In this document: positions 1-64,000 of the stretch, piece after piece
Numbering within the stretch: the first letter of the stretch is position 1
How the letters are laid out: each line of letters begins with the position of its first letter
Translations under genes and position numbers: made by a program
Notes under the pieces: model-generated
The model's database searches: none
Seen by the model: the letters and a program-made list of their open reading frames with translations, nothing else
Told to the model about the DNA's origin: nothing
Source: Epithemia pelagica
Lineage: Eukaryota > Protista > Bacillariophyta
NCBI GenBank assembly: GCA_946965045.2
Contig: OX337229.1
Span: 3,906,001 to 3,970,000 of the forward strand
DNA length: 64,000 nt
Reading direction: 5' to 3'

Positions 1-1652
1 AATACATTTCGACGGATACTTCGGAAAACAATTTACTTTTTTCCTTTGAGTTCACTTTATGCATGAAATATGCCGTTTTGTCAATGCATTAACATTGTTG
101 AGCAACAACCTTGTCACTATGTTACAGACAGCGAAGCTGTCAAACATGATGGTGATGTGGTCCGTCTATTCCGTACTGATCGTGAATCAAGGTTTGTTCC
201 CAATGCATAGGGATAGGATAGGGGATACATAGGGCCTTCTTCACGTTTGGGGGTTGGGGGGATGATGGACAGGCGCGGAGACAGACAGTTCACGGTCGTG
301 GATCTGGATCTGAATATCCAGCGCTTCGAATTTATAGCTTTATTAAAATAATGATTGTTTTGAAAGCATACTATCGCTTAGATTTCGCCGGGATGCCTTT
401 GTTGTGCCCCCAATTCTATTCTCACTCAGGGCTGGTCTTATCAATCGCAAATTTCCAAAAAATGCGATTGTCGTTGTAGCTTATCTTACTACCAGGCGGA
501 GAGTGCGTCATGGGTTTTCGTGACTGGGCTTCTTGAGTGTAATCCTATTGAGCCCTGGTGAGGAAAGGCTCTCTCATTCACGAATGCGTAAGACTCTCCC
601 TCCGCTGGAGGGGTGTAGGTCCGCTTCATCGCATCGGGCCCGGTACACATACATAGGATGGAGTACATCGTCAGCGTCTTACTGCGATGAAAAATAAATG
701 GACTGATAAGACCAGCCCTCATTGGCCATCATGTAGACAGAAAGTCGCTGTACAACTTCCTTTTCTATCCAATGTAGTGGGACATGAGACCAACATGACA
801 TATATAAATATTGCCCTCATATTGGTTTTTGGTAGGGATTAGAAGGATGGAAGGATGTGCGTATGGATTATATAGGCCTGTACTCGTGCCATAATAGCGA
901 CCAGCTATCCGAACTGGAAAATTGTCCAAAACTATTCTCAAAAGCCTGGGAACGTTGAACAATGACTCCTGAGGCATAGCAATGAGAACAACTCTGGTGT
1001 TTAACCCCGATCTCAATGACTTTCATATTGCTCCTATTGGTCCACTATCCAGTACTAGTACAAACTAGAATACGAGTATGCACATGTTAGCTTCCCGCAT
1101 AGCTTGTCCAGGGTACTAATCAGATCTGGGATAGTCGACATGCAAAGACCTCTCTAGCTAGATCTAGCTAGGAGTACCTATCAACGCTCTCTTTAGCTCT
1201 ACTCTCTACTAGAGAGTAGAGAGTGGACTCCAAAGAGTTTCAAGTCGGCCGCTCTTCTTTCAATTTTTATTGTGAACTGATTAGAAACAGTTAGCTCTTC
1301 TCAGATTTAGCCTGTATGATTCAGAAGTCTACCTACCTACCTACCTATTAGGTAGTTAGCTAGTAGTATTGTCTCTTGAATGGCCTACAGTCTCTGTAGT
1401 TTCAATATTGTATTGGGTAGTCGTCATACTTTGATTTTTGGTTGCTCGTATCGATGTTCTCCATGATCACAATGCTGAAAACAATAGCCCCGGTGATGAA
1501 AGTCATTCCAAAGGCTGGTCGTGAGATGTTTGAGCGGCAAGGGTCAAGGTTTTACTACTACACAATTTGATTCCATTTTCTTACGAGGAGAAAGCGGAAA
1601 CAGACCTGTACCAATTACCACAACACAGCTCCAAACGCAACATCGAGCAACC

Positions 1653-2468
1653 ATGCCACCAAGAACTCTTTCCGAACGGTCCCCAGTGAGCGTTATGAGA
1701 TGGGATGATTCATCAACAATAAGCAGTGTGGAGGTGAAGCCACAGAATAGTAGAGGCATGAATCCCCTGTCGAAATCTGTAAAGTTCACAGAAGAAAACG
1801 ATATATTTGAGATTCCTCACCTCGATGACATCCCTGACAGCGTTGTTGAATCAATATGGTACTCATCAAGGGAATATAGCGAGATCAAAGCTGCATACCA
1901 GCTAACAATATTCATGATGGAATCGGGTGAAAAGATAACAGGCAACGAACACACAACGCGGGGACTTGAGTACAGAACGCAAGAGGGGGCATGGGCACGG
2001 TACGAAAACAAGCGCGATGCATACAATGCCGTTCTTGACGAGCAGGATAGGCAATGGAAAGTTGACAAGGATGACTTCGACAAGTTGCGCGAGATATATC
2101 TTGAGCATTCCACCAAGTGTGCACAAGCGGCGGTAGTCAGGGCGCTACAAGATGAGCAAGACATCAAGGAATATCTCGTCAATGCTCTGAAGCCACGAAG
2201 AAAGAAGAAGAAGATCATTGTTGTCAAGAAGAAGAAAAAGAAAGTGCCATCATCATGCGAGTCTGATTCAGATGGCAATGCCACAGACACGTCAAATAAA
2301 TCAAGTCGGTCAACTAAGTCAGTATCGAAGAAGAAAGCCAAAGAGATTGCTGCAAAGCTCAAAAGAAGAGCAGCAGCATCTGGCGTCGACAAAAGCAGCT
2401 CTATACTGAACGAAAGAAGCAGCCTGGTCAGGACACAAATTGATATAAAGAAGAAGTCCTCCTACTGA
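1653..2468 (+). CDS. Hypothetical protein of an expanded diatom-type family (VxF...WY...RGLE...AVLxEQ motif) with Lys-rich C-terminus
   Basis: Open ORF; first good ATG at 1653 (MPPRTLS). Motifs KSVKFTEEN, IWYSSREY, TRGLEYRT, AVLDEQDRQW; basic KKKKK tract (possible NLS). Confidence 0.7.
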   Translation: MPPRTLSERSPVSVMRWDDSSTISSVEVKPQNSRGMNPLSKSVKFTEENDIFEIPHLDDIPDSVVESIWYSSREYSEIKAAYQLTIFMMESGEKITGNEHTTRGLEYRTQEGAWARYENKRDAYNAVLDEQDRQWKVDKDDFDKLREIYLEHSTKCAQAAVVRALQDEQDIKEYLVNALKPRRKKKKIIVVKKKKKKVPSSCESDSDGNATDTSNKSSRSTKSVSKKKAKEIAAKLKRRAAASGVDKSSSILNERSSLVRTQIDIKKKSSY

Positions 2469-2913
2469 CTGGCAAGAAATACTCCTACTGATAAGGAATC
2501 TGTAAACTATTTCCCCCCGCAATAACACACATAGAGAACCCGCGTGATTTGGAAAGGAAGCAATAATAGAATGATAGCAAATCCATAACGTGTAAGATGT
2601 GAATTTCATGCTTTGACTTGTCCGCCATAATGCCTTTGCATTTAGGTTTATGTTGTTTCTTTGGAATCAGTTCGGAGTTCGGAGTAAGGACTTCTACTAC
2701 GATGGAGGATTACGGATAGAGAGGTAGGAGTAGGCACAGTGAAGAGCACTTGAAGAGCTAGAGCAGTAGCTATCGTGTGCAGGTGTTGGTAGTCTTCGGT
2801 ACCTACCTACTCCTAGGAGTACCTACTCCTACCACTCCTCTAGGTAGTTCCGTTCACAGTTTGTATAGACTTCATTGAAGAGCAACAAAAGCCGGAAGGT
2901 ATGAATTGTTAAC

Positions 2914-4335
2914 ATGGTGGAATCAAAACAAGAGAAGGAGTCTTTCGTAAGCGGCCATGAAGGAACCACGCCTGCGGAATTGCTCTTGGTTTGCTGTACA
3001 GTCCCTGTTGGCTTGTGGTGTGGGTCAATCTTACTTTCTAGATTCACCTTTCTCCGTAGTCGGCCTCTTTCGCTGGAGGCCAGCGTGTTTTGGATTCCCA
3101 TGATTCTCTGCCAAAGCATTTACTTGTATCCATGGGGTGTTTCCTATCTCGCCGTAGAAATTGTGGTAGCTGTGGTTCTGGATATTATATGGAAGAAGAA
3201 TGATTCGACTACATCAGAGGAGACGTTGCAACAACAGGCCGCCGTAAAGGCTTCCAACAAGAAGAAAAACTCGAATGGTTCTCTTACAACATATCGATCT
3301 TCCATGATGTATTTGACATTTACTGCCATTCTGGCGGTCGACTTTCATTTTTTTCCTCGACGGTTTGTTAAAACGGAGACAGAAGGATACAGTTTGATGG
3401 ATCTAGGGGCGGCGTCTTTTGTTATTGCGGCTGGACTCGTATCACCAAAAGCGAGACAAGGAACGTCCAAACGGCAAACGAAGAAGTCAGGTTTGTTCAC
3501 TCTTCGCGATATCCGACGGATGGCCCCGTTAGTCATAATGGGTGTACTGAGACTGGTAACGCACAAAGGAATCGAGTACCAAGAGCACGCATCGGAATAT
3601 GGAATCCACTGGAACTTTTTCTTCACTCTTGCATTCCTCCATGCTGTTGTTCCGTTCCTTCCAGGGCCTAGCAACGTACTCCCTTTACTGTTGATGAGTC
3701 TCTATCAGGCATTTCTATCTTACGGCGGAGGTCAAGAATGGATAGAAGGGGGAAGCAGGAAATGCGCGCCCTTGCCTTCAGGGTCAGAACCATCTCCTTT
3801 TTGTCATGTTTTTGCGTCGAATCGGGAAGGTATTCTCGGTTGCATCGGTTACGTTTCCATCTATATGATCTCTGAGTGGATTGGTTCAATAGCTCTATGG
3901 CCCAGTTCCGCCAACGACGAAGTACCACGCAATGGCTTATTCTGGGCGGTTTGCGTTGTACTGGGCTGTGTATGGAGGCTTCTCGTATACTTCGGAATCA
4001 AAGTATCAAGAAGATCCACCAATGTTTCTTTTTGTTGCTGGGCCCTAGTGGTCAACTTGCTCATTTTGCAACTTGTTAGAACGGTCCATCAGAGAAATGG
4101 TCAAGTCTCAATGGTCTCGAATGCGTTGAACCGACATGGTCTCACATGCTTTGTGGTGGCGAACTTGCTTACAGGCGCCGTGAACCTGTCCATCAACACC
4201 TTGGAAATACAGGACTTGACGGCAATGGTGATCTTAGTTGCCTACATGACAAGCATTGGAGTTCTAGCGATTGCTCTAGAGACAGTATCTGACTCTCTAC
4301 AACATCGCAAGGACAAAATTGCAAAAACGGAATGA
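2914..4335 (+). CDS. PIGW: GPI inositol acyltransferase PIG-W / GWT1
   Basis: 473 aa multi-TM ORF with TAILAVDFHFFPRRFVKTETEGYSLMDLG, YQEHASEYGIHWNFFFTL, NREGILGCIGY and VSRRSTN, matching GWT1 family motifs. Confidence 0.93.
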   Translation: MVESKQEKESFVSGHEGTTPAELLLVCCTVPVGLWCGSILLSRFTFLRSRPLSLEASVFWIPMILCQSIYLYPWGVSYLAVEIVVAVVLDIIWKKNDSTTSEETLQQQAAVKASNKKKNSNGSLTTYRSSMMYLTFTAILAVDFHFFPRRFVKTETEGYSLMDLGAASFVIAAGLVSPKARQGTSKRQTKKSGLFTLRDIRRMAPLVIMGVLRLVTHKGIEYQEHASEYGIHWNFFFTLAFLHAVVPFLPGPSNVLPLLLMSLYQAFLSYGGGQEWIEGGSRKCAPLPSGSEPSPFCHVFASNREGILGCIGYVSIYMISEWIGSIALWPSSANDEVPRNGLFWAVCVVLGCVWRLLVYFGIKVSRRSTNVSFCCWALVVNLLILQLVRTVHQRNGQVSMVSNALNRHGLTCFVVANLLTGAVNLSINTLEIQDLTAMVILVAYMTSIGVLAIALETVSDSLQHRKDKIAKTE

Positions 4336-4367
4336 AGCGCTTTAATTATTGGTCAATCAAGACTCAA

Positions 4368-5888
4368 TCATGACAGGGTATCACCACAATACCCTCCAGG
4401 AAGAGGTTCTTTGCAGTCACCCATTCGTTTCAGATGAACAAAGGCATCTGTTCCATAGCCCTCCATACTTATCAAGTGAAGATCTCCCCCAAAATATCGA
4501 CAGTAGCTTCTAGCAATGGGCAGTCCATATCCGAGACCTGCAATTGGGGCCTTGTCGTCGTGATCCGTACTTTCATTGATAAAGGCATCTTGAACGGCAG
4601 GGTCGGCCGTTGTGAATAGAAACGACCAGATCTTGTGGATTTGGCTCCTTCGAATGCCTCCCCCTTCGTCCATGATTTTAATCACCACATCTTCGTTGTC
4701 TTGTCCATCTGCAATGACCACGGTAAGAGGTGGCAGTTCCGCTACCGGGTGATGTTTGTGTCTGGAACGCAAATCCTCTTCTACAGTGGCACGCATGGCA
4801 TTCTTTAACAGTTCCAGGATCACGTAATGTAAGTAAGTGGGTATATAGGGAAAGGTCCGGTCCAATCGACCTGTAATGTTCACCCGTGGTGCAATATGAT
4901 ACTGTCTTTGACACATTTGTGTGGCATGGACAGCGGCATTCCGTACGATTTCGGTTGGGTTGGTGTGCAGATGAATCATTCCAACATAATCCTTATTCTG
5001 ATTGTCTCCAAGGACGTTCTGTCTTTGATTCTGTTGATTGTGGAGAGCTAGGTATTGGCCAGCCAAGACACGAATCCCAATCCTACTGGTATAGAAGCGA
5101 TCCAAGAAATTTTGACACAAGTCCATGATCTTTTCGAGGGCAACTTCCGAGTCTTGTCGTTCGACAACACCCTTCACTTGGCCATTCCGAACTGCCGCTC
5201 TCAACTGATAGGCCCCCTGTGCCATTTGGACCAGAACACCCGAATGTTTGCCGTACAAGTCATACAGACTGTGGGAGAACCGTTGTTCATCGTGTATTGT
5301 TCGGATTGGCGGAAAGTCGACTAATTTCAGAAACGAATCAATATAGATCTTTTTGACGTTTTGAACTGCTTCCATATCTCGAAGAAAGGGAATTTGATCC
5401 AAATCTTGAATGCGATAGGCCAAGCGAATTGGTAGTTCTTGTCTCAAGGAGGATGCCATTTGAATCAACACTCTTTCCGAGGCCAACTTTCGACCACGCT
5501 GCCCCATATTCATGGAGGAGGAAGAATTGTCATCAGAAGATAATGTTGATGTGTATCCATCATTGCTGTTGTTCCCTAAAAGTTCTCCCCGACCCGTTCG
5601 AATAAGTGTTTGTAAAGACGATGCCGTTTGGTTCATGGAAGCATATTCATTCACAAGATTGGCGATAGACGATGGAAGTTGGTCACCAATTTGATACGAC
5701 GGAGGATAGAAATCAGTCAGATCATTTGCATCAAAAACAGTGGCAAAGCCACGTTTTGTTGTAGTTGTTGTTGGGTTGGTCCTCACACTTGGACAAGTGT
5801 TCCGCCACCATGATCGATGTCTAACCAGCCTCCTCAACTGAGACCTGGAAGGTGCACGAAGATGATGAGTGGGACTGCAGTGAATCAT
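4368..5888 (-). CDS. PDK: Mitochondrial pyruvate (or branched-chain ketoacid) dehydrogenase kinase
   Basis: ELPIRLAYRI, RFYTSRIGIRVL, ELLKNAMRAT (N box), IMDEGGGI (G1), GLGYGLPIARSYCRYFGGDL (G2); Arg-rich N-terminal transit peptide. Confidence 0.93.
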   Translation of the reverse strand: MIHCSPTHHLRAPSRSQLRRLVRHRSWWRNTCPSVRTNPTTTTTKRGFATVFDANDLTDFYPPSYQIGDQLPSSIANLVNEYASMNQTASSLQTLIRTGRGELLGNNSNDGYTSTLSSDDNSSSSMNMGQRGRKLASERVLIQMASSLRQELPIRLAYRIQDLDQIPFLRDMEAVQNVKKIYIDSFLKLVDFPPIRTIHDEQRFSHSLYDLYGKHSGVLVQMAQGAYQLRAAVRNGQVKGVVERQDSEVALEKIMDLCQNFLDRFYTSRIGIRVLAGQYLALHNQQNQRQNVLGDNQNKDYVGMIHLHTNPTEIVRNAAVHATQMCQRQYHIAPRVNITGRLDRTFPYIPTYLHYVILELLKNAMRATVEEDLRSRHKHHPVAELPPLTVVIADGQDNEDVVIKIMDEGGGIRRSQIHKIWSFLFTTADPAVQDAFINESTDHDDKAPIAGLGYGLPIARSYCRYFGGDLHLISMEGYGTDAFVHLKRMGDCKEPLPGGYCGDTLS

Positions 5889-6244
5889 GGTTCAGCTGTT
5901 GACTTTGAAAAGTATGTGGTTATATTCGATGGGGAAAGCAAACTTCGTTACTTCTCGACATGCCGAGATGGTTTTCTTCTTGTGATTGTGATGGGCGATC
6001 GTCATGAGAAAAAAAAACAGGATCTGCGATTGATGATGCTCGTGAATGCGTGGGCGATGCCATGTTTGTGTGGGGAGTGGGGAAGGACGATGGATTCGAT
6101 GTCAGTGCTTCGACAAAGTCTTCACTCATCCACCCCACCACTCTTTTCCGTCTGGCATGCGACCGGGCCCGAGGACAAGAAACGCGAAGACCAACGAACC
6201 CGACAAACCAAGGACGAGAACACAGAACACCCGTAATAACACGG

Positions 6245-6556
6245 TAACTTATCGGGCTACTTTTTGGTGCGGGGGCAGGTGCGAGTGCGAGGGGGGACTC
6301 CAAATCTAAAAATTTAGCGCGGGCGCTCGCAAAAATTGCGTGCAAGTCACTGCGAGTAAGGGCTGCGAGGGCAACGATTTGCCGCGCCAAAGCTGAAGAG
6401 TATCGGTAATCGTCTGTCATTCTATCCGTTGAAGCACACTCGCATGACAAAACTACGGATAACTGTTAAGTTTCTAGTAGGAATGTTGATGCGATTGCGG
6501 GGGCTTACCCCCCGCACTCGCACCTTCACCCGCATCAATGTTCCGGTGATAAGTTA
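6245..6556. repeat. Imperfect ~50-bp inverted repeat pair (6245-6296 / 6508-6556) in a divergent promoter
   Basis: taacttatc...ttggtgcggg..caggtgcgagtgcgagggggg is mirrored by ccccccgcactcgcacc..cccgcatcaa...gataagtta; local hairpin gcgggggcttaccccccgc at ~6497-6515. Confidence 0.6.
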
Positions 6557-6698
6557 GGGGGTAAGGTCTAACCGAAAAGGAAAAGGGGAGGAATAGAACA
6601 GTACGAAATACAATATTCTATCATCGACTCAGACACCTTCGGAATCATCTCCATCCATTGACATTCATCAAAGTCGAAGCGCAACCAAGGAGAGGAGG

Positions 6699-7196
6699 AT
6701 GAGTCCATTTCCCCATCAGCAAGAGAGTGTGGCCTTGGACGAAGCGGCTTGTCGAGCCGTGGACTTGATCCATAAGTTCGCGGAACAAGACCCCAATGAT
6801 GCTTCGGAAGACAACCCTTGGCGAGATCCCAAGCACATATACGAACAGCTGGATGTCGCTCGTGTACAATTGCTAGAGGCAGCTCGAGCGTTGAAAGAGG
6901 CTGCGCTTTCCACCAACGAATCGGGTCGCCATGACGAAGATTATCTCCGAGCACAATTCATGGATATGATCACTGACGCGTTTGCTGATGTACTCAATAG
7001 CATGAAAGAAGATCCCGATATGGATGTGAATATTCTAGCAGATTGTTTGCAATCTGGAATGGATATTCTTTCTCAAGAGGATCGGGAATTCCTCCTTCAA
7101 GACATGGATGGAGGGGACGACGAAGATGACGAAACAACGACTCCACACGAAGCACGCCGTCAAGATTTGGGATATGTTCAAACAACTGCCGCTTGA
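6699..7196 (+). CDS. Small acidic protein, possibly Rsa3-like (ribosome assembly)
   Basis: 165 aa ATG-initiated ORF. FMDMITDAFADVLNSMKEDPD..ILADCLQSGMDILS resembles the Rsa3 domain pattern (Y/F-L-x-x-x-T-x-x-F-x-D-x-L...L-x-x-G); recalled resemblance only. Confidence 0.5.
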   Translation: MSPFPHQQESVALDEAACRAVDLIHKFAEQDPNDASEDNPWRDPKHIYEQLDVARVQLLEAARALKEAALSTNESGRHDEDYLRAQFMDMITDAFADVLNSMKEDPDMDVNILADCLQSGMDILSQEDREFLLQDMDGGDDEDDETTTPHEARRQDLGYVQTTAA

Positions 7197-7515
7197 TCTT
7201 CTTCTTTTTATTATTCTCTCGGTTGTCCACCTTTCTCGCATCTTTTCGCTTTCCTTTCTTCCTTTGGCTATCACCTGTACAGAAAATGAATCATCCAAGC
7301 CATTCCCAGATTTCATCCAGAAACTGCTCTCCCCATGAATATGGATGACTACCAATGTCGATGAATCTATTCCATTCAAAGGAACCTACCTAGCTATAAA
7401 AATCGTTAATCGATAGTACATACTCTCAACTTCCTCACATGGCGCCCTAGCTTTCATTATGAAGAACCTTGTGGAGCTGGTGGCCATACCGGCCAATCCA
7501 ATTGACTTCAACTGC

Positions 7516-9777
7516 TCAATCGTCGTCGCTTTCATCATCGTCATCATCGCTGTCATCATCATCGTCTGCGACGAGCCAATCCAAGAATTCCTGAATAGAT
7601 TTTTGGCGGTACAATACAACACGGGCAGTTTCATTGTCGATTTCCTCCTCCGCCTTTCGCTCCTCAGACCATGCGAGTATGGCGTCTTCACTGACGATGT
7701 CTTCATTATAAAGAGTCTGGAGCAGAATACGAAAAGCATTACCAGTGCTAAGTTTTTCGCCCAAATCTCCACCCCCGGTTGCCATCTTTTCAATGCCGAA
7801 AATGATGGCCTCCTCCTCATCCAATCCAATGCTCATCTTTTGCAACAGTGGAGCCCAATGTTGCAAGTACGACTTGAATTCCGTCACCAATTTGGACTCA
7901 GTCGTATCTTTGTTGATGTTCATCTTTTCGATAATTGCCAACGTGGCAGCCATTGTGCAGTCTGAATACGTAGCATTTTGACTGAATTTGAACGAGTTGA
8001 GTTCAATTGCCAAGTTTTCAATAGGACTTGTCGGTTCGTACTCAAGGCAAATAGCCTTCAGTTCTGCAATCACATCCACATCTTTCTGACGGCCATACGG
8101 ATCGTCGGATCCAAACTCGACCGCATCGAATTGAGAACCAGTTTCGAACTCACTATGATCAGGATCCTTTTCACTAAAGTCATCTGGGTCTTCACGTTGC
8201 ATCACTTTTCGATTTGCAAAGAGCGAAGATGGATCGAATCCAGTACTTTGGGTTTTGGTCAGTTCCTCTGTTGTCAAGCCATACAATTCCTCATCTTCAT
8301 CGTCTTCCGGTGAAAATTGCCACACTCTACCTTTCCCATCCTTACCAACAACTGCCTCGTCTGATATAAACTCTTCTTCAATTTCGTCTTCATCATTAGA
8401 TTCATTCTCATCATCATCATCGTCGTCGTAATCATCACCATAGTTATTCTTTTCTTCCTTCGCAAGTGTGATCCTCGTGAACTCCGGAAGCACTACACCT
8501 TCCCCAACTATGCAGCCAGAGCCAATCACACAACCTCGATAAATTGTTGCTCCTCGTTTGACCGTGCTTCCACTCGCAAGTATCGAGTTTTCCACTGTAG
8601 CACCTTCCCCAATCTCAACATTATCCCATAAATGACAACCACTCAATTTTACAGAATCTCCAATCGCACAGTTATGGCCCATGACCGTTTGCTCGACACG
8701 ACATTCCTTACCAATTTTGCAAGTGCCACCAATCATTCCGGCTCCTTTTACAATTGCCGTTCGGTGGATCGAAGAGCTACCGCTTTTTTGCTCCATGTAG
8801 ATATAATGGCGATGGAGAGCATATCGATAGAGTTTCTCATATCCGCTTGGTAGATTGTCAGGGACCACCGGATAACACCATCTCCGTAAAAGGTCCCGCG
8901 AAACGGCAGCATAGGTCGAAAAATCATGAATTCGAGCTGCATACTCAGAGGATTGCAACAAGTGTGCATGAATCCTGTTTTGCAAACCCTCTTCCTCTTC
9001 GGCCACGGAATTCGCCACAAACTTACGACGTATTTCACGGTAATCAAACTCATCCGTGAACCGAGCGAGTACATCTGGACTGCAAATATCAATGCCACAA
9101 TCCAATAAGTCATAACGTAAATCAATCTGTGAATGTGATGCGAAAAAGGAGCAGGGTACGGTAACATTCTTGTTGACAACGGAGTTACTGTAAACAAGAA
9201 CGCGATTCTCTTTGCTGGGATCTAGACCCACAACAAGATCTTCTGAATTGGTGCGTATTGATGAATAGGTCAGTGGTGAGCAGTCCGTTGCACCGACTTG
9301 TTTGAACAAAACTGTCATCATGTTACTGCGATCCTTTTTGTGCCATAGTTTATGAGACTGTATTGCTTCCGTGAGATTCACGTTTGTGACAACATCCCCA
9401 AACATAAGGATGAACGGATCACTCTTGACAAGATCCCTTTGGTCCAGTTCTCGGAGTGCATCTCCTGCATTGGTCAAGGAGGTGTCCTTAAGAAATGAAA
9501 CGGACATGGCCCAACATTTCTTCTTTTGTCGAACGTACGATTGTACCTTTTCTGAAACACATACTACAATGACCTCTTCGACACCGGAACCAGCAAGAAA
9601 GTCCAAAGCATAGTCAATCATGGCCACATTGTTGAGAGGACAAAGAACTTTGGGCTGATCCAAGCTCAGTGGGCGAAATGTTTCGACAAAGGAATCGGCC
9701 AACAAAACTGCCTGCAAGGGTTGCTCTCGCTTTGTGGATGGGTCTTCATGGCTCGGAGATTTCTTTTTGGCTCCCAT
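7516..9777 (-). CDS. EIF2B5: Translation initiation factor eIF2B subunit epsilon
   Basis: LQAVLLADSF..FRPLS..PKVLCPLNNV nucleotidyltransferase-like domain, hexapeptide left-handed beta-helix repeats, acidic linker, C-terminal W2 domain (EDAILAW, EFLDWL). Confidence 0.95.
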   Translation of the reverse strand: MGAKKKSPSHEDPSTKREQPLQAVLLADSFVETFRPLSLDQPKVLCPLNNVAMIDYALDFLAGSGVEEVIVVCVSEKVQSYVRQKKKCWAMSVSFLKDTSLTNAGDALRELDQRDLVKSDPFILMFGDVVTNVNLTEAIQSHKLWHKKDRSNMMTVLFKQVGATDCSPLTYSSIRTNSEDLVVGLDPSKENRVLVYSNSVVNKNVTVPCSFFASHSQIDLRYDLLDCGIDICSPDVLARFTDEFDYREIRRKFVANSVAEEEEGLQNRIHAHLLQSSEYAARIHDFSTYAAVSRDLLRRWCYPVVPDNLPSGYEKLYRYALHRHYIYMEQKSGSSSIHRTAIVKGAGMIGGTCKIGKECRVEQTVMGHNCAIGDSVKLSGCHLWDNVEIGEGATVENSILASGSTVKRGATIYRGCVIGSGCIVGEGVVLPEFTRITLAKEEKNNYGDDYDDDDDDENESNDEDEIEEEFISDEAVVGKDGKGRVWQFSPEDDEDEELYGLTTEELTKTQSTGFDPSSLFANRKVMQREDPDDFSEKDPDHSEFETGSQFDAVEFGSDDPYGRQKDVDVIAELKAICLEYEPTSPIENLAIELNSFKFSQNATYSDCTMAATLAIIEKMNINKDTTESKLVTEFKSYLQHWAPLLQKMSIGLDEEEAIIFGIEKMATGGGDLGEKLSTGNAFRILLQTLYNEDIVSEDAILAWSEERKAEEEIDNETARVVLYRQKSIQEFLDWLVADDDDDSDDDDDESDDD

Positions 9778-10166
9778 TTCGACAAATCAAACAGAGCTTT
9801 TTTCACTATAGCTAAATATTTTCCTTGGCTTCTAATCTCCAAGGGCAATCAAGAGACATGAACCATGAACACCTCGGCAAAAGATGCAAGGACGCACGTT
9901 TGACGTTTCTGGCTTTCAAGTGGAAGCGACACTGGGTTGATGTCGTCTCTCCGTTGTCCGTTGGACACTCGAGCTACGTTCTCCACTTTTGTTCTCTGAT
10001 AGCGTCGAAATCTATTCTTTCCATGACAACCATCAAAAAGGGATCCCTTAGACTAGTACAACTCCAATCCAATTCACCAACAGTAATACATTAACCATAG
10101 CACAGTTGCTCATATCATTCGGTTCTCTCTTAAAGCGATGAAAATTAGCTATTGGATTTACAAGTC

Positions 10167-10941
10167 TTATGGAGAGTGATCTTTCCAATCAAACTTTGGA
10201 TGAATTTTCCCTCGTGAGGAAGACATAGAATTGGAAGCCAGTGATTGCTGACCGTCTGTCATGATTTCCAAAAGGCGCTGTCGGATCCCATCTTTGATCT
10301 TCTGATCTCTACTCTTGATCCAGATTTCGATTTTAAAAGTGGGATAACCCCTTGACTTGTCCAGGACACGAATCCCATTTATAACATCTTCATCATTCGG
10401 TCCACTTACGGCATCTTCAATCGTTTCACCGACCACTGCTAAAACCAGGTTTTTCCAGTACAAATCGAGAACCTCACCTTCCAAAGATTGGCGACAGAAC
10501 CATTCTCCACCCTTTGCGTTGGCAGGGTCACCCCATTCGGGTTCAATACCTTTTTTGAACAAGGAAAATTCTTCAATGGTTCGACCGTCTGGTCCCACTT
10601 TCTTGCGACAGTCGCCGTCAAAAAACACTTGCGACGGGGTCGGGAGGTGATTGAAATTCCGCCAAAAATCTTGCACCGTCGAAAAGTTTGCCAACGCATT
10701 CATGTTGTCTTTCCATTGGTTAGAGTTCTGCTTACTGCTCGGGTTGGTGTTTCCGGATTTATGCTCCCATAAAACCCATTCTGTTCGATGTGCAATACAA
10801 AAGTATGAGTTTGACTATGACATACGAATACGAAGCAACCACAATCCAGGCTCCGGTGTCACTGTTGTCATGGTCCGGTTGTTCCGAAAAGATTCGCTAC
10901 TACGTACCATTCTGAAGGGGATCAAGGGCAACTTCTGTCAT
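10167..10941 (-). CDS. EIF4E: Translation initiation factor eIF4E (2 exons; intron 10781-10907)
   Basis: Splicing GTACGT...CAG gives MTEVALDPLQNEWVLWEH; then FSTVQDFW, FSLFKKGIEPEWGDPANAKGGEW, WKNLVLAVVGE, INGIRV, KIEIW. Confidence 0.93.
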
Positions 10942-11224
10942 GATGAACTAACAAACAACTTGAGATCGGGATGGTTTGAGAGTGTTGTTGTGGTCTTGTG
11001 GTGGGAAAAACGTCTGTCTGATAGCAGTTCGTGACTGAGAAACTGGGGATTCAACGTTGTGGGTCTTGTGGCTTGTGGGTTGTGTGGGTGGTGGGGTTGT
11101 GGGATCTTTTGATTGACGCAGAGGCTTCCCGCCCGGTTTGTTGGTAGGAATGTACCACTGTTTCATGTTTTCTCTGAACGCTGAACAGGTTGTGCCAAGA
11201 GCATCACTCTCCCGGATTGAAAAC

Positions 11225-12031
11225 ATGCGAGTTCAATTCGTGTCCACACTTCTCATATTGATTCTTCATGTTGGATATGGGTTCATCTCATTGACGACTT
11301 TGTCGTCGTTGACGAAATCGAAATCTCAATCAACATGTAAAACGAGTTCCACGTGGCGTATCTTTGCGGATGCCGGCAATGAAGCTGATGGGCAACAGGA
11401 CTCGTCTGGTTCCTCTGATATTCTGAATTCCCCAGCTTTCTTAAGACGCAAACTTGAGGTGCTGCAAAATGATATCGCCAAGGTTGAAGCCCAAGCTGAG
11501 GAAACTCAGGCTCAAATTGATAAAGGCAAAATTGAATGGGGCCCTCAGCTAGAAGCTCTGCAAGAAGAGGTAAGGGGTGACAAAGATTTCCAAGGTGCAT
11601 GAATTTTCTTGGCTCATTTGATCGACTCTATTTCTTGATATCGGGAACAGTACAAAAACATCCAAGACCGAATGAACTCACAAAGCAAACAAGGTGATGT
11701 TATGGCCATTGTACAAGTATCCAGGAAGATGCTCGATGTGTTGGACAACTATGATCGTGCCTTTGGTGCAGTAACACCCAGTACTGAAGAGGAATCTGCT
11801 ATTGAAGCTGAGTACAAAGCTACATATGATGAGTTTTTGAAGACTTTGGCAAAGATTGGAGTGGAGGAAGTGACCACAGTCGGAACAGAGTTTGATTACG
11901 AAGTGCACCAAGCTGTGATGCAAAAAGCTAGCGATGAGTACGAGGAAGGCATTGTTTGTGAAGAGTTTCAAAAGGGCTTCAAGATTGGGGATACTTTGGT
12001 GCGAGCTGCAATGGTGGCTGTTGCGGCATAG
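11225..12031 (+). CDS. grpE: Plastid-targeted GrpE nucleotide exchange factor (intron 11570-11650)
   Basis: Signal peptide ending GYG-F (ASAFAP-like) plus Ser/Thr-rich transit peptide; phase-0 GT-AG intron; LDVLDNYDRA, FDYEVHQAV, EEFQKGFKIGDTLVRAAMVAV. Confidence 0.92.
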
Positions 12032-12380
12032 TTTTTGTTGCTTTCCCCCATCTCGGTGCTATATGAGTACTCCTAGTAGTTTCGGACAATTCGATCGCAA
12101 TCAATAGTAGGTTAGATGATCTTGATGGTGAATTTTCCCTCCAGGGTGAGGTAATGCTACTCCTAGCTAACAAGCAAACTCCTCTCCGATTATCTCCAGG
12201 GTTTCAGTTTACCCGATCTATCATGACCAGTTCACCTGAAAATCTGCTGGTCATTCTTCCAATCAAAACAAAGCTCAAAATTTTACATGAACCCCTCCAC
12301 CAGGTCCGTCGCTGCGATGTTGATGAAATTTTGTTGTTGGATCTTTATGAACTTTGTCATTGTTGGCAGATTTGCGCGAA

Positions 12381-13808
12381 ATGGCTCGAGGTCTCTTGAT
12401 CGTACCGCCATTCATCAAATATAGTGCGGGACCACTGCTGGGTCCCAGTCTCCTACATTCGGCCGCTTTGAATCGTGGACACACCTGTTCTGTTATTGAT
12501 CTCAATGCAAGCCTGATCAAACAGGACAAACGCGTAGCTTTTCGAGAAAGCCTATTTGTAGGAGATCACGACAAACCCACTGGCGCAAATGGCGAATCTC
12601 ATTTGACTCGGGTGGAGGAGACTTTTTTCAGAGACAACATCCTTTCCTTGGACTTTCAGAGGCATGCTGATAAGAAGAAAAGCGTTCAATTTGCGTTTCT
12701 AGACCATGCTACAACAAAGAGTGCAGCATCCAGAATTGCTTCATCCACACCATTCGGAATGATGGCAAAGTCGGCCCTGGCGCAACACTGTGGTAACAAT
12801 CCCGCTCCCCACCTCGTTGGAGTGTCTCTTTTACATGCTGGACAAGTACTTCCAGCGGCGGCCATCTCGGTTCTGGCACGGGAGATTTTTCCTGATGCGT
12901 TGATCGCATGGGGTGGGCCTCATATCTCCGGACTGGGAAGTGCGTTGGAGAAGGATCTAGAGCAACGAGCGTATGCAGCAGATGTGTTTGTGAATGGACA
13001 CGCAGAGAAAACCTTTGTCGATCTATTGGAAATGGCAGCTTCACCGGATAAGTTATCAAAGCTCAAGTCAACCGTTTCGGTTATGAAAGGCAAACAGGAA
13101 TGTTCTCCATTGTCTCCTATTTTTGACAATCTTGATGTATACGACAGGCCTCTTACTCTCCCGGCCCAGTCAACTCTTGGATGCGCTTATGGCCGGTGCA
13201 AGTTTTGCACGTACCCTGCTATTGAACCCGTACCTACAAAACTTCCCCTGGATGTCTCAGTCGGCAGTGTTGTTCGCACCGCGCTTCAAGTGGGTGCCAC
13301 GAAGATTGCAATCAAAGACTCGTTGGCGACACCAACTCGATTGCGACAGATTGGGGACTGTATTGCTGGCCAGGTTGAATGGTCGGCTTGTTCCAAGTTG
13401 AGCAAAAAGTTGGATGTGCATTTGCTTCAATACCTTCGCGATCGAGGTCTGGTCACCCTGGAGGTTGGGCTTGAATCGCTCTTACCAGAAACACAAGTCC
13501 GTGTGGATAAGATTCAACCTCAACATCTATATGAGAAATTTGTGCAGGATGCTTCAACTGTGGAAAATCTTACTCTTGTGGTGAACTACATGACAGGGTT
13601 TCCGTGGGAAGAATCCACCGCTGCCACCCAGAAAATGAATGAGGCACGAGGGATTCTCCACAAATACATGGGATCTCATGGACACTTCGAACACAACTCA
13701 TTTGAACTCGAACGGTTGTCATCAATGATGAAGAACCCATCCGCCTTTGACATTGATAGCAACAAGATACGAAAATGGCCGTGGGCTTCAGTGGTTCAAA
13801 TCAAGTAG
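12381..13808 (+). CDS. Cobalamin (B12)-binding radical SAM enzyme, bacterial type, intronless
   Basis: N-terminus MARGLLIVPPF; B12-binding domain motifs VGVS and WGGPH; STLGCAYGRCKFC (CxxxxCxxC Fe-S variant); KDSL; TLEVGLESL; VNYMTGFPWE. Confidence 0.85.
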   Translation: MARGLLIVPPFIKYSAGPLLGPSLLHSAALNRGHTCSVIDLNASLIKQDKRVAFRESLFVGDHDKPTGANGESHLTRVEETFFRDNILSLDFQRHADKKKSVQFAFLDHATTKSAASRIASSTPFGMMAKSALAQHCGNNPAPHLVGVSLLHAGQVLPAAAISVLAREIFPDALIAWGGPHISGLGSALEKDLEQRAYAADVFVNGHAEKTFVDLLEMAASPDKLSKLKSTVSVMKGKQECSPLSPIFDNLDVYDRPLTLPAQSTLGCAYGRCKFCTYPAIEPVPTKLPLDVSVGSVVRTALQVGATKIAIKDSLATPTRLRQIGDCIAGQVEWSACSKLSKKLDVHLLQYLRDRGLVTLEVGLESLLPETQVRVDKIQPQHLYEKFVQDASTVENLTLVVNYMTGFPWEESTAATQKMNEARGILHKYMGSHGHFEHNSFELERLSSMMKNPSAFDIDSNKIRKWPWASVVQIK

Positions 13809-13960
13809 CATCACAGTTACCCCTGTTGTGGTTTAAAAAGTGTCTATGTATTCACACCAGTTAACCAATCATAGCTCCACGTGACATACCACTTTGACTG
13901 CCGACTGTGTTGGATGTCCCAGCAACAGTCCCAGGCGTGCTCCATCACCATGGATATCAA

Positions 13961-15925
13961 TCATCGGGTCTTGTTGGTTTTTTCCCAAACACCACCGACA
14001 TCATCCATGAGACGATCTAAATCGGCAATAGCACTGTCAGCCACAGAATTTCGGAGCGGCCCTCGATTTTGTCGAGGTTTCCGACCTCCAGTTGGAGCCG
14101 GAGGAAGCGGAGCATCAAACTCGGTGGAACTCAGGTCTTCTTCCGAGGAAGATCGAGAGGCGCGCCCTGGTCGTTTCAAAAAGGATCCGAATGCACGGCT
14201 CTTGCGCCTTGGAGTAGGTGTCTGGTGCTGTTCTTGCGGTGGCATGGGTTCGGCCACGGCCACGGGCAAGCTAGATGACGTTGCGGAGGATCCACCACCG
14301 GGCTGACCAGATCTTCGGGGGTTGCCTTGATTCGACAATAAAGAACGGCCATTTGGCACTGGTTGGTGAATTTGCCTCACACTCGTCGCAGGAGCCGATG
14401 GTTCGGTAGCACCTTGGGGATGAGACCGAGACGAGAGGATTCGTACCGGAGTGGGCGGTAGGGTACGCGTGGAGGACACGAGGGACGGTTCTGGAATGGC
14501 CGCCTGTTGTTGACGCACCGCTGCTTGACGTTGAGCTTGGAGTAACAATTGGACCTGGCTTCGTTGTTGTTCGGATGTGAGGGAGGTAAAAACGGAGGAA
14601 GAATCTTGGGGGGCCTGGCCCACCGCCTCCGTGGAAGGCAGACTCGACTGACTCATTTGGTTGGTGTCGTTGTGGTTGCTATTGCTCATGCGTTCAAACT
14701 TGCGGTCCAAAAGTTTGGAGGAAGCGCCATCCCCCACAACGGACATGGCCCCTGGCCGACTTCGCGTAGCGTGCTCTTGTTGCTGCCGCAACAACTGCTG
14801 CCGTTCTTGTTCCAGCTTTTCAAACTTTTGCTCGGGAGACTTGGTGGGAATGGATCCTTGGCCTGAAATAGCAGTCGCACCAGGTCGACGAGAGGGAGCA
14901 GAACCTGAGGATACCAGCCCTGGAACGGACGTGGCACCCGGACGATTCGCAACTGATCTGTTTTGCACGCGCTGTTGCTCCAATTGTTGCCGTTCTTGAT
15001 CCAACCGTTCGTACTTGCGATCCAAAGGAGACGGCACAGCTTCGGAGCCACGGGGAGCAGCAATCGCCGTCGCTCCGGGTCGACTTGTGGATTCGGACTC
15101 CACTCCAGCCCGGAGTCGCTCCGTTTGCTTAATGACAGAGTCCTCCTCCAAGTTCTGATTCGTTGCGTTATCAGAAGCGTTCGTTGCAGGAGGATTCGTG
15201 GTGATGCTTTTTCGGAGTTGTTCCAATTCTTGACGCTGTTTCACCAACCTCGCTTCACGTTCCCTTATCTGTTCTTCTTCCAATCGTATCCTTTCCTGTT
15301 CCTTTTCCAGTCTTGCCACCTGTTGTTCTCTTTCTTCGTGTTCTCGAAGTAACCTCGCTTGTTCTTCTCGTTCCCGAACCAACCACTCTGGTTCGTTTTG
15401 GCTGGTAGAGCTGTAACTGTCGTTCGTAGTTGTAGTTGTATTCGCCGCCGCCTCATGGTCGGCAAACAATTTATGTTGGAGTTCAATAATTTCCTCCAAT
15501 CGCTCATTGACGAGCGCTTGATGTTCTTTTTCCACTTGACTTTCCCGTTCACGCATCCGGCGTTGGTGTTCGGCATCGACGGCTTGTTCACCAAGATCGT
15601 TCGTGTTGCTGCTCGAATGGAGTTGTGGTGCCGGTTTGGTTTCCCCACAAATTTCACAAGCCAAATAGGAAGACATTTGGTTGAAATAGGTGCAGGTGGG
15701 ACACGTCCAGCCTCCCGTGTCGTCCCCCGATGCCAAAGTACTCGGGATGCCTCCAGTCTGTACTGGCGCGACCATGGTTTGTTGTTGTTGTTGTTGGAAG
15801 TCTAAGAATCCATTGTCTTGTGGATACGTACGTGCCTCTCCCATATCCAAGTTGTAACGATTGTTGATATTTGTTGAAGAAGCTGCAATACCGTTTCCGC
15901 GTAGAAGATCAAGGTCTGCAGTCAT
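13961..15925 (-). CDS. RanBP2-type zinc finger protein with coiled coil and RPGA repeats
   Basis: WTCPTCTYFNQMSSYLACEICG (W-x-C-x2-C...C-x2-C); Glu/Gln/Arg coiled coil; repeated RPGA(T/M)...KFE(R/K)L/M units. Confidence 0.8.
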   Translation of the reverse strand: MTADLDLLRGNGIAASSTNINNRYNLDMGEARTYPQDNGFLDFQQQQQQTMVAPVQTGGIPSTLASGDDTGGWTCPTCTYFNQMSSYLACEICGETKPAPQLHSSSNTNDLGEQAVDAEHQRRMRERESQVEKEHQALVNERLEEIIELQHKLFADHEAAANTTTTTNDSYSSTSQNEPEWLVREREEQARLLREHEEREQQVARLEKEQERIRLEEEQIREREARLVKQRQELEQLRKSITTNPPATNASDNATNQNLEEDSVIKQTERLRAGVESESTSRPGATAIAAPRGSEAVPSPLDRKYERLDQERQQLEQQRVQNRSVANRPGATSVPGLVSSGSAPSRRPGATAISGQGSIPTKSPEQKFEKLEQERQQLLRQQQEHATRSRPGAMSVVGDGASSKLLDRKFERMSNSNHNDTNQMSQSSLPSTEAVGQAPQDSSSVFTSLTSEQQRSQVQLLLQAQRQAAVRQQQAAIPEPSLVSSTRTLPPTPVRILSSRSHPQGATEPSAPATSVRQIHQPVPNGRSLLSNQGNPRRSGQPGGGSSATSSSLPVAVAEPMPPQEQHQTPTPRRKSRAFGSFLKRPGRASRSSSEEDLSSTEFDAPLPPAPTGGRKPRQNRGPLRNSVADSAIADLDRLMDDVGGVWEKTNKTR

Positions 15926-17214
15926 GAGTGTTGGTATCGATGATTCTGTGTGTGGTGGATTACGAGATTCAATTTCCTTCCCCTTCGATCGATCTTATGT
16001 GTGTGTGTGAATACGACAATACCTCTTCCACTTTGTTACGAAGGGAACAGGGATCTGTTTGACACCAAGAGCGAGACATACAACACACAAAAGGCGCTAT
16101 TACACTCTCTCAAAAGAACGAACAACACGTTGGGCGTTCGAGTCCAAGGCTTCGATGCCGCCCCCCACAAAACAGAATGGGCGCCGTCTCTTCTCGCGCA
16201 ATTATTATTGGTGTTTGCTGTGCTATGTGCTACTGAAAGATCAGAGTCCTGGAATTAAAATTTTGAATTTTTGTATTTCTTGGGATATACGAGTATTGTC
16301 GTTTTTTCTTTTAATTCGGCGGGAAAGCGAGGTTGAGACTTCGTTCTCGTGGCATATTGGTAGGGTCACTACCTAGGCTTAATTAAGTCGTGGTATTCCC
16401 ATCCAAAATCCAGCCGATTAGCCTACACCTTAGCCGTACTTTTACATTCTCACAAAAATCCAATCTGCTCTCCATTCCATCTGAGTTTTGAGTCTACTAC
16501 GGAAGACCTTGATTCTCCAAATCCTCGTGCTGGTGCTGGATGGCCTGATGCTGACTACATCGGATCGGTCTCTACCTCTACCGTATTGTAGAGCGCTGAT
16601 GTCTCTTCTAGGAAGATCGCGATGGGTCAGTAGTGTATAATACTATAGATACTATCTACTATCACACTTTTATACCATACTCGTACGTGTAGACCATGGT
16701 CCTACTGAAATATAACTACCACATCCTTTTAACAATTCAAGTATCGAGTATACTCACGTAGAGTTGTAATAGGTCCAGGGCTTAATACAGCAAGTATGGG
16801 TTCCACGCGAAGTCACGAGGGTTGGTAGCTCCTCTAGCCTAGTTGCACATGAAGTTTAGTTCCTTCCTCTTCATTGTGCTGCTGCTGCGTTTGCCTATAA
16901 AACGATTTGGTTTGGAATTGATTGGCCGTTTTAGGTACGAGAGCAATTTGGAAAATAATATAATGATACTGGTCCGTTGACTCCTTGTGAGCGCGAACCA
17001 TCGTACTATACACCAGTTTTTGACTGGTTGTCTCGTTTCCTAGGTGGCAGCATGGTCGTCCTAGAAACGACGACGGTACTCCTTTTGGAATTGAAGCTTG
17101 CGAATCGCTCGCATATTGATAGAAACAAAACAAGCATGTGCAGTTCCTTGCATGACAGGATGAGTCCACTATGCCATCATGTTTGTTTGTAGTTGTGACG
17201 GACATTCTATCAAT

Positions 17215-19421
17215 CTAGAGCGTCGTGACCAAGGTTGCCGCGGTTGATCCTTGCCGCTTGCTCGTCGTCGCCGACGTGTTGGTTTGTTGATAAAGTTTTT
17301 TGGGAGAGGACGGTGCTTGCGGTCGACTCCGCAAGGTTGAGTTTGAATCATTGGAATTCGTATGCACAATGGTCGGAATATCGGTAGTCGTACCGTCAGG
17401 AGCAAGAAAGGCGCCCAGTTCGACATCGGAAATGTCACTGACGGAAGCCCCCGAGGAAGACAAGTCTCCCGTTGATAAACGACGCCCCAGATTATTACCT
17501 TGTTGTGACCGCAATGTCTTCCACGGTGAAATTTTGGATTTGACGCCCCGTCGCATGTGCTTGCTACCATCGCCCTTGCTCCGTCGCAGTGATTTAGCCT
17601 GCCATTCACACCAAGCAACAAGACACCAGCACACCCACAGGCAATATGTGAGATCCATACTAGGAATTCCTCATAGAATAGTTGTGTTCTCGTACTTACC
17701 GTCAAGGCGGCAATAAAGACCACGACGCCCAACACATGTTCCCAGGTGCAGACATTATGAAAGAGAAAAAAGGACAAGAAGAGGGTTGCCGCTTTACGGG
17801 CGGTGCTGGTAATGGACATGGTCAAGGCTCCAAAATTTTTGGTAATGGCGGCCGAACACGAACTACCAAAAAATCCCATGGTGGAAAACAGCACTATAAC
17901 TGTAATTTTGCCCATGACAGTCCAAGTGCGTTCTTCGACCGGTTTGTCGAGTTCGTCGTAGGTGCCAGGTTGGAACAACCATTGAAAACCCGTAAAAAAG
18001 TCACCTTTGGCCACGGCCGCAGCTGTAATGGCCACCAAGGCAATGGAATAGACACGAAAGATAAACTAAAACAGCACCAAATACACAGACACACGATCCA
18101 AATAAAGAGCAAGAGTACAACGAATGAGTATGGCATACCATCATCGTCACAGAACATATGTGTATTTCAGGATACGTACTTCATCTTGGCCGACTCCAAA
18201 TTGCGACATGATGGATTCTGAGACATTGGAAATGGCACCGTCGCACAACAAACTAATGGTAAGCATGAAAACACCAGCCAAATCAAAGACAGCACTGGAA
18301 TTTGCATCGGCATGCATAAAGAGGGCCAGACCGGCGACCATGGCCAAAACAATGGCATAATCGGACCACTTGTAGGATTTGCGGGAAATCACGACACCAA
18401 ACAACATGGTAAAAACAACGCGACTGCTCTTCATGAGCGTCTTGGCGGGATAATTAATGTATTGCATGGCCATGTTGGTCATGGCCAAATCAATGGCCCG
18501 CAAGACGGACAAACCAAGATACAAAATAAGAGGCACAGCCACAGCCGAACTGCTTGTGTTGGATAGGACATGTGACGAAGCATTGGCTGCGGGTTGCTTT
18601 AGCGCTTGTTGCTCTTGCTGTTGTTGTTGTTTGAGTCGTAATCGTCGTTGTTCCTTGGCATAGACAAAGTTTCTCAGGAAAAAGGCCAGTACGGTATATC
18701 CGGTGAACTGTACCATGGCCAAAAACAACCCCAATTGACGTCCACAAATACGGACACTAATCAATTCTTGCAAATATCCATACAAGAGGGAAAATCCAAA
18801 GACTCCAGAGGCACAAACCAAGAATTGTGAGGTACGATCCAAATGAGAAATGTCCACTCCCAACACCAAGACAGGCTCTGACACCAAATCTTCAAAAAAT
18901 TCTAAATCGCTGGGATAGACACCCGTCGACGACACAGAGGCAAGGGTCGCCGCGGAACGAGGGGGGCGAGGGATTCGTCGAGAACCTCGAGCGGTAAAGG
19001 AGTTGGAAGAAGTCGCAGCAGCACTGGTCGTCACATCGGTAGTGGCGTAGGACGGTATGTATGGTGGTGAGGTGCCATTTGGTCCTGCTGCAGACAGATC
19101 CTTTTTGGTGAGGTGTGAATGATGACTGGGAGGTGTGGTTGTAGCAACCACGGCATCGGTCCCGTGGTGGTGATGGTGGGTTTTGTGCAAATGCTTTTGC
19201 GTACTGGTAGTCGTTGTTTGGCCCGCGGCAATGTCGGCATCGTCGACTCGTTGAGAGGGTGGAGGAGACATGCGGCGTAAATTGGTCGGGGACGCTGAGG
19301 AAGAAGACATTGGTCTGATCACATGGCTTGTTGTCGTCGTTGAAGGCACCTGGGAATATCGAACTCGTTCTCGCATGTCGGGATCGGCTGCTTTCTGAAT
19401 AGCCGCCCTCCAACGAATCAA
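17215..19421 (-). CDS. SLC35B3: SLC35B3/PAPST2-like nucleotide-sugar/PAPS transporter (introns 18066-18179 and 17599-17699)
   Basis: LLYGYLQELI, YINYPAKTLMKSSRV, AITKNFGAL, TARKAATLFLSFFLF; both GT-AG introns restore the frame (QDE|FIFRVY and AALT|AKSL). Confidence 0.88.
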
Positions 19422-20304
19422 CCAAAATGACTGTTACGATTGTAGTCCTTTCCCTTTCAGTTTCGGAGATGGTGGTTGTACTGATCGATTGTTTGCGCGG
19501 TCTATTCAAGAAGTTTCCATAAACTCTGAGTTTGCATCCATTCAAACCAATCGTTTTCCAAAAAACACGCCGAATTTGTCAAATGGTCAAACAACGGGAG
19601 CAACAGAGCACGGGCAATGTGCGTGCACAGACAAATTTCAGTATGGTTTCGGTTGTTGTGTGGTTGGTACCGATTTGTTGTCTCTCCTTGGACGTTTTTG
19701 GTTTGCTTGTCTCGTCTTTTTTTGGCACACGACGACGCGAAAATGTCTCTTGCGGGGTTTTGAGTTTTGGTTTGCGTTTTGTTGTCGTTCCCGCACTGCT
19801 CTCTTTTCGGCGGGCCACGACCATGGCACACTCGCGTGAAACGGGCATGCGGAGCAGTTGCGGCGTATTGTATGGGGTTCATTCTACTGTACGTGGCGAA
19901 AAGCGCGCACGGCGATGTGTTGCAACCGTTGATCTGTCATATTTTCGAAAACGGGATGTCGCTCTAGCTAGGTAGTCTACCAGTTGCCTATAACGTCGTA
20001 CGATACGTTCTCTCATTTACTCCTACACCGATATACCATTACGTTTCCGACCACAACGTTCCAACTAAGAGGAGAGGCTGCTGCTCGCAGGAGCCGTCCT
20101 TGGGGCTCAGGACGACAACTTCTGAGGTGGTCGGTAGGCAGTGATATCGTTGCGGGAGCGTTAAATTCAACCACCATGACGTCGACAAGGCGTTGTTGTT
20201 GGCCGTGAAGTGCCGAGTCCGTTACCATAACCACTCGGATTCACCCGTTCGTTGGATGACGAATGGTATGCGGTCCGTATGTCTCTCAATTCTCAATGCC
20301 AGTG

Positions 20305-22554
20305 TCATGTTTCCTCCATAGTGGAAGCAGCGTCAGGAACATTGGACGACAATCGTAAACTAGGCCGTTCAGTGCCCTTGACCTCATTCTTCTGCGGACC
20401 ATTCACAGGGAAGGATGAGGATACTTCTTGTTGTTCGTCGTCTTTTTCTTCGCTTGGCAGTTTCTTAGATGATGCCTCCTTGACTCGGTCGCTCTGGTTC
20501 GGTATTATGATTGTGGAGGATTGCCGGCCCTTTGGTCGACGACGAGGACCCCACAATCCATGATCTCGTCGAAAGGCAACATATTCGGGGACATGTCCAT
20601 ATTTGACAGCTTGTGTCTGGTCCATGGTGAAAATGGCACCTCGGAGTACCTGTAACAAGAATCCCAATCCAACTACCATAAATCCCAATTGACGAACCAG
20701 TTCGATGGTTGTTGGTTCGGTCACTGTGGAGGATACGGTCGTCGTGGTTGCAGTGGTGATAATTTCTGCAACCATGGGAAGCATGCCTCCCACAACCGTG
20801 CCGACCCAAAACAAACCCTCCCCCAAATAATTGGGATGGGTCGACCACTGCCACAAACTAAACCTTGGTTTGGAGGATGACAAGGATTCGGGAGACGACG
20901 GTGGATTGCCACCACACCATTCGTATCGGCACTTTGGTTGAGATTTGAACCACGATTTTTGCCAATCAGCCACCGTTTCCAATACCAGACCCAAAACTTG
21001 GACAAAGAGGACGGCATATTCCGCGAGGCCGGTCGTCCATGTGGAAGGAGAGGCCTTTGTCACGGTTGTCAACAAATCGTGACGCATTCGAAAATAGCTG
21101 GGTGACAACAGACAAAGATAAAAGAAGGAGTAACAGAGCCAACAAAGAGTCTTGATCAACAAGCTCGGTGGGGACGGCTGGTGTTGTGGAGTGTAATTTG
21201 TACCCTCAACAGCACTGTTGGTGGGACGGCTGGTATTGGTCCAGGACGACGCGGTTGGAGGACGACGGCGACGATTGACTTGCATGATGCGTTCGTGCAA
21301 GGCGGGCCAGTTCCAGTACTCTCGCCAGAGGAGGAACACAAACATTCGAATCGACCATAGAATCACCAATCCTGTATGAAGGAACGTGCGTTGATAAGAC
21401 GTTCCGGGAAACCACTGGTCGACTTTGCGGGACCACAGCCGCCCTTCGGAACCGCCCTGGGAATTTACCGTCTTGACAAAGTGAACCAGGGCGATGGACA
21501 GCGGCAATCCAATTCCCAAGGCATAGCCCAAGGAAATAAAGTACAAAAATACATAAAATCCACAGGAAGATGCCAAAAGGACAAGTAGATATAGGGCCAG
21601 AAGTGTTGGTCCTCCACTGGAATGAACCATCCAGTTCGGTAGGTGGGTGGACCGTAGGACCAGATTCCATCGATGTAAGGCTTCCATGGTGAGAGAAACT
21701 GTTCTCAACAAGAACAGCTTGGATCGGACCAATGGATGGTCTCGCGGTAAATGGGCGATTGGTTCGGAATCCATTGTGCTTTCATCATAATCTTGTCTCC
21801 AACCCGAGGAGGCGATGAATTGGTGCAACTTTTGCCGAGTTTGGTGTGCCGCTTGCTTCCAAATGTGACGAGGCGATGCCAATCCTCGCCATTTGGTTTG
21901 TTGCTGGGTATTGGTATGAGCTGCGATCATTTCTTCCTTGTCAGAAATGGGAGGAGCTGTATCATGACAAGCTTGCGTCTCGGCTGCCATAGTCGAGGAA
22001 GTCACTGTGTGACTTTTTGAAATGGGTGGGGACGGTTGCGGTGATCCAACCTCACGCTTGATTTGTGGCTCTGGTCGATTTTGTTGTTGTTGTTGTTGAT
22101 TCGAATTGTCGTACTGCAACTTGCTTTGAATGGCTGGAAAATCACGCTTGGATGATGCTTCTACTTTGGGTGGTGGCACTGGGATGTCTTGCGATTCCGC
22201 CCTTGTTGGAGGCGCTTTGACGGACTGGGGTAGTCGCTCGTCATCGGGAGGAGGAGGACCTCCTTGTACGGATGAAGATTTGCGCGGAGTTGTGGAGCCT
22301 TGGTGAACTTGACGTTTCAGAGACTCATTATCGGAAGCCTGATCTTCCATTGCACCGCCTCGTAGTGTCCTAGAGCTACGAACGTAATACTGGAGGATGT
22401 CCTTGTTGTCGCCATGTTGATTGACGATGACCCCAAATACCCGAAAGGAATAGGTTGCCTTGTGGGTGGCCTCCACGAAGAATGGCATGAATGGCAGAGG
22501 CCGTCGCCACAACGAAAACCATAGCAACACCAACATCAACGCGTCTAGTCTCAT
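20305..22554 (-). CDS. DUF1295 / steroid 5-alpha-reductase-like membrane protein with long N-terminal extension
   Basis: WSIRMFVFLLWRE, LETVADWQKSWFK, LWQWSTHPNYLGEGLFWVG. Start placed at ATG 22554 (MRLDALMLVLLW), below the tRNA. Confidence 0.78.
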   Translation of the reverse strand: MRLDALMLVLLWFSLWRRPLPFMPFFVEATHKATYSFRVFGVIVNQHGDNKDILQYYVRSSRTLRGGAMEDQASDNESLKRQVHQGSTTPRKSSSVQGGPPPPDDERLPQSVKAPPTRAESQDIPVPPPKVEASSKRDFPAIQSKLQYDNSNQQQQQQNRPEPQIKREVGSPQPSPPISKSHTVTSSTMAAETQACHDTAPPISDKEEMIAAHTNTQQQTKWRGLASPRHIWKQAAHQTRQKLHQFIASSGWRQDYDESTMDSEPIAHLPRDHPLVRSKLFLLRTVSLTMEALHRWNLVLRSTHLPNWMVHSSGGPTLLALYLLVLLASSCGFYVFLYFISLGYALGIGLPLSIALVHFVKTVNSQGGSEGRLWSRKVDQWFPGTSYQRTFLHTGLVILWSIRMFVFLLWREYWNWPALHERIMQVNRRRRPPTASSWTNTSRPTNSAVEGTNYTPQHQPSPPSLLIKTLCWLCYSFFYLCLLSPSYFRMRHDLLTTVTKASPSTWTTGLAEYAVLFVQVLGLVLETVADWQKSWFKSQPKCRYEWCGGNPPSSPESLSSSKPRFSLWQWSTHPNYLGEGLFWVGTVVGGMLPMVAEIITTATTTTVSSTVTEPTTIELVRQLGFMVVGLGFLLQVLRGAIFTMDQTQAVKYGHVPEYVAFRRDHGLWGPRRRPKGRQSSTIIIPNQSDRVKEASSKKLPSEEKDDEQQEVSSSFPVNGPQKNEVKGTERPSLRLSSNVPDAASTMEET

Positions 22555-22674
22555 TATGGAAGAGTTGCTGACATCCAGAGTATTACACCACACCACCCAA
22601 CGAGTGGTCGTTGGGATGGAAAAGGTTTCACAAGTGATCAGGATGTCGGGCTCAAGGCGATCGGTCAAAATAGA

Positions 22675-22746
22675 TTTCCCGAACGGGACTCGAACCCGCA
22701 ACCTACAGATTAGAAGTCTGTCGCGCTACCTTTGCGCCATCGGGAA
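22675..22746 (-). tRNA. trnR-UCU: tRNA-Arg (anticodon UCU), intronless
   Basis: TTCCCGA acceptor stem / TCGGGAA-A; D stem GCGC; anticodon arm ACAGA-CTTCTAA-TCTGT; T arm GCGGG-TTCGAGT-CCCGT. Confidence 0.96.
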
Positions 22747-23062
22747 ACATGGTGGCTGTCCAAACCGAAACGCTACTCCTACGTGTATTTTGCGTATATT
22801 TACTCATTGATAATCACCTCATTACGTTCCGTTGAACGGCTCGAGTTGCGTAAGGTCGTAAGATTACTCGTAGGCTCTAGAGGTACCCTACAGCTCATTA
22901 TGGCTGTTCATTTTGCAATTTTCAACGCACCTTTATGGTGAAATGTGCCCCCAACTCCCCCATCTCGATCTCGCGGAGTAGAACGGGTGGGTGTCCACGC
23001 TCCAGACACAAGTTACGACATGCGATTGGCCGGGACTTCTGCCTTGGAAACTCCAAGTTCCT

Positions 23063-23132
23063 AAGGACCATGGAGTACATTCAACCTTCCAAAGACCATG
23101 GAGTACATTCAACGTTCAAAGGTTGATGGAGT
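23063..23132 (+). repeat. 28-bp tandem repeat, ~2.5 copies, upstream of zinc-finger gene A
   Basis: aaggaccatggagtacattcaaccttcc / aaagaccatggagtacattcaacgttca / aaggttgatggagt. Confidence 0.75.
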
Positions 23133-23272
23133 TGAGCCATGTTCGATCTATTTTCACCATCACTCCTTTTTGAGATCGCAACATCTCCTAGTTTGCCCAG
23201 GCATGGTTGTCATTCGATTGGCTTATAATGTGAGGCCTGGTCTATTCGTAACCATCACTCCTCGGCAGGACA

Positions 23273-25299
23273 ATGGATGGCAACGCCTCTCACCCATTGG
23301 CAAAACAAGATAATGCGGAAGAGGCAAGCATTGACCATTTCAATGAGGAGACAAAGCTTGGATCTCCTTTGACCTTGGTAAGTAGGCTCTGTGCATCGAT
23401 GGCTGCATCCCCCAAATGTCTCAATATGCTTCTGTTCTTCTCGTTACGTTGCTGACCAAACTACTTCAGTGGTCGCCACGGCCCAGTCCCTTGCTTGCCC
23501 ATGGCACTCGTCAGACTTCCATCACCCGACATGATGATTTGTCTGTCAGTCTGTTTGCCAACTCGTTTGATACAGTGAGTGAACCAGTCCTCCGAGCCAC
23601 CTTTGATCGAGAGCTCCCCTCTACGCCTCGGTCCCCCAAAGGCCGCCGATCCAGTACTTCCCGAACAGACATTGCCATTCCGGATCTGAAACATGGCGGC
23701 ACCGATACGGACTACTCCTTTGGTGACATTTCTCCCATTAAGGTTTCTTACAGCGAAATGCACCACCATCCACAACCACCACCACCACCACCCCACCAAA
23801 CAGCGTATGCGCCACCCATGACAACAACACAGGACACGGCGGTGCATCCAAATGAGATGAACTGGCCCTGTGATAGCAATGGCAACGTTCAGTCACCCGT
23901 ATCCAACCCGTTTTATGTGATTCGCTTTGCGGCCCAGGCTTTTTCACAGGCTCAGATCACATACACATTGCCCTGTTTGCATGGTGTGGAACAATGTCCG
24001 GTGCACATGAACAGTTATGGTCAAATTCGACAGTACAAGCCATCTCGCAAGTGCGCGACTCTCGATGTCAAGATTGCTACCATGAGGGTCGAAGCCGCCA
24101 TTTGTGCCTTTGGTGGAACCTTGAAAAAGCCTCGTCTCCGTGACCCCAAATCCATTTTTCGACTCAAAGAGGAAGAGTCCAAAACACACAGTCGACGTCA
24201 TTACGACCAGACCCTGCCACATCGGTTTGTTCTCAGCGGAAGTCAAATCTCGTGGGACTTTGAAGAAAATCCACCCATCTCCATTCCGCCAGAAGACGAT
24301 ACCTCCACTAGTGGTGGTTCGCGAGAAAACAAGGCTCGACCAAACGACAAGGACGAGTCTTTGGAAGCAAGAGGGAGCAATCCCAACGCAACTTCAGCGA
24401 CTCGTCCGTCACCCACCTCCCTGCCGGATTCTACTATCAACAACAAGATGAAGTACCGATGCAAGCTCTGCGGACAACTCAAAAACAACCATGTGTGTCC
24501 TTACCGTCAACCCTTGCAACGAAGTATCGGCGTCATGGTCTACCCCGCCCTCAATTCCTTTACCGCACTTGAGCCTGGGACTGTTGCTCCTCCTTTGACC
24601 AACATGAACAACTTTGTTTCGTACGATTCCGATCAGACATCCAGTGGACCACAAACTCATGGAGATTTGTTGGAAGCATCGAAAAGCGCCCCCACACAGA
24701 ATGCTGGTACTGGCACCAATCATGCCGGTCATCCCGCAGCAGTCACTCCCGAGGCTCATGCCGGAGCCAGTGGTAACTTTTTTCATTCCCCGCAGTCATC
24801 CTTGTCGAATCACAGTGAAGAAGGCGTTACACAACCACCCCATACCACCACCACAGCAACTGCTGGTACAGTCCGAGACGTAAATGATGACAAGTCTCGC
24901 AAGCGGTTGCACACCCGGTTGGAAGAGGAAACGAACGAACAACACCCAGCCAAACGAGCCCTCTTTGTCACCTCCTTTCCTCTCCGTCCCGAGCATTACC
25001 GGTCCGTCACGCAATCGTCTCGGGACGATTGTCCGACAGCCTACCAGTATCCTACGATTCCCCTCACCTTTGCCGAACGCAAGCGACTGAGCGATACCCT
25101 CTTTGTCCTGTCCAAGGAAATTCCCTCGGTCACGTCGGAGTGTGCCGTCATTTTGCGAGAAGCCCGGGCCAAGAACGAATGGGACATGGCTGTGGCCGAA
25201 CTCTTGACTCAACTGGTTGTGGGTTTGTTTTGTACCGAAGACGATTTGCGACTCGAAGGGCTGCAAAGATACCTTCTCACGTTGGGTATATCCTGTTGA
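23273..25299 (+). CDS. Putative transcriptional regulator A with YRCKLCGQxKxNHVCP finger (intron 23378-23469)
   Basis: Phase-0 GTAAGT...CAG intron joins MDGNASH...TL to WSPRPS; shares several blocks with the downstream paralogue; ends LLTLGISC. Confidence 0.8.
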
Positions 25300-26426
25300 T
25301 TGATTCCTTCAGACGCCTTCTCGTTTCCTGACACAATCGTACCAAAACCATTTGTCATCCATTCAAATATTGTAAAGTCGTTGCATCCTAAATGTAGTTT
25401 TCTTGTCATGGTTCATTGTCAAATCGATTTTTGCATTTTTCCAAGAGTTGAAGATGAGATGTGAGATCGACCGCCGTCGTGTCCCGTGTCGGAGAATCGA
25501 TTCCAAGAATCTCTTGGTGGTGCAGGGCGTGCGTGGTCTGTACATCATCCGAAAGGCTCATGTACAGGAAAATGGGGCAATACAAATCATGCGTTGAATA
25601 GGACTCAACGGTCTAAGTATCAATAAATGCTCGATTTGCTACTGGGAGAAGGAGGGCGGATGGACCCCATACAAAACTCAAGAGTCCCATGCATGAGACT
25701 GGTTTGATCGTATCGTCTGTCCCTCGACCGATAGACCGTATCGTAGAGTTCTACGGGGGACAGGTCCTGGATCATCAAGTGGTTTTAGGCGAGGGTTTTA
25801 ATACAATCTACGGACAGGAAGAATTGGTTACAGACGTGGCGTGCGTGAGGCTTGTGTAAGTGCTCGTGTCAACGCATCCCCCATTCCAAGACGGTCGATC
25901 TCTTGCCCTTCTTCCAAAGAGGGACTCTTGTGAAACGACCCCATCCTTCATACTACTCGAGAAAAGGCATCAGTTGTGCTGAGTTTGTTTGAGCGGTGAA
26001 GTTTGTCCAAACAAGAGAGGTAAGATACATAGGGACGAGCAAAAGGTTTCGCGAAAAAGTGTTGTTGTGTTTGTTTCCGAACGAGAAAGCGCATAGGTGG
26101 AGGTGCTTGCAGGGCAACGGAAGCATTCAGGGCATGCTCATTTTTTCGTTGGTTCTAAAAAGTGTCGGTTGAATCCTCAAGAATCTGGCTTGTGTGTCTC
26201 TGTGCAAGGGTCTAGAGAGAGTTCTGGATCGAGAAGAGAACTGTACACTCTGATTTCGCTTTTCTGTAGGACAAGAAGAAAGCATTCAACTCTGTGATCT
26301 CATTGTTGCATCGCACTTGTTGCCTTGATTGCTTGCTCTCTTTGTGCAACTTTCTCTTTCTCTCTCCATTCGCGTCCCAGTCTGGCAGTGTGCCGTGTGC
26401 ATCTCTGTGGACATTCAACCTTTGCC

Positions 26427-29400
26427 ATGGTGACGTTACGGACATCGAGTGTGGATATTGAGGACCATTCGGGTGGACGAGCTCGAAAAATGCCTCGCGG
26501 TCCTCCCGATGGTGGTGGTGGCGCCATGGGGATGCCGCCACATGCAATCAACGCTGGACCACCACGGGGGCGAGTAGGACCTCCTCCCATGGGAGTCGGA
26601 CCACCACCCATGGCACCCACTGGACCGCGAACGACGGCCACTAGTCGACGAGGAGGAAGGACGAGAGCAAGGTCACCCATTGTTGTGACCAATGGAACTT
26701 CTCCGTCCGCCTCGGCGAGACGTCCAGGATCCACCGAACCCAACATACGACCCAATTCCGTCAATGGCGGAGGGGATCGGAGAGGGATGCATGGGAATCC
26801 AGAAAACCCATCATCGGCGGCTGCGGCAGCTGCAGCAGCCGCCAAAGCCTTTTCGGATAGCAATAATGGAGGACGCACAAGTCAATGGCCCGATCGACAT
26901 GTAGACGAGAGAGGCTATCCTCCCATGGCGCCAGGCTACATGGACAAGGGACCGTACATGCGTGGTTCGAGCAAGAAATGGCCACCCAATCCTCATGAAG
27001 ATCCCAAACTTTCGGGACACTACAGTCAACACACGTACGGCCCCTATGGGGGAGGAGGCGGTGGTGGATACGAGGGTGGCTACCACGGCAATCCCTACGG
27101 CGATAGAAGATACCGTGGAGGTGCCGAACGAGGATCTCATCCACATCATCCTTACAAGGATATGCGAGGAGGCATGGGACCCGATCATCGTGGAGGACCA
27201 CCACCCGAGGCGAGCAGAGGACCCATGTATCATCCTCATCATCATGGAGGTGCTGGCGAGTACCATCATCGAACGTATATGGGAGGGAGTGGTCGTCCCA
27301 CGGATGGCGGAGGACGGAGACCAGGTATGTCAAACCAGGCTCATCCAGGGGGTCCTACACCAAACAACAACAGTACCAACAACAACAACAGTACGTCTAC
27401 GGGGAACAGCAGTAATAACAACAACAACGCCAAAATGGGACGGGGTACTCCCAATCCCAGTGGAACAGCAGGATCATCCACGTCGGGAGGAGGCAAATCT
27501 TTAGTCATTGGAGGAACGACCCCCATTCATGTTCCCAAACCCGATGTCCATCCAGAACTCGCAGAGCAACGACCCAATCGAGCCTTGACGCGATCCGTCT
27601 TTCGAAATTGCGATGACCCAGAAAGCACAATGGCAGCCTCCAATGGCGGCGATGAACTTGTAGTAGGGGACGATGCCAATCCGCAGAAGATTATCATGTC
27701 GTTCAACACCAAGACTCCAACCACTTCGTTTGAGGAAAACAACAAAAAGGGGGAAGACGCGAAGCGATCCGCCTCAGGACAACCTCTCAGTCCCAAAGAT
27801 CCACCCCAGTTGCACAGTACGACACAACAACGAGCATCGGATGTGTTTGAGGTATGTATGGACGCGGGAGCAGTCCATTTGCTATTCCGTTTCATCTCAC
27901 ATTTGTTTCTTTACCCATTCACAGAGGAGCCCTGAAGGAAACAAGAATGAGACCTCGATTGATATAGCACCTTCGTTTACTCTTTTTAACCAATCATTTG
28001 ACAGCCTTGGCGAAAATTATCTGAACGTGGAATCTACTCTCCATGCCGATTCGTTTGGCATGATGCCGACGGCCAGCACGGGCGGTGAAACTGACGGAAT
28101 GACCAATGTTCTGCGAACCGCATTCTCCACTGGCAATAACTCGACACAGTTACTGGCACCATCTGCCTCTGGACACTTGACGATTGGATACAGTCCCGTC
28201 AACTCCTTTGGCACTGCTGCCCCTCCGCGAAGAGATACTTCCACAAGTAACATGATGGTGCTGGGAGGACCCGAAGCAAGGTCGTCAAGCCCGACGCAGG
28301 TGTTTAGCTCGTACAACCAAGCGTACAGTGGGAGTGGCAATCGATCAGGACCATTGGATGACAGCCACCTTCGAATGAGCGTGGGAAGCTTTGGTGCTCA
28401 TTCTTATGGACGTCCTGCTCCCTACGGAGAAACCAGCTCCTCACAACATGGCGGTTATGGTCCGCAAGGAATGGCACCCATGGATAGAAGCCCTGATGAC
28501 GGATCGCCGCATTTTTATGTGTTTCTGAGAAAGTACAAAGTGGCCTTTTCTGGATGCTCCTTTTTGTTACCAGGACTCAAGAATGCACTGCTCGAGAAAG
28601 GAGCGGACAACAACCAGAATGAATCTGACGGAAACGGACCAGATGCGAAGAAACAACCATCCGGATTTCCTCAACTTGGTGAACCTACTCCTCATGATTT
28701 GGTCATTGCAAAGAGACGCGTGGAGAGCTCCATATGCGCCTTTGGTGGAAGTAGCAATGGCAAAGATATGAGCCCCATACCGAACGAACCAGGAAGCAGC
28801 AACATGCAAAGTAGCTCGATTTTTCGTGAACGTGAGAAACCTTCTCCTGAAGAACCAACAGCAACTGTGACTCCTTCCTCATCTGTAGCCTCGCCGCCCC
28901 GACAGTCGTCATCAGCCAAACAAAAGGCGAGGTACGAAGAAGAGCTTCCAGGGCGGTATTACGAGAACGACAGTAGACTGTCGTGGGAGTTTGAAGAAAA
29001 CCCACCTGTGGAGGTTGCACAATCCCGAGATGACCAGAAGGCCGGAAAGAATGGAGCTGAAAGAAGAAACCCGACGAAGTCTTCAGACGACGCAAGTGTT
29101 GCAAGTAAAAGATTGGGCGCATCAAGTCCACCTGCATCAAAAATGAGATACCGATGCAAGTTGTGCGGACAACCCAAGCAAAATCATGTTTGCCCCTTTC
29201 AACAATCATTGGCACGCAGCATCGGGATCAATGTTTATCCGGCTGTAAATGCATTCACTGCGGCAGAGCCAGGATCGATTGCTCCGGCACTCAGTGAGAT
29301 GAACAACTTTACAGATCTCTCAGAAAAAGGATCCGTTGCTAACGAAAGTTCTCCAGGAAGATCGGGTGTTCCTCTTACCTCTCCCAAACAAGTTACTCCA

Positions 29401-29910
29401 GAGTCTGCACGTCCAAGCCCACGTCAGCTCCAGCTTGGATCTCCCCCGACAACTCCGGGACGGACTCCAACAAGGAGTAACACTGGGCCGGTGCGTCGGA
29501 GTGGTCCTTCTCGTGGACAAAAGCGTCCTCATGGCTACGACAACAGGGTTCCTGACGACCAGGGCGACTTGCTCTTCGTTGAGGCTATGGAATTGAAACC
29601 TCAACAATTCCTCTCTGTATCAGAAATATCAGAGTTAAACAGTGCTGATGCATTCTCTTACTACTCCCTGCCTCTTCCGTATGCCCAGCGCAAACGCCTC
29701 AGTGACAACCTTTTCTCGCTCTCGAACGAGATTCCAAAGCTCACAGATGAATGTGCTCAAGTTCTGAGAGAAGCGAGAGAAAAGGACAAATGGGACCTCG
29801 CCGTCGCCGAACTTATGACTCAAGTTATTGTCGTTCTTCACTGTCGGGATGGGGATCACAGATTCGATGGGTTAAGACAGTATTTGTTGACACTGGGAAT
29901 TGCTTGTTAA
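26427..29910 (+). CDS. Putative transcriptional regulator B, paralogue of A with long Gly/Pro/His/Tyr low-complexity N-terminus (intron 27852-27924)
   Basis: Phase-0 GTATGT...CAG intron joins ORFs 26325-27935 and 27673-29910; YRCKLCGQPKQNHVCP; ends LLTLGIAC. Confidence 0.8.
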
Positions 29911-30372
29911 ACAATGCCCTCAGTTCACACTTTCAACAGCGATTTTATGATCGAGGGATTAATAGAGAGTACACAGTTGTTATGGTACTAGCCTTTTGAT
30001 CAGATGAACCTAAAACGTGTTTCGTTCTCCTCATGTTTTGTCCCATCAACGACAGCCTTACAATCACGATCCTTTATACACTCCTCCCAAGTAGTTTCTC
30101 CGTGGAGAATACCATGGGTTTGATAGATGACTATGTTTCGTGACATGTTTGGTCAAAATAAACTTTTTTTTCTGAAGAGAGCTCCTTATACGTTTTCCCT
30201 ATTTACTGATCTAGAATCTAGACCGATGTCCTAAAATCATCGCGTTCCTTTTGAAAGCATAACGGAGCAACAATTTACATTTAACTCATGGCGATTGCAT
30301 GCTCCACACTCGAACACTTTGGATTCTAAGGACGATAGAAAAATATGGCTCACCGTACATGAGGAATTCTCC

Positions 30373-33300
30373 TTAAAACCGACAATCTTTCCAGACATAG
30401 TGCTCCACAATGGCTGCTGCCGAAGGTCGACGAGATGGCTCTGGTGAAAGACAGGCTACGATCAAATCGACAGCAGACACTGACACACCAACATTCAGGA
30501 GATCTTCTCGGAGCGCTTCGACATTGAAATCATTCCAATCCATTATATCCATCAAAGCATTGTGATTCTGACTGATGTCAACTGAATTGTCAAAGGCTGT
30601 CAATGGCCGCCCAACCAAAACCTCGAAGGCAAGTTTTCCGAACCCCCAGCTATCAATCGAGGGAGCAGCAATCAAATCTTCTCTGAATGATACCTTGAGA
30701 CTTGTTGGACTAAGTTTCTCAACGGGGGATATTGCTTCAGGTGGTGCTGCAAAGGCGAACCTCGAAGGATCAAATGGTCTTCCTATTGTTTGGACGCTTG
30801 AAATCCCCGATAGCTTCCATTTGCTTTCGTATTTGCCAATGTTGTCGACGGACAGATCACCATGGACAACACCAAGTGAATGGAGGTGAACAAGACCGTT
30901 GGCAACCATTCTAAGAACAGCAAGAGCTTTCGATGCATACCGTTGTCGGATTTTTGGATCATTTTGGCAGGTCTGGTTCCGAATCATTCCGGCCACGACC
31001 CCAGCGAGGGTGAGCTGCGGGCGCTCTATGCACAGGCAAAATTGCTTTGTCTCGTCAAAGACCTCGTCCCCAAAGTCGCTAATGTCAAATGCAAATACTT
31101 CTTCCACCAGACTGAAATCAAAGTCCAGCTCACGTACAGCGGACGTCTGCAGTAAAGTGATTGTGAGCTTTGGATACTCTGATTTCCCCTTAAGTGAAAA
31201 GTAGATCTTACCTCGGAAGTGTAAAGGATGTTATTTGGGAAAAATTTCAGGAAGACATCTATGCCATCGACAAGTGCATCATCTGGGTAACCAAAATCAA
31301 CTGCTTCAAAGAGCGTGACACCATCTGGTGCAGCGTCCTCCGAAAGTGCCAATTCCGAACGGATTTCAAACCTGCCGAGGAACCGAAGCGAGCACTGCAA
31401 AATTTCTTTGCTTTCTGGTGCAGCACGCCCAAGGAGAGATTCCCCTGCACTGTTTTCCATACACGCAAGCTCGCGAACCTGGGCGACAGAGCATATGCCA
31501 ACGATTTGATCAACAACCTCCACGTAATGGTCATCACAATCACAGGTGATAAACCACCAACTTTCCCCAAAACCAGTTCTTTTCTCCGGAGTTTCCTTGT
31601 TATCAATATCAATTGGAAGGTCAACGAGAACTATTGCCAAAATAACATCCAGCGGAAGAGAGTTCATACAGGCAAGCTGCGAACGACGATTTTAGAAACA
31701 CGATGATACGGTTATAGAAGTACCTGAGTTTCGTACTTACCTCGATCGGTAGCATTCCGTCGTTGTTTCGCACGCATGCAGCTTCCGGTGCGACTTTGAG
31801 CACTGACAATGCTGCCGTTGGGTCTTGATACCTATGGTTAAGAAGAAGATGCAATGCATTGTTGCCAGTGTCATCTGTGAGGAGGCAGGACTGGCTGCCC
31901 GATGGGCCTTGTACCAAGGCATCGATTACCTCCCACCTGGCACCGGTGTGAATAGCACAAAAGAGAGGCGTCTCTCCATCGTCATTTCGAACCATTGTAC
32001 ACTGCAACACATCATCGAGATTAGTCGAGGAATCTGTAGGAGTCTCCGTCGCTTCTGTATCAATTGACATATTTTCAAGTTCTTCCAGCTTCAGCTTATT
32101 CCGGAACCTCACCCCTCTCGGATCTTGGAGCTGTCTTTCAGCTTCATCGAATAGCATAAATATAGCTTCCACACCGACAGGTCCTTTAAGCACGGATGTC
32201 GCAGTATGGATAGGTAAATTCCCTTCGTTGTCTGTGACAGCAATCGCTCCTGGAAAATACGCAAAAATGGTCTGAACTAACTCACGAACTGTTTCCGCGT
32301 CACCGTATCCGGCGGTTCTGGGCGAAGCGCAAGCCAAAAGTGCCAGATGAACTGGGAGCAGACCATCATCATTTCGTACAGTTGCTCCACCCGGGAAACG
32401 ATCACCGAGAAGTTGGACCATTGAAATATTGGCCGATGCAGCTGCCATGTGAAGTGGTAGGTTTCCTTCTTGATCGAATTTATGCACTGACGACGGAAAC
32501 AACCGTACCATACCGACATTAACCTCAAAAGGAGCAACGGCGTGTGAACTTAGCTCCCCAGTTTCAGAAATAACCATCTCCCCAGCGCCAAACAAAGCAA
32601 GTTTGTGCAAGAGATACTGTTTGGTATTCGCATCTGACATCTCTGCCAACCTGGACAAAAAGCTTCGGTGAGAGCACGTGAAGAAAATAGAACATGTTTT
32701 CGGTTGCACGATCTTACCATGGATTAGCCGATATCAGGTATTGAACTTCTTTCCATTGACGATTTTCGATGCATCTTATTGCTTGACGGTGCCTCTTCGT
32801 TATGATCGCTGGTGAAAGAAGCAAATTCTTTATTCTATCTTGATGAAGTGACGAAGCTCCAACATCGCTTTGACCATCGGTGTCAATAATTGATCGATCA
32901 CTAGGTGATGAATCCAGAATACTTGACAAGAGTTCCCCTTTCCTAGACATGAAACTGGAATCCACTTCGCTGTTTGGAGAACGAGAATCGGACTTCGAAG
33001 TAGTCTCAACGCTGTCCCTCTTCCACGAAGATCCTCCCAGCTTATTCAACCCCTTATTGATTGCATCAAACCTGAAGGAAGCATGTGATGAAACATCATC
33101 GCTTTGCGTGTCCCTAATTGTTCGAAAGGCGGAATATGCTCTCAATTCTTCCATTTCATCGTCCTCTCCTTTGTAAAACCGTTTCATAAGGCCCCCGATA
33201 CTTTTTGAAACTGATTTTACAATTTTCCCTACCGGCTTGGAGCGATCGTCTTGTGGTTTTGAACTTTCATCCATCAAGGCACTTTTGCCTAACGTCCTCC

Positions 33301-35791
33301 CCTGGTCTGACTGAGCATTCGTAAGTCCTGCAATCCCCTTGACTGACTGCTCCGTGACAAAGTAGTCCGGGTTGAACGAACGCCTCAAAAGCTGGCCCAG
33401 TTTGAGCTCATCAACGACTCCATCAACGGTGACGATGACCTCTCCATTGGCTTGAGAGGACAGATCCCGAATGCACCGGGACACAAACAACGATGCTGTC
33501 TCTTCTCCAATTGGTTCCATCGGCAGATGTTTCATGTCTGAACTATCATTGTCGTTTCGACTTCTTCTCGAACCTGCCACGCGGCGCATTTGTGCAAGGG
33601 CTAGGGGACTTTGGGCTTGTTGCAAAAAGGAACCATCATTGTTTTGCTGTGATGCTGAGGCAAGATATCTTTGCATGAGATTGGCTATCACCGAAACTTC
33701 GAGCGTTCCTTCGGGTGTAACGAGTTGTTCCACGGTCGATGCATGCTGAATGCGAGAGATAAGATCTTCCACCAGCACGGTTCGACGAGCTCTTGTTTTA
33801 GCAGCGTGATCTTCCACTGGATCAGCCGAAGCCAAAGAGGCCTCGAAAAACCGGACAAAATGAGAGCAAACACGACTCTCGTACTCCTTCTTATCGAAGT
33901 TTCCTCCGTAAAAGCTACGAATGGCTGAAACTGATGAATCGCGCAACGTCAAAACAGTGCGGAACAACGCAGGTTCTTCATTATGTGATTTCTCATGCTC
34001 ATCTGGTTGGACACCGCAATTTTGAACCAAAAAGTGCTTCGTCAACTCTTCAACTTCAGAAGGAATATCATCATGAAAGGTCGAAGAACGTTTCATCAGT
34101 GCTTCGATCTCTGTGCTATAGTCAACTGCTAGTTGATCGGAAATCGAAACAATGTGGTCATGGTTGTTGAGGTTGGATTCTTCATAGAATGCGTTGCGGC
34201 TGAACGACAATGTAGCCAAAGATTCCAAGTCTTCGACTTGCCGCACCATTTCCTCATCAACACCAGTAGCCTCGGAAAGGTATCGGGTAACCATATCCCC
34301 AAATGCCGTTTTGTTTAAAGTGCCGTCAGTGTCCAAGATATGAGTTTCCTTGTCTTCGTCACCGCTCCCATTCAAGTTTGACGTTATGACATGCGCGAGT
34401 TCAGAAACTTTGCTCGACTCCCGGAACTGGGATCCAACGTGTCCACCATCCCTTTTCGCTTTACCGTGGCCTGTTTCCAACAAATACTGGTTGACCAATC
34501 TCGCAAAGGCTGCCTTTTGTAGTTTTCCATCCACCGCTACGAGCTCTTCCTGTCTCATCTTAATTGCATTTTCAATGAAGGCTGCAAATTTGGTAACAAA
34601 CCCTCCCCTCCTGGATGACTTTTGTTGTATCGGTGATTCAAAATCCTTTGCAAAAGCTTTCACATTGACTCGAGGACTGTCTTCGCCAAGGTAAAGCGCT
34701 CTGAGTCGATCGGTGACACCCGGATCAAGTTCCTCCATTTCTTTTAACAGCTGAGGGTCAATAGCGTTCATCACAGAGTCAAGTTGTTCTTTCGTTTGTT
34801 GACGCATGAAGGCGGCTGTACGAGAGCGAACAAGATTTCCATTAACAGCATTTTCATCATTAGCAGGATGTTGATCTTCCTCTTCTTCTCCCAACTTCGC
34901 CGGAAGGAAATATTTGGAGAGCTTCATGGTTGGTACGTTCATGGCCAAATCTTCCGGAAGTGGGGAACGTAATCGATGCTGAAATTCCGTAACGATATCT
35001 TTGAATCGTTTGCGAGCGGGTGAAGCACTGGTTTTTTTCATGTCAAACTCATGGGTCGGTTCGCGGAGCCCTTCAATAGGATGACCTTCACGGTTAGACA
35101 TGCCGCGTCCTTCATCAGCATTGTAGTAGAATGACCAACGGGCATGATGAGGATTGTGTGGTTTATGATGAGATCCCATCATTTTCATTGCTGAGTAATC
35201 GAGGGATTCCATTGATTGAGCTCCCTCTGGTCGCGTCCAAATTCGGGTGGGGGTTTCAATGACATGCCTTGGCTTTTGAGAAGCTTCCAAATTTTTCATC
35301 ATGGAATGGAAGGCAGCTTCAAACCTTCGCACTTGATCCGCTTCTTTAGCACTACGAAAGTTTCTTCTTCTCTTTCTTCGACGCTTCTGAAAGGATTCTT
35401 CCGCAAAAATAGATTCCAGAGCTTCATCCTCATTGTCGGAGGACGCGCTCGTTCTGGTTCCCCATCGATCACCTCCTGCAAATCCCCGTCTTTCAATTTC
35501 TTCTTTCCGTTTGGCTAGTTTGCGTTTAGAGACACGCAGAAGAGCTCTTCTACCACGAGACACTTTGGGCTTAGGACGTCTACGCTTCTGTTCCGAGCAA
35601 GACGAGGATGACTCCTCCGTCGTGTTGCCGTCTTCTGAAAAGGCTCCCTCTACATCTCGAACATTGAGAGGTTGCTGATAGATCTTTTCGACTGCCACTT
35701 TGACACGGCTTGCTCGACTTTTGAAATGAAACCCGGCCCACCGAAGTTGTGCCTCCGTGGGCCGGACTATGTTTTGTTGAGCATCCGTCAT
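30373..35791 (-). CDS. Large multidomain protein: coiled/low-complexity N-terminus, ankyrin repeats, C-terminal degenerate kinase domain (introns 32651-32716, 31677-31740, 31147-31211)
   Basis: Three GTAAG...CAG introns join four ORFs in frame; ankyrin motifs GNLPLHMAA, GLLPVHLA, GNLPIHTA, GETPLFCA, GNNALHLL; kinase-like VVHGDLSVDNI and IDSWGFG. The 5' end is uncertain. Confidence 0.8.
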
Positions 35792-37967
35792 CGTTTGCCG
35801 AACGAAGGCAGCGTCCACGACTTGCAAGTTGATGTATGTGTGTTCTCAGGATACTACGTGCCCAATAAAAGCTGATTTCCCCTTGAGGTCACCGATGACA
35901 CGTGAGCAAGAGCGCACAGCAAATGAAAAGCTTGCGATCGAAGTAACAACCACAAGAAGGACCACAACAACAGAAGTGTTGCCGTTGCCGCAGCTATCTC
36001 ACAATGATGGTCAAGCTCTCTACGGATATACTCCTATTAAAAAAAGTGAAAGATGTTGTGGTTTGTGGTGTACTCCTTCCCGCATGGCACCAGTCTGGCT
36101 GGCGCGGCTTCAAGGAGATTTCTACGTTAGGAAAAAAATGAGATACTTAGTTCGTGAGTCTGTCGCGCGAGCACTAGTTGGTCTTGGATGGAGAAGTCAG
36201 TTAGGCGCGTCATCTCTTAGCGTGACTGGGAACAATTGCCTCAACCGCCGGCCACTCCTCAACACGTTCGAAATTTCCAACTGGTTGGTGTGCCCACGTC
36301 AAAAACCATATGCCTCTTTGTCTTTCCCACTTCCACATCGGGAATGTGGGTAGGGAGTGCCCCCACAATTCCCCATTTCCATTTCCGTTTCCCCATATCC
36401 CCTCGTTCTCCCCGAATACTACGCCTACTAGGTACGCCTCAACCTCAAGCTAGAGGAATGACACAACTCCAAACAAACAATGACACAAAACTAGGTAGTC
36501 CAGAACAAGAACAGCGACAACAATCAACCAATGCTACGAAGACAAGACAACAATTGCCACTTTTGTTTCAAGTATTAGAGCCAGAGATATATGGTTCCAT
36601 GTCCTTCACTTAAACGCTGTTGGGGTTGGGCTCCGTCGAATGATTCACGAAGATGGATGAACCGTGACTGAGGTATCTACCTAGAATGCAAAGACGTTTG
36701 GTCACGATATCACAGTATCTACGTGGGAGGGCTGGACGCAACCAACAATATTGCGTTTCGAATGAGTTCCTCGTCGTCCTAAACCAAATGACCAACTAGA
36801 GATAGAAACTATGAAATACACTAATGTGACGTTTGGCTCGGGGCAGACGACGTCATCTTTGTCAGGGGCCCAAGGATGTGTCATGAGCAGTCCCGTGATA
36901 CACCATGTCATTATTCAGGTAGTAGGACAATCAGGAGAGAGGCAATGTCGCCTGGAAGAAAACCGCAACCACCCAACGACATGGACATTGGATCTATAGC
37001 CCGCTCATGTCCGATCTAAGGAACCGAGTGTTGGTGTATGATTGTATTCCCACCATTTTGCTAGAGAAATAGTACAGACAAGTGCAAGGTATGGCTCTAC
37101 CAGCGGTTCCCTGTTTTTTCTCAAACCATTCATACACTATATATTCAGCACAAAGACTCGCATACTGCAACGGTGTCCTCTGATCCATCGCCTATCCAGA
37201 GAGAAGAACCATACACACGTACGCCTGTCGAGTTTCTCGCGCATGCATCCGAGACGAAGGCCTTGAGAATTGAGAATGAGGACCTCCCAAGTAAATATTA
37301 TTATTCGGAGGCTCGCCATGCTTGGGATTTGCATGCGCGATGTGAGACGCGCGCAGTCATTCGGAAGTACACATCTCATCATGCGCGCGCTCCTGATCGG
37401 CACTCGGAAGTTCACACATCGGCGTTTGTTCACGACGCAGACCTTGCTCCTTGTAGACAAAGCCGACCATGGCCGAGCCTGACGGATTCCACATACAGTT
37501 CAAAAGCATGGGCTTGTCTTTTCCCAAGTCCGTTGATCGTTCGGTCTCGGATGTTTGATCCTATCTATCGATGCACATGATACTAATAGCTACCATGAAA
37601 TCGAACATGTCGTCACACGCTCCACAATATCTTGCATCTCCCAAATCTAAACACAAACACGAGGCCTCTTTGGGACGCCTCCATTCCACGTCCCGCGCAG
37701 AGAGGAAGCAAAAGGACTTGAACCAAACCAAATGTATCACTACACAGTATCCATTTCAAATTGTATGGCTGGCTTGGTGCTCGTAACTTGATCATTCGTG
37801 TCAAAATGGATACCTCAATAGAACCTCCAAAGGACCCTTCTCCACCCAATCTATATCATCACTCTCGGAGCTCACAATTTCAAGCTTGGTTCAAAGCTCA
37901 AGCCTTTAGCCACCACACGGCTCTTCTTCTTCTTGCAAAACTCGCAACTACTTGACCAAAATCCACC

Positions 37968-39557
37968 ATGAAGCTTTTTTCGTCCCTTCTTGTACTTCAG
38001 GCTGTTGGTACGGCCATGAGTGCCATGGACACTGCTGATTACACGGAACGCCGTCTTAGCAAGGGCAAAGGCAAGGGCTCGGACGAGGAAGAATATAGCA
38101 AGGGGAAGGGCATGAGTATGGATAGTGCCAAGGGCAAGGGCATGGACATGGATAGTGCTAAGGGCAAGGGCAAGGGAATGGACATGGACAGCGCCAAGGG
38201 CAAGGGAATGGAAAGTACCAAGGGCAAAGGTATGGACATGGATAGTGCCAAGGGCAAAGGCATGGACGGCGCCAAGGGCAAGGGCATGGACATGGATAGT
38301 GCCAAGGGCAAGGGAATGGAAAGTTACAAGGGCAAAGGTATGGACATGGATAGTGCAAAAGGCAAGGGCATGGACATGGATAGTGCCAAGGGTAAGGGCA
38401 TGGAAAGTAAAGGCAAGGGCAAGGGATACGAGGACAGCAAGGGCAAAGGCAAGGGCAAGGGATACGAGGATAGCAAGGGCAAAGGCAAGGGATACGAGGA
38501 CAGCAAGGGCAAAGGCAAGGGCAAGGGATACGAGGATAGCAAGGGTAAAGGCAAGGGATACGAGGATAGCAAGGGTAAAGGCAAGGGATACGAGGACGAC
38601 TACAGCAAGGGCAAAGGCAAGGGCAAGGGCAAGGGATACGAACCGGCTCCAGTTTACGTGAAGCCAACACCCAAGCCAACCCCTCATCCCACTCTCAAGC
38701 CGACTCCGAAACCCACTCCCAAGCCGACACCAAAGCCCACTCCCAAGCCGACACCAAAGCCCACTCCCAAGCCGACACCAAAGCCCACTCCCAAGCCGAC
38801 ACCAAAGCCCACTCCCAAGCCTACAGAGAAACCAACACCGAAACCCACCGAAGCCAAGGGTAAGGGCAAAGGAAAGGGTAAGGGATACGAAGAACCTACC
38901 AAGGGCAAAGGAAAAGGAAAGGGTAAGGGTAAGGGATACGAAGAACCTTCAAAGGGCAAGGGCAAAGGAAAGGGCGACGACTACGTTCCAACCATCAAAC
39001 TTGAATTTACTAATGCCATGCAACGTCAAGTCTTGTCTCCCATCTTTTTCATGACGCATGCCTGTGGATACGAATTGTGGACCGTTGGAAAGGCCGCTTC
39101 CCACGAATTGGAACTCTTGGCTGAAAATGGAGATACTTCAGCCTTGGTGGCCAAGTATGCGACGGTCGACGGAGTCTGTCAATGTGGAACGGTCGAGGGT
39201 TCCGTCCCGGCCGGATCCAGTACCTATTTGGAAGTGAATTTGGACAAGGAATGTGGTTGCATCACCACCGCTACCATGTTGGTGGGTACCAACGATGCCT
39301 ACACCGGTTTCCTCAACACACCCTTGACCGCCTTTGCGGGATACCAACCCGTGACAGCCTTTGCCTACGATGCCGGTACGGAAGCCAATACGGAACTGTG
39401 TAAGGACATTCCCGGACCTCCTTGTGACAGTGACAACGAAAACAGTGACAAGAATGCCGAAGGTTTTGTCCATGTCAGTCCTGGTATTGCCGGAGACAAG
39501 GACGTTGGTTTTGCCTACGACTGGCGTGCCGCCGTCTTGTTTGGAAAAGAAGCCTAA
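37968..39557 (+). CDS. Secreted Lys-Gly-rich / PTPK-repeat protein with C-terminal Spondin_N domain
   Basis: Signal peptide [19 protein letters not shown]; RRL (RXL) site; [10 protein letters not shown] and KGKGYEDS repeats; PTPK tract; Spondin_N motifs [48 protein letters not shown]. Confidence 0.88.
38059..38975 (+). repeat. Coding tandem repeats (~30-bp [10 protein letters not shown], ~24-30-bp KGKGYEDS, 24-bp PTPKPTPK units)
   Basis: Repeated aagggcaagggcatggacatggatagtgcc, aagggatacgaggatagc and aagcccactcccaagccgacacca. Confidence 0.95.
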
Positions 39558-40449
39558 GGAGGTTCTCGGCGTACCTAGTATCCTGAAGTCCAGAGTCCAG
39601 ATGCATACGTTTTGGAAATTCAGATGCGCGTTCTCCCTATGAAACAATTGATCTCATTTTGACCAGTGGTGCACGGTTGCACGGACCTTGAAACAGGTTC
39701 TGTGGTGCAATGGCTCCATTCGAGTCTATTTGGCAGGAAATAGTTAAGATAATCATTCTCTTCATTACAATCTATGCTTCAAAAATGATTCCTAAGTAAT
39801 GCATAGAGAACGAGCAATTGAGAGTCTTATTGTGACACTCATACTCACTCCAGAGGCCACAGGAAACCCATTCACATTTCGATCTTTCAATAGCGGTTGG
39901 AAAGAATACATACAGAAAGGTTCCAAACCTATATCGTGGGGCACAACACCCAATCCATTAACTTTTTTACCTTAGGGCCGTCCTATAAAGACGAGGCATG
40001 GCTCTCCGATTGACAAAGGTTGCACCGTGGAAACCCAGTCAGTTTAGAAATTTGTTTCGTTTTATAACCACGACGAAGACATGTCTCCAAGAGAAGTTCG
40101 GTTCGTACTTCGTACTACTACCTATAGGTGCACAGTTGATTCGTTTCCCCTGTCGTTCCAATTATGGAACGATCCTCCTGTGCTAAGACGAGAACCGCAC
40201 TGAGACCATACCACACCCTCGTCCACCCCCACCACCACGTATGTATCCCCGCTCACTTCCACCATTCTGGGAGAGGAGCGTCCTCACAAAATGAAGCATG
40301 GTACAGCCAGTCACTTCCTTGGAAAGATTTATACACGTTCCATTTGATAGCCAGCTAGATTCGATCGAGCGTTCATTGAAAATGGGAATATGACCACAAA
40401 TGGATACAGACAAGAGACACCGGAAGGGGCTTTTGGTCCGCAGCGAAAG

Positions 40450-41967
40450 CTAGCAAAAGACAAATTCTCGTACCAAAAATAATGGTGGTACTTCGCGTGG
40501 TTGTCCCGCCACCAATCGTTCATACAGAGTCGATTCATGTACAAAGATGGATTCGACGGGAGGCTCTTCTCCAAAGACTGCTCGTACATTGCTGTTTGTG
40601 ACGCGTTCCTCGGGTCCCAAGGGAGATCGGCTTTCATCATCTTGCCACGATCGACCTTGTGCGAGCAAGGAGTCGATTACGGAAACAGAATCGGAGCGTT
40701 TGCGAACGGCCAGCCATAATTCACGATGATCCTGCATTCCTAGTTGCGCTTGGTCCGTTCTTCGAATACCACGAGCATTCGGGTCAAAGCATCCGACCAC
40801 AATGTCTTGAACAGGTTGCCAGGAAACCAAGTCTTGGACTACAATGTGAAGCAACAACCGCCCCGGAGCCGATCGATGCTTGCAATATCGACGTAAATTT
40901 GGGTTGTTGGAGGGATATCGACCAAAGAATTGCCACATGTGACTCCCCGTCAAACCGAGAGGAGGACCTCTTGCTCCATTCCACCAAGAACTCGGGAATC
41001 GAATTTGACATCCTACCAGGGATTGCCAGACATGCCCAGCCTTTTCGGCATGAATGTAGGCTGGATCTTGTCTTAGCCGGTTATATTGCGCACTCAAGGG
41101 AGAAATAACATCTTTCCGGACGTCGCATTTGATGGGTTTCCGTCGTCGTGGAGATTTAGAGCTCTCACTTTCGGACATGGACGTGACTAGTTGCAGCATC
41201 TGTGCTTGTTTTTTCTTTTCCTGTACTCTCTTGACGCCGCTACGACCCAGAGGCTTTCTCATTTCCTTTGGTAGATAGCTCTTTGCACCGACGACATCAT
41301 CGTAGTCCTGCATGTCAAATTCATCTTCGGCATTGTAAAATCTATCCACAAAATCATAGGTGCTACTGTCGTTGACGTCCTCCTCGTCTCCTCCGTCCTT
41401 CGAGGCCATGGGAGACACGAGGTTGCAGGTTGTCACTTTTGCTACACCCACGGACTTTGATTTCGGTCTACGGGGAGGTGTCACGGGTGGACATGGATCG
41501 GTATCGGGTTGTGAGCTGCGAACCGACAGGTTGACTGAGATGTCGTCGTCGTCGTCTTCTTCATAGTAGTTGTTCAAGGCTCGTGCTGCCCATTCGGCTG
41601 GAGAGCCACTCGATGCAAACGTCTCCCCCGCTGTGACGCTGTCAAACCCAATGGTGGCCGCATCTTCCTTCTTTTCATCCGGACTAACAGGTCGTCCCAT
41701 GATGTCACTGCTGCTTCTAGAAGGGGTGATCTTTGCCCAAGGGTCGCTAAAGTTTGTGTCCTCGTCAAAGGAAGACGAGGACGTGGGTACTCGGTTGCTG
41801 TTGCTCCCACTGGTTCGACTGACCAATGGATGTTCGGGCCCTTCGCTGCTTTCGTGAGACACGTCCAACATTTTTATATGGTCCCGAATGATAGCCGCCC
41901 CACGGATAATGGAATCGTCGGCCTTGGCTCGTCGGGAGAAGGGACGAAGGCTCATGGATCGAGTCAT
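40450..41967 (-). CDS. Hypothetical protein, disordered N-terminus plus globular C-terminal domain
   Basis: ~505 aa ORF; ordered C-terminal segment (AGHVWQSLVGCQIRFPSSWW...RLLLHIVVQD...RELWLAVRKR...VRAVFG); no family recognised. Confidence 0.7.
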   Translation of the reverse strand: MTRSMSLRPFSRRAKADDSIIRGAAIIRDHIKMLDVSHESSEGPEHPLVSRTSGSNSNRVPTSSSSFDEDTNFSDPWAKITPSRSSSDIMGRPVSPDEKKEDAATIGFDSVTAGETFASSGSPAEWAARALNNYYEEDDDDDISVNLSVRSSQPDTDPCPPVTPPRRPKSKSVGVAKVTTCNLVSPMASKDGGDEEDVNDSSTYDFVDRFYNAEDEFDMQDYDDVVGAKSYLPKEMRKPLGRSGVKRVQEKKKQAQMLQLVTSMSESESSKSPRRRKPIKCDVRKDVISPLSAQYNRLRQDPAYIHAEKAGHVWQSLVGCQIRFPSSWWNGARGPPLGLTGSHMWQFFGRYPSNNPNLRRYCKHRSAPGRLLLHIVVQDLVSWQPVQDIVVGCFDPNARGIRRTDQAQLGMQDHRELWLAVRKRSDSVSVIDSLLAQGRSWQDDESRSPLGPEERVTNSNVRAVFGEEPPVESIFVHESTLYERLVAGQPREVPPLFLVREFVFC

Positions 41968-43147
41968 TGTTGATTCCAGTTTCGCGACGACCACCACACG
42001 GTCATGCCCTCCTTCTGCTTCTCAATTCTGGTATAATTTAATAGCTGAAAAAGAGACTCGGCAACAAGGACTCCTTTACAAGGCGTGCAGTAACTTCAGT
42101 GGGAGCCAGGGTGATTGAGCTAATTGAGAGGATTGCTTCGCAGAAGACCTTGTTAATTGATGAAGGTCGATCGCCCGGTTCGCTCTATCCAATCTTGTTT
42201 ACGTCCAACGTCTTTTGGAGGTACAAATGGATGGATGAAGGTGGTCGTTCGCCAGTACGAGAGTACGCCAACAGAATCACAAGTCACAAGGAGTAACGGG
42301 CACGACTTGATGAACAATTGGCAGAAAGGAAGAGGAGACTTTCTCTCCCGTCGTCGTCCTTCTTTCAAAAAGAATATTAATAGCTCGCTTGTTCTTGTCG
42401 TTCCCATTTATTTTTTTTCGCATCACATGTACGAAAAAGTTGTGAGATTCGCAAACACGAACGAGAATGCGGCCAGCACGCACATGAAGGTGACGAGGCA
42501 GCCGCGTCAATCCTGTAAGTAATTTCCGCGAACCACCCTCCAAATGACCAATTTTTTCGCATGACTGCGATCGGACGGCAAGCGGAAGCAGGCAGTCCGA
42601 GTTTTAATCCCGCTCCATCAGAATGGAAAGAAACAACTCTCCCATTGCCGCCATCATTATTTTTTGTCCTGTGCCAGTCTATTCATGTGTCATTCATTAT
42701 TTCGTCTGGTTGATACAGGACACCAATGCTGCTTGAAAAGACAGGAGCTTTCTTCCAACTTATACATTGAGGAACGGTGATACGAGAATGCGCATTCCAT
42801 GTGATACCCGTTGTAGCCTGTAGGCACACAGTCATGGAAAATGATTTTCTGCTCTAGTTCCATTCCGGAAAGAGAGCACAACATAATATTCTACTAGAAA
42901 TTTGGGACTTGGCGGTTGGGGCATGTCCAAAGTCCACACTGTGGGCTGAATCTGGATTCTTGGAAAGCTGTTAGACAGTCACTCACGGTGAACGCAGAAG
43001 TTCGGTGGAACCGTGTCTCAGCACCATTACGTCAACAATTCACCCGGTCCCCACACACCTGAAGTAATCGACCTATCTATTAAGAACGGGCTGCTCATGG
43101 TTCTGTATCTTCGATGAAACTTTCGTCATGAAGACATGCAAGGGCCA

Positions 43148-43558
43148 TCACGATTTCTTTTGGAGTGACTCTTCCAACTTTTTTTCTTCCTCCTCTTCCT
43201 GGGCAAATACAGCCAATGTACTTCCTTTGGCAGGAGGTGGAGAATCTTCCCCCCATACCACCTTTTGCATACCTTTGAGGTAGCATCGTCGATATCGTTC
43301 AAACAGTTCTCCACAAACCTCTTCCTGGTCTATGCTTTTTCCAGCCAAAAATTCATTATAGTTTTTCGATACACATTTCTTGTACGCTTTCTCCTTTCGC
43401 CGACACTTGTAGTTGACGAGATCAACTCCGGAAAGACTTTTCGCTTTTTCGTCGTCCGCAAATCGGCTTGACGAGGAACCCTTGTCGCCGCTGGTTTTCG
43501 GTTCCGATATATCACTTGTTTCGGTGCCAGTGGTAGTCTTGCTCTCGGACGATCCCAT
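43148..43558 (-). CDS. Twin-Cx9C mitochondrial intermembrane-space protein, Mdm35/TRIAP1-like
   Basis: C-RRKEKAYKK-C and C-GELFERYRR-C (both Cx9C) with FLAG..D between them, as in Mdm35/TRIAP1. Confidence 0.72.
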   Translation of the reverse strand: MGSSESKTTTGTETSDISEPKTSGDKGSSSSRFADDEKAKSLSGVDLVNYKCRRKEKAYKKCVSKNYNEFLAGKSIDQEEVCGELFERYRRCYLKGMQKVVWGEDSPPPAKGSTLAVFAQEEEEEKKLEESLQKKS

Positions 43559-43932
43559 TTTTGCTGTGCCTGACACTTTCTGGGAGAACGATTGAATACA
43601 CGGCGCTTTATATCACTTTCGAGCTATGGCCTTTGATAATTGTGAAAGGTGATGGATCGCTCTGATCTCTGATGTGGTGTGATCTGTGTTCTGTGGCCGG
43701 AGATCAGCGACCACAAAGCGACGGAGACTTTAATGCGACCGTGAAACTGACACGTGTAAATGCTCGGATCTTCACCGACACAAGATACCCGATAACCACG
43801 CCAACAACGCGCCGCTTCATTGATTCCATCAATTATAGAGAGGTCTGGTCATCTCTCTGGTTGATTGGCAAAAGTTCTTTTGGCAGACGTTGTGTCAGAT
43901 TTTGGTGTGTTGCTGTTGGAAATTAGTTTCCG

Positions 43933-45243
43933 ATGCAACCTTTCCGAGCACTTGTTCCTTTGTTTGCATTAGTACTTGCAACTCTTTGCTCGAACATTGA
44001 CGCTAGTACCCCAGTACCAGGCGGTGATCCCATTCCAGCCCTCTCGAAAAGCGCAGTAGCAGAAAATCCCGTGCCCTCGTCAGCAGCTTCTGTCCCAAGC
44101 GTTGTCCCAATATCTTCGGATTCCGAAAAGCCGTAAGTTGGATTCATACGATATCTCGTGGGAACCTTGACAATAGTCTAACTTCGAGATACCCCCATCT
44201 TCCTGTTTCTACGAAGAGCACCTACGACTCCCCGTACAGAAATAACGATGCCTGAAGCTGCTTCTCCGTCACCAACGGCTGCAGGCCTACCAGAATGGTT
44301 GAAACTTTTGATTGGCGCCGGGGGAATCTATGGATCTTTCTTGTACTATGGGTCGCTACAAGAGGACGTCTTCCGATACGAAGCCAGTGATGGAACATCC
44401 TTTCAACAAGCTTGGCTGCTGCAAGTGCTTGAAGCTCTGTCAAACGTGATTATTGGATTTATTGGTATGCAATTGTCGGGCGCGACCAAGGGAATTCCTC
44501 TTCGAATGCTCGGAATCAGTGGTGCATCTCAGGTGACGGCAAAAGCATGCACAAGTCTTGCCTTGGCAAACGGATTATCCTTCCCGGTTGCCACACTTGC
44601 CAAGTCCGGTAAGATGGCACCAGTCATGGCGGGATCTCTTCTTCTAGGAGGGGCGTCCTACGACCTGCGTGAGTATTTGCAAGTGGCAGCAATCATTGGA
44701 GGTACAGCTATTGTGTCGTTTGGAAAAAAGAAAGGAGGATCTACTTCCTCCTCTTTGATGGGTGTTATGTACATCATTTCTTCGTTAGCATTGGATGGAG
44801 TGACAGCAGGATTCCAAAAGCGCGTCAAGACAGAGACATCCAAAGTAGGCGTGAAACCCAAACCCTACGACTATATGTTCTGGACAAACCTGTTTATGTG
44901 CTTGACTGCGGCAGTCATTGCTGTACTTCTCGGTGAAGTCCAATCTGGAATGGCCTTTTGTGGCGCCAACCCAGAAGTCTTTAGCAAAATCATCAAATTC
45001 GCGCTCTGCTCAGCCGTTGGCCAAAGTTTCATTTTCTACACGCTTGCCACCTTTGACCCCTTGGTGCTGTCCACTGTCACAACAACACGTAAAATCTTCT
45101 CGGTGATCTTATCGATCTTTTTGAAAGGACATTCGCTGTCTCCAATGGGTTGGTCAGGAATTCTTCTGGCATGTGGAGGAATCATGTCAGAATTGCAGGC
45201 TAAGAGGAAACCTGCAAAGAAGGGACAGGAACACAAAAACTAG
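43933..45243 (+). CDS. SLC35B1: SLC35B1/UGTrel1-like nucleotide-sugar transporter with N-terminal signal-peptide exon (intron 44133-44216)
   Basis: GIYGSFLYYGSLQEDVF, SFPVATLAKSGKMAPVM, LALDGVTAGFQ, AVGQSFIFYTLATFDPLVLSTVTTTRKIFSV; the GTAAGT...AAG intron is phase-compatible with the upstream exon. Confidence 0.9.
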
Positions 45244-45246
45244 GTA

Positions 45247-45965
45247 CTCCCTCCTGCTCGAAATTATTGCAACAAGTTTTTTTAGTCATAGTAGTCGCAC
45301 AAAAAGCTCTCGTAGGCCCTGGTACATTTCTACAGGAGGATGGCCGGCTCATTCGGAGTCGAATTTTAGAGATGAACATTCAACGTGACACGCGCCAAAA
45401 CCTAACTATCCTTTATTGGCTTGACACTTTTTACCGCTTCGATAACAGCAGGTGAAGAACACTTAGGAATCCGACCACGCGCGCGCGCGATGGATGAAAT
45501 TATGGGGGAATTAATTATGTCCCCCGCATGCCATTGCTGTGCGCGCTCTCATTCCCTACTTATGATGGATCGATGAGTACCAAAAATTTGGCGACGTTCG
45601 ACAAAACACCTCTGGCAAGGTGCCATTTAGATGGGGAAGGATAGATTAATGTCCATAGAACCTCCACAGACATTAGCCAGCAACTCTTTGTACTTTACCC
45701 CCTCGCGGGCCTGGCTGTAGGGTGCCATGGCTTGGGTGCACCTGGGGGGCCAGAACCGGTACGCCAAAGTTTGGGTTGCTTTTTTAGCCTCTTTTAGTTC
45801 CATGTAGCTCTCCAGGATTGTGAGATGGAACATATAAATTATACATGGAAATTTGAGTCTAAACATAAGCTATCGATCTATATAATTTTTAGCGCTAAAG
45901 GGCCAGCGCGTGAGAAGTTACGTCATTTTTAGTAACTTGTTGCGATAATTTCGAGCAGGAGGGAG
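45247..45965. mobile_element. Stowaway-like (Tc1/mariner non-autonomous) MITE, 719 bp
   Basis: 32-bp TIRs CTCCCTCCTGCTCGAAATTAT(T/C)GCAACAAGTT with one mismatch; TA dinucleotide on both flanks (45245-46, 45966-67); no coding capacity. Confidence 0.88.
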
Positions 45966-46715
45966 TAGGTATCAAGTTAAACGTACCCACCATTCGTAGT
46001 TTTTACTCCGAACGAGTAGCGATAGTTTGGAATGACTTTCGATGTCGGTGGCACATCCGACATCCAAGACTTGCTGGCTTATTTGGCTTGGCGCGTGCCA
46101 CACCTTGGATCTTTCGGTGCTGGTCGACCAAGGTACACATTTCATCTAGTGTAGACCTTTATTTGTACAAAACGATCCACAGTGCATAAAAGGTCGCGCA
46201 TGCGTGGCTGGCGTTTGAAATGTCCACCCCACCACAGAACTTTTGCCCAATCCACCAAGAGCGCCCACGCCAACAAGCTCAACAAATCCTCTAGTGACAA
46301 CAACGACTAGCAAAGCCAAGAAGAAGGGAGTGCTGTGCTGCGTTTTGCTGTCCTTTCCGCAAAGTTGCAGCATAGGGAGAGGTATTCAGCAAGAACCAAG
46401 CTGCATTTCTTTTTCGCACTAGTGCTTTCGTCTGTCGCTTCCTGGTAAGCTGATCCAGCAGCATTCGAGGTCACCATTGGCCCTGCCACCAAAGACGGCT
46501 TTTCGAAACGACTTGAGTCCAATCTGCAGTTGAATAGAGGCTCAGCAGCCAGGAAAAAGAACATTTTCATCCACCGCATTTGCGAGAAAGACTAAGGATC
46601 TTACAGAGACACTCACGAAGAGGTTCCTCGGTGCATCTTGACACCACTTTCAGCAAATCATAAAATTATCGCGCTCTTGAGTATTGGGTTGAGTGTCATA
46701 TTCTGAACAGTAAGG

Positions 46716-49700
46716 ATGTCTTCGAAATCACGCGGCCTTGGAGGGTTTCGTCAACGTATGAGTGGAAAATCGAAAAAGGATGAAGAAATCGCTCCTGAAA
46801 ATTCACAGAATGGTATGAGAGAGTCCTCCGGTCACGAACGCGAAGGTCGATCCAGGTCTAACACCAGTTCGCGAAGGGCTCACTCGATTTCAACGCCTTC
46901 AAGTCCGAAGGGAGACAAAGCACGACGATCTCATTCCGTGACCAAAGCTGCACAGGTCGAAGAAGACGTTTTTGTTGACAACACACCTGATAGTCCAACG
47001 AGATCGCAATCGCAACAACCACGAGGTCGAGATGGAAGAAATATTATTCAACGACTGCGTGATAGGAGCCGGTCGCGTTCGCGATCTCGTTCAAGATCAA
47101 GAGGAGAGAGTCAGAAAGAAATGTTGGTGGCCGTTACATCCTGCAGAAGTGACGGGTACTACAACCAGAAAGCTCCCGGGTCCACTTCAAAACTACCACG
47201 AAAAGCTCCTGCTAATCTTAAGTTGTTTCATGAACTTGCCGTTGGTGTCAAGGATGCTTATGTTGCGGCGGATTCAACTCCGAAGCAGCCTACCGAGCAG
47301 GAGGAACAAGAGCTTGAAAAGAGCGAGCTTGAGGGACGGAATGTTCTCTGGGAGTTTGTGGGAAATCTAGATTTTGTAAGTACCTTTGTGTTGTTGGGAC
47401 AACGTCCCAAATGGCGCATGTTTTCGCTTATGCTGACCTGTGCATGCTGCTTTTAGCTCCTAGCGCTAGTAGACGAGGTAGCGGTTGATAGCGTCACTCG
47501 TGGAGCCCTCAAAGATGATTCTGCATTCAAAGGGTTACGAGATGTGATCAAAAAGGGTAACAGAGTGCTGGAAGAAATGTTGGTTCGTCGTGAGCGCAAA
47601 TACACTTTATTTTTTCGACTGGTCCACCCAGAGGATAGCCAGCAAATAGAACGCATGAAAACATGGAACCAGAAAGTGGAGAAAGTTGTCGGAGCTGTCA
47701 CCGAAGATCGCGAGGCGATTCTGAACGCTTCCGATTCCGGCAGTGAAGCTTCCTCAGTTGGAAGTGGAGTGAGCGGCCGTGTGGGTGTGTTTAATAGAGG
47801 CCGTCAATTGTTGCCCACAGCCGGTCGAGTACGTGGTCGACGTGCAACTCCTACACCGCGGTTACGCAAGAGGGATACGAGTGAATCTGAAAACACCGCA
47901 GATTCTGCGTCGGATGGGTTCTCAACCGTTACTGCCCCATCGATATCCACCATTGGATCATCATCAACTGTAGAAAATGAAGAGGGGGAGGGAGACATTC
48001 TTCCTAGTGGCCTTCGTAGCGGTGGTAGCGCTGAGCTGGCGACTGCTAAGCCCATTCTTCCGAAGGATGAGCTAGTAGATGTCATTCGAGGCTTGCGAGT
48101 TGAAAAAATGACTAAAGGTGACGCGAAAGCTGACGAAGAGTTAGCCCAACTCAAGCCCAACTGGTTGCCCAAAGCTGATGTGCCACCGTCGGTCCCAAAA
48201 CTTCCCGTGGAATATGTTCATCGCCATCGTTTGATGAAACAGGTTGTGAACTGCCTTCTTGGCGAGGTTGAGAATGCCCCCGATGCAAACTCAGGTTCAA
48301 ATCTTATAACATGCGTTACGTCGCGTCATGGAGACAAAGCCGGGAACGGAAAGTCTACACTTGCTGTAGCAGTAATACAAACTGTTGAAGTACGGGAACG
48401 CTTTGTCGATGGCATCGCCTGGCTGAAATTAGGCCGTGCGGCCCTCAGTGACCGAGATGTTCGTAGACTCTACGAAGAACTTTATCGTCAACTCATTGTG
48501 AAAGAACAGGATATTGATGCATCCGTGAGTGAAGGAGACAAATTGCACTTTAATGATTCGGTCAATTCGCTGAACTCAGATACCAGGGTTGACAGGACGG
48601 TGGAACGGGCGGACAGTGTACGCCGGTTCCAAGGCGGTGATCTGGAAGGTATTAAAGAAGATCTTGGGAGGATGTTGGTTGAAAGGAAGGTATTGATTTG
48701 CCTCGACGACGTTTGGAGAGTTGAGGACGCTAAATGGTTCATCTTCGAGAACAATTTTGCACCGAATTCTAGGGATAGCCCTTACAAAGTGTTAATTACA
48801 ACCCGTGCACCTTCCCTCCTTGGAACAGGAACAGTGCAAGAAGTCTTTGTCCGCATTTTGTCTGAGCATGAAGCTGTCAAGTTGCTTCTTTCAACTTCTG
48901 GGCGCCGACCTTACGGTGGTCGTAGTTCTGCGGTGTTTAATCAATCGAAACTGGTTGTGAAAGGTTGTGGAAACTCGCCTCTCGGAATTTTGCTTGTCGG
49001 CAGTATGCTCCGGAACCACAATCGAAACTGGAATATGAACTCTTCAGTTTGGAACGGTATTTTCAACCAGTGTGGGTTGAATCTTGAAGAAGCAGCCCAG
49101 TTGAGAAGTTTCAAAAACGCGTTGATGAGAATATTGGATGCGAGCTTCTTCACAATTGCCGATCCTTGCTACCGGGTAGCAATGCGAAGGTGTTTTGTCC
49201 TGTATGCCATCGCGTTCAGGTCAAACGACTGGATGTTGTCAGGCAAAGGGATTCCGCAGTCCGTCATCACTCAGTTCTTCAAGACTGTCATTGCAACCGG
49301 CCCTGTTGGTGATCGAGAAATTGACGCCAAACAAATCCTGTTGACTCTAGAGAATCTCAAACTAGTTCAACGGGCAGGACATAGCATCTCACCGCCCGTG
49401 ACTAAAGAGGCTGATAACGATGCCTCCGAATCTTCAAACGGAAACGATGAAGGGGACACATGGGATGACTTTGATGAAATCCCTAGGCGTCCAATTCAGC
49501 AATACTACACAATGCATGATTCCTTGAGGGCTGTCGCAGAAATCATGGCCCAGCGTCAGATGCCCTGTTTCACTCCTTCAGATGATCAGTACAACTATTT
49601 TAAAGAGTGCATTGTGGAGGAGAAGAAACTTGCTTCTAAGAACTCGCAACTATGGACTGCGCCGCTCCGCTTTCTCACTAAGCAAAATCGAAATGAGACT

Positions 49701-51248
49701 CTTACGGATGATCGTGTCCATGAACTTCTCATTGCGGCTTTGGTAGGTGGTGGAGATGGTAAGGCTCTTTCGAAAACTTCTGTAGCGGAGGCAATGAAAG
49801 CAAATCAGGTATCGATGAAGGGAATAGAAGGAGCAGACAAGTTTGAAGAATATACAACTGCTTTCCTTCCCGAACACCTCATGCTTTCGAAAGCATATTC
49901 TAGTGCTGCAGAGCTCCTCGTTGACGACGGTTTTGTGCGTCGAAGGGTATTCGCAATGGGTATCATGGACGCCACTGGTCGGCAAGTGGCTGATATTCTC
50001 GACCTGCGTAGTTTTATGGGCAAGGGAGCTACAGGTGGAGGAAGGGCTGGAACTGGGTCACCGGTTCGCGGTGAACGGAATCTGATGGACGATGCTGATG
50101 ATGTTGGTCGTCACATTGATCCTTCCTTTGATATTGACGCTGCGATATGCGACGCTGCAAGGATTATTATCGATGAGGTGTATAAGGTTACAAATAGCAT
50201 GGGATCATCAGATTCCTTGGGTATGGCGACATGCCTTGCAACGGTCGGGGAGTGTTTGCTTAAATGCAAGCAACCAAGGGATGCTATGTTGCGACTTGAA
50301 GAAGCTGTCAGCATTTACAGAGGTCTCCTTGGGCCGTACCACGTATATGTTGGGCATGCTCTTCATTCTGTCGCAAAAGCTCTTTCAAAACTCGGGGAGA
50401 CTAGGGTTGCTCTTCTTAAGTTCGCGGAAGCCGCCAGGATTTATGAGGCCTGCAATGCAGCTCTTCACTATGATTCTATTGCTAATGCCCATTCTCTGGC
50501 GTCGCTCTTAGTTGATATCGGGGACGTTCGCAAAGCTGAATCCATGTTTGAAGAGGTGATCTTAATGAAACAAGCGGTCTGTGGTGAAAACTCGGTCCAA
50601 GTTGCGAAAACGATCAATAGCTATGCTATCTTACTGGCGAAGCATGGCAGAATGAAAGATGCAATGCGGAACTATGAGCTGGCTCGAACTACGTACAGCA
50701 AGTCTCCGCCTCCGATAATACATGATCCAGAGTTTGATGTTAAGTGCAGGTATGATGTGACCTTGATCACGTTGAACATAGCTTCGGTATATTCGAAACA
50801 AGGGGATCTGAATAAGGCGCTGGAATGTTACACTGAAGGTGTCAGAGGTTTAGAGGAATTTGACGAAGATATGGGGAGGTTAAGAGAGGCTCGTGGAATC
50901 CATGACCAGTCCCACAAGACATCTTCGCACAAGCACCTTATAGCTGCTTTGGGTCGGATCGGATCTCTGCGTTTGAAGCAAGGAGACAACGAAGGTGCTT
51001 TGGAAGCATACATGGCATTGATTACCCAGGTGGATGACGAAAGTCCAATCTCTTCCCATCATGAGAAAGCGAAAGCACACATCAAATGTGCTACGATCTT
51101 GCGACAGAGAACAGGCGCTGAGAATCGCGAGGAATCGATTACTCATCTGAAGGAGGCCCTGCGCATGTACAAGAGCCTTTATGGTGCTGATCACAAGGAT
51201 ACTGTAGCAATTGCGACGACACTTAAACAGTGGCAGTCTGAAAGGTGA
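46716..51248 (+). CDS. STAND NTPase: helical N-terminal domain, NB-ARC, Apaf-1-like helical domain, TPR repeats (intron 47376-47456)
   Basis: Walker A GDKAGNGKSTLA, Walker B LICLDDVW, VLITTR, GxPL-like GNSPLGI, MHD motif, EYTTAFLPEHL, then multiple TPR-like repeats; phase-0 intron. Confidence 0.88.
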
Positions 51249-51469
51249 GGCAATTGAGTTGCCGCTTTAGCGTGTTAATAGACGAATTTCTTTCTTCTTA
51301 CTATCTACTCCTACTCCTATGTCGAGCATCAAACGTACTCCTAGAGCTAGCTCTAGTAGTGGTGCGATTATTGAAGCTCCGCGTGGAAGTGCGTCGGTCA
51401 ATTGTGCTGACATCCAGAGAAATGAAGATCAAGATCACGACCGACCTCATTAGGAGCGCCGTAAGCTTG

Positions 51470-52690
51470 ATGACGATGGTGCTATCTTCGAGAAAGATAA
51501 GTGTTCTCCTTCTGGTGGGTTACTGCCTCTTTGACGTTGGCGAGTCCGTGCTTGAAAAGATTCCCGGCGCAGTGTACACGAGTGCACGAAAATTCCTGAA
51601 TTTTGGTTCCCTATTTGGATCGGCTACGCATGAGAGTCCTTATGATCGCGTCTCTGGTCAACCCGTATTCTCGGTCACCTCATCATGGGGATCTCCGTAC
51701 ATGAACATGGAAAAGCTCAGTGACCTTGAGGTCAGTGCCTCTGGTAAGAGAAAGAAAGGTGGAGAATTTGGGTCTGCTATGGATGAATCCGATGAGTATC
51801 GCAGCGTTGTGCTTTACTTCATGGACCAAGACGACGCTCTCGGTGTTCACGGAGAGATGAAACAGATGGATCAGATGGCTGACACGGACTTAAGAATTTC
51901 CAGTTTCAGCTTCTCTAAGGCTCTCCGTCAGGCCGCAAATTTGGGTAATGGGCTTCCAACGGGTGCACCACCCGATCCCATCACGGGCGATCTGAAGTCA
52001 CCGAAAGAAGGAGGTTCACTTCGGTATAAGATTGTGCCTTCGAAAAGACAGCTTTACTATGCGGCTCGATGTCATGGACGAGAACGCGTTGGTCTCTTCA
52101 GTGAAACGAGCACAGAGGATGCGGCTATTGCGGTACAGGGGAGCTTTGAAGCTGCCAACCTAGAACGCAGGAGAATGAAGAAAGAACGAAAAATGGCAGA
52201 AAGAAAAAGGACACCAATGCAAATTGCTAACATTCATATGGAAGGAAATTTGGGCATTCCAGTTTTCTACGTCTCTGAGGTGAAGCGAGTGCCCCCTGTA
52301 GTTAAAAGGATTGTTTCTGCGACAGCTCATGAAGCCCCTCTCTTCTTCAACTATGAAGACCTAATGGATGCATGGGAACAGTTGCGGAAGCGCAATCCAC
52401 GAAAAAATCTACCTGAAAAACCGCCTAACGTGGAAGTTTTCAATTTGTGGGATGTTCTTACATCGATGGACCGATACGACTTCCAAGAACGCCAACAAAC
52501 CCGTAGCATTTCCAACCGTCTCTTGCAACCAGTTCGAAGAAGGCTTCCCGCAAGTGACCTTCCTTTGGAATTGCGGCATGTCACATTTGTCCCTTCAAGT
52601 CGCAGTGTTAGCTACAAAGAAAAGATTTCGGCGCGAGGGAACGGGAAAGCCAGGTTGCGTCCCATGAGGGAATGGGGTGTGAGAAGCTAA
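51470..52690 (+). CDS. TIC22: Tic22-like plastid envelope protein
   Basis: Hydrophobic N-terminus; VSGQPVFSVT..GSP, LYFMDQDDA, GIPVFYV, PLFFNYEDL, VEVFNLWDVLTSM and VTFVPS follow the two-repeat Tic22 pattern. Start codon uncertain. Confidence 0.68.
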   Translation: MTMVLSSRKISVLLLVGYCLFDVGESVLEKIPGAVYTSARKFLNFGSLFGSATHESPYDRVSGQPVFSVTSSWGSPYMNMEKLSDLEVSASGKRKKGGEFGSAMDESDEYRSVVLYFMDQDDALGVHGEMKQMDQMADTDLRISSFSFSKALRQAANLGNGLPTGAPPDPITGDLKSPKEGGSLRYKIVPSKRQLYYAARCHGRERVGLFSETSTEDAAIAVQGSFEAANLERRRMKKERKMAERKRTPMQIANIHMEGNLGIPVFYVSEVKRVPPVVKRIVSATAHEAPLFFNYEDLMDAWEQLRKRNPRKNLPEKPPNVEVFNLWDVLTSMDRYDFQERQQTRSISNRLLQPVRRRLPASDLPLELRHVTFVPSSRSVSYKEKISARGNGKARLRPMREWGVRS

Positions 52691-53433
52691 GCGCTTTCAT
52701 GAGAGCCACCCAGCGAAGAGGTACTAACAAATTTTACTTTAAAAAATAAAATACTGGATGAGGTCGATGACGGGAAGTCCTTGGTTGGGCTTTTGGAAGT
52801 CAAAAGACAAGTGAATAGTAGATCCAATCTACTCGTACCTTGGTCTCGGTTGGACTACCTAGGTAGTTACCATCATAGAGTAGTATTCATCTCTGCGCGG
52901 GTAGCAAAGAAGGGAGGCTCATATGCCTTCTTCCAGAATGAGCATATGGATTATGGATTATGGATGCTCAACCTTGTATCCATGGCAATAGTTGGGTTTG
53001 TTGTTTCTCATCCCGGGGATCTTTCCCCTATTGCTCCGAAATTGGTGGGGCGTTGTGCTCGATCGCACCCCATTCTCGCCCAGCCCTTAGCCTTCTTATT
53101 GTTCAAAAGCAGAAGGATAGTGAATATGGATAGGGAATCCTGTTTATCCAATCTGGAATAGATAGGGAAATACTCTGTTAAAATAATAGCATTCTCGCCT
53201 CGCGTGCTCAACGGTCACAACGTATACGCGACACAATTTTGGGGACGTTTACACGATCCCTTAAAGATCCAAACATTCTAGATCTTAACCATAATCTCTT
53301 TTGCCACCTGAGTCCAACTCATCTACTTGGGCCGTAGGAGAGTTTTCACACGCTTCCTCTGCGCTAAAGTGCAGGTCACTCGACAGTCTCGATCAATCGC
53401 CTTCGACCTTCCGAAGTACCCGCAAGCACAACA

Positions 53434-55017
53434 ATGGCACGTCGCACTCGCGGCGAAGAACCACGACGCGGCGTCGGAGCGCCGGAAGACGAAGAAGAAG
53501 CAGTTGCGGGCAATCAAGGAAACCCCAACGAGCAAGAGGAGGAGGAAGAGGAAGACGATTACCTCGAGGCACGTCAAGTGATGAATCAAGACCTTGTCGA
53601 CGCGCTAGGTAGCGCCACACAACGAATCGTGATGGCGATCGACCGCGCAGTCGCAGCCATGGGAGCTCCTGGGGGAGCAGCACCTCCGGGAGGAAATCCG
53701 TTCATTCGCACACCGTTGCAAGCAAGGACGGATCAAACGCTGGACTTCCATCAGAAGGAAGGACGCAAGTACTACGAGAATGCGACTCGATCCCTGTTCT
53801 CCAGTAGCGAAGACAAATTTGACGTCGAGCCGAGCAAGTTCCAGCTGTTCATCACGCTACTGCTAAACCGAGCTAAGGACCTAGGCATGCTCGACTCACC
53901 AACTACGCATGGAAATGCCATGCTACCAAAGGACCCAAGGAATCCCACGGACGATGGAGCCATCAACATTATCAAGGACTATGGAAGAGCTCATCTGGAA
54001 GACATCACCAAGTGGGAGAAGGAGATCCTGAACCAAGAATCCAGGATGAGTCAAAACTCCAAGATCCTCTTTGACCTCCTGATGAACTCCCTGACAGCGA
54101 AGGGAGCACAACGCATCCAAATCTGGCGATCCCAATACACGGTAGATGGGATGGATGCGGGAGCCTGCTTGTTTAAGATTATTGTCCGCGAGAGTTACCT
54201 CGACTCAAACGCGACAGTATCAACAATCAGACTCAATTTGACGAACTTGGACGAGTACATCAGGGAGAACGGAAGCGACCTAGTTGCTTTCAACGCCTAC
54301 GTCCAGAGTCAAGTCGATGGTCTAAAAGCAAGAGGCCATAACACAAGCGATCTAGTAGTCAACCTGTTCAAAGGCTACAGAGCCGTGGAAGATGACAAAT
54401 TCAAGGTCTATCTCCAAGGCATCGAGAACAGCCATGAGGACGGATCAGTCGAGGTTGATGCCCCAACACTCATGTTGCGGGCAGTTAACTTCTACAAGAC
54501 GCGACTAACCAGGAACGAATGGGAACAGCCGACGGAACAACAGAAAGAAGTGTTAGCGCTGCAAACCCAAGTGGAGTCCCTGAAAAAGCAACAGAACCGA
54601 TCCAAGAAGACGACGACCGATGGGAAACGCCAAGGAAATCAAGAAAGCGGATCCTCAAGCAAACCACCCCGTCCGAATTGGCTCCGTAACAATGTCCCAC
54701 CAAAAGAGGGATCCGAACGACGCTTCCGGACTTGGAATAATGCCAAATGGTGGTGGTGTGGTCCGGAAACGGGAGGAAACTGTGGCGGCGGATGGAGGAC
54801 CCATCAACCGTCCGAGTGCCGATCCAAGAAGCGCGAAGCTAGTCCGTCCGCAGGCAAGAAGAAGGAAGATGGAGGCGGACGAAAGAAGTCGTCCAATTTC
54901 TCTGGCAAGAAACGCAAGCAAGATGCCATCAAGCTAGCGGTAGCCAACGAGACCATTATGTCCGATGACGAGGACAAGAACCATTCGGACGCGGAGGACT
55001 CCGAATACAGCACCTGA
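53434..55017 (+). CDS. gag: Gag of host copia element
   Basis: GPxLFK-like GACLFKII, IRLNLTNL, LFKGY, and a CoDi-type knuckle WWWCGPETGGNCGGGWRTHQPSEC; ends in TGA. Confidence 0.88.
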   Translation: MARRTRGEEPRRGVGAPEDEEEAVAGNQGNPNEQEEEEEEDDYLEARQVMNQDLVDALGSATQRIVMAIDRAVAAMGAPGGAAPPGGNPFIRTPLQARTDQTLDFHQKEGRKYYENATRSLFSSSEDKFDVEPSKFQLFITLLLNRAKDLGMLDSPTTHGNAMLPKDPRNPTDDGAINIIKDYGRAHLEDITKWEKEILNQESRMSQNSKILFDLLMNSLTAKGAQRIQIWRSQYTVDGMDAGACLFKIIVRESYLDSNATVSTIRLNLTNLDEYIRENGSDLVAFNAYVQSQVDGLKARGHNTSDLVVNLFKGYRAVEDDKFKVYLQGIENSHEDGSVEVDAPTLMLRAVNFYKTRLTRNEWEQPTEQQKEVLALQTQVESLKKQQNRSKKTTTDGKRQGNQESGSSSKPPRPNWLRNNVPPKEGSERRFRTWNNAKWWWCGPETGGNCGGGWRTHQPSECRSKKREASPSAGKKKEDGGGRKKSSNFSGKKRKQDAIKLAVANETIMSDDEDKNHSDAEDSEYST

Positions 55018-55089
55018 CGAACCTGGAGAAAGTGGAAGATAAACATACTAACCATGATGGTATATATGTTCACCACTTTCTCCCTTAGG
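55015..55089 (+). other. Putative stop-codon readthrough signal: UGA-C, 7-nt spacer, long stem-loop
   Basis: GGAGAAAGTGG (55025-35) pairs perfectly with CCACTTTCTCC (55073-83); inner stems AACATA/TATGTT and ACCA/TGGT; the frame is open after the stop. Confidence 0.72.
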
Positions 55090-55151
55090 CACGCCATAGA
55101 ATGGTTGATTGTTGGGATAGCGCACCAAGTAATCAAGGGAATCCTGATAAT

Positions 55152-55934
55152 TGTTACAATTCTTTCTGAATCGTAGGGACATTGATGCTCGGTAGAGCAG
55201 ACAATCAGGTAGGTCACCAACCGATACAAGCTTCTCAGGGTCAGAGAAGCAAGCAAGTCGAAGTCTATCAGAAGGATAGTCGGGACACAAAAGAGGATGT
55301 GATAAATGGTGATATTGTTAGATTGTGTGTTGATTACTACGATAGGTCTACGTGAAATGTTCGGTCCTGCCAAGGGTCATGTATCATAGGTTCTTGGCGG
55401 CAACAGGTTTGGAATAGTTGGAGTTGATTCATGTGATGTATATGACATGTATATGTGGGCGGATAACATATACAGGGTCAACAGCTCTTGCTTTGGGTTG
55501 GCATAGTTGTTTTCATGGCGCGCAGCTTGTTGACAATTTGGAGATTGTGGGAATGGAAATATGGTCTCGCGTGATCGTGTGTCGTGCTTGGGATACTTAG
55601 ACCGTTGGATCGGATAGATGCCGATAGCGCTCGGATGTCGCTTGGGCGCGCTCGATGATTTCGGGCGCGTACGCTTAGGGCGTTAGTACAGTGTCCGAGC
55701 AACGGCCAAATTTACGTCCGTTGTAATACCGCACGACCCAATTTAGTCTTGAGAGTGAGTTCGTCAATCTATTCTCACTTTTCATGATTTGCGAAGAAAT
55801 ATAGGTCGATATAGCGCGAAGCTAGGAAACATAGCTCGAAGCTAGAGGGCATGATGCGATAGCACGAGGCTATGTGACATGGGGAATCGATGAGATGTAG
55901 AATCTAACCACCATAGACGGTGAGAATTCTAACA
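55152..55934 (-). repeat. 3' LTR of nested element
   Basis: Reads TGTTAG...GTAACA on the minus strand; identical by eye to 62753-63535. Confidence 0.97.
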
Positions 55935-58900
55935 CTCCCCACAACTCGTCGTTTCAGCCTTGTCATCATTGGATTTGTTGAGGTCTTGAACTTCTCCTTT
56001 CCAAAACAACAATGGCTTGAGCATGGGCCAGATAGATACGAAATCCCAATGTTTGCTAAGGATATCGGCGGGGTTGGTCTTTCCATCTTTCCAGTAGAAT
56101 GCAACATACTTTGCTGCGATGGCTTCACGAACTCGGTGGTATGACAGAAGATGGTGTCTCTTGGATAGTATGGAATGAGGAACGGTTGCATTGAGCACAA
56201 CAGATCTGTTATCTCCGTACATGTAACTTCGCTCTCGGATAGGTACTCCAAGGTAGCGGAGAGAATGTCGTAATTCTGTAATCTGATCTATTGCTGTCCT
56301 TGCAGCCACGAACTCGGATCCATAGGTAGCAGTTTCCACTGTGCTCTGTCTCTTGCTGTACCAGTCAATAGGTGTTCCGTTCAACAAATGTAGAACAGCA
56401 GTGACGGATTTACCAGTGACTATGTCATGCATGAGATTGGCATCAACATAATGAGTTGTAGTAACATAGCGGCCAAGAGGTGTTGGGCAGTCTTCAGGAA
56501 TACGTTCACTTGCATTCGAATAGACAGTGCGAGTCCAATCAAATTCTTGGGTAGGAAGACTTGAATAATCAGGCTCTCCAATCCTAAATCTGATTGCGCC
56601 TTCTGGGAGATGTGCAAGGTATCCATAGATACGCTTGGCTCTATCAAGATGTCCTTTCCTCGGAGCAGCACGAAAGCGTGATAGCGTCATTGTAGCGGTG
56701 AAGACGTCGAAACGACCAATAGTGATCACCCATTGAAGTTGTCCAATCAGAGTTTGGAAATGGTTAGTACCTTCTTCATCAAGGAGCTCAGAATCGTCCA
56801 ATTCAGGATGGTCTCCACCAATAAGAGGTGTTTTGGCTTTCTTGGGTTTCTCCTTGAAGATTCGTTCGAAAGTGTCCATCATCTTACCAATGTAGCGTCT
56901 TGGATCTGCTACTAATGTTCCATCAGAATCCTTGGTGTAACAACATCCCAAGTGGAAATCAATAGGTCCATCTCCTTTGAGTTTGAAGTTGTATTTCTCC
57001 TTCAGGATCTTGCAGATATTCCCAGGATCAGTAGAAATAATGGCTAAGTCATCAACGTATACGGCAATGTATTCGTAACAGTCTTCTCCAGGTGCCTTCC
57101 TCATCCAGATATCCGGATCTGCTTTGCTTGGTGAAAATCCCATGTCTGTCAAAACATCGAATAAGACATCATGCCAGCGTGCGCCTGATGACTTCAATCC
57201 ATAAAGTGCCTTGTATATAATCAGGATGTGACCTTCTAATTCCTTGAATTCAGGTCCTGCGACAATGAAAAGTTTCTCCCCTGTCAAGGCTTCCAGATAT
57301 GCGTTTCCAATATCTGCTCCCCATATTTCCAAGTCATTCAAAGTACCCAGGAATAAGGCAATGCGGAGGTTGCGAATGGAAACAACACCTGAATAGATTG
57401 TCTCAACAGGTTCTTTTGTGAGATGTCCATCTGCGACAAGTCTTGCTTTATGTCGTCCATCATGTTTTACGTCAAAGACAAGATGTACACGTATCTTATG
57501 ATATCCTTCAGGTGCATTGGATACTTTCCCTTTAATGAAGATGGCTTTCCCAAAATCCTTGAATGTCTTGTAGGACTGGATCTGTGACAATTCTAATTCT
57601 GTTGCATCTTGCCACTTTGTGTTGCCATGTTGTTTATCAAGAGTGACAGCTTCCTCATAATTGCGTGGTACTTGGAATCCAAACTTATACTTGACGGAAT
57701 GGTGAACTTGTTTAATCCTTGACTGTTTGGCTGCTCGAATGAGACGTTTGCTTGTTTTGACATAACGTTTCAAATGCTTCCATCCAGGTTCGTTGAGTAA
57801 ATCATGTTTCTTTCCATAAATTGCTACAGTGATCGGATCATCATTGGCGATGAGTGATAAAGGTTCATAGGTAGTCTCCCCAGTTTCCCAATCAACAAGC
57901 AAATTATATTTGCTCCCCTTGTAATCTGGATCAGTTGTGTTCAGTGGGCCTTGATGGGCAATGACGTCCCTGAACCTGAAAAGATTATCTCCAGAGGTTT
58001 GAGCTTGGTTATCTCGTTCGATATACTCCATGAGTTGATTATAGGATATCATCTCATCAACATCAGAATTTGTCTTTCGGTAGATATACTTGACACGTTC
58101 TTCCTGTTTCGTTGCTTCTTCATTAAGATCAATGACTCGTTTGATGACACGTGCACGGTGTCGCTCCCCATTTTCTTCTGTGTCGCATAGGAATGTGCGT
58201 CCTATCATGTCGTCAAAATCGATCGTGGGCATTGGTTTGGATGGATCTTCACTATCACTGCGAATGAAGACAGTGTCAGCTTGCTTATCATTGTCATCCT
58301 TGTCAGACGAATCCTCCCCTGAAGGTCGATCCACACGTAGGTTAGGTGTAGTGGATTCAACACGGCGAACGGCAGAACGGTAGATGATCTGGTTATCCTG
58401 GGTGAGAATCTTCCAAGTAAAAGAATCACCAACGTTGTGAGCAAAACCAACCCAGTGGCCAAGTTTCTCATCAGAAGAAGATGGATATGAACCGGAATTG
58501 GGTTCAGCGGGGTCGACACGATAGTAAACCTCATCCCAGAAAGGAAAGAACAAGAGATGAGTAATGTCGGGTGGGCGTCCGGAGAGAGCCTCAAGAGGAG
58601 TGCGACCGGAGTGGGTGGGTGATGACGTATGGTTCAATAAGTCACAGACATACTCAAGGCAAAGAAGCCAGGTGTTGGCAGGGCAACCAGTGGCATTCAT
58701 GAGAGCGTTGGTCATACGTTTAACGGTCTGGTAACGGTTTTCAGCCTTATTCTGGTGTTGATGATAAGGTTCGGATCGATACTCCCCAATAAGCAAAGTG
58801 CGAAGAATGTCTTTAACCTTTTGAGAGATGAGAGATGAACCACCATCACTGATAAGAGTCTCCATGGCACCACGAAACCGGATGTTGTCCTGAAGAGTAT

Positions 58901-61616
58901 TGACAAACTGTTTGGTTGACTTGATCCCATAGATATCAGTAACCAGAGTATCTCGACCAACAAAGATTTGTGCGACTTTACCGCCATGGTCAACAGCAGG
59001 GGTGTCGGAGAAAACCGAGTCAGTAGCAACGGGTTCATGGCGTCGAGGTATATTAAGGACCGGATTGCGAGCCTTGAAATGTTTCTTGAGGGTGTCGTGG
59101 TCAAAAGTAATGCTACCATTACGTGTAGTGTGCTTGAACGTATCGGCAATAACATCTTCAGATTGCCAACCAAAGAATGGACGGAACTTCTTCCAGTCAT
59201 ACGCTTCCTGGTAACGACGGTGGACAGAGGCATGAAGTGTAGGATCATTACCTTCTGCGTCAGCATAGATAGAAAAGAAGGGTGCGTCGTCAGGTCCATG
59301 ATCGTATGGGAGATCCAAAAGGAGATTGAGGTTACAAACAACACGATCAGTGTACTCCCCATAGTTGTCATATGGATGGTTCGACATACTACCATCAGTC
59401 TTGACGTGTTTCCAATCAGGATCATTGTCAGAGGGTGTGGGAGAAAACGAATGGTCCAGAACACCAGGATCCCATGTGTCGGGTGACGTGAAGATGATCT
59501 GAGGTAAGGTATCCATGTCATCGTCGCTGGGGATACCCAAGGAGTGGATGTAGGCTAACCCATCCTTGATGTGAAGGGGTATGGCACGACCATCAAGTGT
59601 AGTGATGCGTTGTTTACCATCAACTTTAACAGATCGTTCATCAACAGCAAGTCCGAAATGCTCGAATTGACCAGGAGCATGGATAGATAAGCCCTTCCCA
59701 TAATAAGCATATTCATTGAAGATGCCGACAATAGGTCCATCATTGGTCTCAAACTTTGCGGCACATGTGACGACAGGAAGTCCAGTAAGTTCATGGTTAT
59801 CAATACCCACAATAGTGATATGGCGGCCAGTCTTAGAAAGGATGCGCATGTCAGAACCAGCAAGTCCTCCATTAGCACCACGGTCAATCAATTGATTCCC
59901 TGGTAAAGTAGATTTCCTGGAAAACAGATAGCGTGGAACATGTCCTGCTTGTTTATGCATGTTGGCTTTGAAAGTAACCTTCTTGCTCGTCTTGGACTTG
60001 GCGTTAGAAAGAACACTAGTCAGGTCAGTTGCCGGGTGATTGATATCAGTCGTCATGGCTTGGTTGATAAATTGTGTAACCGGATCTGAATCATCTGAAT
60101 GCTCAGTGACTACGCCAGGTGAGTCGTCATCAGATACAACTTGGTTGGGATCAGGATCAGGTTCCGGATCAATGTCGAGGGCATGTGTTTGCACTGTCCT
60201 CGGTATTGTTGATGAAGGTGCTTGAATCATCTTGTTATATTCAATGATCAACTTGCGATCTTCTTCAGAAAGTTTGAACCATAGGTCACGCGGTAGACTA
60301 ACCTTGGACGAAGAGGATGGAGATTCAGATGTCGCTTTGGTGTTGTGGACATGATACTCCATATCATCTTGTGAGGTTATGTCAGCATCTGTATCTTGGC
60401 CATATAGTGATTCATGTTGTTTGACATGTCGACGGCGACTATGAACAGATGACTGGGTTGCTTGATCATGGTCATAAGCTGCGTCTAGAAGGAGACGGAA
60501 GTATGATTGATAGCAAAGGGATTTTGCACCGGATTTGGTGTTCACCACATTATCCAAGATCTTGACTCGGCGGAGATCAGGTACCTTTTCTACAGCTTGC
60601 ATGAGGAAGGTCATCCTGGTATGATCAGGGATGCGATCAGACAATGTCACTAAATTGTCTAGCAAACGTAGCTGCTCTTGAAAGTGTAGAAGAAATTGAC
60701 GTGTTGTTCCGCGCCATGTGTCGTCAAGACGTAGATTGGAAATGTAGTTGGTTAAGCGGAGGACTTCTCGCTTTGCTAGGTCGGATTCGGTATGCAAAGA
60801 GTGTAACTTCTGCAATACGGCACGCGCATCTTCATCATGTTCATGTTCACGTACATAGGCTCGACCTTGGTCAGTCTGAATGATACGGACAAGAACGGAG
60901 TAAAGAAATACTTGTTGCTCTTGAAAAAGTTCTTCGGCATACTCATCATCATGGGGTGGTGTGTATTTGAAATTCAGAACGTTGGATAGGCCTTGAGCCT
61001 TAGCTGTAGTCTTGAATACACGCCAGAATGAATCGTAGTATCGTTCATCCTTGAATACCTCATATGCAGTTGCGTCGCGCTTAGTTCCCTTTCTGAATGC
61101 TGTAAGGTCTTGTTGAGATTGGGATGCGGCAGTAACTGTGCTGACAGATTTCACAGATGACGGTGACTTCATTGGCGAGACTGGGACTTGGCTAGGTGGT
61201 CCCTTAGAGAAATCTGTGTTGATCCTCCAAGTGTTGAACTCTTTCCTCGTTAGGTTCATCCAGTCGCTATTGGATAGCTCGTCTTGAATTTCATTGGTCT
61301 TGTATGTGGCCCAATAAGCCAAGAGCTTGATCTGCTGTCTTGTGGGGCCTTGTAGATCATGTGTCTGTTTGTTGACCTTGTATTGTGTCAGTTCCTTCAT
61401 GGATTCCTCGGTATTAGTTTGCATATACGAGATAACATGGGTAATGTTCTCAAAACCATGGTATTTCATCCACTTCATTAAGTAGTCAGCCCTTTCTTTG
61501 GTAAAAAATTGGCAGACAGTAAATATGATGTGGTCGAATAGGTCTGTGTCCGAGACATTGTCTTGGTTATCTTCTCCCTTAGGAGTCGTAGGTGTCTTGG
61601 GTGATTGAGGATCCAT
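55929..61616 (-). CDS. pol: Gag-Pol polyprotein (Gag, protease, integrase, chromo-like segment, RT, RNase H) in copia order
   Basis: Protease LIDRGANGG; integrase VATDSVFSD / LISDGG / SEPYHQHQNKAE; RT ADIGNAYL, YKALYGLKSSG, YVDD; RNase H YVDANL, TYGSEF, GDN, NPADILSK. Confidence 0.97.
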   Translation of the reverse strand: MDPQSPKTPTTPKGEDNQDNVSDTDLFDHIIFTVCQFFTKERADYLMKWMKYHGFENITHVISYMQTNTEESMKELTQYKVNKQTHDLQGPTRQQIKLLAYWATYKTNEIQDELSNSDWMNLTRKEFNTWRINTDFSKGPPSQVPVSPMKSPSSVKSVSTVTAASQSQQDLTAFRKGTKRDATAYEVFKDERYYDSFWRVFKTTAKAQGLSNVLNFKYTPPHDDEYAEELFQEQQVFLYSVLVRIIQTDQGRAYVREHEHDEDARAVLQKLHSLHTESDLAKREVLRLTNYISNLRLDDTWRGTTRQFLLHFQEQLRLLDNLVTLSDRIPDHTRMTFLMQAVEKVPDLRRVKILDNVVNTKSGAKSLCYQSYFRLLLDAAYDHDQATQSSVHSRRRHVKQHESLYGQDTDADITSQDDMEYHVHNTKATSESPSSSSKVSLPRDLWFKLSEEDRKLIIEYNKMIQAPSSTIPRTVQTHALDIDPEPDPDPNQVVSDDDSPGVVTEHSDDSDPVTQFINQAMTTDINHPATDLTSVLSNAKSKTSKKVTFKANMHKQAGHVPRYLFSRKSTLPGNQLIDRGANGGLAGSDMRILSKTGRHITIVGIDNHELTGLPVVTCAAKFETNDGPIVGIFNEYAYYGKGLSIHAPGQFEHFGLAVDERSVKVDGKQRITTLDGRAIPLHIKDGLAYIHSLGIPSDDDMDTLPQIIFTSPDTWDPGVLDHSFSPTPSDNDPDWKHVKTDGSMSNHPYDNYGEYTDRVVCNLNLLLDLPYDHGPDDAPFFSIYADAEGNDPTLHASVHRRYQEAYDWKKFRPFFGWQSEDVIADTFKHTTRNGSITFDHDTLKKHFKARNPVLNIPRRHEPVATDSVFSDTPAVDHGGKVAQIFVGRDTLVTDIYGIKSTKQFVNTLQDNIRFRGAMETLISDGGSSLISQKVKDILRTLLIGEYRSEPYHQHQNKAENRYQTVKRMTNALMNATGCPANTWLLCLEYVCDLLNHTSSPTHSGRTPLEALSGRPPDITHLLFFPFWDEVYYRVDPAEPNSGSYPSSSDEKLGHWVGFAHNVGDSFTWKILTQDNQIIYRSAVRRVESTTPNLRVDRPSGEDSSDKDDNDKQADTVFIRSDSEDPSKPMPTIDFDDMIGRTFLCDTEENGERHRARVIKRVIDLNEEATKQEERVKYIYRKTNSDVDEMISYNQLMEYIERDNQAQTSGDNLFRFRDVIAHQGPLNTTDPDYKGSKYNLLVDWETGETTYEPLSLIANDDPITVAIYGKKHDLLNEPGWKHLKRYVKTSKRLIRAAKQSRIKQVHHSVKYKFGFQVPRNYEEAVTLDKQHGNTKWQDATELELSQIQSYKTFKDFGKAIFIKGKVSNAPEGYHKIRVHLVFDVKHDGRHKARLVADGHLTKEPVETIYSGVVSIRNLRIALFLGTLNDLEIWGADIGNAYLEALTGEKLFIVAGPEFKELEGHILIIYKALYGLKSSGARWHDVLFDVLTDMGFSPSKADPDIWMRKAPGEDCYEYIAVYVDDLAIISTDPGNICKILKEKYNFKLKGDGPIDFHLGCCYTKDSDGTLVADPRRYIGKMMDTFERIFKEKPKKAKTPLIGGDHPELDDSELLDEEGTNHFQTLIGQLQWVITIGRFDVFTATMTLSRFRAAPRKGHLDRAKRIYGYLAHLPEGAIRFRIGEPDYSSLPTQEFDWTRTVYSNASERIPEDCPTPLGRYVTTTHYVDANLMHDIVTGKSVTAVLHLLNGTPIDWYSKRQSTVETATYGSEFVAARTAIDQITELRHSLRYLGVPIRERSYMYGDNRSVVLNATVPHSILSKRHHLLSYHRVREAIAAKYVAFYWKDGKTNPADILSKHWDFVSIWPMLKPLLFWKGEVQDLNKSNDDKAETTSCGEC
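55935..55942 (-). other. Polypurine tract of nested element
   Basis: GTGGGGAG immediately 5' of the 3' LTR on the minus strand. Confidence 0.75.
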
Positions 61617-61900
61617 GGTGTTATTTGGTTGGTTCGATGTTTATTTAATGTGCGGTGTGATGTGGTTTATTTAATGTGTGATGTGATGTGAACCCGGATG
61701 TACCACGTGTGCCACGTATGTACCACGTATGTAATACCCGGATGTGTGTTGTGATGTGCGACTCCTGGAAATTTCCGTTGATTTCGACAAATTTTCGCCG
61801 AGTTTCAACAAATTTTCGCCGAATTTTCGCGATTTGACGGGAATGTGTGGCGTGTTGTGCGACCAAGGGTACCCGGATGTGCGTTGAGTTTAAGTCTTGG
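61617..61900 (-). promoter_or_regulatory. Repeat-rich spacer between extra ORF and gag-pol, putative internal promoter
   Basis: Minus strand: CATCCGGGT x3, CGGCGAAAATTTGT x2, ACGTGG x3, CACATTAAATAAAC x2 just upstream of the gag ATG. Confidence 0.45.
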
Positions 61901-61936
61901 AAAGGTTTTGAGAGGACGGGAGTTAACTATGAGTAA

Positions 61937-62716
61937 TTAAGCTTCGGTCTCTGAATCCTCACCCTCTTCCGAATGATCAGAGTCGCTTCCAGGCTCAGAT
62001 GGGGCAGCACAAGCAACAGAAGAAGGGGTATCACCTTCAGCCAGGTGGTTCTCGACCTCGGTACGCAAAGGGTAGATAGTTGCACGATGGTCCTCGATGG
62101 TATGGACCTCGTGGATGTAGGCAACGTAGTTATCTAGGCGTACAACGTTAGGAGGCAGAGGGCAAGTCGTCGCGTTCACGACGTAGATGGTATTGTAGTA
62201 TCCAGTTGGGCGCTCGAAGGTTAGGAAGCGGAGGTGGACAGTACGGATGGGGTTGCCCGAGAGGGCGGCAAAGATGAGGCGACGCCTCGGAGAGCGGTGA
62301 AGTTGGTCGTTCAGACGGTCAATGTCTTCTTGGTCGACGATGTGGGTCACCGATTGGAACTGGCGTTCGATCTGGGTCTCCCCACGGATGATCTCGGGAT
62401 CGAAGGTCGAACAAGTTGGTTGGCGGAAGTACTTGATATGATCAGCAATCAACCGGGTGGTACGACGGGATCGAGAAGGGACGAGCCGACGAGGCGGACT
62501 CGGGGGCCGAAGCAACGGCGCAGGGATCGGAGCGTGAGGCTGGGTTGGAGTCTCGAATGGGTTGCTGTTGGAACTGTCGACGGAGATGTTGACCGATGTG
62601 TTGGCTGCCTTCGGCGTCGGCACCAGTTCCTGCTGCACCAGGGTATCGGGCTGCCCGGGATGCAGGTTGGCTCGATAGATCTGTCGTACAGGAGTGATAA
62701 TCTCGTTAGTATCCAT
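61937..62716 (-). CDS. Extra upstream ORF (259 aa) of unknown function inside the nested element
   Basis: ATG 36 nt after the 5' LTR; stop-free 780 bp, same strand as gag-pol; Pro-rich N-terminus, ordered core, acidic tail. Confidence 0.72.
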   Translation of the reverse strand: MDTNEIITPVRQIYRANLHPGQPDTLVQQELVPTPKAANTSVNISVDSSNSNPFETPTQPHAPIPAPLLRPPSPPRRLVPSRSRRTTRLIADHIKYFRQPTCSTFDPEIIRGETQIERQFQSVTHIVDQEDIDRLNDQLHRSPRRRLIFAALSGNPIRTVHLRFLTFERPTGYYNTIYVVNATTCPLPPNVVRLDNYVAYIHEVHTIEDHRATIYPLRTEVENHLAEGDTPSSVACAAPSEPGSDSDHSEEGEDSETEA

Positions 62717-62738
62717 GAAACCACAAGGAAATAAGCTT

Positions 62739-62752
62739 TGAGACTGTTAATC
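62739..62752 (-). other. Primer-binding site complementary to a tRNA-Asn(GUU) anticodon arm
   Basis: Abuts the 5' LTR. Minus strand GATTAACAGTCTCA; its complement TGAGA-CTGTTAA-TC is an anticodon stem plus a CU-GUU-AA loop plus 2 stem nt. Confidence 0.6.
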
Positions 62753-63535
62753 TGTTACAATTCTTTCTGAATCGTAGGGACATTGATGCTCGGTAGAGCA
62801 GACAATCAGGTAGGTCACCAACCGATACAAGCTTCTCAGGGTCAGAGAAGCAAGCAAGTCGAAGTCTATCAGAAGGATAGTCGGGACACAAAAGAGGATG
62901 TGATAAATGGTGATATTGTTAGATTGTGTGTTGATTACTACGATAGGTCTACGTGAAATGTTCGGTCCTGCCAAGGGTCATGTATCATAGGTTCTTGGCG
63001 GCAACAGGTTTGGAATAGTTGGAGTTGATTCATGTGATGTATATGACATGTATATGTGGGCGGATAACATATACAGGGTCAACAGCTCTTGCTTTGGGTT
63101 GGCATAGTTGTTTTCATGGCGCGCAGCTTGTTGACAATTTGGAGATTGTGGGAATGGAAATATGGTCTCGCGTGATCGTGTGTCGTGCTTGGGATACTTA
63201 GACCGTTGGATCGGATAGATGCCGATAGCGCTCGGATGTCGCTTGGGCGCGCTCGATGATTTCGGGCGCGTACGCTTAGGGCGTTAGTACAGTGTCCGAG
63301 CAACGGCCAAATTTACGTCCGTTGTAATACCGCACGACCCAATTTAGTCTTGAGAGTGAGTTCGTCAATCTATTCTCACTTTTCATGATTTGCGAAGAAA
63401 TATAGGTCGATATAGCGCGAAGCTAGGAAACATAGCTCGAAGCTAGAGGGCATGATGCGATAGCACGAGGCTATGTGACATGGGGAATCGATGAGATGTA
63501 GAATCTAACCACCATAGACGGTGAGAATTCTAACA
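62753..63535 (-). repeat. 5' LTR of nested element
   Basis: 783 bp, identical by eye to 55152-55934. Confidence 0.97.
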
Positions 63536-63540
63536 ATAAT

Positions 63541-64000
63541 GACGGAACTTGTCACATTCATAGTGGACGACGATCCCGAGGAGGAACAGGACCCGAAAGA
63601 TTGGTTGTCACGTGCACTCCACGTCACCAACAAAGGAATAGAACAAATAGCAGGCAGATTACACGCCCGAATCAAATCAAATCGGAGTGGCAGAACGCAC
63701 AGAATCCAACACCATTTCAACACAAGACGAAGATACAGGGTGAGCTTCAGAATCATGGCAGCCGTCATCGCCATGTCAGCAGGAATGTCCAATGGAGCAC
63801 AACAAGTTGGAACCTTCGATACTGACTCACGGCTGGTCGGGATCGATAATCGATGCTCGGGATGCATCAGCCACAAACGATCCGATTTCCCGGGTGAATT
63901 GTTGGAATGTAAGAGAGCCATCAAGGGATTTGGAGGCTCAAGGACGTATAACGTATGGCAAGGAACCTTGCAGTGGGACTGGGATGACGACCAAGGAGTC
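63541..64000 (+). CDS. pol: N-terminal Pol (protease region) of host element, separated from gag by the insertion; partial
   Basis: Open frame to the window end: ...TFDTDSRLVGIDNRCSGCISHKRSDFPGELLECKRAIKGFGG...WDWDDDQG, a CoDi-type protease motif. Confidence 0.85.

What the first reader, a model, noticed from the sequence alone, without database searches (positions are those of the whole stretch)
12381..13808. Bacterial-type cobalamin-dependent radical SAM enzyme embedded among diatom housekeeping genes
Seen: an intact, intronless 475-aa ORF with a B12-binding domain (VGVS, WGGPH) and a CxxxxCxxC cluster motif (GCAYGRCKFC), flanked by intron-containing eukaryotic genes. Known: B12-radical SAM enzymes (class B methylases and relatives) are essentially prokaryotic; the recognised algal B12 enzymes are mainly METH and methylmalonyl-CoA mutase, and diatoms get B12 from bacteria. 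Inference: a horizontally acquired third B12-using activity, possibly a methyltransferase for an unknown metabolite, lipid, RNA or peptide. That would matter for B12 physiology. No obvious targeting peptide, so probably cytosolic.
Basis: partly seen in the sequence, partly recalled or inferred. Interest (0 to 1): 0.78.

Follow-up and report, generated by a model that had tools for sequence, protein, structure and literature searches.

The report
Diatom radical-SAM enzyme of bacterial type
A diatom nuclear gene that is really transcribed encodes an uncharacterised radical-SAM enzyme with a vitamin-B12-type domain, whose only other relatives are scattered bacteria and archaea, so it may be a third B12-using enzyme in diatoms, although B12 use and function are not yet shown.

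Summary
An intact, intronless 475-aa ORF lies at 12381-13808 (+). It carries VGVSLL, WGGPH and a Cys motif (GCAYGRCKFC, CX4CX2C). It sits between an intron-containing GrpE gene and a eukaryotic zinc-finger gene.

It is a genuine, transcribed diatom gene, not contamination:
- An unspliced DNA contig links it to both neighbours.
- A spliced RNA-derived contig covers the whole ORF.
- Its codon usage matches the host.
- Epithemia has an orthologue with an intron and a conserved downstream neighbour.

The protein belongs to a small, uncharacterised family with invariant CX4CX2C. The family occurs in many diatoms and, at 33-40% identity, in only 29 of about 185,000 prokaryotic species genomes, mostly Myxococcota. 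There it usually lies in variable regions rich in defence and mobile-element genes.

The fold is the class-B "B12-domain + radical SAM" architecture. The N-domain alone best matches true cobalamin-binding domains and keeps the SxL-x26-GG motif. However, the catalytic core is closest in sequence to AprD4, which does not bind cobalamin. B12 use is therefore plausible (about 0.55) but unproven, and a methyltransferase role is only one option.

A single transfer from prokaryotes is the most parsimonious history, but the tree's root is unresolved (AU p = 0.37). I found no paper describing this family.

The parts
12381..13808 (+). Complete intronless CDS (475 aa + stop) of the B12-domain/radical-SAM family protein
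   Evidence: ORF list; 100+ homologues; AF2 model pLDDT 96.2, pTM 0.94; spliced RNA-derived contig covers it colinearly
12381..13100 (+). N-terminal Rossmann-type, cobalamin-binding-like domain (res 1-240): five strands plus a helical insert of about 90 residues (res 48-140)
   Evidence: Secondary structure. The domain alone best matches TsrM Z 11.4, TokK 10.9, AerR, MtaC, MetH B12 domains. Pfam B12-binding E 0.0017 over res 142-215
12561..12578 (+). Family-specific GDHDKP motif (res 61-66; G61 and D62 invariant, H63 and P66 at least 90%) in the insert after strand 2; role unknown
   Evidence: Alignments A1/A2/A4
12825..12917 (+). SxL (S149-L151) - 26 residues - GG (G178-G179): the nucleotide-tail half of the classical B12-binding signature. 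No DxHxxG is present
   Evidence: S149, G178 and G179 invariant in 109 sequences. The spacing can be read directly from the sequence. The classical motif DxHxxG...SxL...GG is from established knowledge and PMC12931638
13182..13208 (+). Radical-SAM cluster motif C268-x4-C273-x2-C276 (non-canonical spacing)
   Evidence: All three Cys invariant in 109 sequences. It aligns with the AprD4 cluster loop
13146..13805 (+). Radical-SAM partial TIM barrel (res about 256-475) with conserved KDSL, WSACTK, LEVGLE, NYxTGFP, EHNxFELER and WPWAS motifs
   Evidence: Profile vs PDB: AprD4 E 1.7e-11 over res 263-417. VIA-align gives Z 21-23.6 to OxsB, AprD4, TsrM, CysS and MgmA over res 1-475
11158..13983 (+). 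Extent of the spliced, RNA-derived contig (run X2). It covers GrpE (intron removed), the 350-nt spacer, the whole rSAM ORF and about 175 nt of 3' flank
   Evidence: read-laying table 8, record 3; joint 11567>11649 GT..AG
11568..11648 (+). 81-nt spliceosomal intron of the upstream GrpE gene (phase 1, in frame with both GrpE ORFs)
   Evidence: Joint in X2; GrpE Pfam E 1.3e-28 on 11672-12031
13961..15925 (-). Convergent downstream gene: 654-aa low-complexity protein with a weak RanBP-type zinc-finger hit. Its orthologue is also directly downstream of the rSAM gene in Epithemia
   Evidence: Pfam (E 0.0012, below cutoff); tblastn 37% identity over about 580 aa at the same relative position in L088

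Best explanation
This is a resident, transcribed nuclear gene of a raphid pennate diatom. It encodes a cytosolic two-domain radical-SAM enzyme. The N-terminal domain is a cobalamin-binding-type Rossmann domain, and the C-terminal domain is a radical-SAM barrel whose [4Fe-4S] cluster is held by C268/C273/C276 (CX4CX2C). It belongs to a small, uncharacterised family that otherwise occurs sporadically in prokaryotes (mainly Myxococcota; also Verrucomicrobiota, Planctomycetota, some Proteobacteria MAGs and a Nitrososphaerota archaeon). In those organisms it sits in variable regions rich in defence and mobile-element genes, with changing neighbours.

The most parsimonious history is one prokaryote-to-diatom transfer in an ancestor of the diatoms that carry it. 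This was followed by vertical descent, codon amelioration and, in Epithemia, gain of an intron.

Inferred mechanism: the reduced cluster cleaves SAM to a 5'-deoxyadenosyl radical. That radical abstracts a hydrogen from a still unknown, probably small-molecule, substrate bound between the barrel and the Rossmann domain. A base-off, His-off cobalamin as second cofactor is likely but not shown (about 0.55).

Shown: gene reality, transcription, family membership, fold and motif conservation. Inferred: direction of transfer, catalysis, cobalamin use and substrate class.
For: Gene reality:
- The DNA contig of run X1 (9,140 nt) spans 11460-16000 unspliced, and the spliced contig of X2 covers 11158-13983, including the full ORF. 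An oligo-dT marine metatranscriptome (X5) holds an identical 180-nt piece at 13369-13548.
- RSCU r = 0.64 against other ORFs in the window (their range 0.23-0.79) and GC3 = 0.46. The prokaryotic loci have 56-74% GC.

Vertical descent:
- Orthologues occur in Epithemia clementina (68%), Seminavis, Nitzschia inconspicua, a Bacillariaceae MAG and MMETSP transcripts.
- Epithemia has an intron and the same downstream neighbour.
- A second subclade lies on a contig whose housekeeping gene has only diatom named hits.

Family:
- 109-sequence alignment with 32 invariant columns, including the three Cys.
- 29 full-length loci among 185,579 species genomes.

Fold:
- pLDDT 96.2.
- Foldseek and VIA-align top hits are OxsB, AprD4, TsrM, CysS, TokK and MgmA.

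N-domain alone:
- 10 of the 11 best of 48,161 chains are cobalamin-binding domains, and AprD4 is not in the top 50.
- SxL-x26-GG is invariant.

Phylogeny:
- Diatom clade 99/97, plus the orphan P0052 100/99, grouped with an archaeon-containing prokaryotic clade 96/86.

Prokaryotic context:
- BREX twice, DndB/HNH/integrase, HNH+nSTAND, a Multi_ubiq/E2/JAB-E1 cluster and an OLD-family nuclease.
- Pooled neighbours hit GmrSD, AriA/GajA/Old, AbiLi and HEC/PDC models.
Against: - Both Pfam domain hits of the window protein are below gathering thresholds.
- The closest characterised relative by sequence, AprD4, is reported not to bind cobalamin (PMC12931638), and whole-chain fold scores tie AprD4 with true B12 enzymes.
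- In the N-domain search, the margin between B12 domains (Z 10-11.4) and generic Rossmann folds (Z up to 9.6) is small.
- The cluster motif is not the canonical CxxxCxxC of known B12-radical SAM enzymes.
- The root of the tree is unresolved: constraining all prokaryotes into one clade is not rejected (p-AU 0.914 and 0.373).
- The defence-island impression has no matched control. Housekeeping genes also occur nearby, and no partner gene is conserved across the family.
- RNA evidence comes from assembled contigs, so the expression level and transcript ends are unknown.
Confidence: 0.6

Rival explanations
1. One reading: a cobalamin-dependent class-B radical-SAM methyltransferase. It would methylate an unknown metabolite, lipid, RNA or peptide via methylcobalamin and so add a third B12 demand in diatoms.
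For: The N-domain alone resembles the cobalamin domains of the methylases TsrM and TokK most (Z 11.4, 10.9). SxL-x26-GG is retained. There are weak NCBIfam hits to PhpK, RiPP C-methyltransferase, KedN5 and HpnR models.
Against: All methylase models score 13-31 bits against cutoffs of 282-700. The best NCBIfam hit is a non-methylase lipid model, and the best PDB sequence hit is the dehydratase AprD4. Known B12-radical SAM enzymes also do ring contraction and other chemistry (PMC12931638). The cluster motif is non-canonical.
Confidence: 0.22
2. A cobalamin-independent radical-SAM enzyme whose Rossmann domain is only a structural or substrate-binding relic. It would work like AprD4, for example as a 1,2-diol dehydratase or similar on a sugar-like substrate, and would have no bearing on B12 physiology.
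For: AprD4 is the only significant PDB sequence match to the catalytic core (E 1.7e-11). It shares the GC.Y..C..C.YP..EG loop context. It ties structurally (Z 22.1), and it is stated not to bind cobalamin.
Against: The NCBIfam AprD4 model scores 23 bits against a cutoff of 500. AprD4 has CX3CX3C rather than CX4CX2C (alignment). The N-domain alone matches true B12 binders, and AprD4 is not among its 50 best matches. The cofactor face of the Rossmann domain (loops after strands 1, 3, 4 and 5) carries the family's invariant residues.
Confidence: 0.35
3. Biological role: an immune effector taken over from a prokaryotic anti-virus module. It would make a modified nucleotide or sugar, analogous to viperin. 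This concerns the role and is compatible with either cofactor scenario.
For: All 7 annotated prokaryotic contexts carry defence or mobile-element genes within 8-10 kb. Pooled neighbours hit many PADLOC models. Variable immediate partners include a P-loop nucleotide-kinase-like protein in 6 loci (with a weak pVip-kinase hit), a weak UDG-superfamily hit and an HNH protein. Distribution is sporadic. From established knowledge, the chemistry of AprD4 (radical 1,2-diol dehydration of a sugar) is the same type as viperin's.
Against: There is no match to any defined defence system: PADLOC gives only PDC-M51A at E 0.002. There is no background control for neighbourhood enrichment, and housekeeping neighbours are also present. 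No partner is conserved, and none is present next to the diatom gene. There are no infection or expression data.
Confidence: 0.15
4. Bacterial contamination or chimeric assembly rather than a diatom gene.
For: The family is otherwise prokaryotic and the ORF is intronless.
Against: One DNA contig joins it to both eukaryotic neighbours, and a spliced RNA contig runs from GrpE through the ORF. Codon usage and GC match the host. Orthologues lie on Mb-scale diatom scaffolds, with an intron and shared synteny in Epithemia. Caveat: runs X1-X4 come from one study and may include the source data.
Confidence: 0.02
5. Reverse or different history: the family is ancestrally eukaryotic (diatom or stramenopile) and passed to prokaryotes, or diatoms received it via a virus or another eukaryote.
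For: The AU tests do not reject prokaryote monophyly with the diatoms outside. The orphan P0052 sits on a contig with long non-coding flanks and may be another eukaryote.
Against: The family spans at least five prokaryotic phyla, against diatoms plus one orphan. The surrounding superfamily and all outgroups are prokaryotic. Free trees place the diatoms next to one prokaryotic subclade (96/86).
Confidence: 0.06

Closest known systems
Class I B12-dependent radical SAM enzymes (TsrM, TokK, CysS, OxsB, QCMT/MgmA)
   Same: The domain order and fold are the same: an N-terminal five-stranded Rossmann cobalamin domain followed by a radical-SAM barrel. Whole chain Z is 21-23.6; for the N-domain alone, TsrM gives Z 11.4 and TokK 10.9. 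There is no DxHxxG, as in these base-off/His-off enzymes, and the SxL...GG pocket motif is kept.
   Different: Sequence identity is 10-17% (Foldseek and VIA-align alignments). The cluster motif is CX4CX2C instead of CxxxCxxC. A helical insert of about 90 residues with an invariant GDH motif lies between strands 2 and 3. There is no extra C-terminal domain. The protein is found in a eukaryote, and cobalamin binding is untested.
AprD4 (PDB 6FD2), radical SAM 1,2-diol dehydratase of apramycin biosynthesis
   Same: It is the only significant sequence match in the PDB (profile E 1.7e-11 over the barrel). It has a similar size (457 aa) and two-domain layout (Z 22.1), and also a non-canonical Cys spacing.
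   Different: AprD4 has CX3CX3C. It scores 23 bits against the 500-bit cutoff of its NCBIfam model. Its N-domain is reported not to bind cobalamin and is not among the 50 best matches of this protein's N-domain.
Viperin / prokaryotic viperins (pVips)
   Same: They are radical-SAM enzymes shared between prokaryotic defence islands and eukaryotes. Some prokaryotic members of the present family are followed by a nucleotide-kinase-like gene, as pVips often are.
   Different: Only the generic barrel matches (Z about 11.9, res 256-471). Viperin has no Rossmann domain and uses CxxxCxxC. There is no evidence here for a nucleotide substrate.
Known B12 enzymes of diatoms (MetH, methylmalonyl-CoA mutase)
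   Same: The cobalamin-binding Rossmann fold of the N-domain resembles the B12 domains of MetH (Z 10.1) and human MCM (Z 8.4).
   Different: They are unrelated enzymes that use His-on binding through DxHxxG. The present protein lacks that motif and adds a radical-SAM barrel. It is not listed among diatom B12 enzymes in PMC3476827.

Membership tests
Radical SAM superfamily | Three-cysteine motif for a [4Fe-4S] cluster in the loop after the first barrel strand | tested here: met
   C268, C273 and C276 are invariant in 109 sequences and align with the AprD4 cluster loop. The spacing is CX4CX2C, not the canonical CX3CX2C.
Radical SAM superfamily | Partial TIM-barrel fold | tested here: met
   Z 21-23.6 to two-domain radical-SAM enzymes, and Z 11-13.5 to the cores of MqnE, NifB, viperin and HydE.
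Radical SAM superfamily | Pfam PF04055 at or above the gathering score | tested here: not met
   16 bits against 29.5 for the window protein. Most prokaryotic relatives carry the precomputed hit, and the family profile hits AprD4 at E 1.7e-11.
Radical SAM superfamily | Reductive cleavage of SAM | not testable with these tools
   Needs anaerobic biochemistry.
Cobalamin-dependent (class B / class I B12) radical SAM enzymes | Rossmann-type cobalamin-binding domain N-terminal to the barrel | tested here: met
   For the N-domain alone, 10 of the 11 best PDB matches are cobalamin-binding domains. SxL-x26-GG is invariant.
Cobalamin-dependent (class B / class I B12) radical SAM enzymes | Pfam PF02310 at or above the gathering score | tested here: not met
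   18.6 bits against 32.1, covering only profile positions 51-120. Many relatives carry the precomputed hit.
Cobalamin-dependent (class B / class I B12) radical SAM enzymes | Canonical CxxxCxxC motif (as stated for the solved members, PMC12931638) | tested here: not met
   CX4CX2C in every member.
Cobalamin-dependent (class B / class I B12) radical SAM enzymes | Binds and requires cobalamin | not testable with these tools
   AprD4 shows that the architecture alone is not sufficient.
AprD4 family diol dehydratase (NF033070) | NCBIfam equivalog score and CX3CX3C motif | tested here: not met
   23.3 bits against a cutoff of 500; different Cys spacing.
Named class-B methylase and lipid families (TIGR04072, TIGR04479 PhpK, TIGR03975, NF033712 KedN5, TIGR04367 HpnR) | NCBIfam score at or above the curated cutoff | tested here: not met
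   13-36 bits against cutoffs of 282-700.
Known anti-phage defence systems (PADLOC 2.0) | Significant match of the protein to a system component model | tested here: not met
   Only PDC-M51A at E 0.002 for P0001 and P0056, and nothing for P0115 and P0117. Neighbours do hit defence models.

The most novel reading that the evidence does not exclude
Diatoms domesticated a prokaryotic defence-island radical-SAM enzyme that really uses cobalamin. It would be the first B12-dependent radical-SAM enzyme operating in a eukaryote. It would make a modified sugar or nucleotide with an antiviral or signalling role, linking bacterial B12 supply to diatom immunity.
Probability: 0.08. Interest if true: 0.9.

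Novelty: new variant of a known kind. Interest (0 to 1): 0.55.

Why it matters
Diatom B12 demand is currently explained by MetH, with methylmalonyl-CoA mutase as a minor user (PMC3476827). A cobalamin-type radical-SAM enzyme that is expressed and conserved across many diatoms, yet not seen in several model species, would add a lineage-specific B12 sink and new radical chemistry in an oxygenic eukaryote.

Whatever the cofactor, this is a clean case of a rare prokaryotic gene from defence and mobile-element neighbourhoods becoming a stable eukaryotic gene. It is a well-defined family (CX4CX2C, high-confidence model) with no known function, and it is directly testable in tractable organisms such as Seminavis, Nitzschia and Sorangium.

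Tried and rejected
- **Contamination or misassembly:** rejected by read contigs, splicing continuity, codon usage and synteny.
- **Named family:** all NCBIfam models are far below their cutoffs, so none was adopted.
- **Defined defence system:** PADLOC gives no meaningful hit for the protein. The large conserved upstream proteins (about 950 aa) are also unmatched.
- **Conserved operon partner to infer a substrate:** profile searches show the sigma-70-region-4 protein upstream in only 8 loci and the kinase-like gene downstream in 6. The other flanking genes are unrelated, so there is no family-wide partner.
- **Proving the diatoms are nested within prokaryotes:** free trees suggest it, but AU tests do not reject the alternative. 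The outgroup branch is 3.5 substitutions per site.
- **Whole-chain fold comparison to settle B12 use:** OxsB, AprD4 and TsrM are tied. Only the N-domain search was informative.
- **Identifying the orphan sister P0052:** it has no closer relatives than the diatoms and its taxon is unknown.
- **Literature:** six full-text searches found no paper on this family in diatoms or in defence islands.
- **Earlier scan notes:** nothing relevant.
Full report
**Observation.** The window holds an uninterrupted ORF at 12354/12381..13808 (+), 475 aa from the ATG. Pfam finds both predicted domains, but below gathering score: B12-binding E 0.0017 and Radical_SAM E 0.014. NCBIfam gives only weak, far sub-threshold hits to B12-domain radical-SAM families. 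The only PDB sequence hit is AprD4. Upstream lies GrpE (Pfam E 1.3e-28), and downstream, convergent, is a 654-aa protein with a weak RanBP zinc-finger hit.

**Is it a real diatom gene?** Public runs of the same organism were laid on 11100-16000.
- Run X1 gives a 9,140-nt unspliced contig from 11460 to 16000. It joins the ORF to both neighbours.
- Run X2 is RNA-derived, because its 2,744-nt contig skips an 81-nt GT..AG intron in GrpE (11568-11648, in frame). It then runs colinearly through the spacer and the entire ORF to 13983.
- An oligo-dT marine metatranscriptome (X5) holds an identical 180-nt piece inside the ORF.
- Variants in the reads are two synonymous changes and L58P in a variable loop.
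- Codon usage (RSCU r = 0.64; other ORFs here 0.23-0.79) and GC3 (0.46) are those of the host, whereas the prokaryotic relatives lie in loci of 56-74% GC.

Contamination is therefore rejected and transcription is supported. The caveats are that these are assembled contigs and that X1-X4 come from one study.

**The family.** The word search found about 50 eukaryote-like relatives at 45-68% identity. They include Epithemia clementina, Seminavis robusta, Nitzschia inconspicua, a Bacillariaceae MAG and MMETSP transcripts. Identity then drops to about 40% for prokaryotic proteins from Polyangium, Polyangiaceae, Myxococcota and Nitrososphaerota. A 109-sequence alignment has 32 invariant columns, including the three Cys, GPLLGP, GD(H), S149, GG178-179 and KDSL, along with WSACTK, LEVGLE, NYxTGFP, EHNxFELER and WPWAS. 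The N-termini coincide, so there is no targeting extension.

The scan of 185,579 species genomes returned only 29 full-length members. They include Sorangium, Polyangium, Kofleriaceae, Haliangiales, Sandaracinaceae, Opitutae/Verrucomicrobiota, Phycisphaeraceae and some Proteobacteria-labelled MAGs.

**Within diatoms.** The Epithemia orthologue has an intron of about 270 nt near residues 151-167, and its downstream gene is orthologous to the window's downstream gene. This indicates vertical descent. A second subclade sits on a 259-kb contig whose coproporphyrinogen oxidase has only diatoms among its named hits. No annotated orthologue from species such as Cylindrotheca closterium or Fragilaria crotonensis appeared, although both are in the database. 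The distribution therefore looks patchy, but this was not tested at DNA level.

**Phylogeny.** A careful ML tree (57 rows) supports the diatom clade (99/97) and diatoms plus the orphan P0052 (100/99). It also supports their grouping with a prokaryotic subclade that contains the Nitrososphaerota MAG and metagenome sequences (96/86) (quick 96-row tree). However, the outgroup branch is very long. AU tests do not reject a tree in which all prokaryotic members form one clade (p 0.914; p 0.373). Transfer from prokaryotes to a diatom ancestor remains the parsimonious reading, since at least five prokaryotic phyla and a prokaryotic superfamily stand against diatoms plus one orphan. It is not proven by topology. 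P0052 has no closer kin than the diatoms. Its contig has long non-coding flanks, and its taxon is unknown.

**Structure and the cobalamin question.** The AF2 model is very confident (pLDDT 96.2, pTM 0.94). Foldseek and VIA-align place it with the two-domain B12-type radical-SAM enzymes: OxsB Z 23.6, AprD4 22.1, TsrM 21.9, CysS 21.5, MgmA 21.0 and TokK 17.5. MiaB and RimO follow at about 18.

A 2026 review states that AprD4 does not bind cobalamin despite its Rossmann-like domain, and that the solved true B12 members use CxxxCxxC and base-off cobalamin (PMC12931638). The family profile's best PDB sequence match is AprD4 (E 1.7e-11 over the barrel), so architecture alone cannot prove B12 use.

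I therefore folded the N-domain alone (pLDDT 91.6) and compared it with all 48,161 PDB representatives. Ten of the best eleven matches are true cobalamin-binding domains: TsrM 11.4, TokK 10.9, AerR 10.8, photocobilin 10.7, MtaC 10.3, MetH 10.1 and corrinoid proteins 9.9. Generic Rossmann and CheY folds follow at Z up to 9.6, and AprD4 is absent from the top 50. The invariant S149-x-L151, 26 residues, G178-G179 reproduces the spacing of the classical nucleotide-pocket half-motif, while DxHxxG is missing, as in base-off/His-off enzymes. I put cobalamin binding at about 0.55.

**Prokaryotic context.** All seven annotated contexts contain defence or mobile-element genes within 8-10 kb:
- BREX (PglZ, BrxC/PglY) twice
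- DndB, HNH, ParB_N, a methyltransferase and an integrase
- HNH with nSTAND-kinase and a transposase
- a Multi_ubiq/Prok-E2/JAB-ThiF cluster with an M78 regulator
- an OLD-family nuclease
- large helicases

Among 131 pooled neighbour ORFs from 25 named genomes, Pfam finds GmrSD, AAA_15/21, integrases, Uma2 and PDDEXK_9. PADLOC finds HEC, PDC, NsnB, AriA, GajA, Old and AbiLi models. Housekeeping genes are present too.

The immediate partners vary. A sigma-70-region-4 protein of about 460 aa is upstream in 8 loci. A P-loop nucleotide-kinase-like protein is downstream in 6. Elsewhere there is a weak UDG-superfamily hit, an HNH protein or unknown proteins. The protein itself matches no defined defence system. 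This pattern fits a gene of variable defence or mobile regions, but there is no control and no conserved system, so I treat an immune role as a minority hypothesis (about 0.15).

**Comparison with the known, and novelty.** The protein works like, and is built like, class I B12-radical SAM enzymes. It fails the membership thresholds of every named family, and it differs by its CX4CX2C motif, a helical insert of about 90 residues with an invariant GDH motif, and its eukaryotic host. The held literature lists only MetH and methylmalonyl-CoA mutase as diatom B12 enzymes (PMC3476827), and six searches found nothing on this family. I rate it a new variant of a known kind.

**Verdict.** It is a real, expressed diatom gene of prokaryotic affinity for an uncharacterised B12-domain-type radical-SAM enzyme. 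Cobalamin use is plausible, methyltransferase activity is unsupported, and the function is unknown.

Noticed in passing
window 11158-13983: One RNA-derived contig (run X2) fuses GrpE and the rSAM gene across the 350-nt spacer (12032-12380). The UTRs may overlap, or there may be read-through. Contigs cannot show a single transcript.
   Followed up: no
window 13985-16000: In the same RNA-derived run, the convergent downstream gene's contigs have about 9 times the word depth of the GrpE/rSAM contig (1402 against 155). The two transcript contigs abut at about 13983-13985, so the 3' ends of the convergent genes nearly touch.
   Followed up: no
window 13817-13818: A T>A change plus a 1-nt deletion just after the stop codon is seen in run X2 only. 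It is probably an allelic 3'-UTR variant.
   Followed up: no
L083:344-1813 (protein P0052, Logan SRR15674825): This orphan sequence is sister to all diatom members (100/99). It is 39-42% identical to them and has no closer relative in 5.8 billion proteins. Its contig has 343 and 482 nt of non-coding flanks with A-runs, so it may be a non-diatom eukaryote.
   Followed up: partly
L085:12390-14601: A Multi_ubiq / Prok-E2_E / Prok-JAB+ThiF gene cluster (a bacterial ubiquitin-like conjugation system) lies 3 kb from the rSAM homologue, next to an M78-peptidase/HTH regulator.
   Followed up: no
L001:8193-9572, L006:3013-4413, L007:2881-4284, L012:8553-9854, L029:8273-9691, L084:6506-7792: A family of proteins of about 430-470 aa, with an unknown N-terminal region of about 300 aa and C-terminal sigma-70 regions 2 and 4, lies directly upstream and co-oriented with the rSAM gene in 8 Myxococcota-type loci.
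   Followed up: partly
L011:6725-9571, L015:6679-9624, L010:1-2486, L014:408-3221: A conserved protein of about 950 aa with no Pfam or PADLOC match lies divergently upstream of the rSAM gene in four Proteobacteria-labelled MAG loci. Similar-sized upstream ORFs in L027 and L032 were not shown to be homologous.
   Followed up: partly
pooled neighbour set A3 (25 prokaryotic loci): Two neighbour ORFs match the PADLOC candidate PDC-M55A at E 1.5e-122. I did not identify which loci carry them.
   Followed up: no
L090:6001-7552 (Nitzschia inconspicua): The annotated protein lacks the conserved N-terminal strand (it starts at ...YTAGPLLGP). The model joins a lone Met codon over a 136-nt 'intron', which is probably a mis-annotated start.
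   Followed up: no

Follow-up and report, generated by a model that had tools for sequence, protein, structure and literature searches.

Comparative evidence for probable programmed UGA readthrough at the gag-pol junction of a Ty1/copia clade in diatoms

A clade of diatom Ty1/copia retrotransposons probably makes its Gag-Pol fusion by programmed readthrough of a UGA codon by a near-cognate tRNA, a reading to which we assign a probability of about 0.8 on comparative sequence evidence. The stop codon, the frame that follows it, coding constraint right after the stop, and the position of a downstream stem, with covariation in one subfamily, are conserved among divergent elements. The proposal that Gag-Pol arises in this way came from a single copy in a 64,000-nucleotide stretch of Epithemia pelagica DNA (the window), and these four lines of comparison support it. 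The features of that copy are as follows.

53176 to 53350, + strand: 5′ LTR of the outer element, with putative limits; it starts with TGT and ends with ACA right before the primer-site motif
53351 to 53364, + strand: likely primer-binding site, a 14-nt motif right after the final ACA of the LTR, complementary to a tRNA D-arm
53434 to 55017, + strand: gag, 527 aa with an acidic tail, from the ATG at 53434 to the TGA at 55015 to 55017
55015 to 55018, + strand: in-frame TGA followed by C, the likely readthrough codon
55018 to 55024, + strand: 7-nt spacer, after which predicted long-range pairing rises at nt 8
55018 to 55151, + strand: start of the pol frame, a basic and then a hydrophobic stretch
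55025 to 55083, + strand: predicted stem-loop with an 11-bp basal stem (arms 55025 to 55035 and 55073 to 55083) and two inner stems
55046 to 55088, + strand: 3′ splice-site look-alike (branch-point-like heptamer, pyrimidine tract, TAG), a sequence pattern that is probably incidental
55152 to 63535, - strand: nested single-ORF copia element, younger than the outer one; its two 783-bp LTRs are identical and its ORF encodes 1903 aa (RVT_2, E 1e-24)
63541 to 64000, + strand: continuation of pol with a protease-like motif (63815 to 63859), in frame after the empty-site join

The outer element and its empty site

The 5′ LTR of the outer element lies inside the window and its 3′ LTR beyond it; single-copy contigs from public runs stop at 53176. 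A Pfam search with Gag gave no match, Foldseek alone found no structural match, and matches in the ESM Atlas were all below 0.9, so that zf-CCHC and Retrotrans_gag serve as leads only. The label of gag nevertheless holds, because the top structural matches of the Gag model (pLDDT 81) are the copia and Ty1 capsids: the Drosophila copia capsid aligned over 182 residues (Z 10.8, rmsd 6.3) and the Ty1 Gag CA-CTD over 87 (Z 10.4, rmsd 2.5). The first ORF of the outer element is thus predicted to have a retroelement capsid fold, as in Ty1/copia. A single-sequence model of the C-terminal domain of Gag was too poor for use (pLDDT 44.5), and the viral contigs searched held no relative of Gag.

The first 153 residues of Pol had no Pfam match, and we label 63815 to 63859 as a putative protease from its motif and its position. 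By eye, the start of the window's pol is close to the N terminus of P0184, a 1425-aa Pol with RVT_2 and GAG-pre-integrase domains, whose integrase-like match (538 to 650) precedes the RT match (947 to 1415), the RVT_2-type order. Relatives of Pol, P0184 included, carry PF13976 and PF07727; the window ends within the protease region. The Pol relatives with a named source belong to Fragilaria, Chaetoceros and Cylindrotheca, and one Gag cluster to Conticribra; the matches listed include no named CoDi sequence.

The pol frame is interrupted by the nested element, which is flanked by a 5-bp target duplication (55147 to 55151 and 63536 to 63540) and whose RT/RNaseH is only 25% identical to the Pol of the outer family. 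The original prediction held that removal of the nested element and one copy of the duplication would restore a single open frame. Leaving out 55152 to 63540 indeed reproduced a frame without stops from 55018 to the end of the window, and the corresponding empty-site joint, 55146 to 63536, was present in contigs of all four runs (at most three samples, from two studies).

Several observations on the nested element and the rest of the window stand on their own. The nested element has a second ORF of 269 codons at 61937 to 62746 without a Pfam match, and in runs X1 to X3 its contig depth greatly exceeds those of the outer element and of the flank. A contig in runs X2 and X3 joins 54705 to the start of its LTR (short side 27 bases), which may represent a second insertion of the nested element into another copy of the outer element. 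Elsewhere, the window carries a MITE-like pair of 34-nt inverted repeats at 45245 to 45967 (655 nt apart, 97% complementary), a tRNA-Arg(TCT) gene at 22673 to 22747 on the - strand, and a 1263-codon ORF at 47457 to 51248 on the + strand, with a P-loop-like motif and a repeat-like C terminus that by eye is NB-ARC/TPR-like.

The primer-site motif is shared by 47 of the 53 loci with enough upstream DNA, and in 46 of them it directly follows ACA. An exact match of 17 nt was located within a tRNA-Met(CAT) gene (L083) and within a tRNA-Pro gene (L082), in the D-arm and not at the tRNA 3′ end. This complementarity suggests that a short 5′ tRNA fragment may act as the primer; our literature search found no description of such D-arm priming for diatoms.

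Conservation of the stop codon and of the frame that follows it

A single TGA in the context TGA-C, as originally described, separates gag from pol at 55015 to 55018. Relatives were collected by using a Gag alignment, which gave 135 confirmed metagenome loci, of which the best 80, with 29 to 46% Gag identity, were used; sister copies of the outer element were represented by public-run contigs and protein clusters. All 66 full-length gags, i.e., those with an unbroken Gag C-terminal half among the best 80 of 135 loci plus the window, end in TGA, as do all 46 clusters at 70% identity, whose median pairwise Gag identity is 42%. By comparison, the pol frames of 13 of these elements end in TAA (6), TAG (5) or TGA (2) (gag versus pol, Fisher p 3e-10). 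Among the 15 loci outside the full-length set, nine have TGA at the homologous place and one GGA; of the other five, three stop short of it and two could not be read.

TGA is therefore found at 75 of 76 readable junctions, and at 9 of 10 among decayed copies. The window copy is interrupted by another element, as might be expected if its TGA were a nonsense mutation in one dead copy, but the family-wide conservation rules this out, leaving it next to no probability. The only sense codon at this place, the GGA, belongs to a decayed copy with several other stops (L063). Sister copies in the window's organism agree: their upstream pieces differ at up to 16 of 120 bases, and the only variable sites listed between 55000 and 55100, with variants near contig ends left off the list, are 55011, 55020 and 55043, none of which falls in the TGA or in the basal arms of the stem. 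A host-wide reassignment of UGA was also considered and rejected, as TGA is absent from the interior of pol ORFs of 1292 to 1463 codons and serves as the stop of 2 of 13. Another contig from the same organism shares only 54991 to 55026, across the TGA, with different DNA on both sides; it probably belongs to another family in which the stop has the same context.

The surroundings of the stop are biased and less strictly kept. The following base is C in 29 of the 46 clusters, T in 10, A in 5 and G in 2, for a background of 20% C, and the preceding codon is GAA in 24. The following codon varies, with CGG in four clusters, CTA in one, and CGA in the window. Conservation of TGA-C in relatives was thus borne out for the stop codon itself, whereas C at +4 is a majority feature only.

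Could UGA be read as selenocysteine, directed by a SECIS element or by the adjacent stem? Diatoms possess the Sec machinery, and UGA is the sole stop used in the 46 clusters. Stems adjoining Sec UGA codons are mentioned in the available text of PMC3159437. Against this explanation, 12 near-complete loci of the 80 gave no Rfam match at the gathering threshold, and no SECIS-like pattern was found in the 3′ DNA of 13 elements (3 to 718 nt each), a search in which diatom SECIS forms may be missed. The codon moreover follows a low-confidence acidic tail (pLDDT below 50, residues 517 to 527) and does not lie in a catalytic site, and the biases toward C at +4 and GAA before the stop fit leakiness. 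We consider selenocysteine very unlikely.

The sequence after the TGA behaves as coding sequence in the frame of gag. In 37 of 38 clusters this frame includes the protease region, and the way to it is free of stops in 35, although the spacers between TGA and protease come in 31 different lengths, from 52 to 188 codons. In the first 30 codons after the TGA of 44 elements, we counted no stop in frame, compared with 156 in the +1 and 53 in the +2 frame. Similarly, the first 60 codons encode a segment whose peak hydropathy over 19 residues reaches at least 1.6 in 32 of 44 elements, as opposed to 6 and 3 in the other frames; the window's own element is borderline, at 1.63. A YxPKxxR motif, written with many synonymous codons, is present in 20 of 41 elements and missing from that of the window. 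By inspection of loci L001 to L078, the first 60 to 100 codons after the TGA typically encode a basic-aromatic start, often with Trp at codon 5, then a hydrophobic helix and YxPK(S/A/R)(K/Q)R before the protease. Locus L022 (1480 to 1700) presents a linker of 62 codons to the protease motif without a hydrophobic helix, together with an open pol frame of 1292 codons and a stem.

These features bear on two ways of making Pol without decoding the stop. First, Pol might be made on its own, either from an RNA started at an internal promoter or by ribosomes that reinitiate at the first AUG past the stop, for which the original prediction had pointed to the ATG at 55054. In 24 of 43 elements such an ATG is no more than 21 codons away from the stop, and Tca2 has a promoter at its junction, according to the available text of PMC2194720. 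However, the position of the first in-frame ATG is not conserved, ranging from codon 3 to codon 133, which speaks against 55054 as a pol start. In frame 0, moreover, an ATG precedes any stop in 43 of 46 elements, versus 8 and 16 in the other frames, and the conserved YxPKxxR motif precedes the first ATG in 7 of the 20 elements that have it. As a separate start would in addition leave the TGA of all 46 clusters unexplained, we regard it as most unlikely.

Second, an intron containing the stop might be spliced out to join gag to pol, with the stem masking the 3′ splice site. The window does carry the look-alike at 55046 to 55088, Drosophila copia uses splicing (PMC2194720, available text), and fused Gag-Pol proteins without the stop region exist. 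Nonetheless, a pyrimidine tract followed by YAG was found in only 3 of 46 elements, with no common donor position, and the 615 nt upstream in the window contain no in-frame donor with a good consensus; nor does an intron need stop-free, in-frame sequence from the first codon past the TGA. The fused proteins come from one cluster (P0082 to P0096), in which 8 of 15 members are fused and lack the acidic tail, the stop and part of the linker, as well as about 28 Gag residues, while two members end as ordinary Gag. At the protein level, the P0082 junction, compared with P0090 and P0093, does not fit GT-AG ends, and we thus take it to be a probable deletion. When longer proteins were sought, by a search that is weak on absence, this single fused cluster was returned, and 119 of the top 120 Pol relatives are without a Gag motif. 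Splicing is accordingly most improbable in our view. Neither an internal start nor an intron would predict coding constraint together with strict use of TGA.

A predicted stem-loop beginning eight nucleotides after the stop

A perfect 11-bp stem starting after a 7-nt spacer and enclosing two further stems had been described for the window, and folding recovered it, with the inner stems at 55042 to 55047/55065 to 55070 and 55051 to 55054/55058 to 55061. The folding z-scores at the stop were about -4.5 to -5.3 (-4.57, -5.25 and -4.46 in three folding windows), with none of 200 shuffles as good; a wider segment of 141 nt gave -2.93 (2 of 200 shuffles).

Across the family, the signal is positional. 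Mean predicted pairing with partners at least 25 nt downstream doubles in 43 elements between nt 7 (0.21) and nt 8 (0.43) and remains near 0.5 up to nt 17, compared with 0.14 to 0.25 in 208 control windows. When the duplex at the stop was ranked among each element's own control anchors, it fell in the top 5% in 14 of 42 elements (p 8e-9), in the top 10% in 21 and in the top quarter in 26, the other 16 having no stem above the top quarter of controls. The arm of an element pairs best with its own partner in 7 of 44 cases (1 to 4 at control offsets); in the window, as in L001 and L003, the two loci nearest to it, a purine-rich arm that begins at nt 8 has a matching pyrimidine arm. The stem is kept in position and not in sequence. 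Plain folding of 90 nt gave a weak signal for the family as a whole (mean z -1.23 at the stop versus -1.13 at offset -180), and the presence of the stem is weakly clustered on a quick Gag tree, with 10 changes against 13 after shuffling (19 to 30 of 500 as low).

Compensatory changes were found in one subfamily of 10 sequences, picked by eye from the 66 and trimmed around the predicted arm. There, RNAalifold returned a 7-bp helix with two-sided changes at four pairs; over eight pairs, 90% of cells can pair, relative to 28 to 54% in slid controls, and none of 500 shuffles reached the covariation score, statistics that are inflated because the sequences are related and hand-selected. In a third subfamily, of 8 sequences, the basal helix is retained over 9 bp with one-sided changes only, and in a second one (7 sequences) the 3′ arms were not aligned by MAFFT. 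A covariance model built from the 10-sequence subfamily retrieved, among 21 sources, only close kin and not the stem of the window. The anticipated covariation of the stem is therefore seen in one hand-picked subfamily and its position is conserved, but 16 of 42 elements have no clear stem.

A stem close to the stop is also what A-to-I editing might exploit, by changing UGA to UGG in a fraction of the transcripts. The 11-bp basal stem does not include the UGA, and UAG, which is likewise one edit away from UGG, is never seen; editing is extremely unlikely.

Programmed readthrough and its relation to known systems

We infer the readthrough event, its rate, the inserted residue and the role of the stem from the comparison of elements. 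In the programmed readthrough that we favor, most ribosomes would stop at the UGA and release Gag, while a minority would insert an amino acid there, probably by means of a near-cognate tRNA, and continue through the hydrophobic linker into protease, integrase and RT. The low frequency of readthrough would set the excess of Gag that the particle needs, and the readthrough is likely aided by the C at +4 and by the predicted stem starting 8 nt downstream. The codons after the stop would serve twice, as a stimulatory RNA stem and as code for a conserved transmembrane-like helix with YxPKxxR behind it, so that the rare fusion might tether particle assembly or protease activation to a membrane. Readthrough would then act as a switch between soluble Gag and membrane-anchored Gag-Pol, in a clade that would also start reverse transcription on a short 5′ fragment of a tRNA, with its end in the D-arm; this joint reading is tentative, and we hold it to be rather unlikely as a whole.

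If programmed readthrough is correct, it would extend clade-wide in Ty1/copia, where the precedent, Tca2, is of unresolved mechanism in the available text on it. The natural variants, of which there are dozens, some with the stem and some without it, would allow the rules of UGA leakiness to be tested in stramenopiles, and diatom engineering would gain a ready-made element for ratio control. In practice, a gene caller reports such an element as two genes, Gag and a Pol with an arbitrary ATG as its start, and an active element can thus be mistaken for a broken one.

For diatoms, Maumus et al. 2009 reported elements whose gag and pol are separated by a single stop or frameshift, or by none (PMC2806351); for these CoDi Ty1/copia elements, the available text gives no stop identity, context, structure or mechanism. 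The available texts of PMC2774666, PMC3587641, PMC8613185, PMC5445492 and PMC3601003 hold nothing on a gag-TGA-pol junction. In line with the original prediction, which knew of no description in diatoms, our literature search found no report of readthrough in diatom retrotransposons or of programmed readthrough in diatoms.

The layout itself is already known from Tca2, Tj1, MuLV and alphaviruses. Tca2 (pCal) of Candida albicans, cited as the precedent, is like the diatom clade an LTR retrotransposon with an in-frame gag-UGA-pol junction, and it has an 8-nt spacer and a predicted 3′ structure (PMC2194720). Counting against readthrough, the Tca2 junction failed to direct readthrough in a Saccharomyces cerevisiae reporter and a promoter was found there, in the available account (PMC2194720). 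The two also differ in form: Tca2 has a purine-rich spacer and a pseudoknot as described, and the diatom clade a 7-nt spacer, a simple long-loop stem that covaries in one subfamily, and a hydrophobic linker. In MuLV, readthrough of the stop between gag and pol sets the Gag:Gag-Pol ratio, with a structure about 8 nt past the stop (PMC3159437, PMC2194720, available text); there, the signal is UAG-G with a compact pseudoknot. Fission-yeast Ty3/gypsy elements (Tj1, Tcry1 and Tosmo1-3) have an in-frame TGA between gag and pol in the context GAA-TGA-CT, and the stop of Tj1 is reported to be essential for transposition (PMC10085805). They share GAA before and C after the TGA with the diatom clade, but belong to the gypsy superfamily and keep a strict 8-nt context, with no 3′ stem described in the available text (PMC10085805).

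The closest match in form is the type II signal of alphaviruses and furoviruses, which as described combines UGA-C, a spacer of 7 to 12 nt and a stem of 10 to 12 bp with distant arms (PMC3159437). The window has the UGA-C, the spacer and the long-loop stem in common with it, and compensatory changes are a further likeness. A single in-frame UGA is present and, in the window and part of the clade, so is a stem with a spacer of 7 to 12 nt; the strict CGG or CUA context is absent from the window (UGA-CGA), whose signal would otherwise act in the type II manner. Type II viruses keep UGA-CGG or UGA-CUA in the available description, whereas in the diatom clade the next codon is variable and the base at +4 is not C in 17 of 46 clusters. 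Type II signals are viral, while the diatom signal belongs to a retrotransposon in a stramenopile host, in at least 46 divergent elements.
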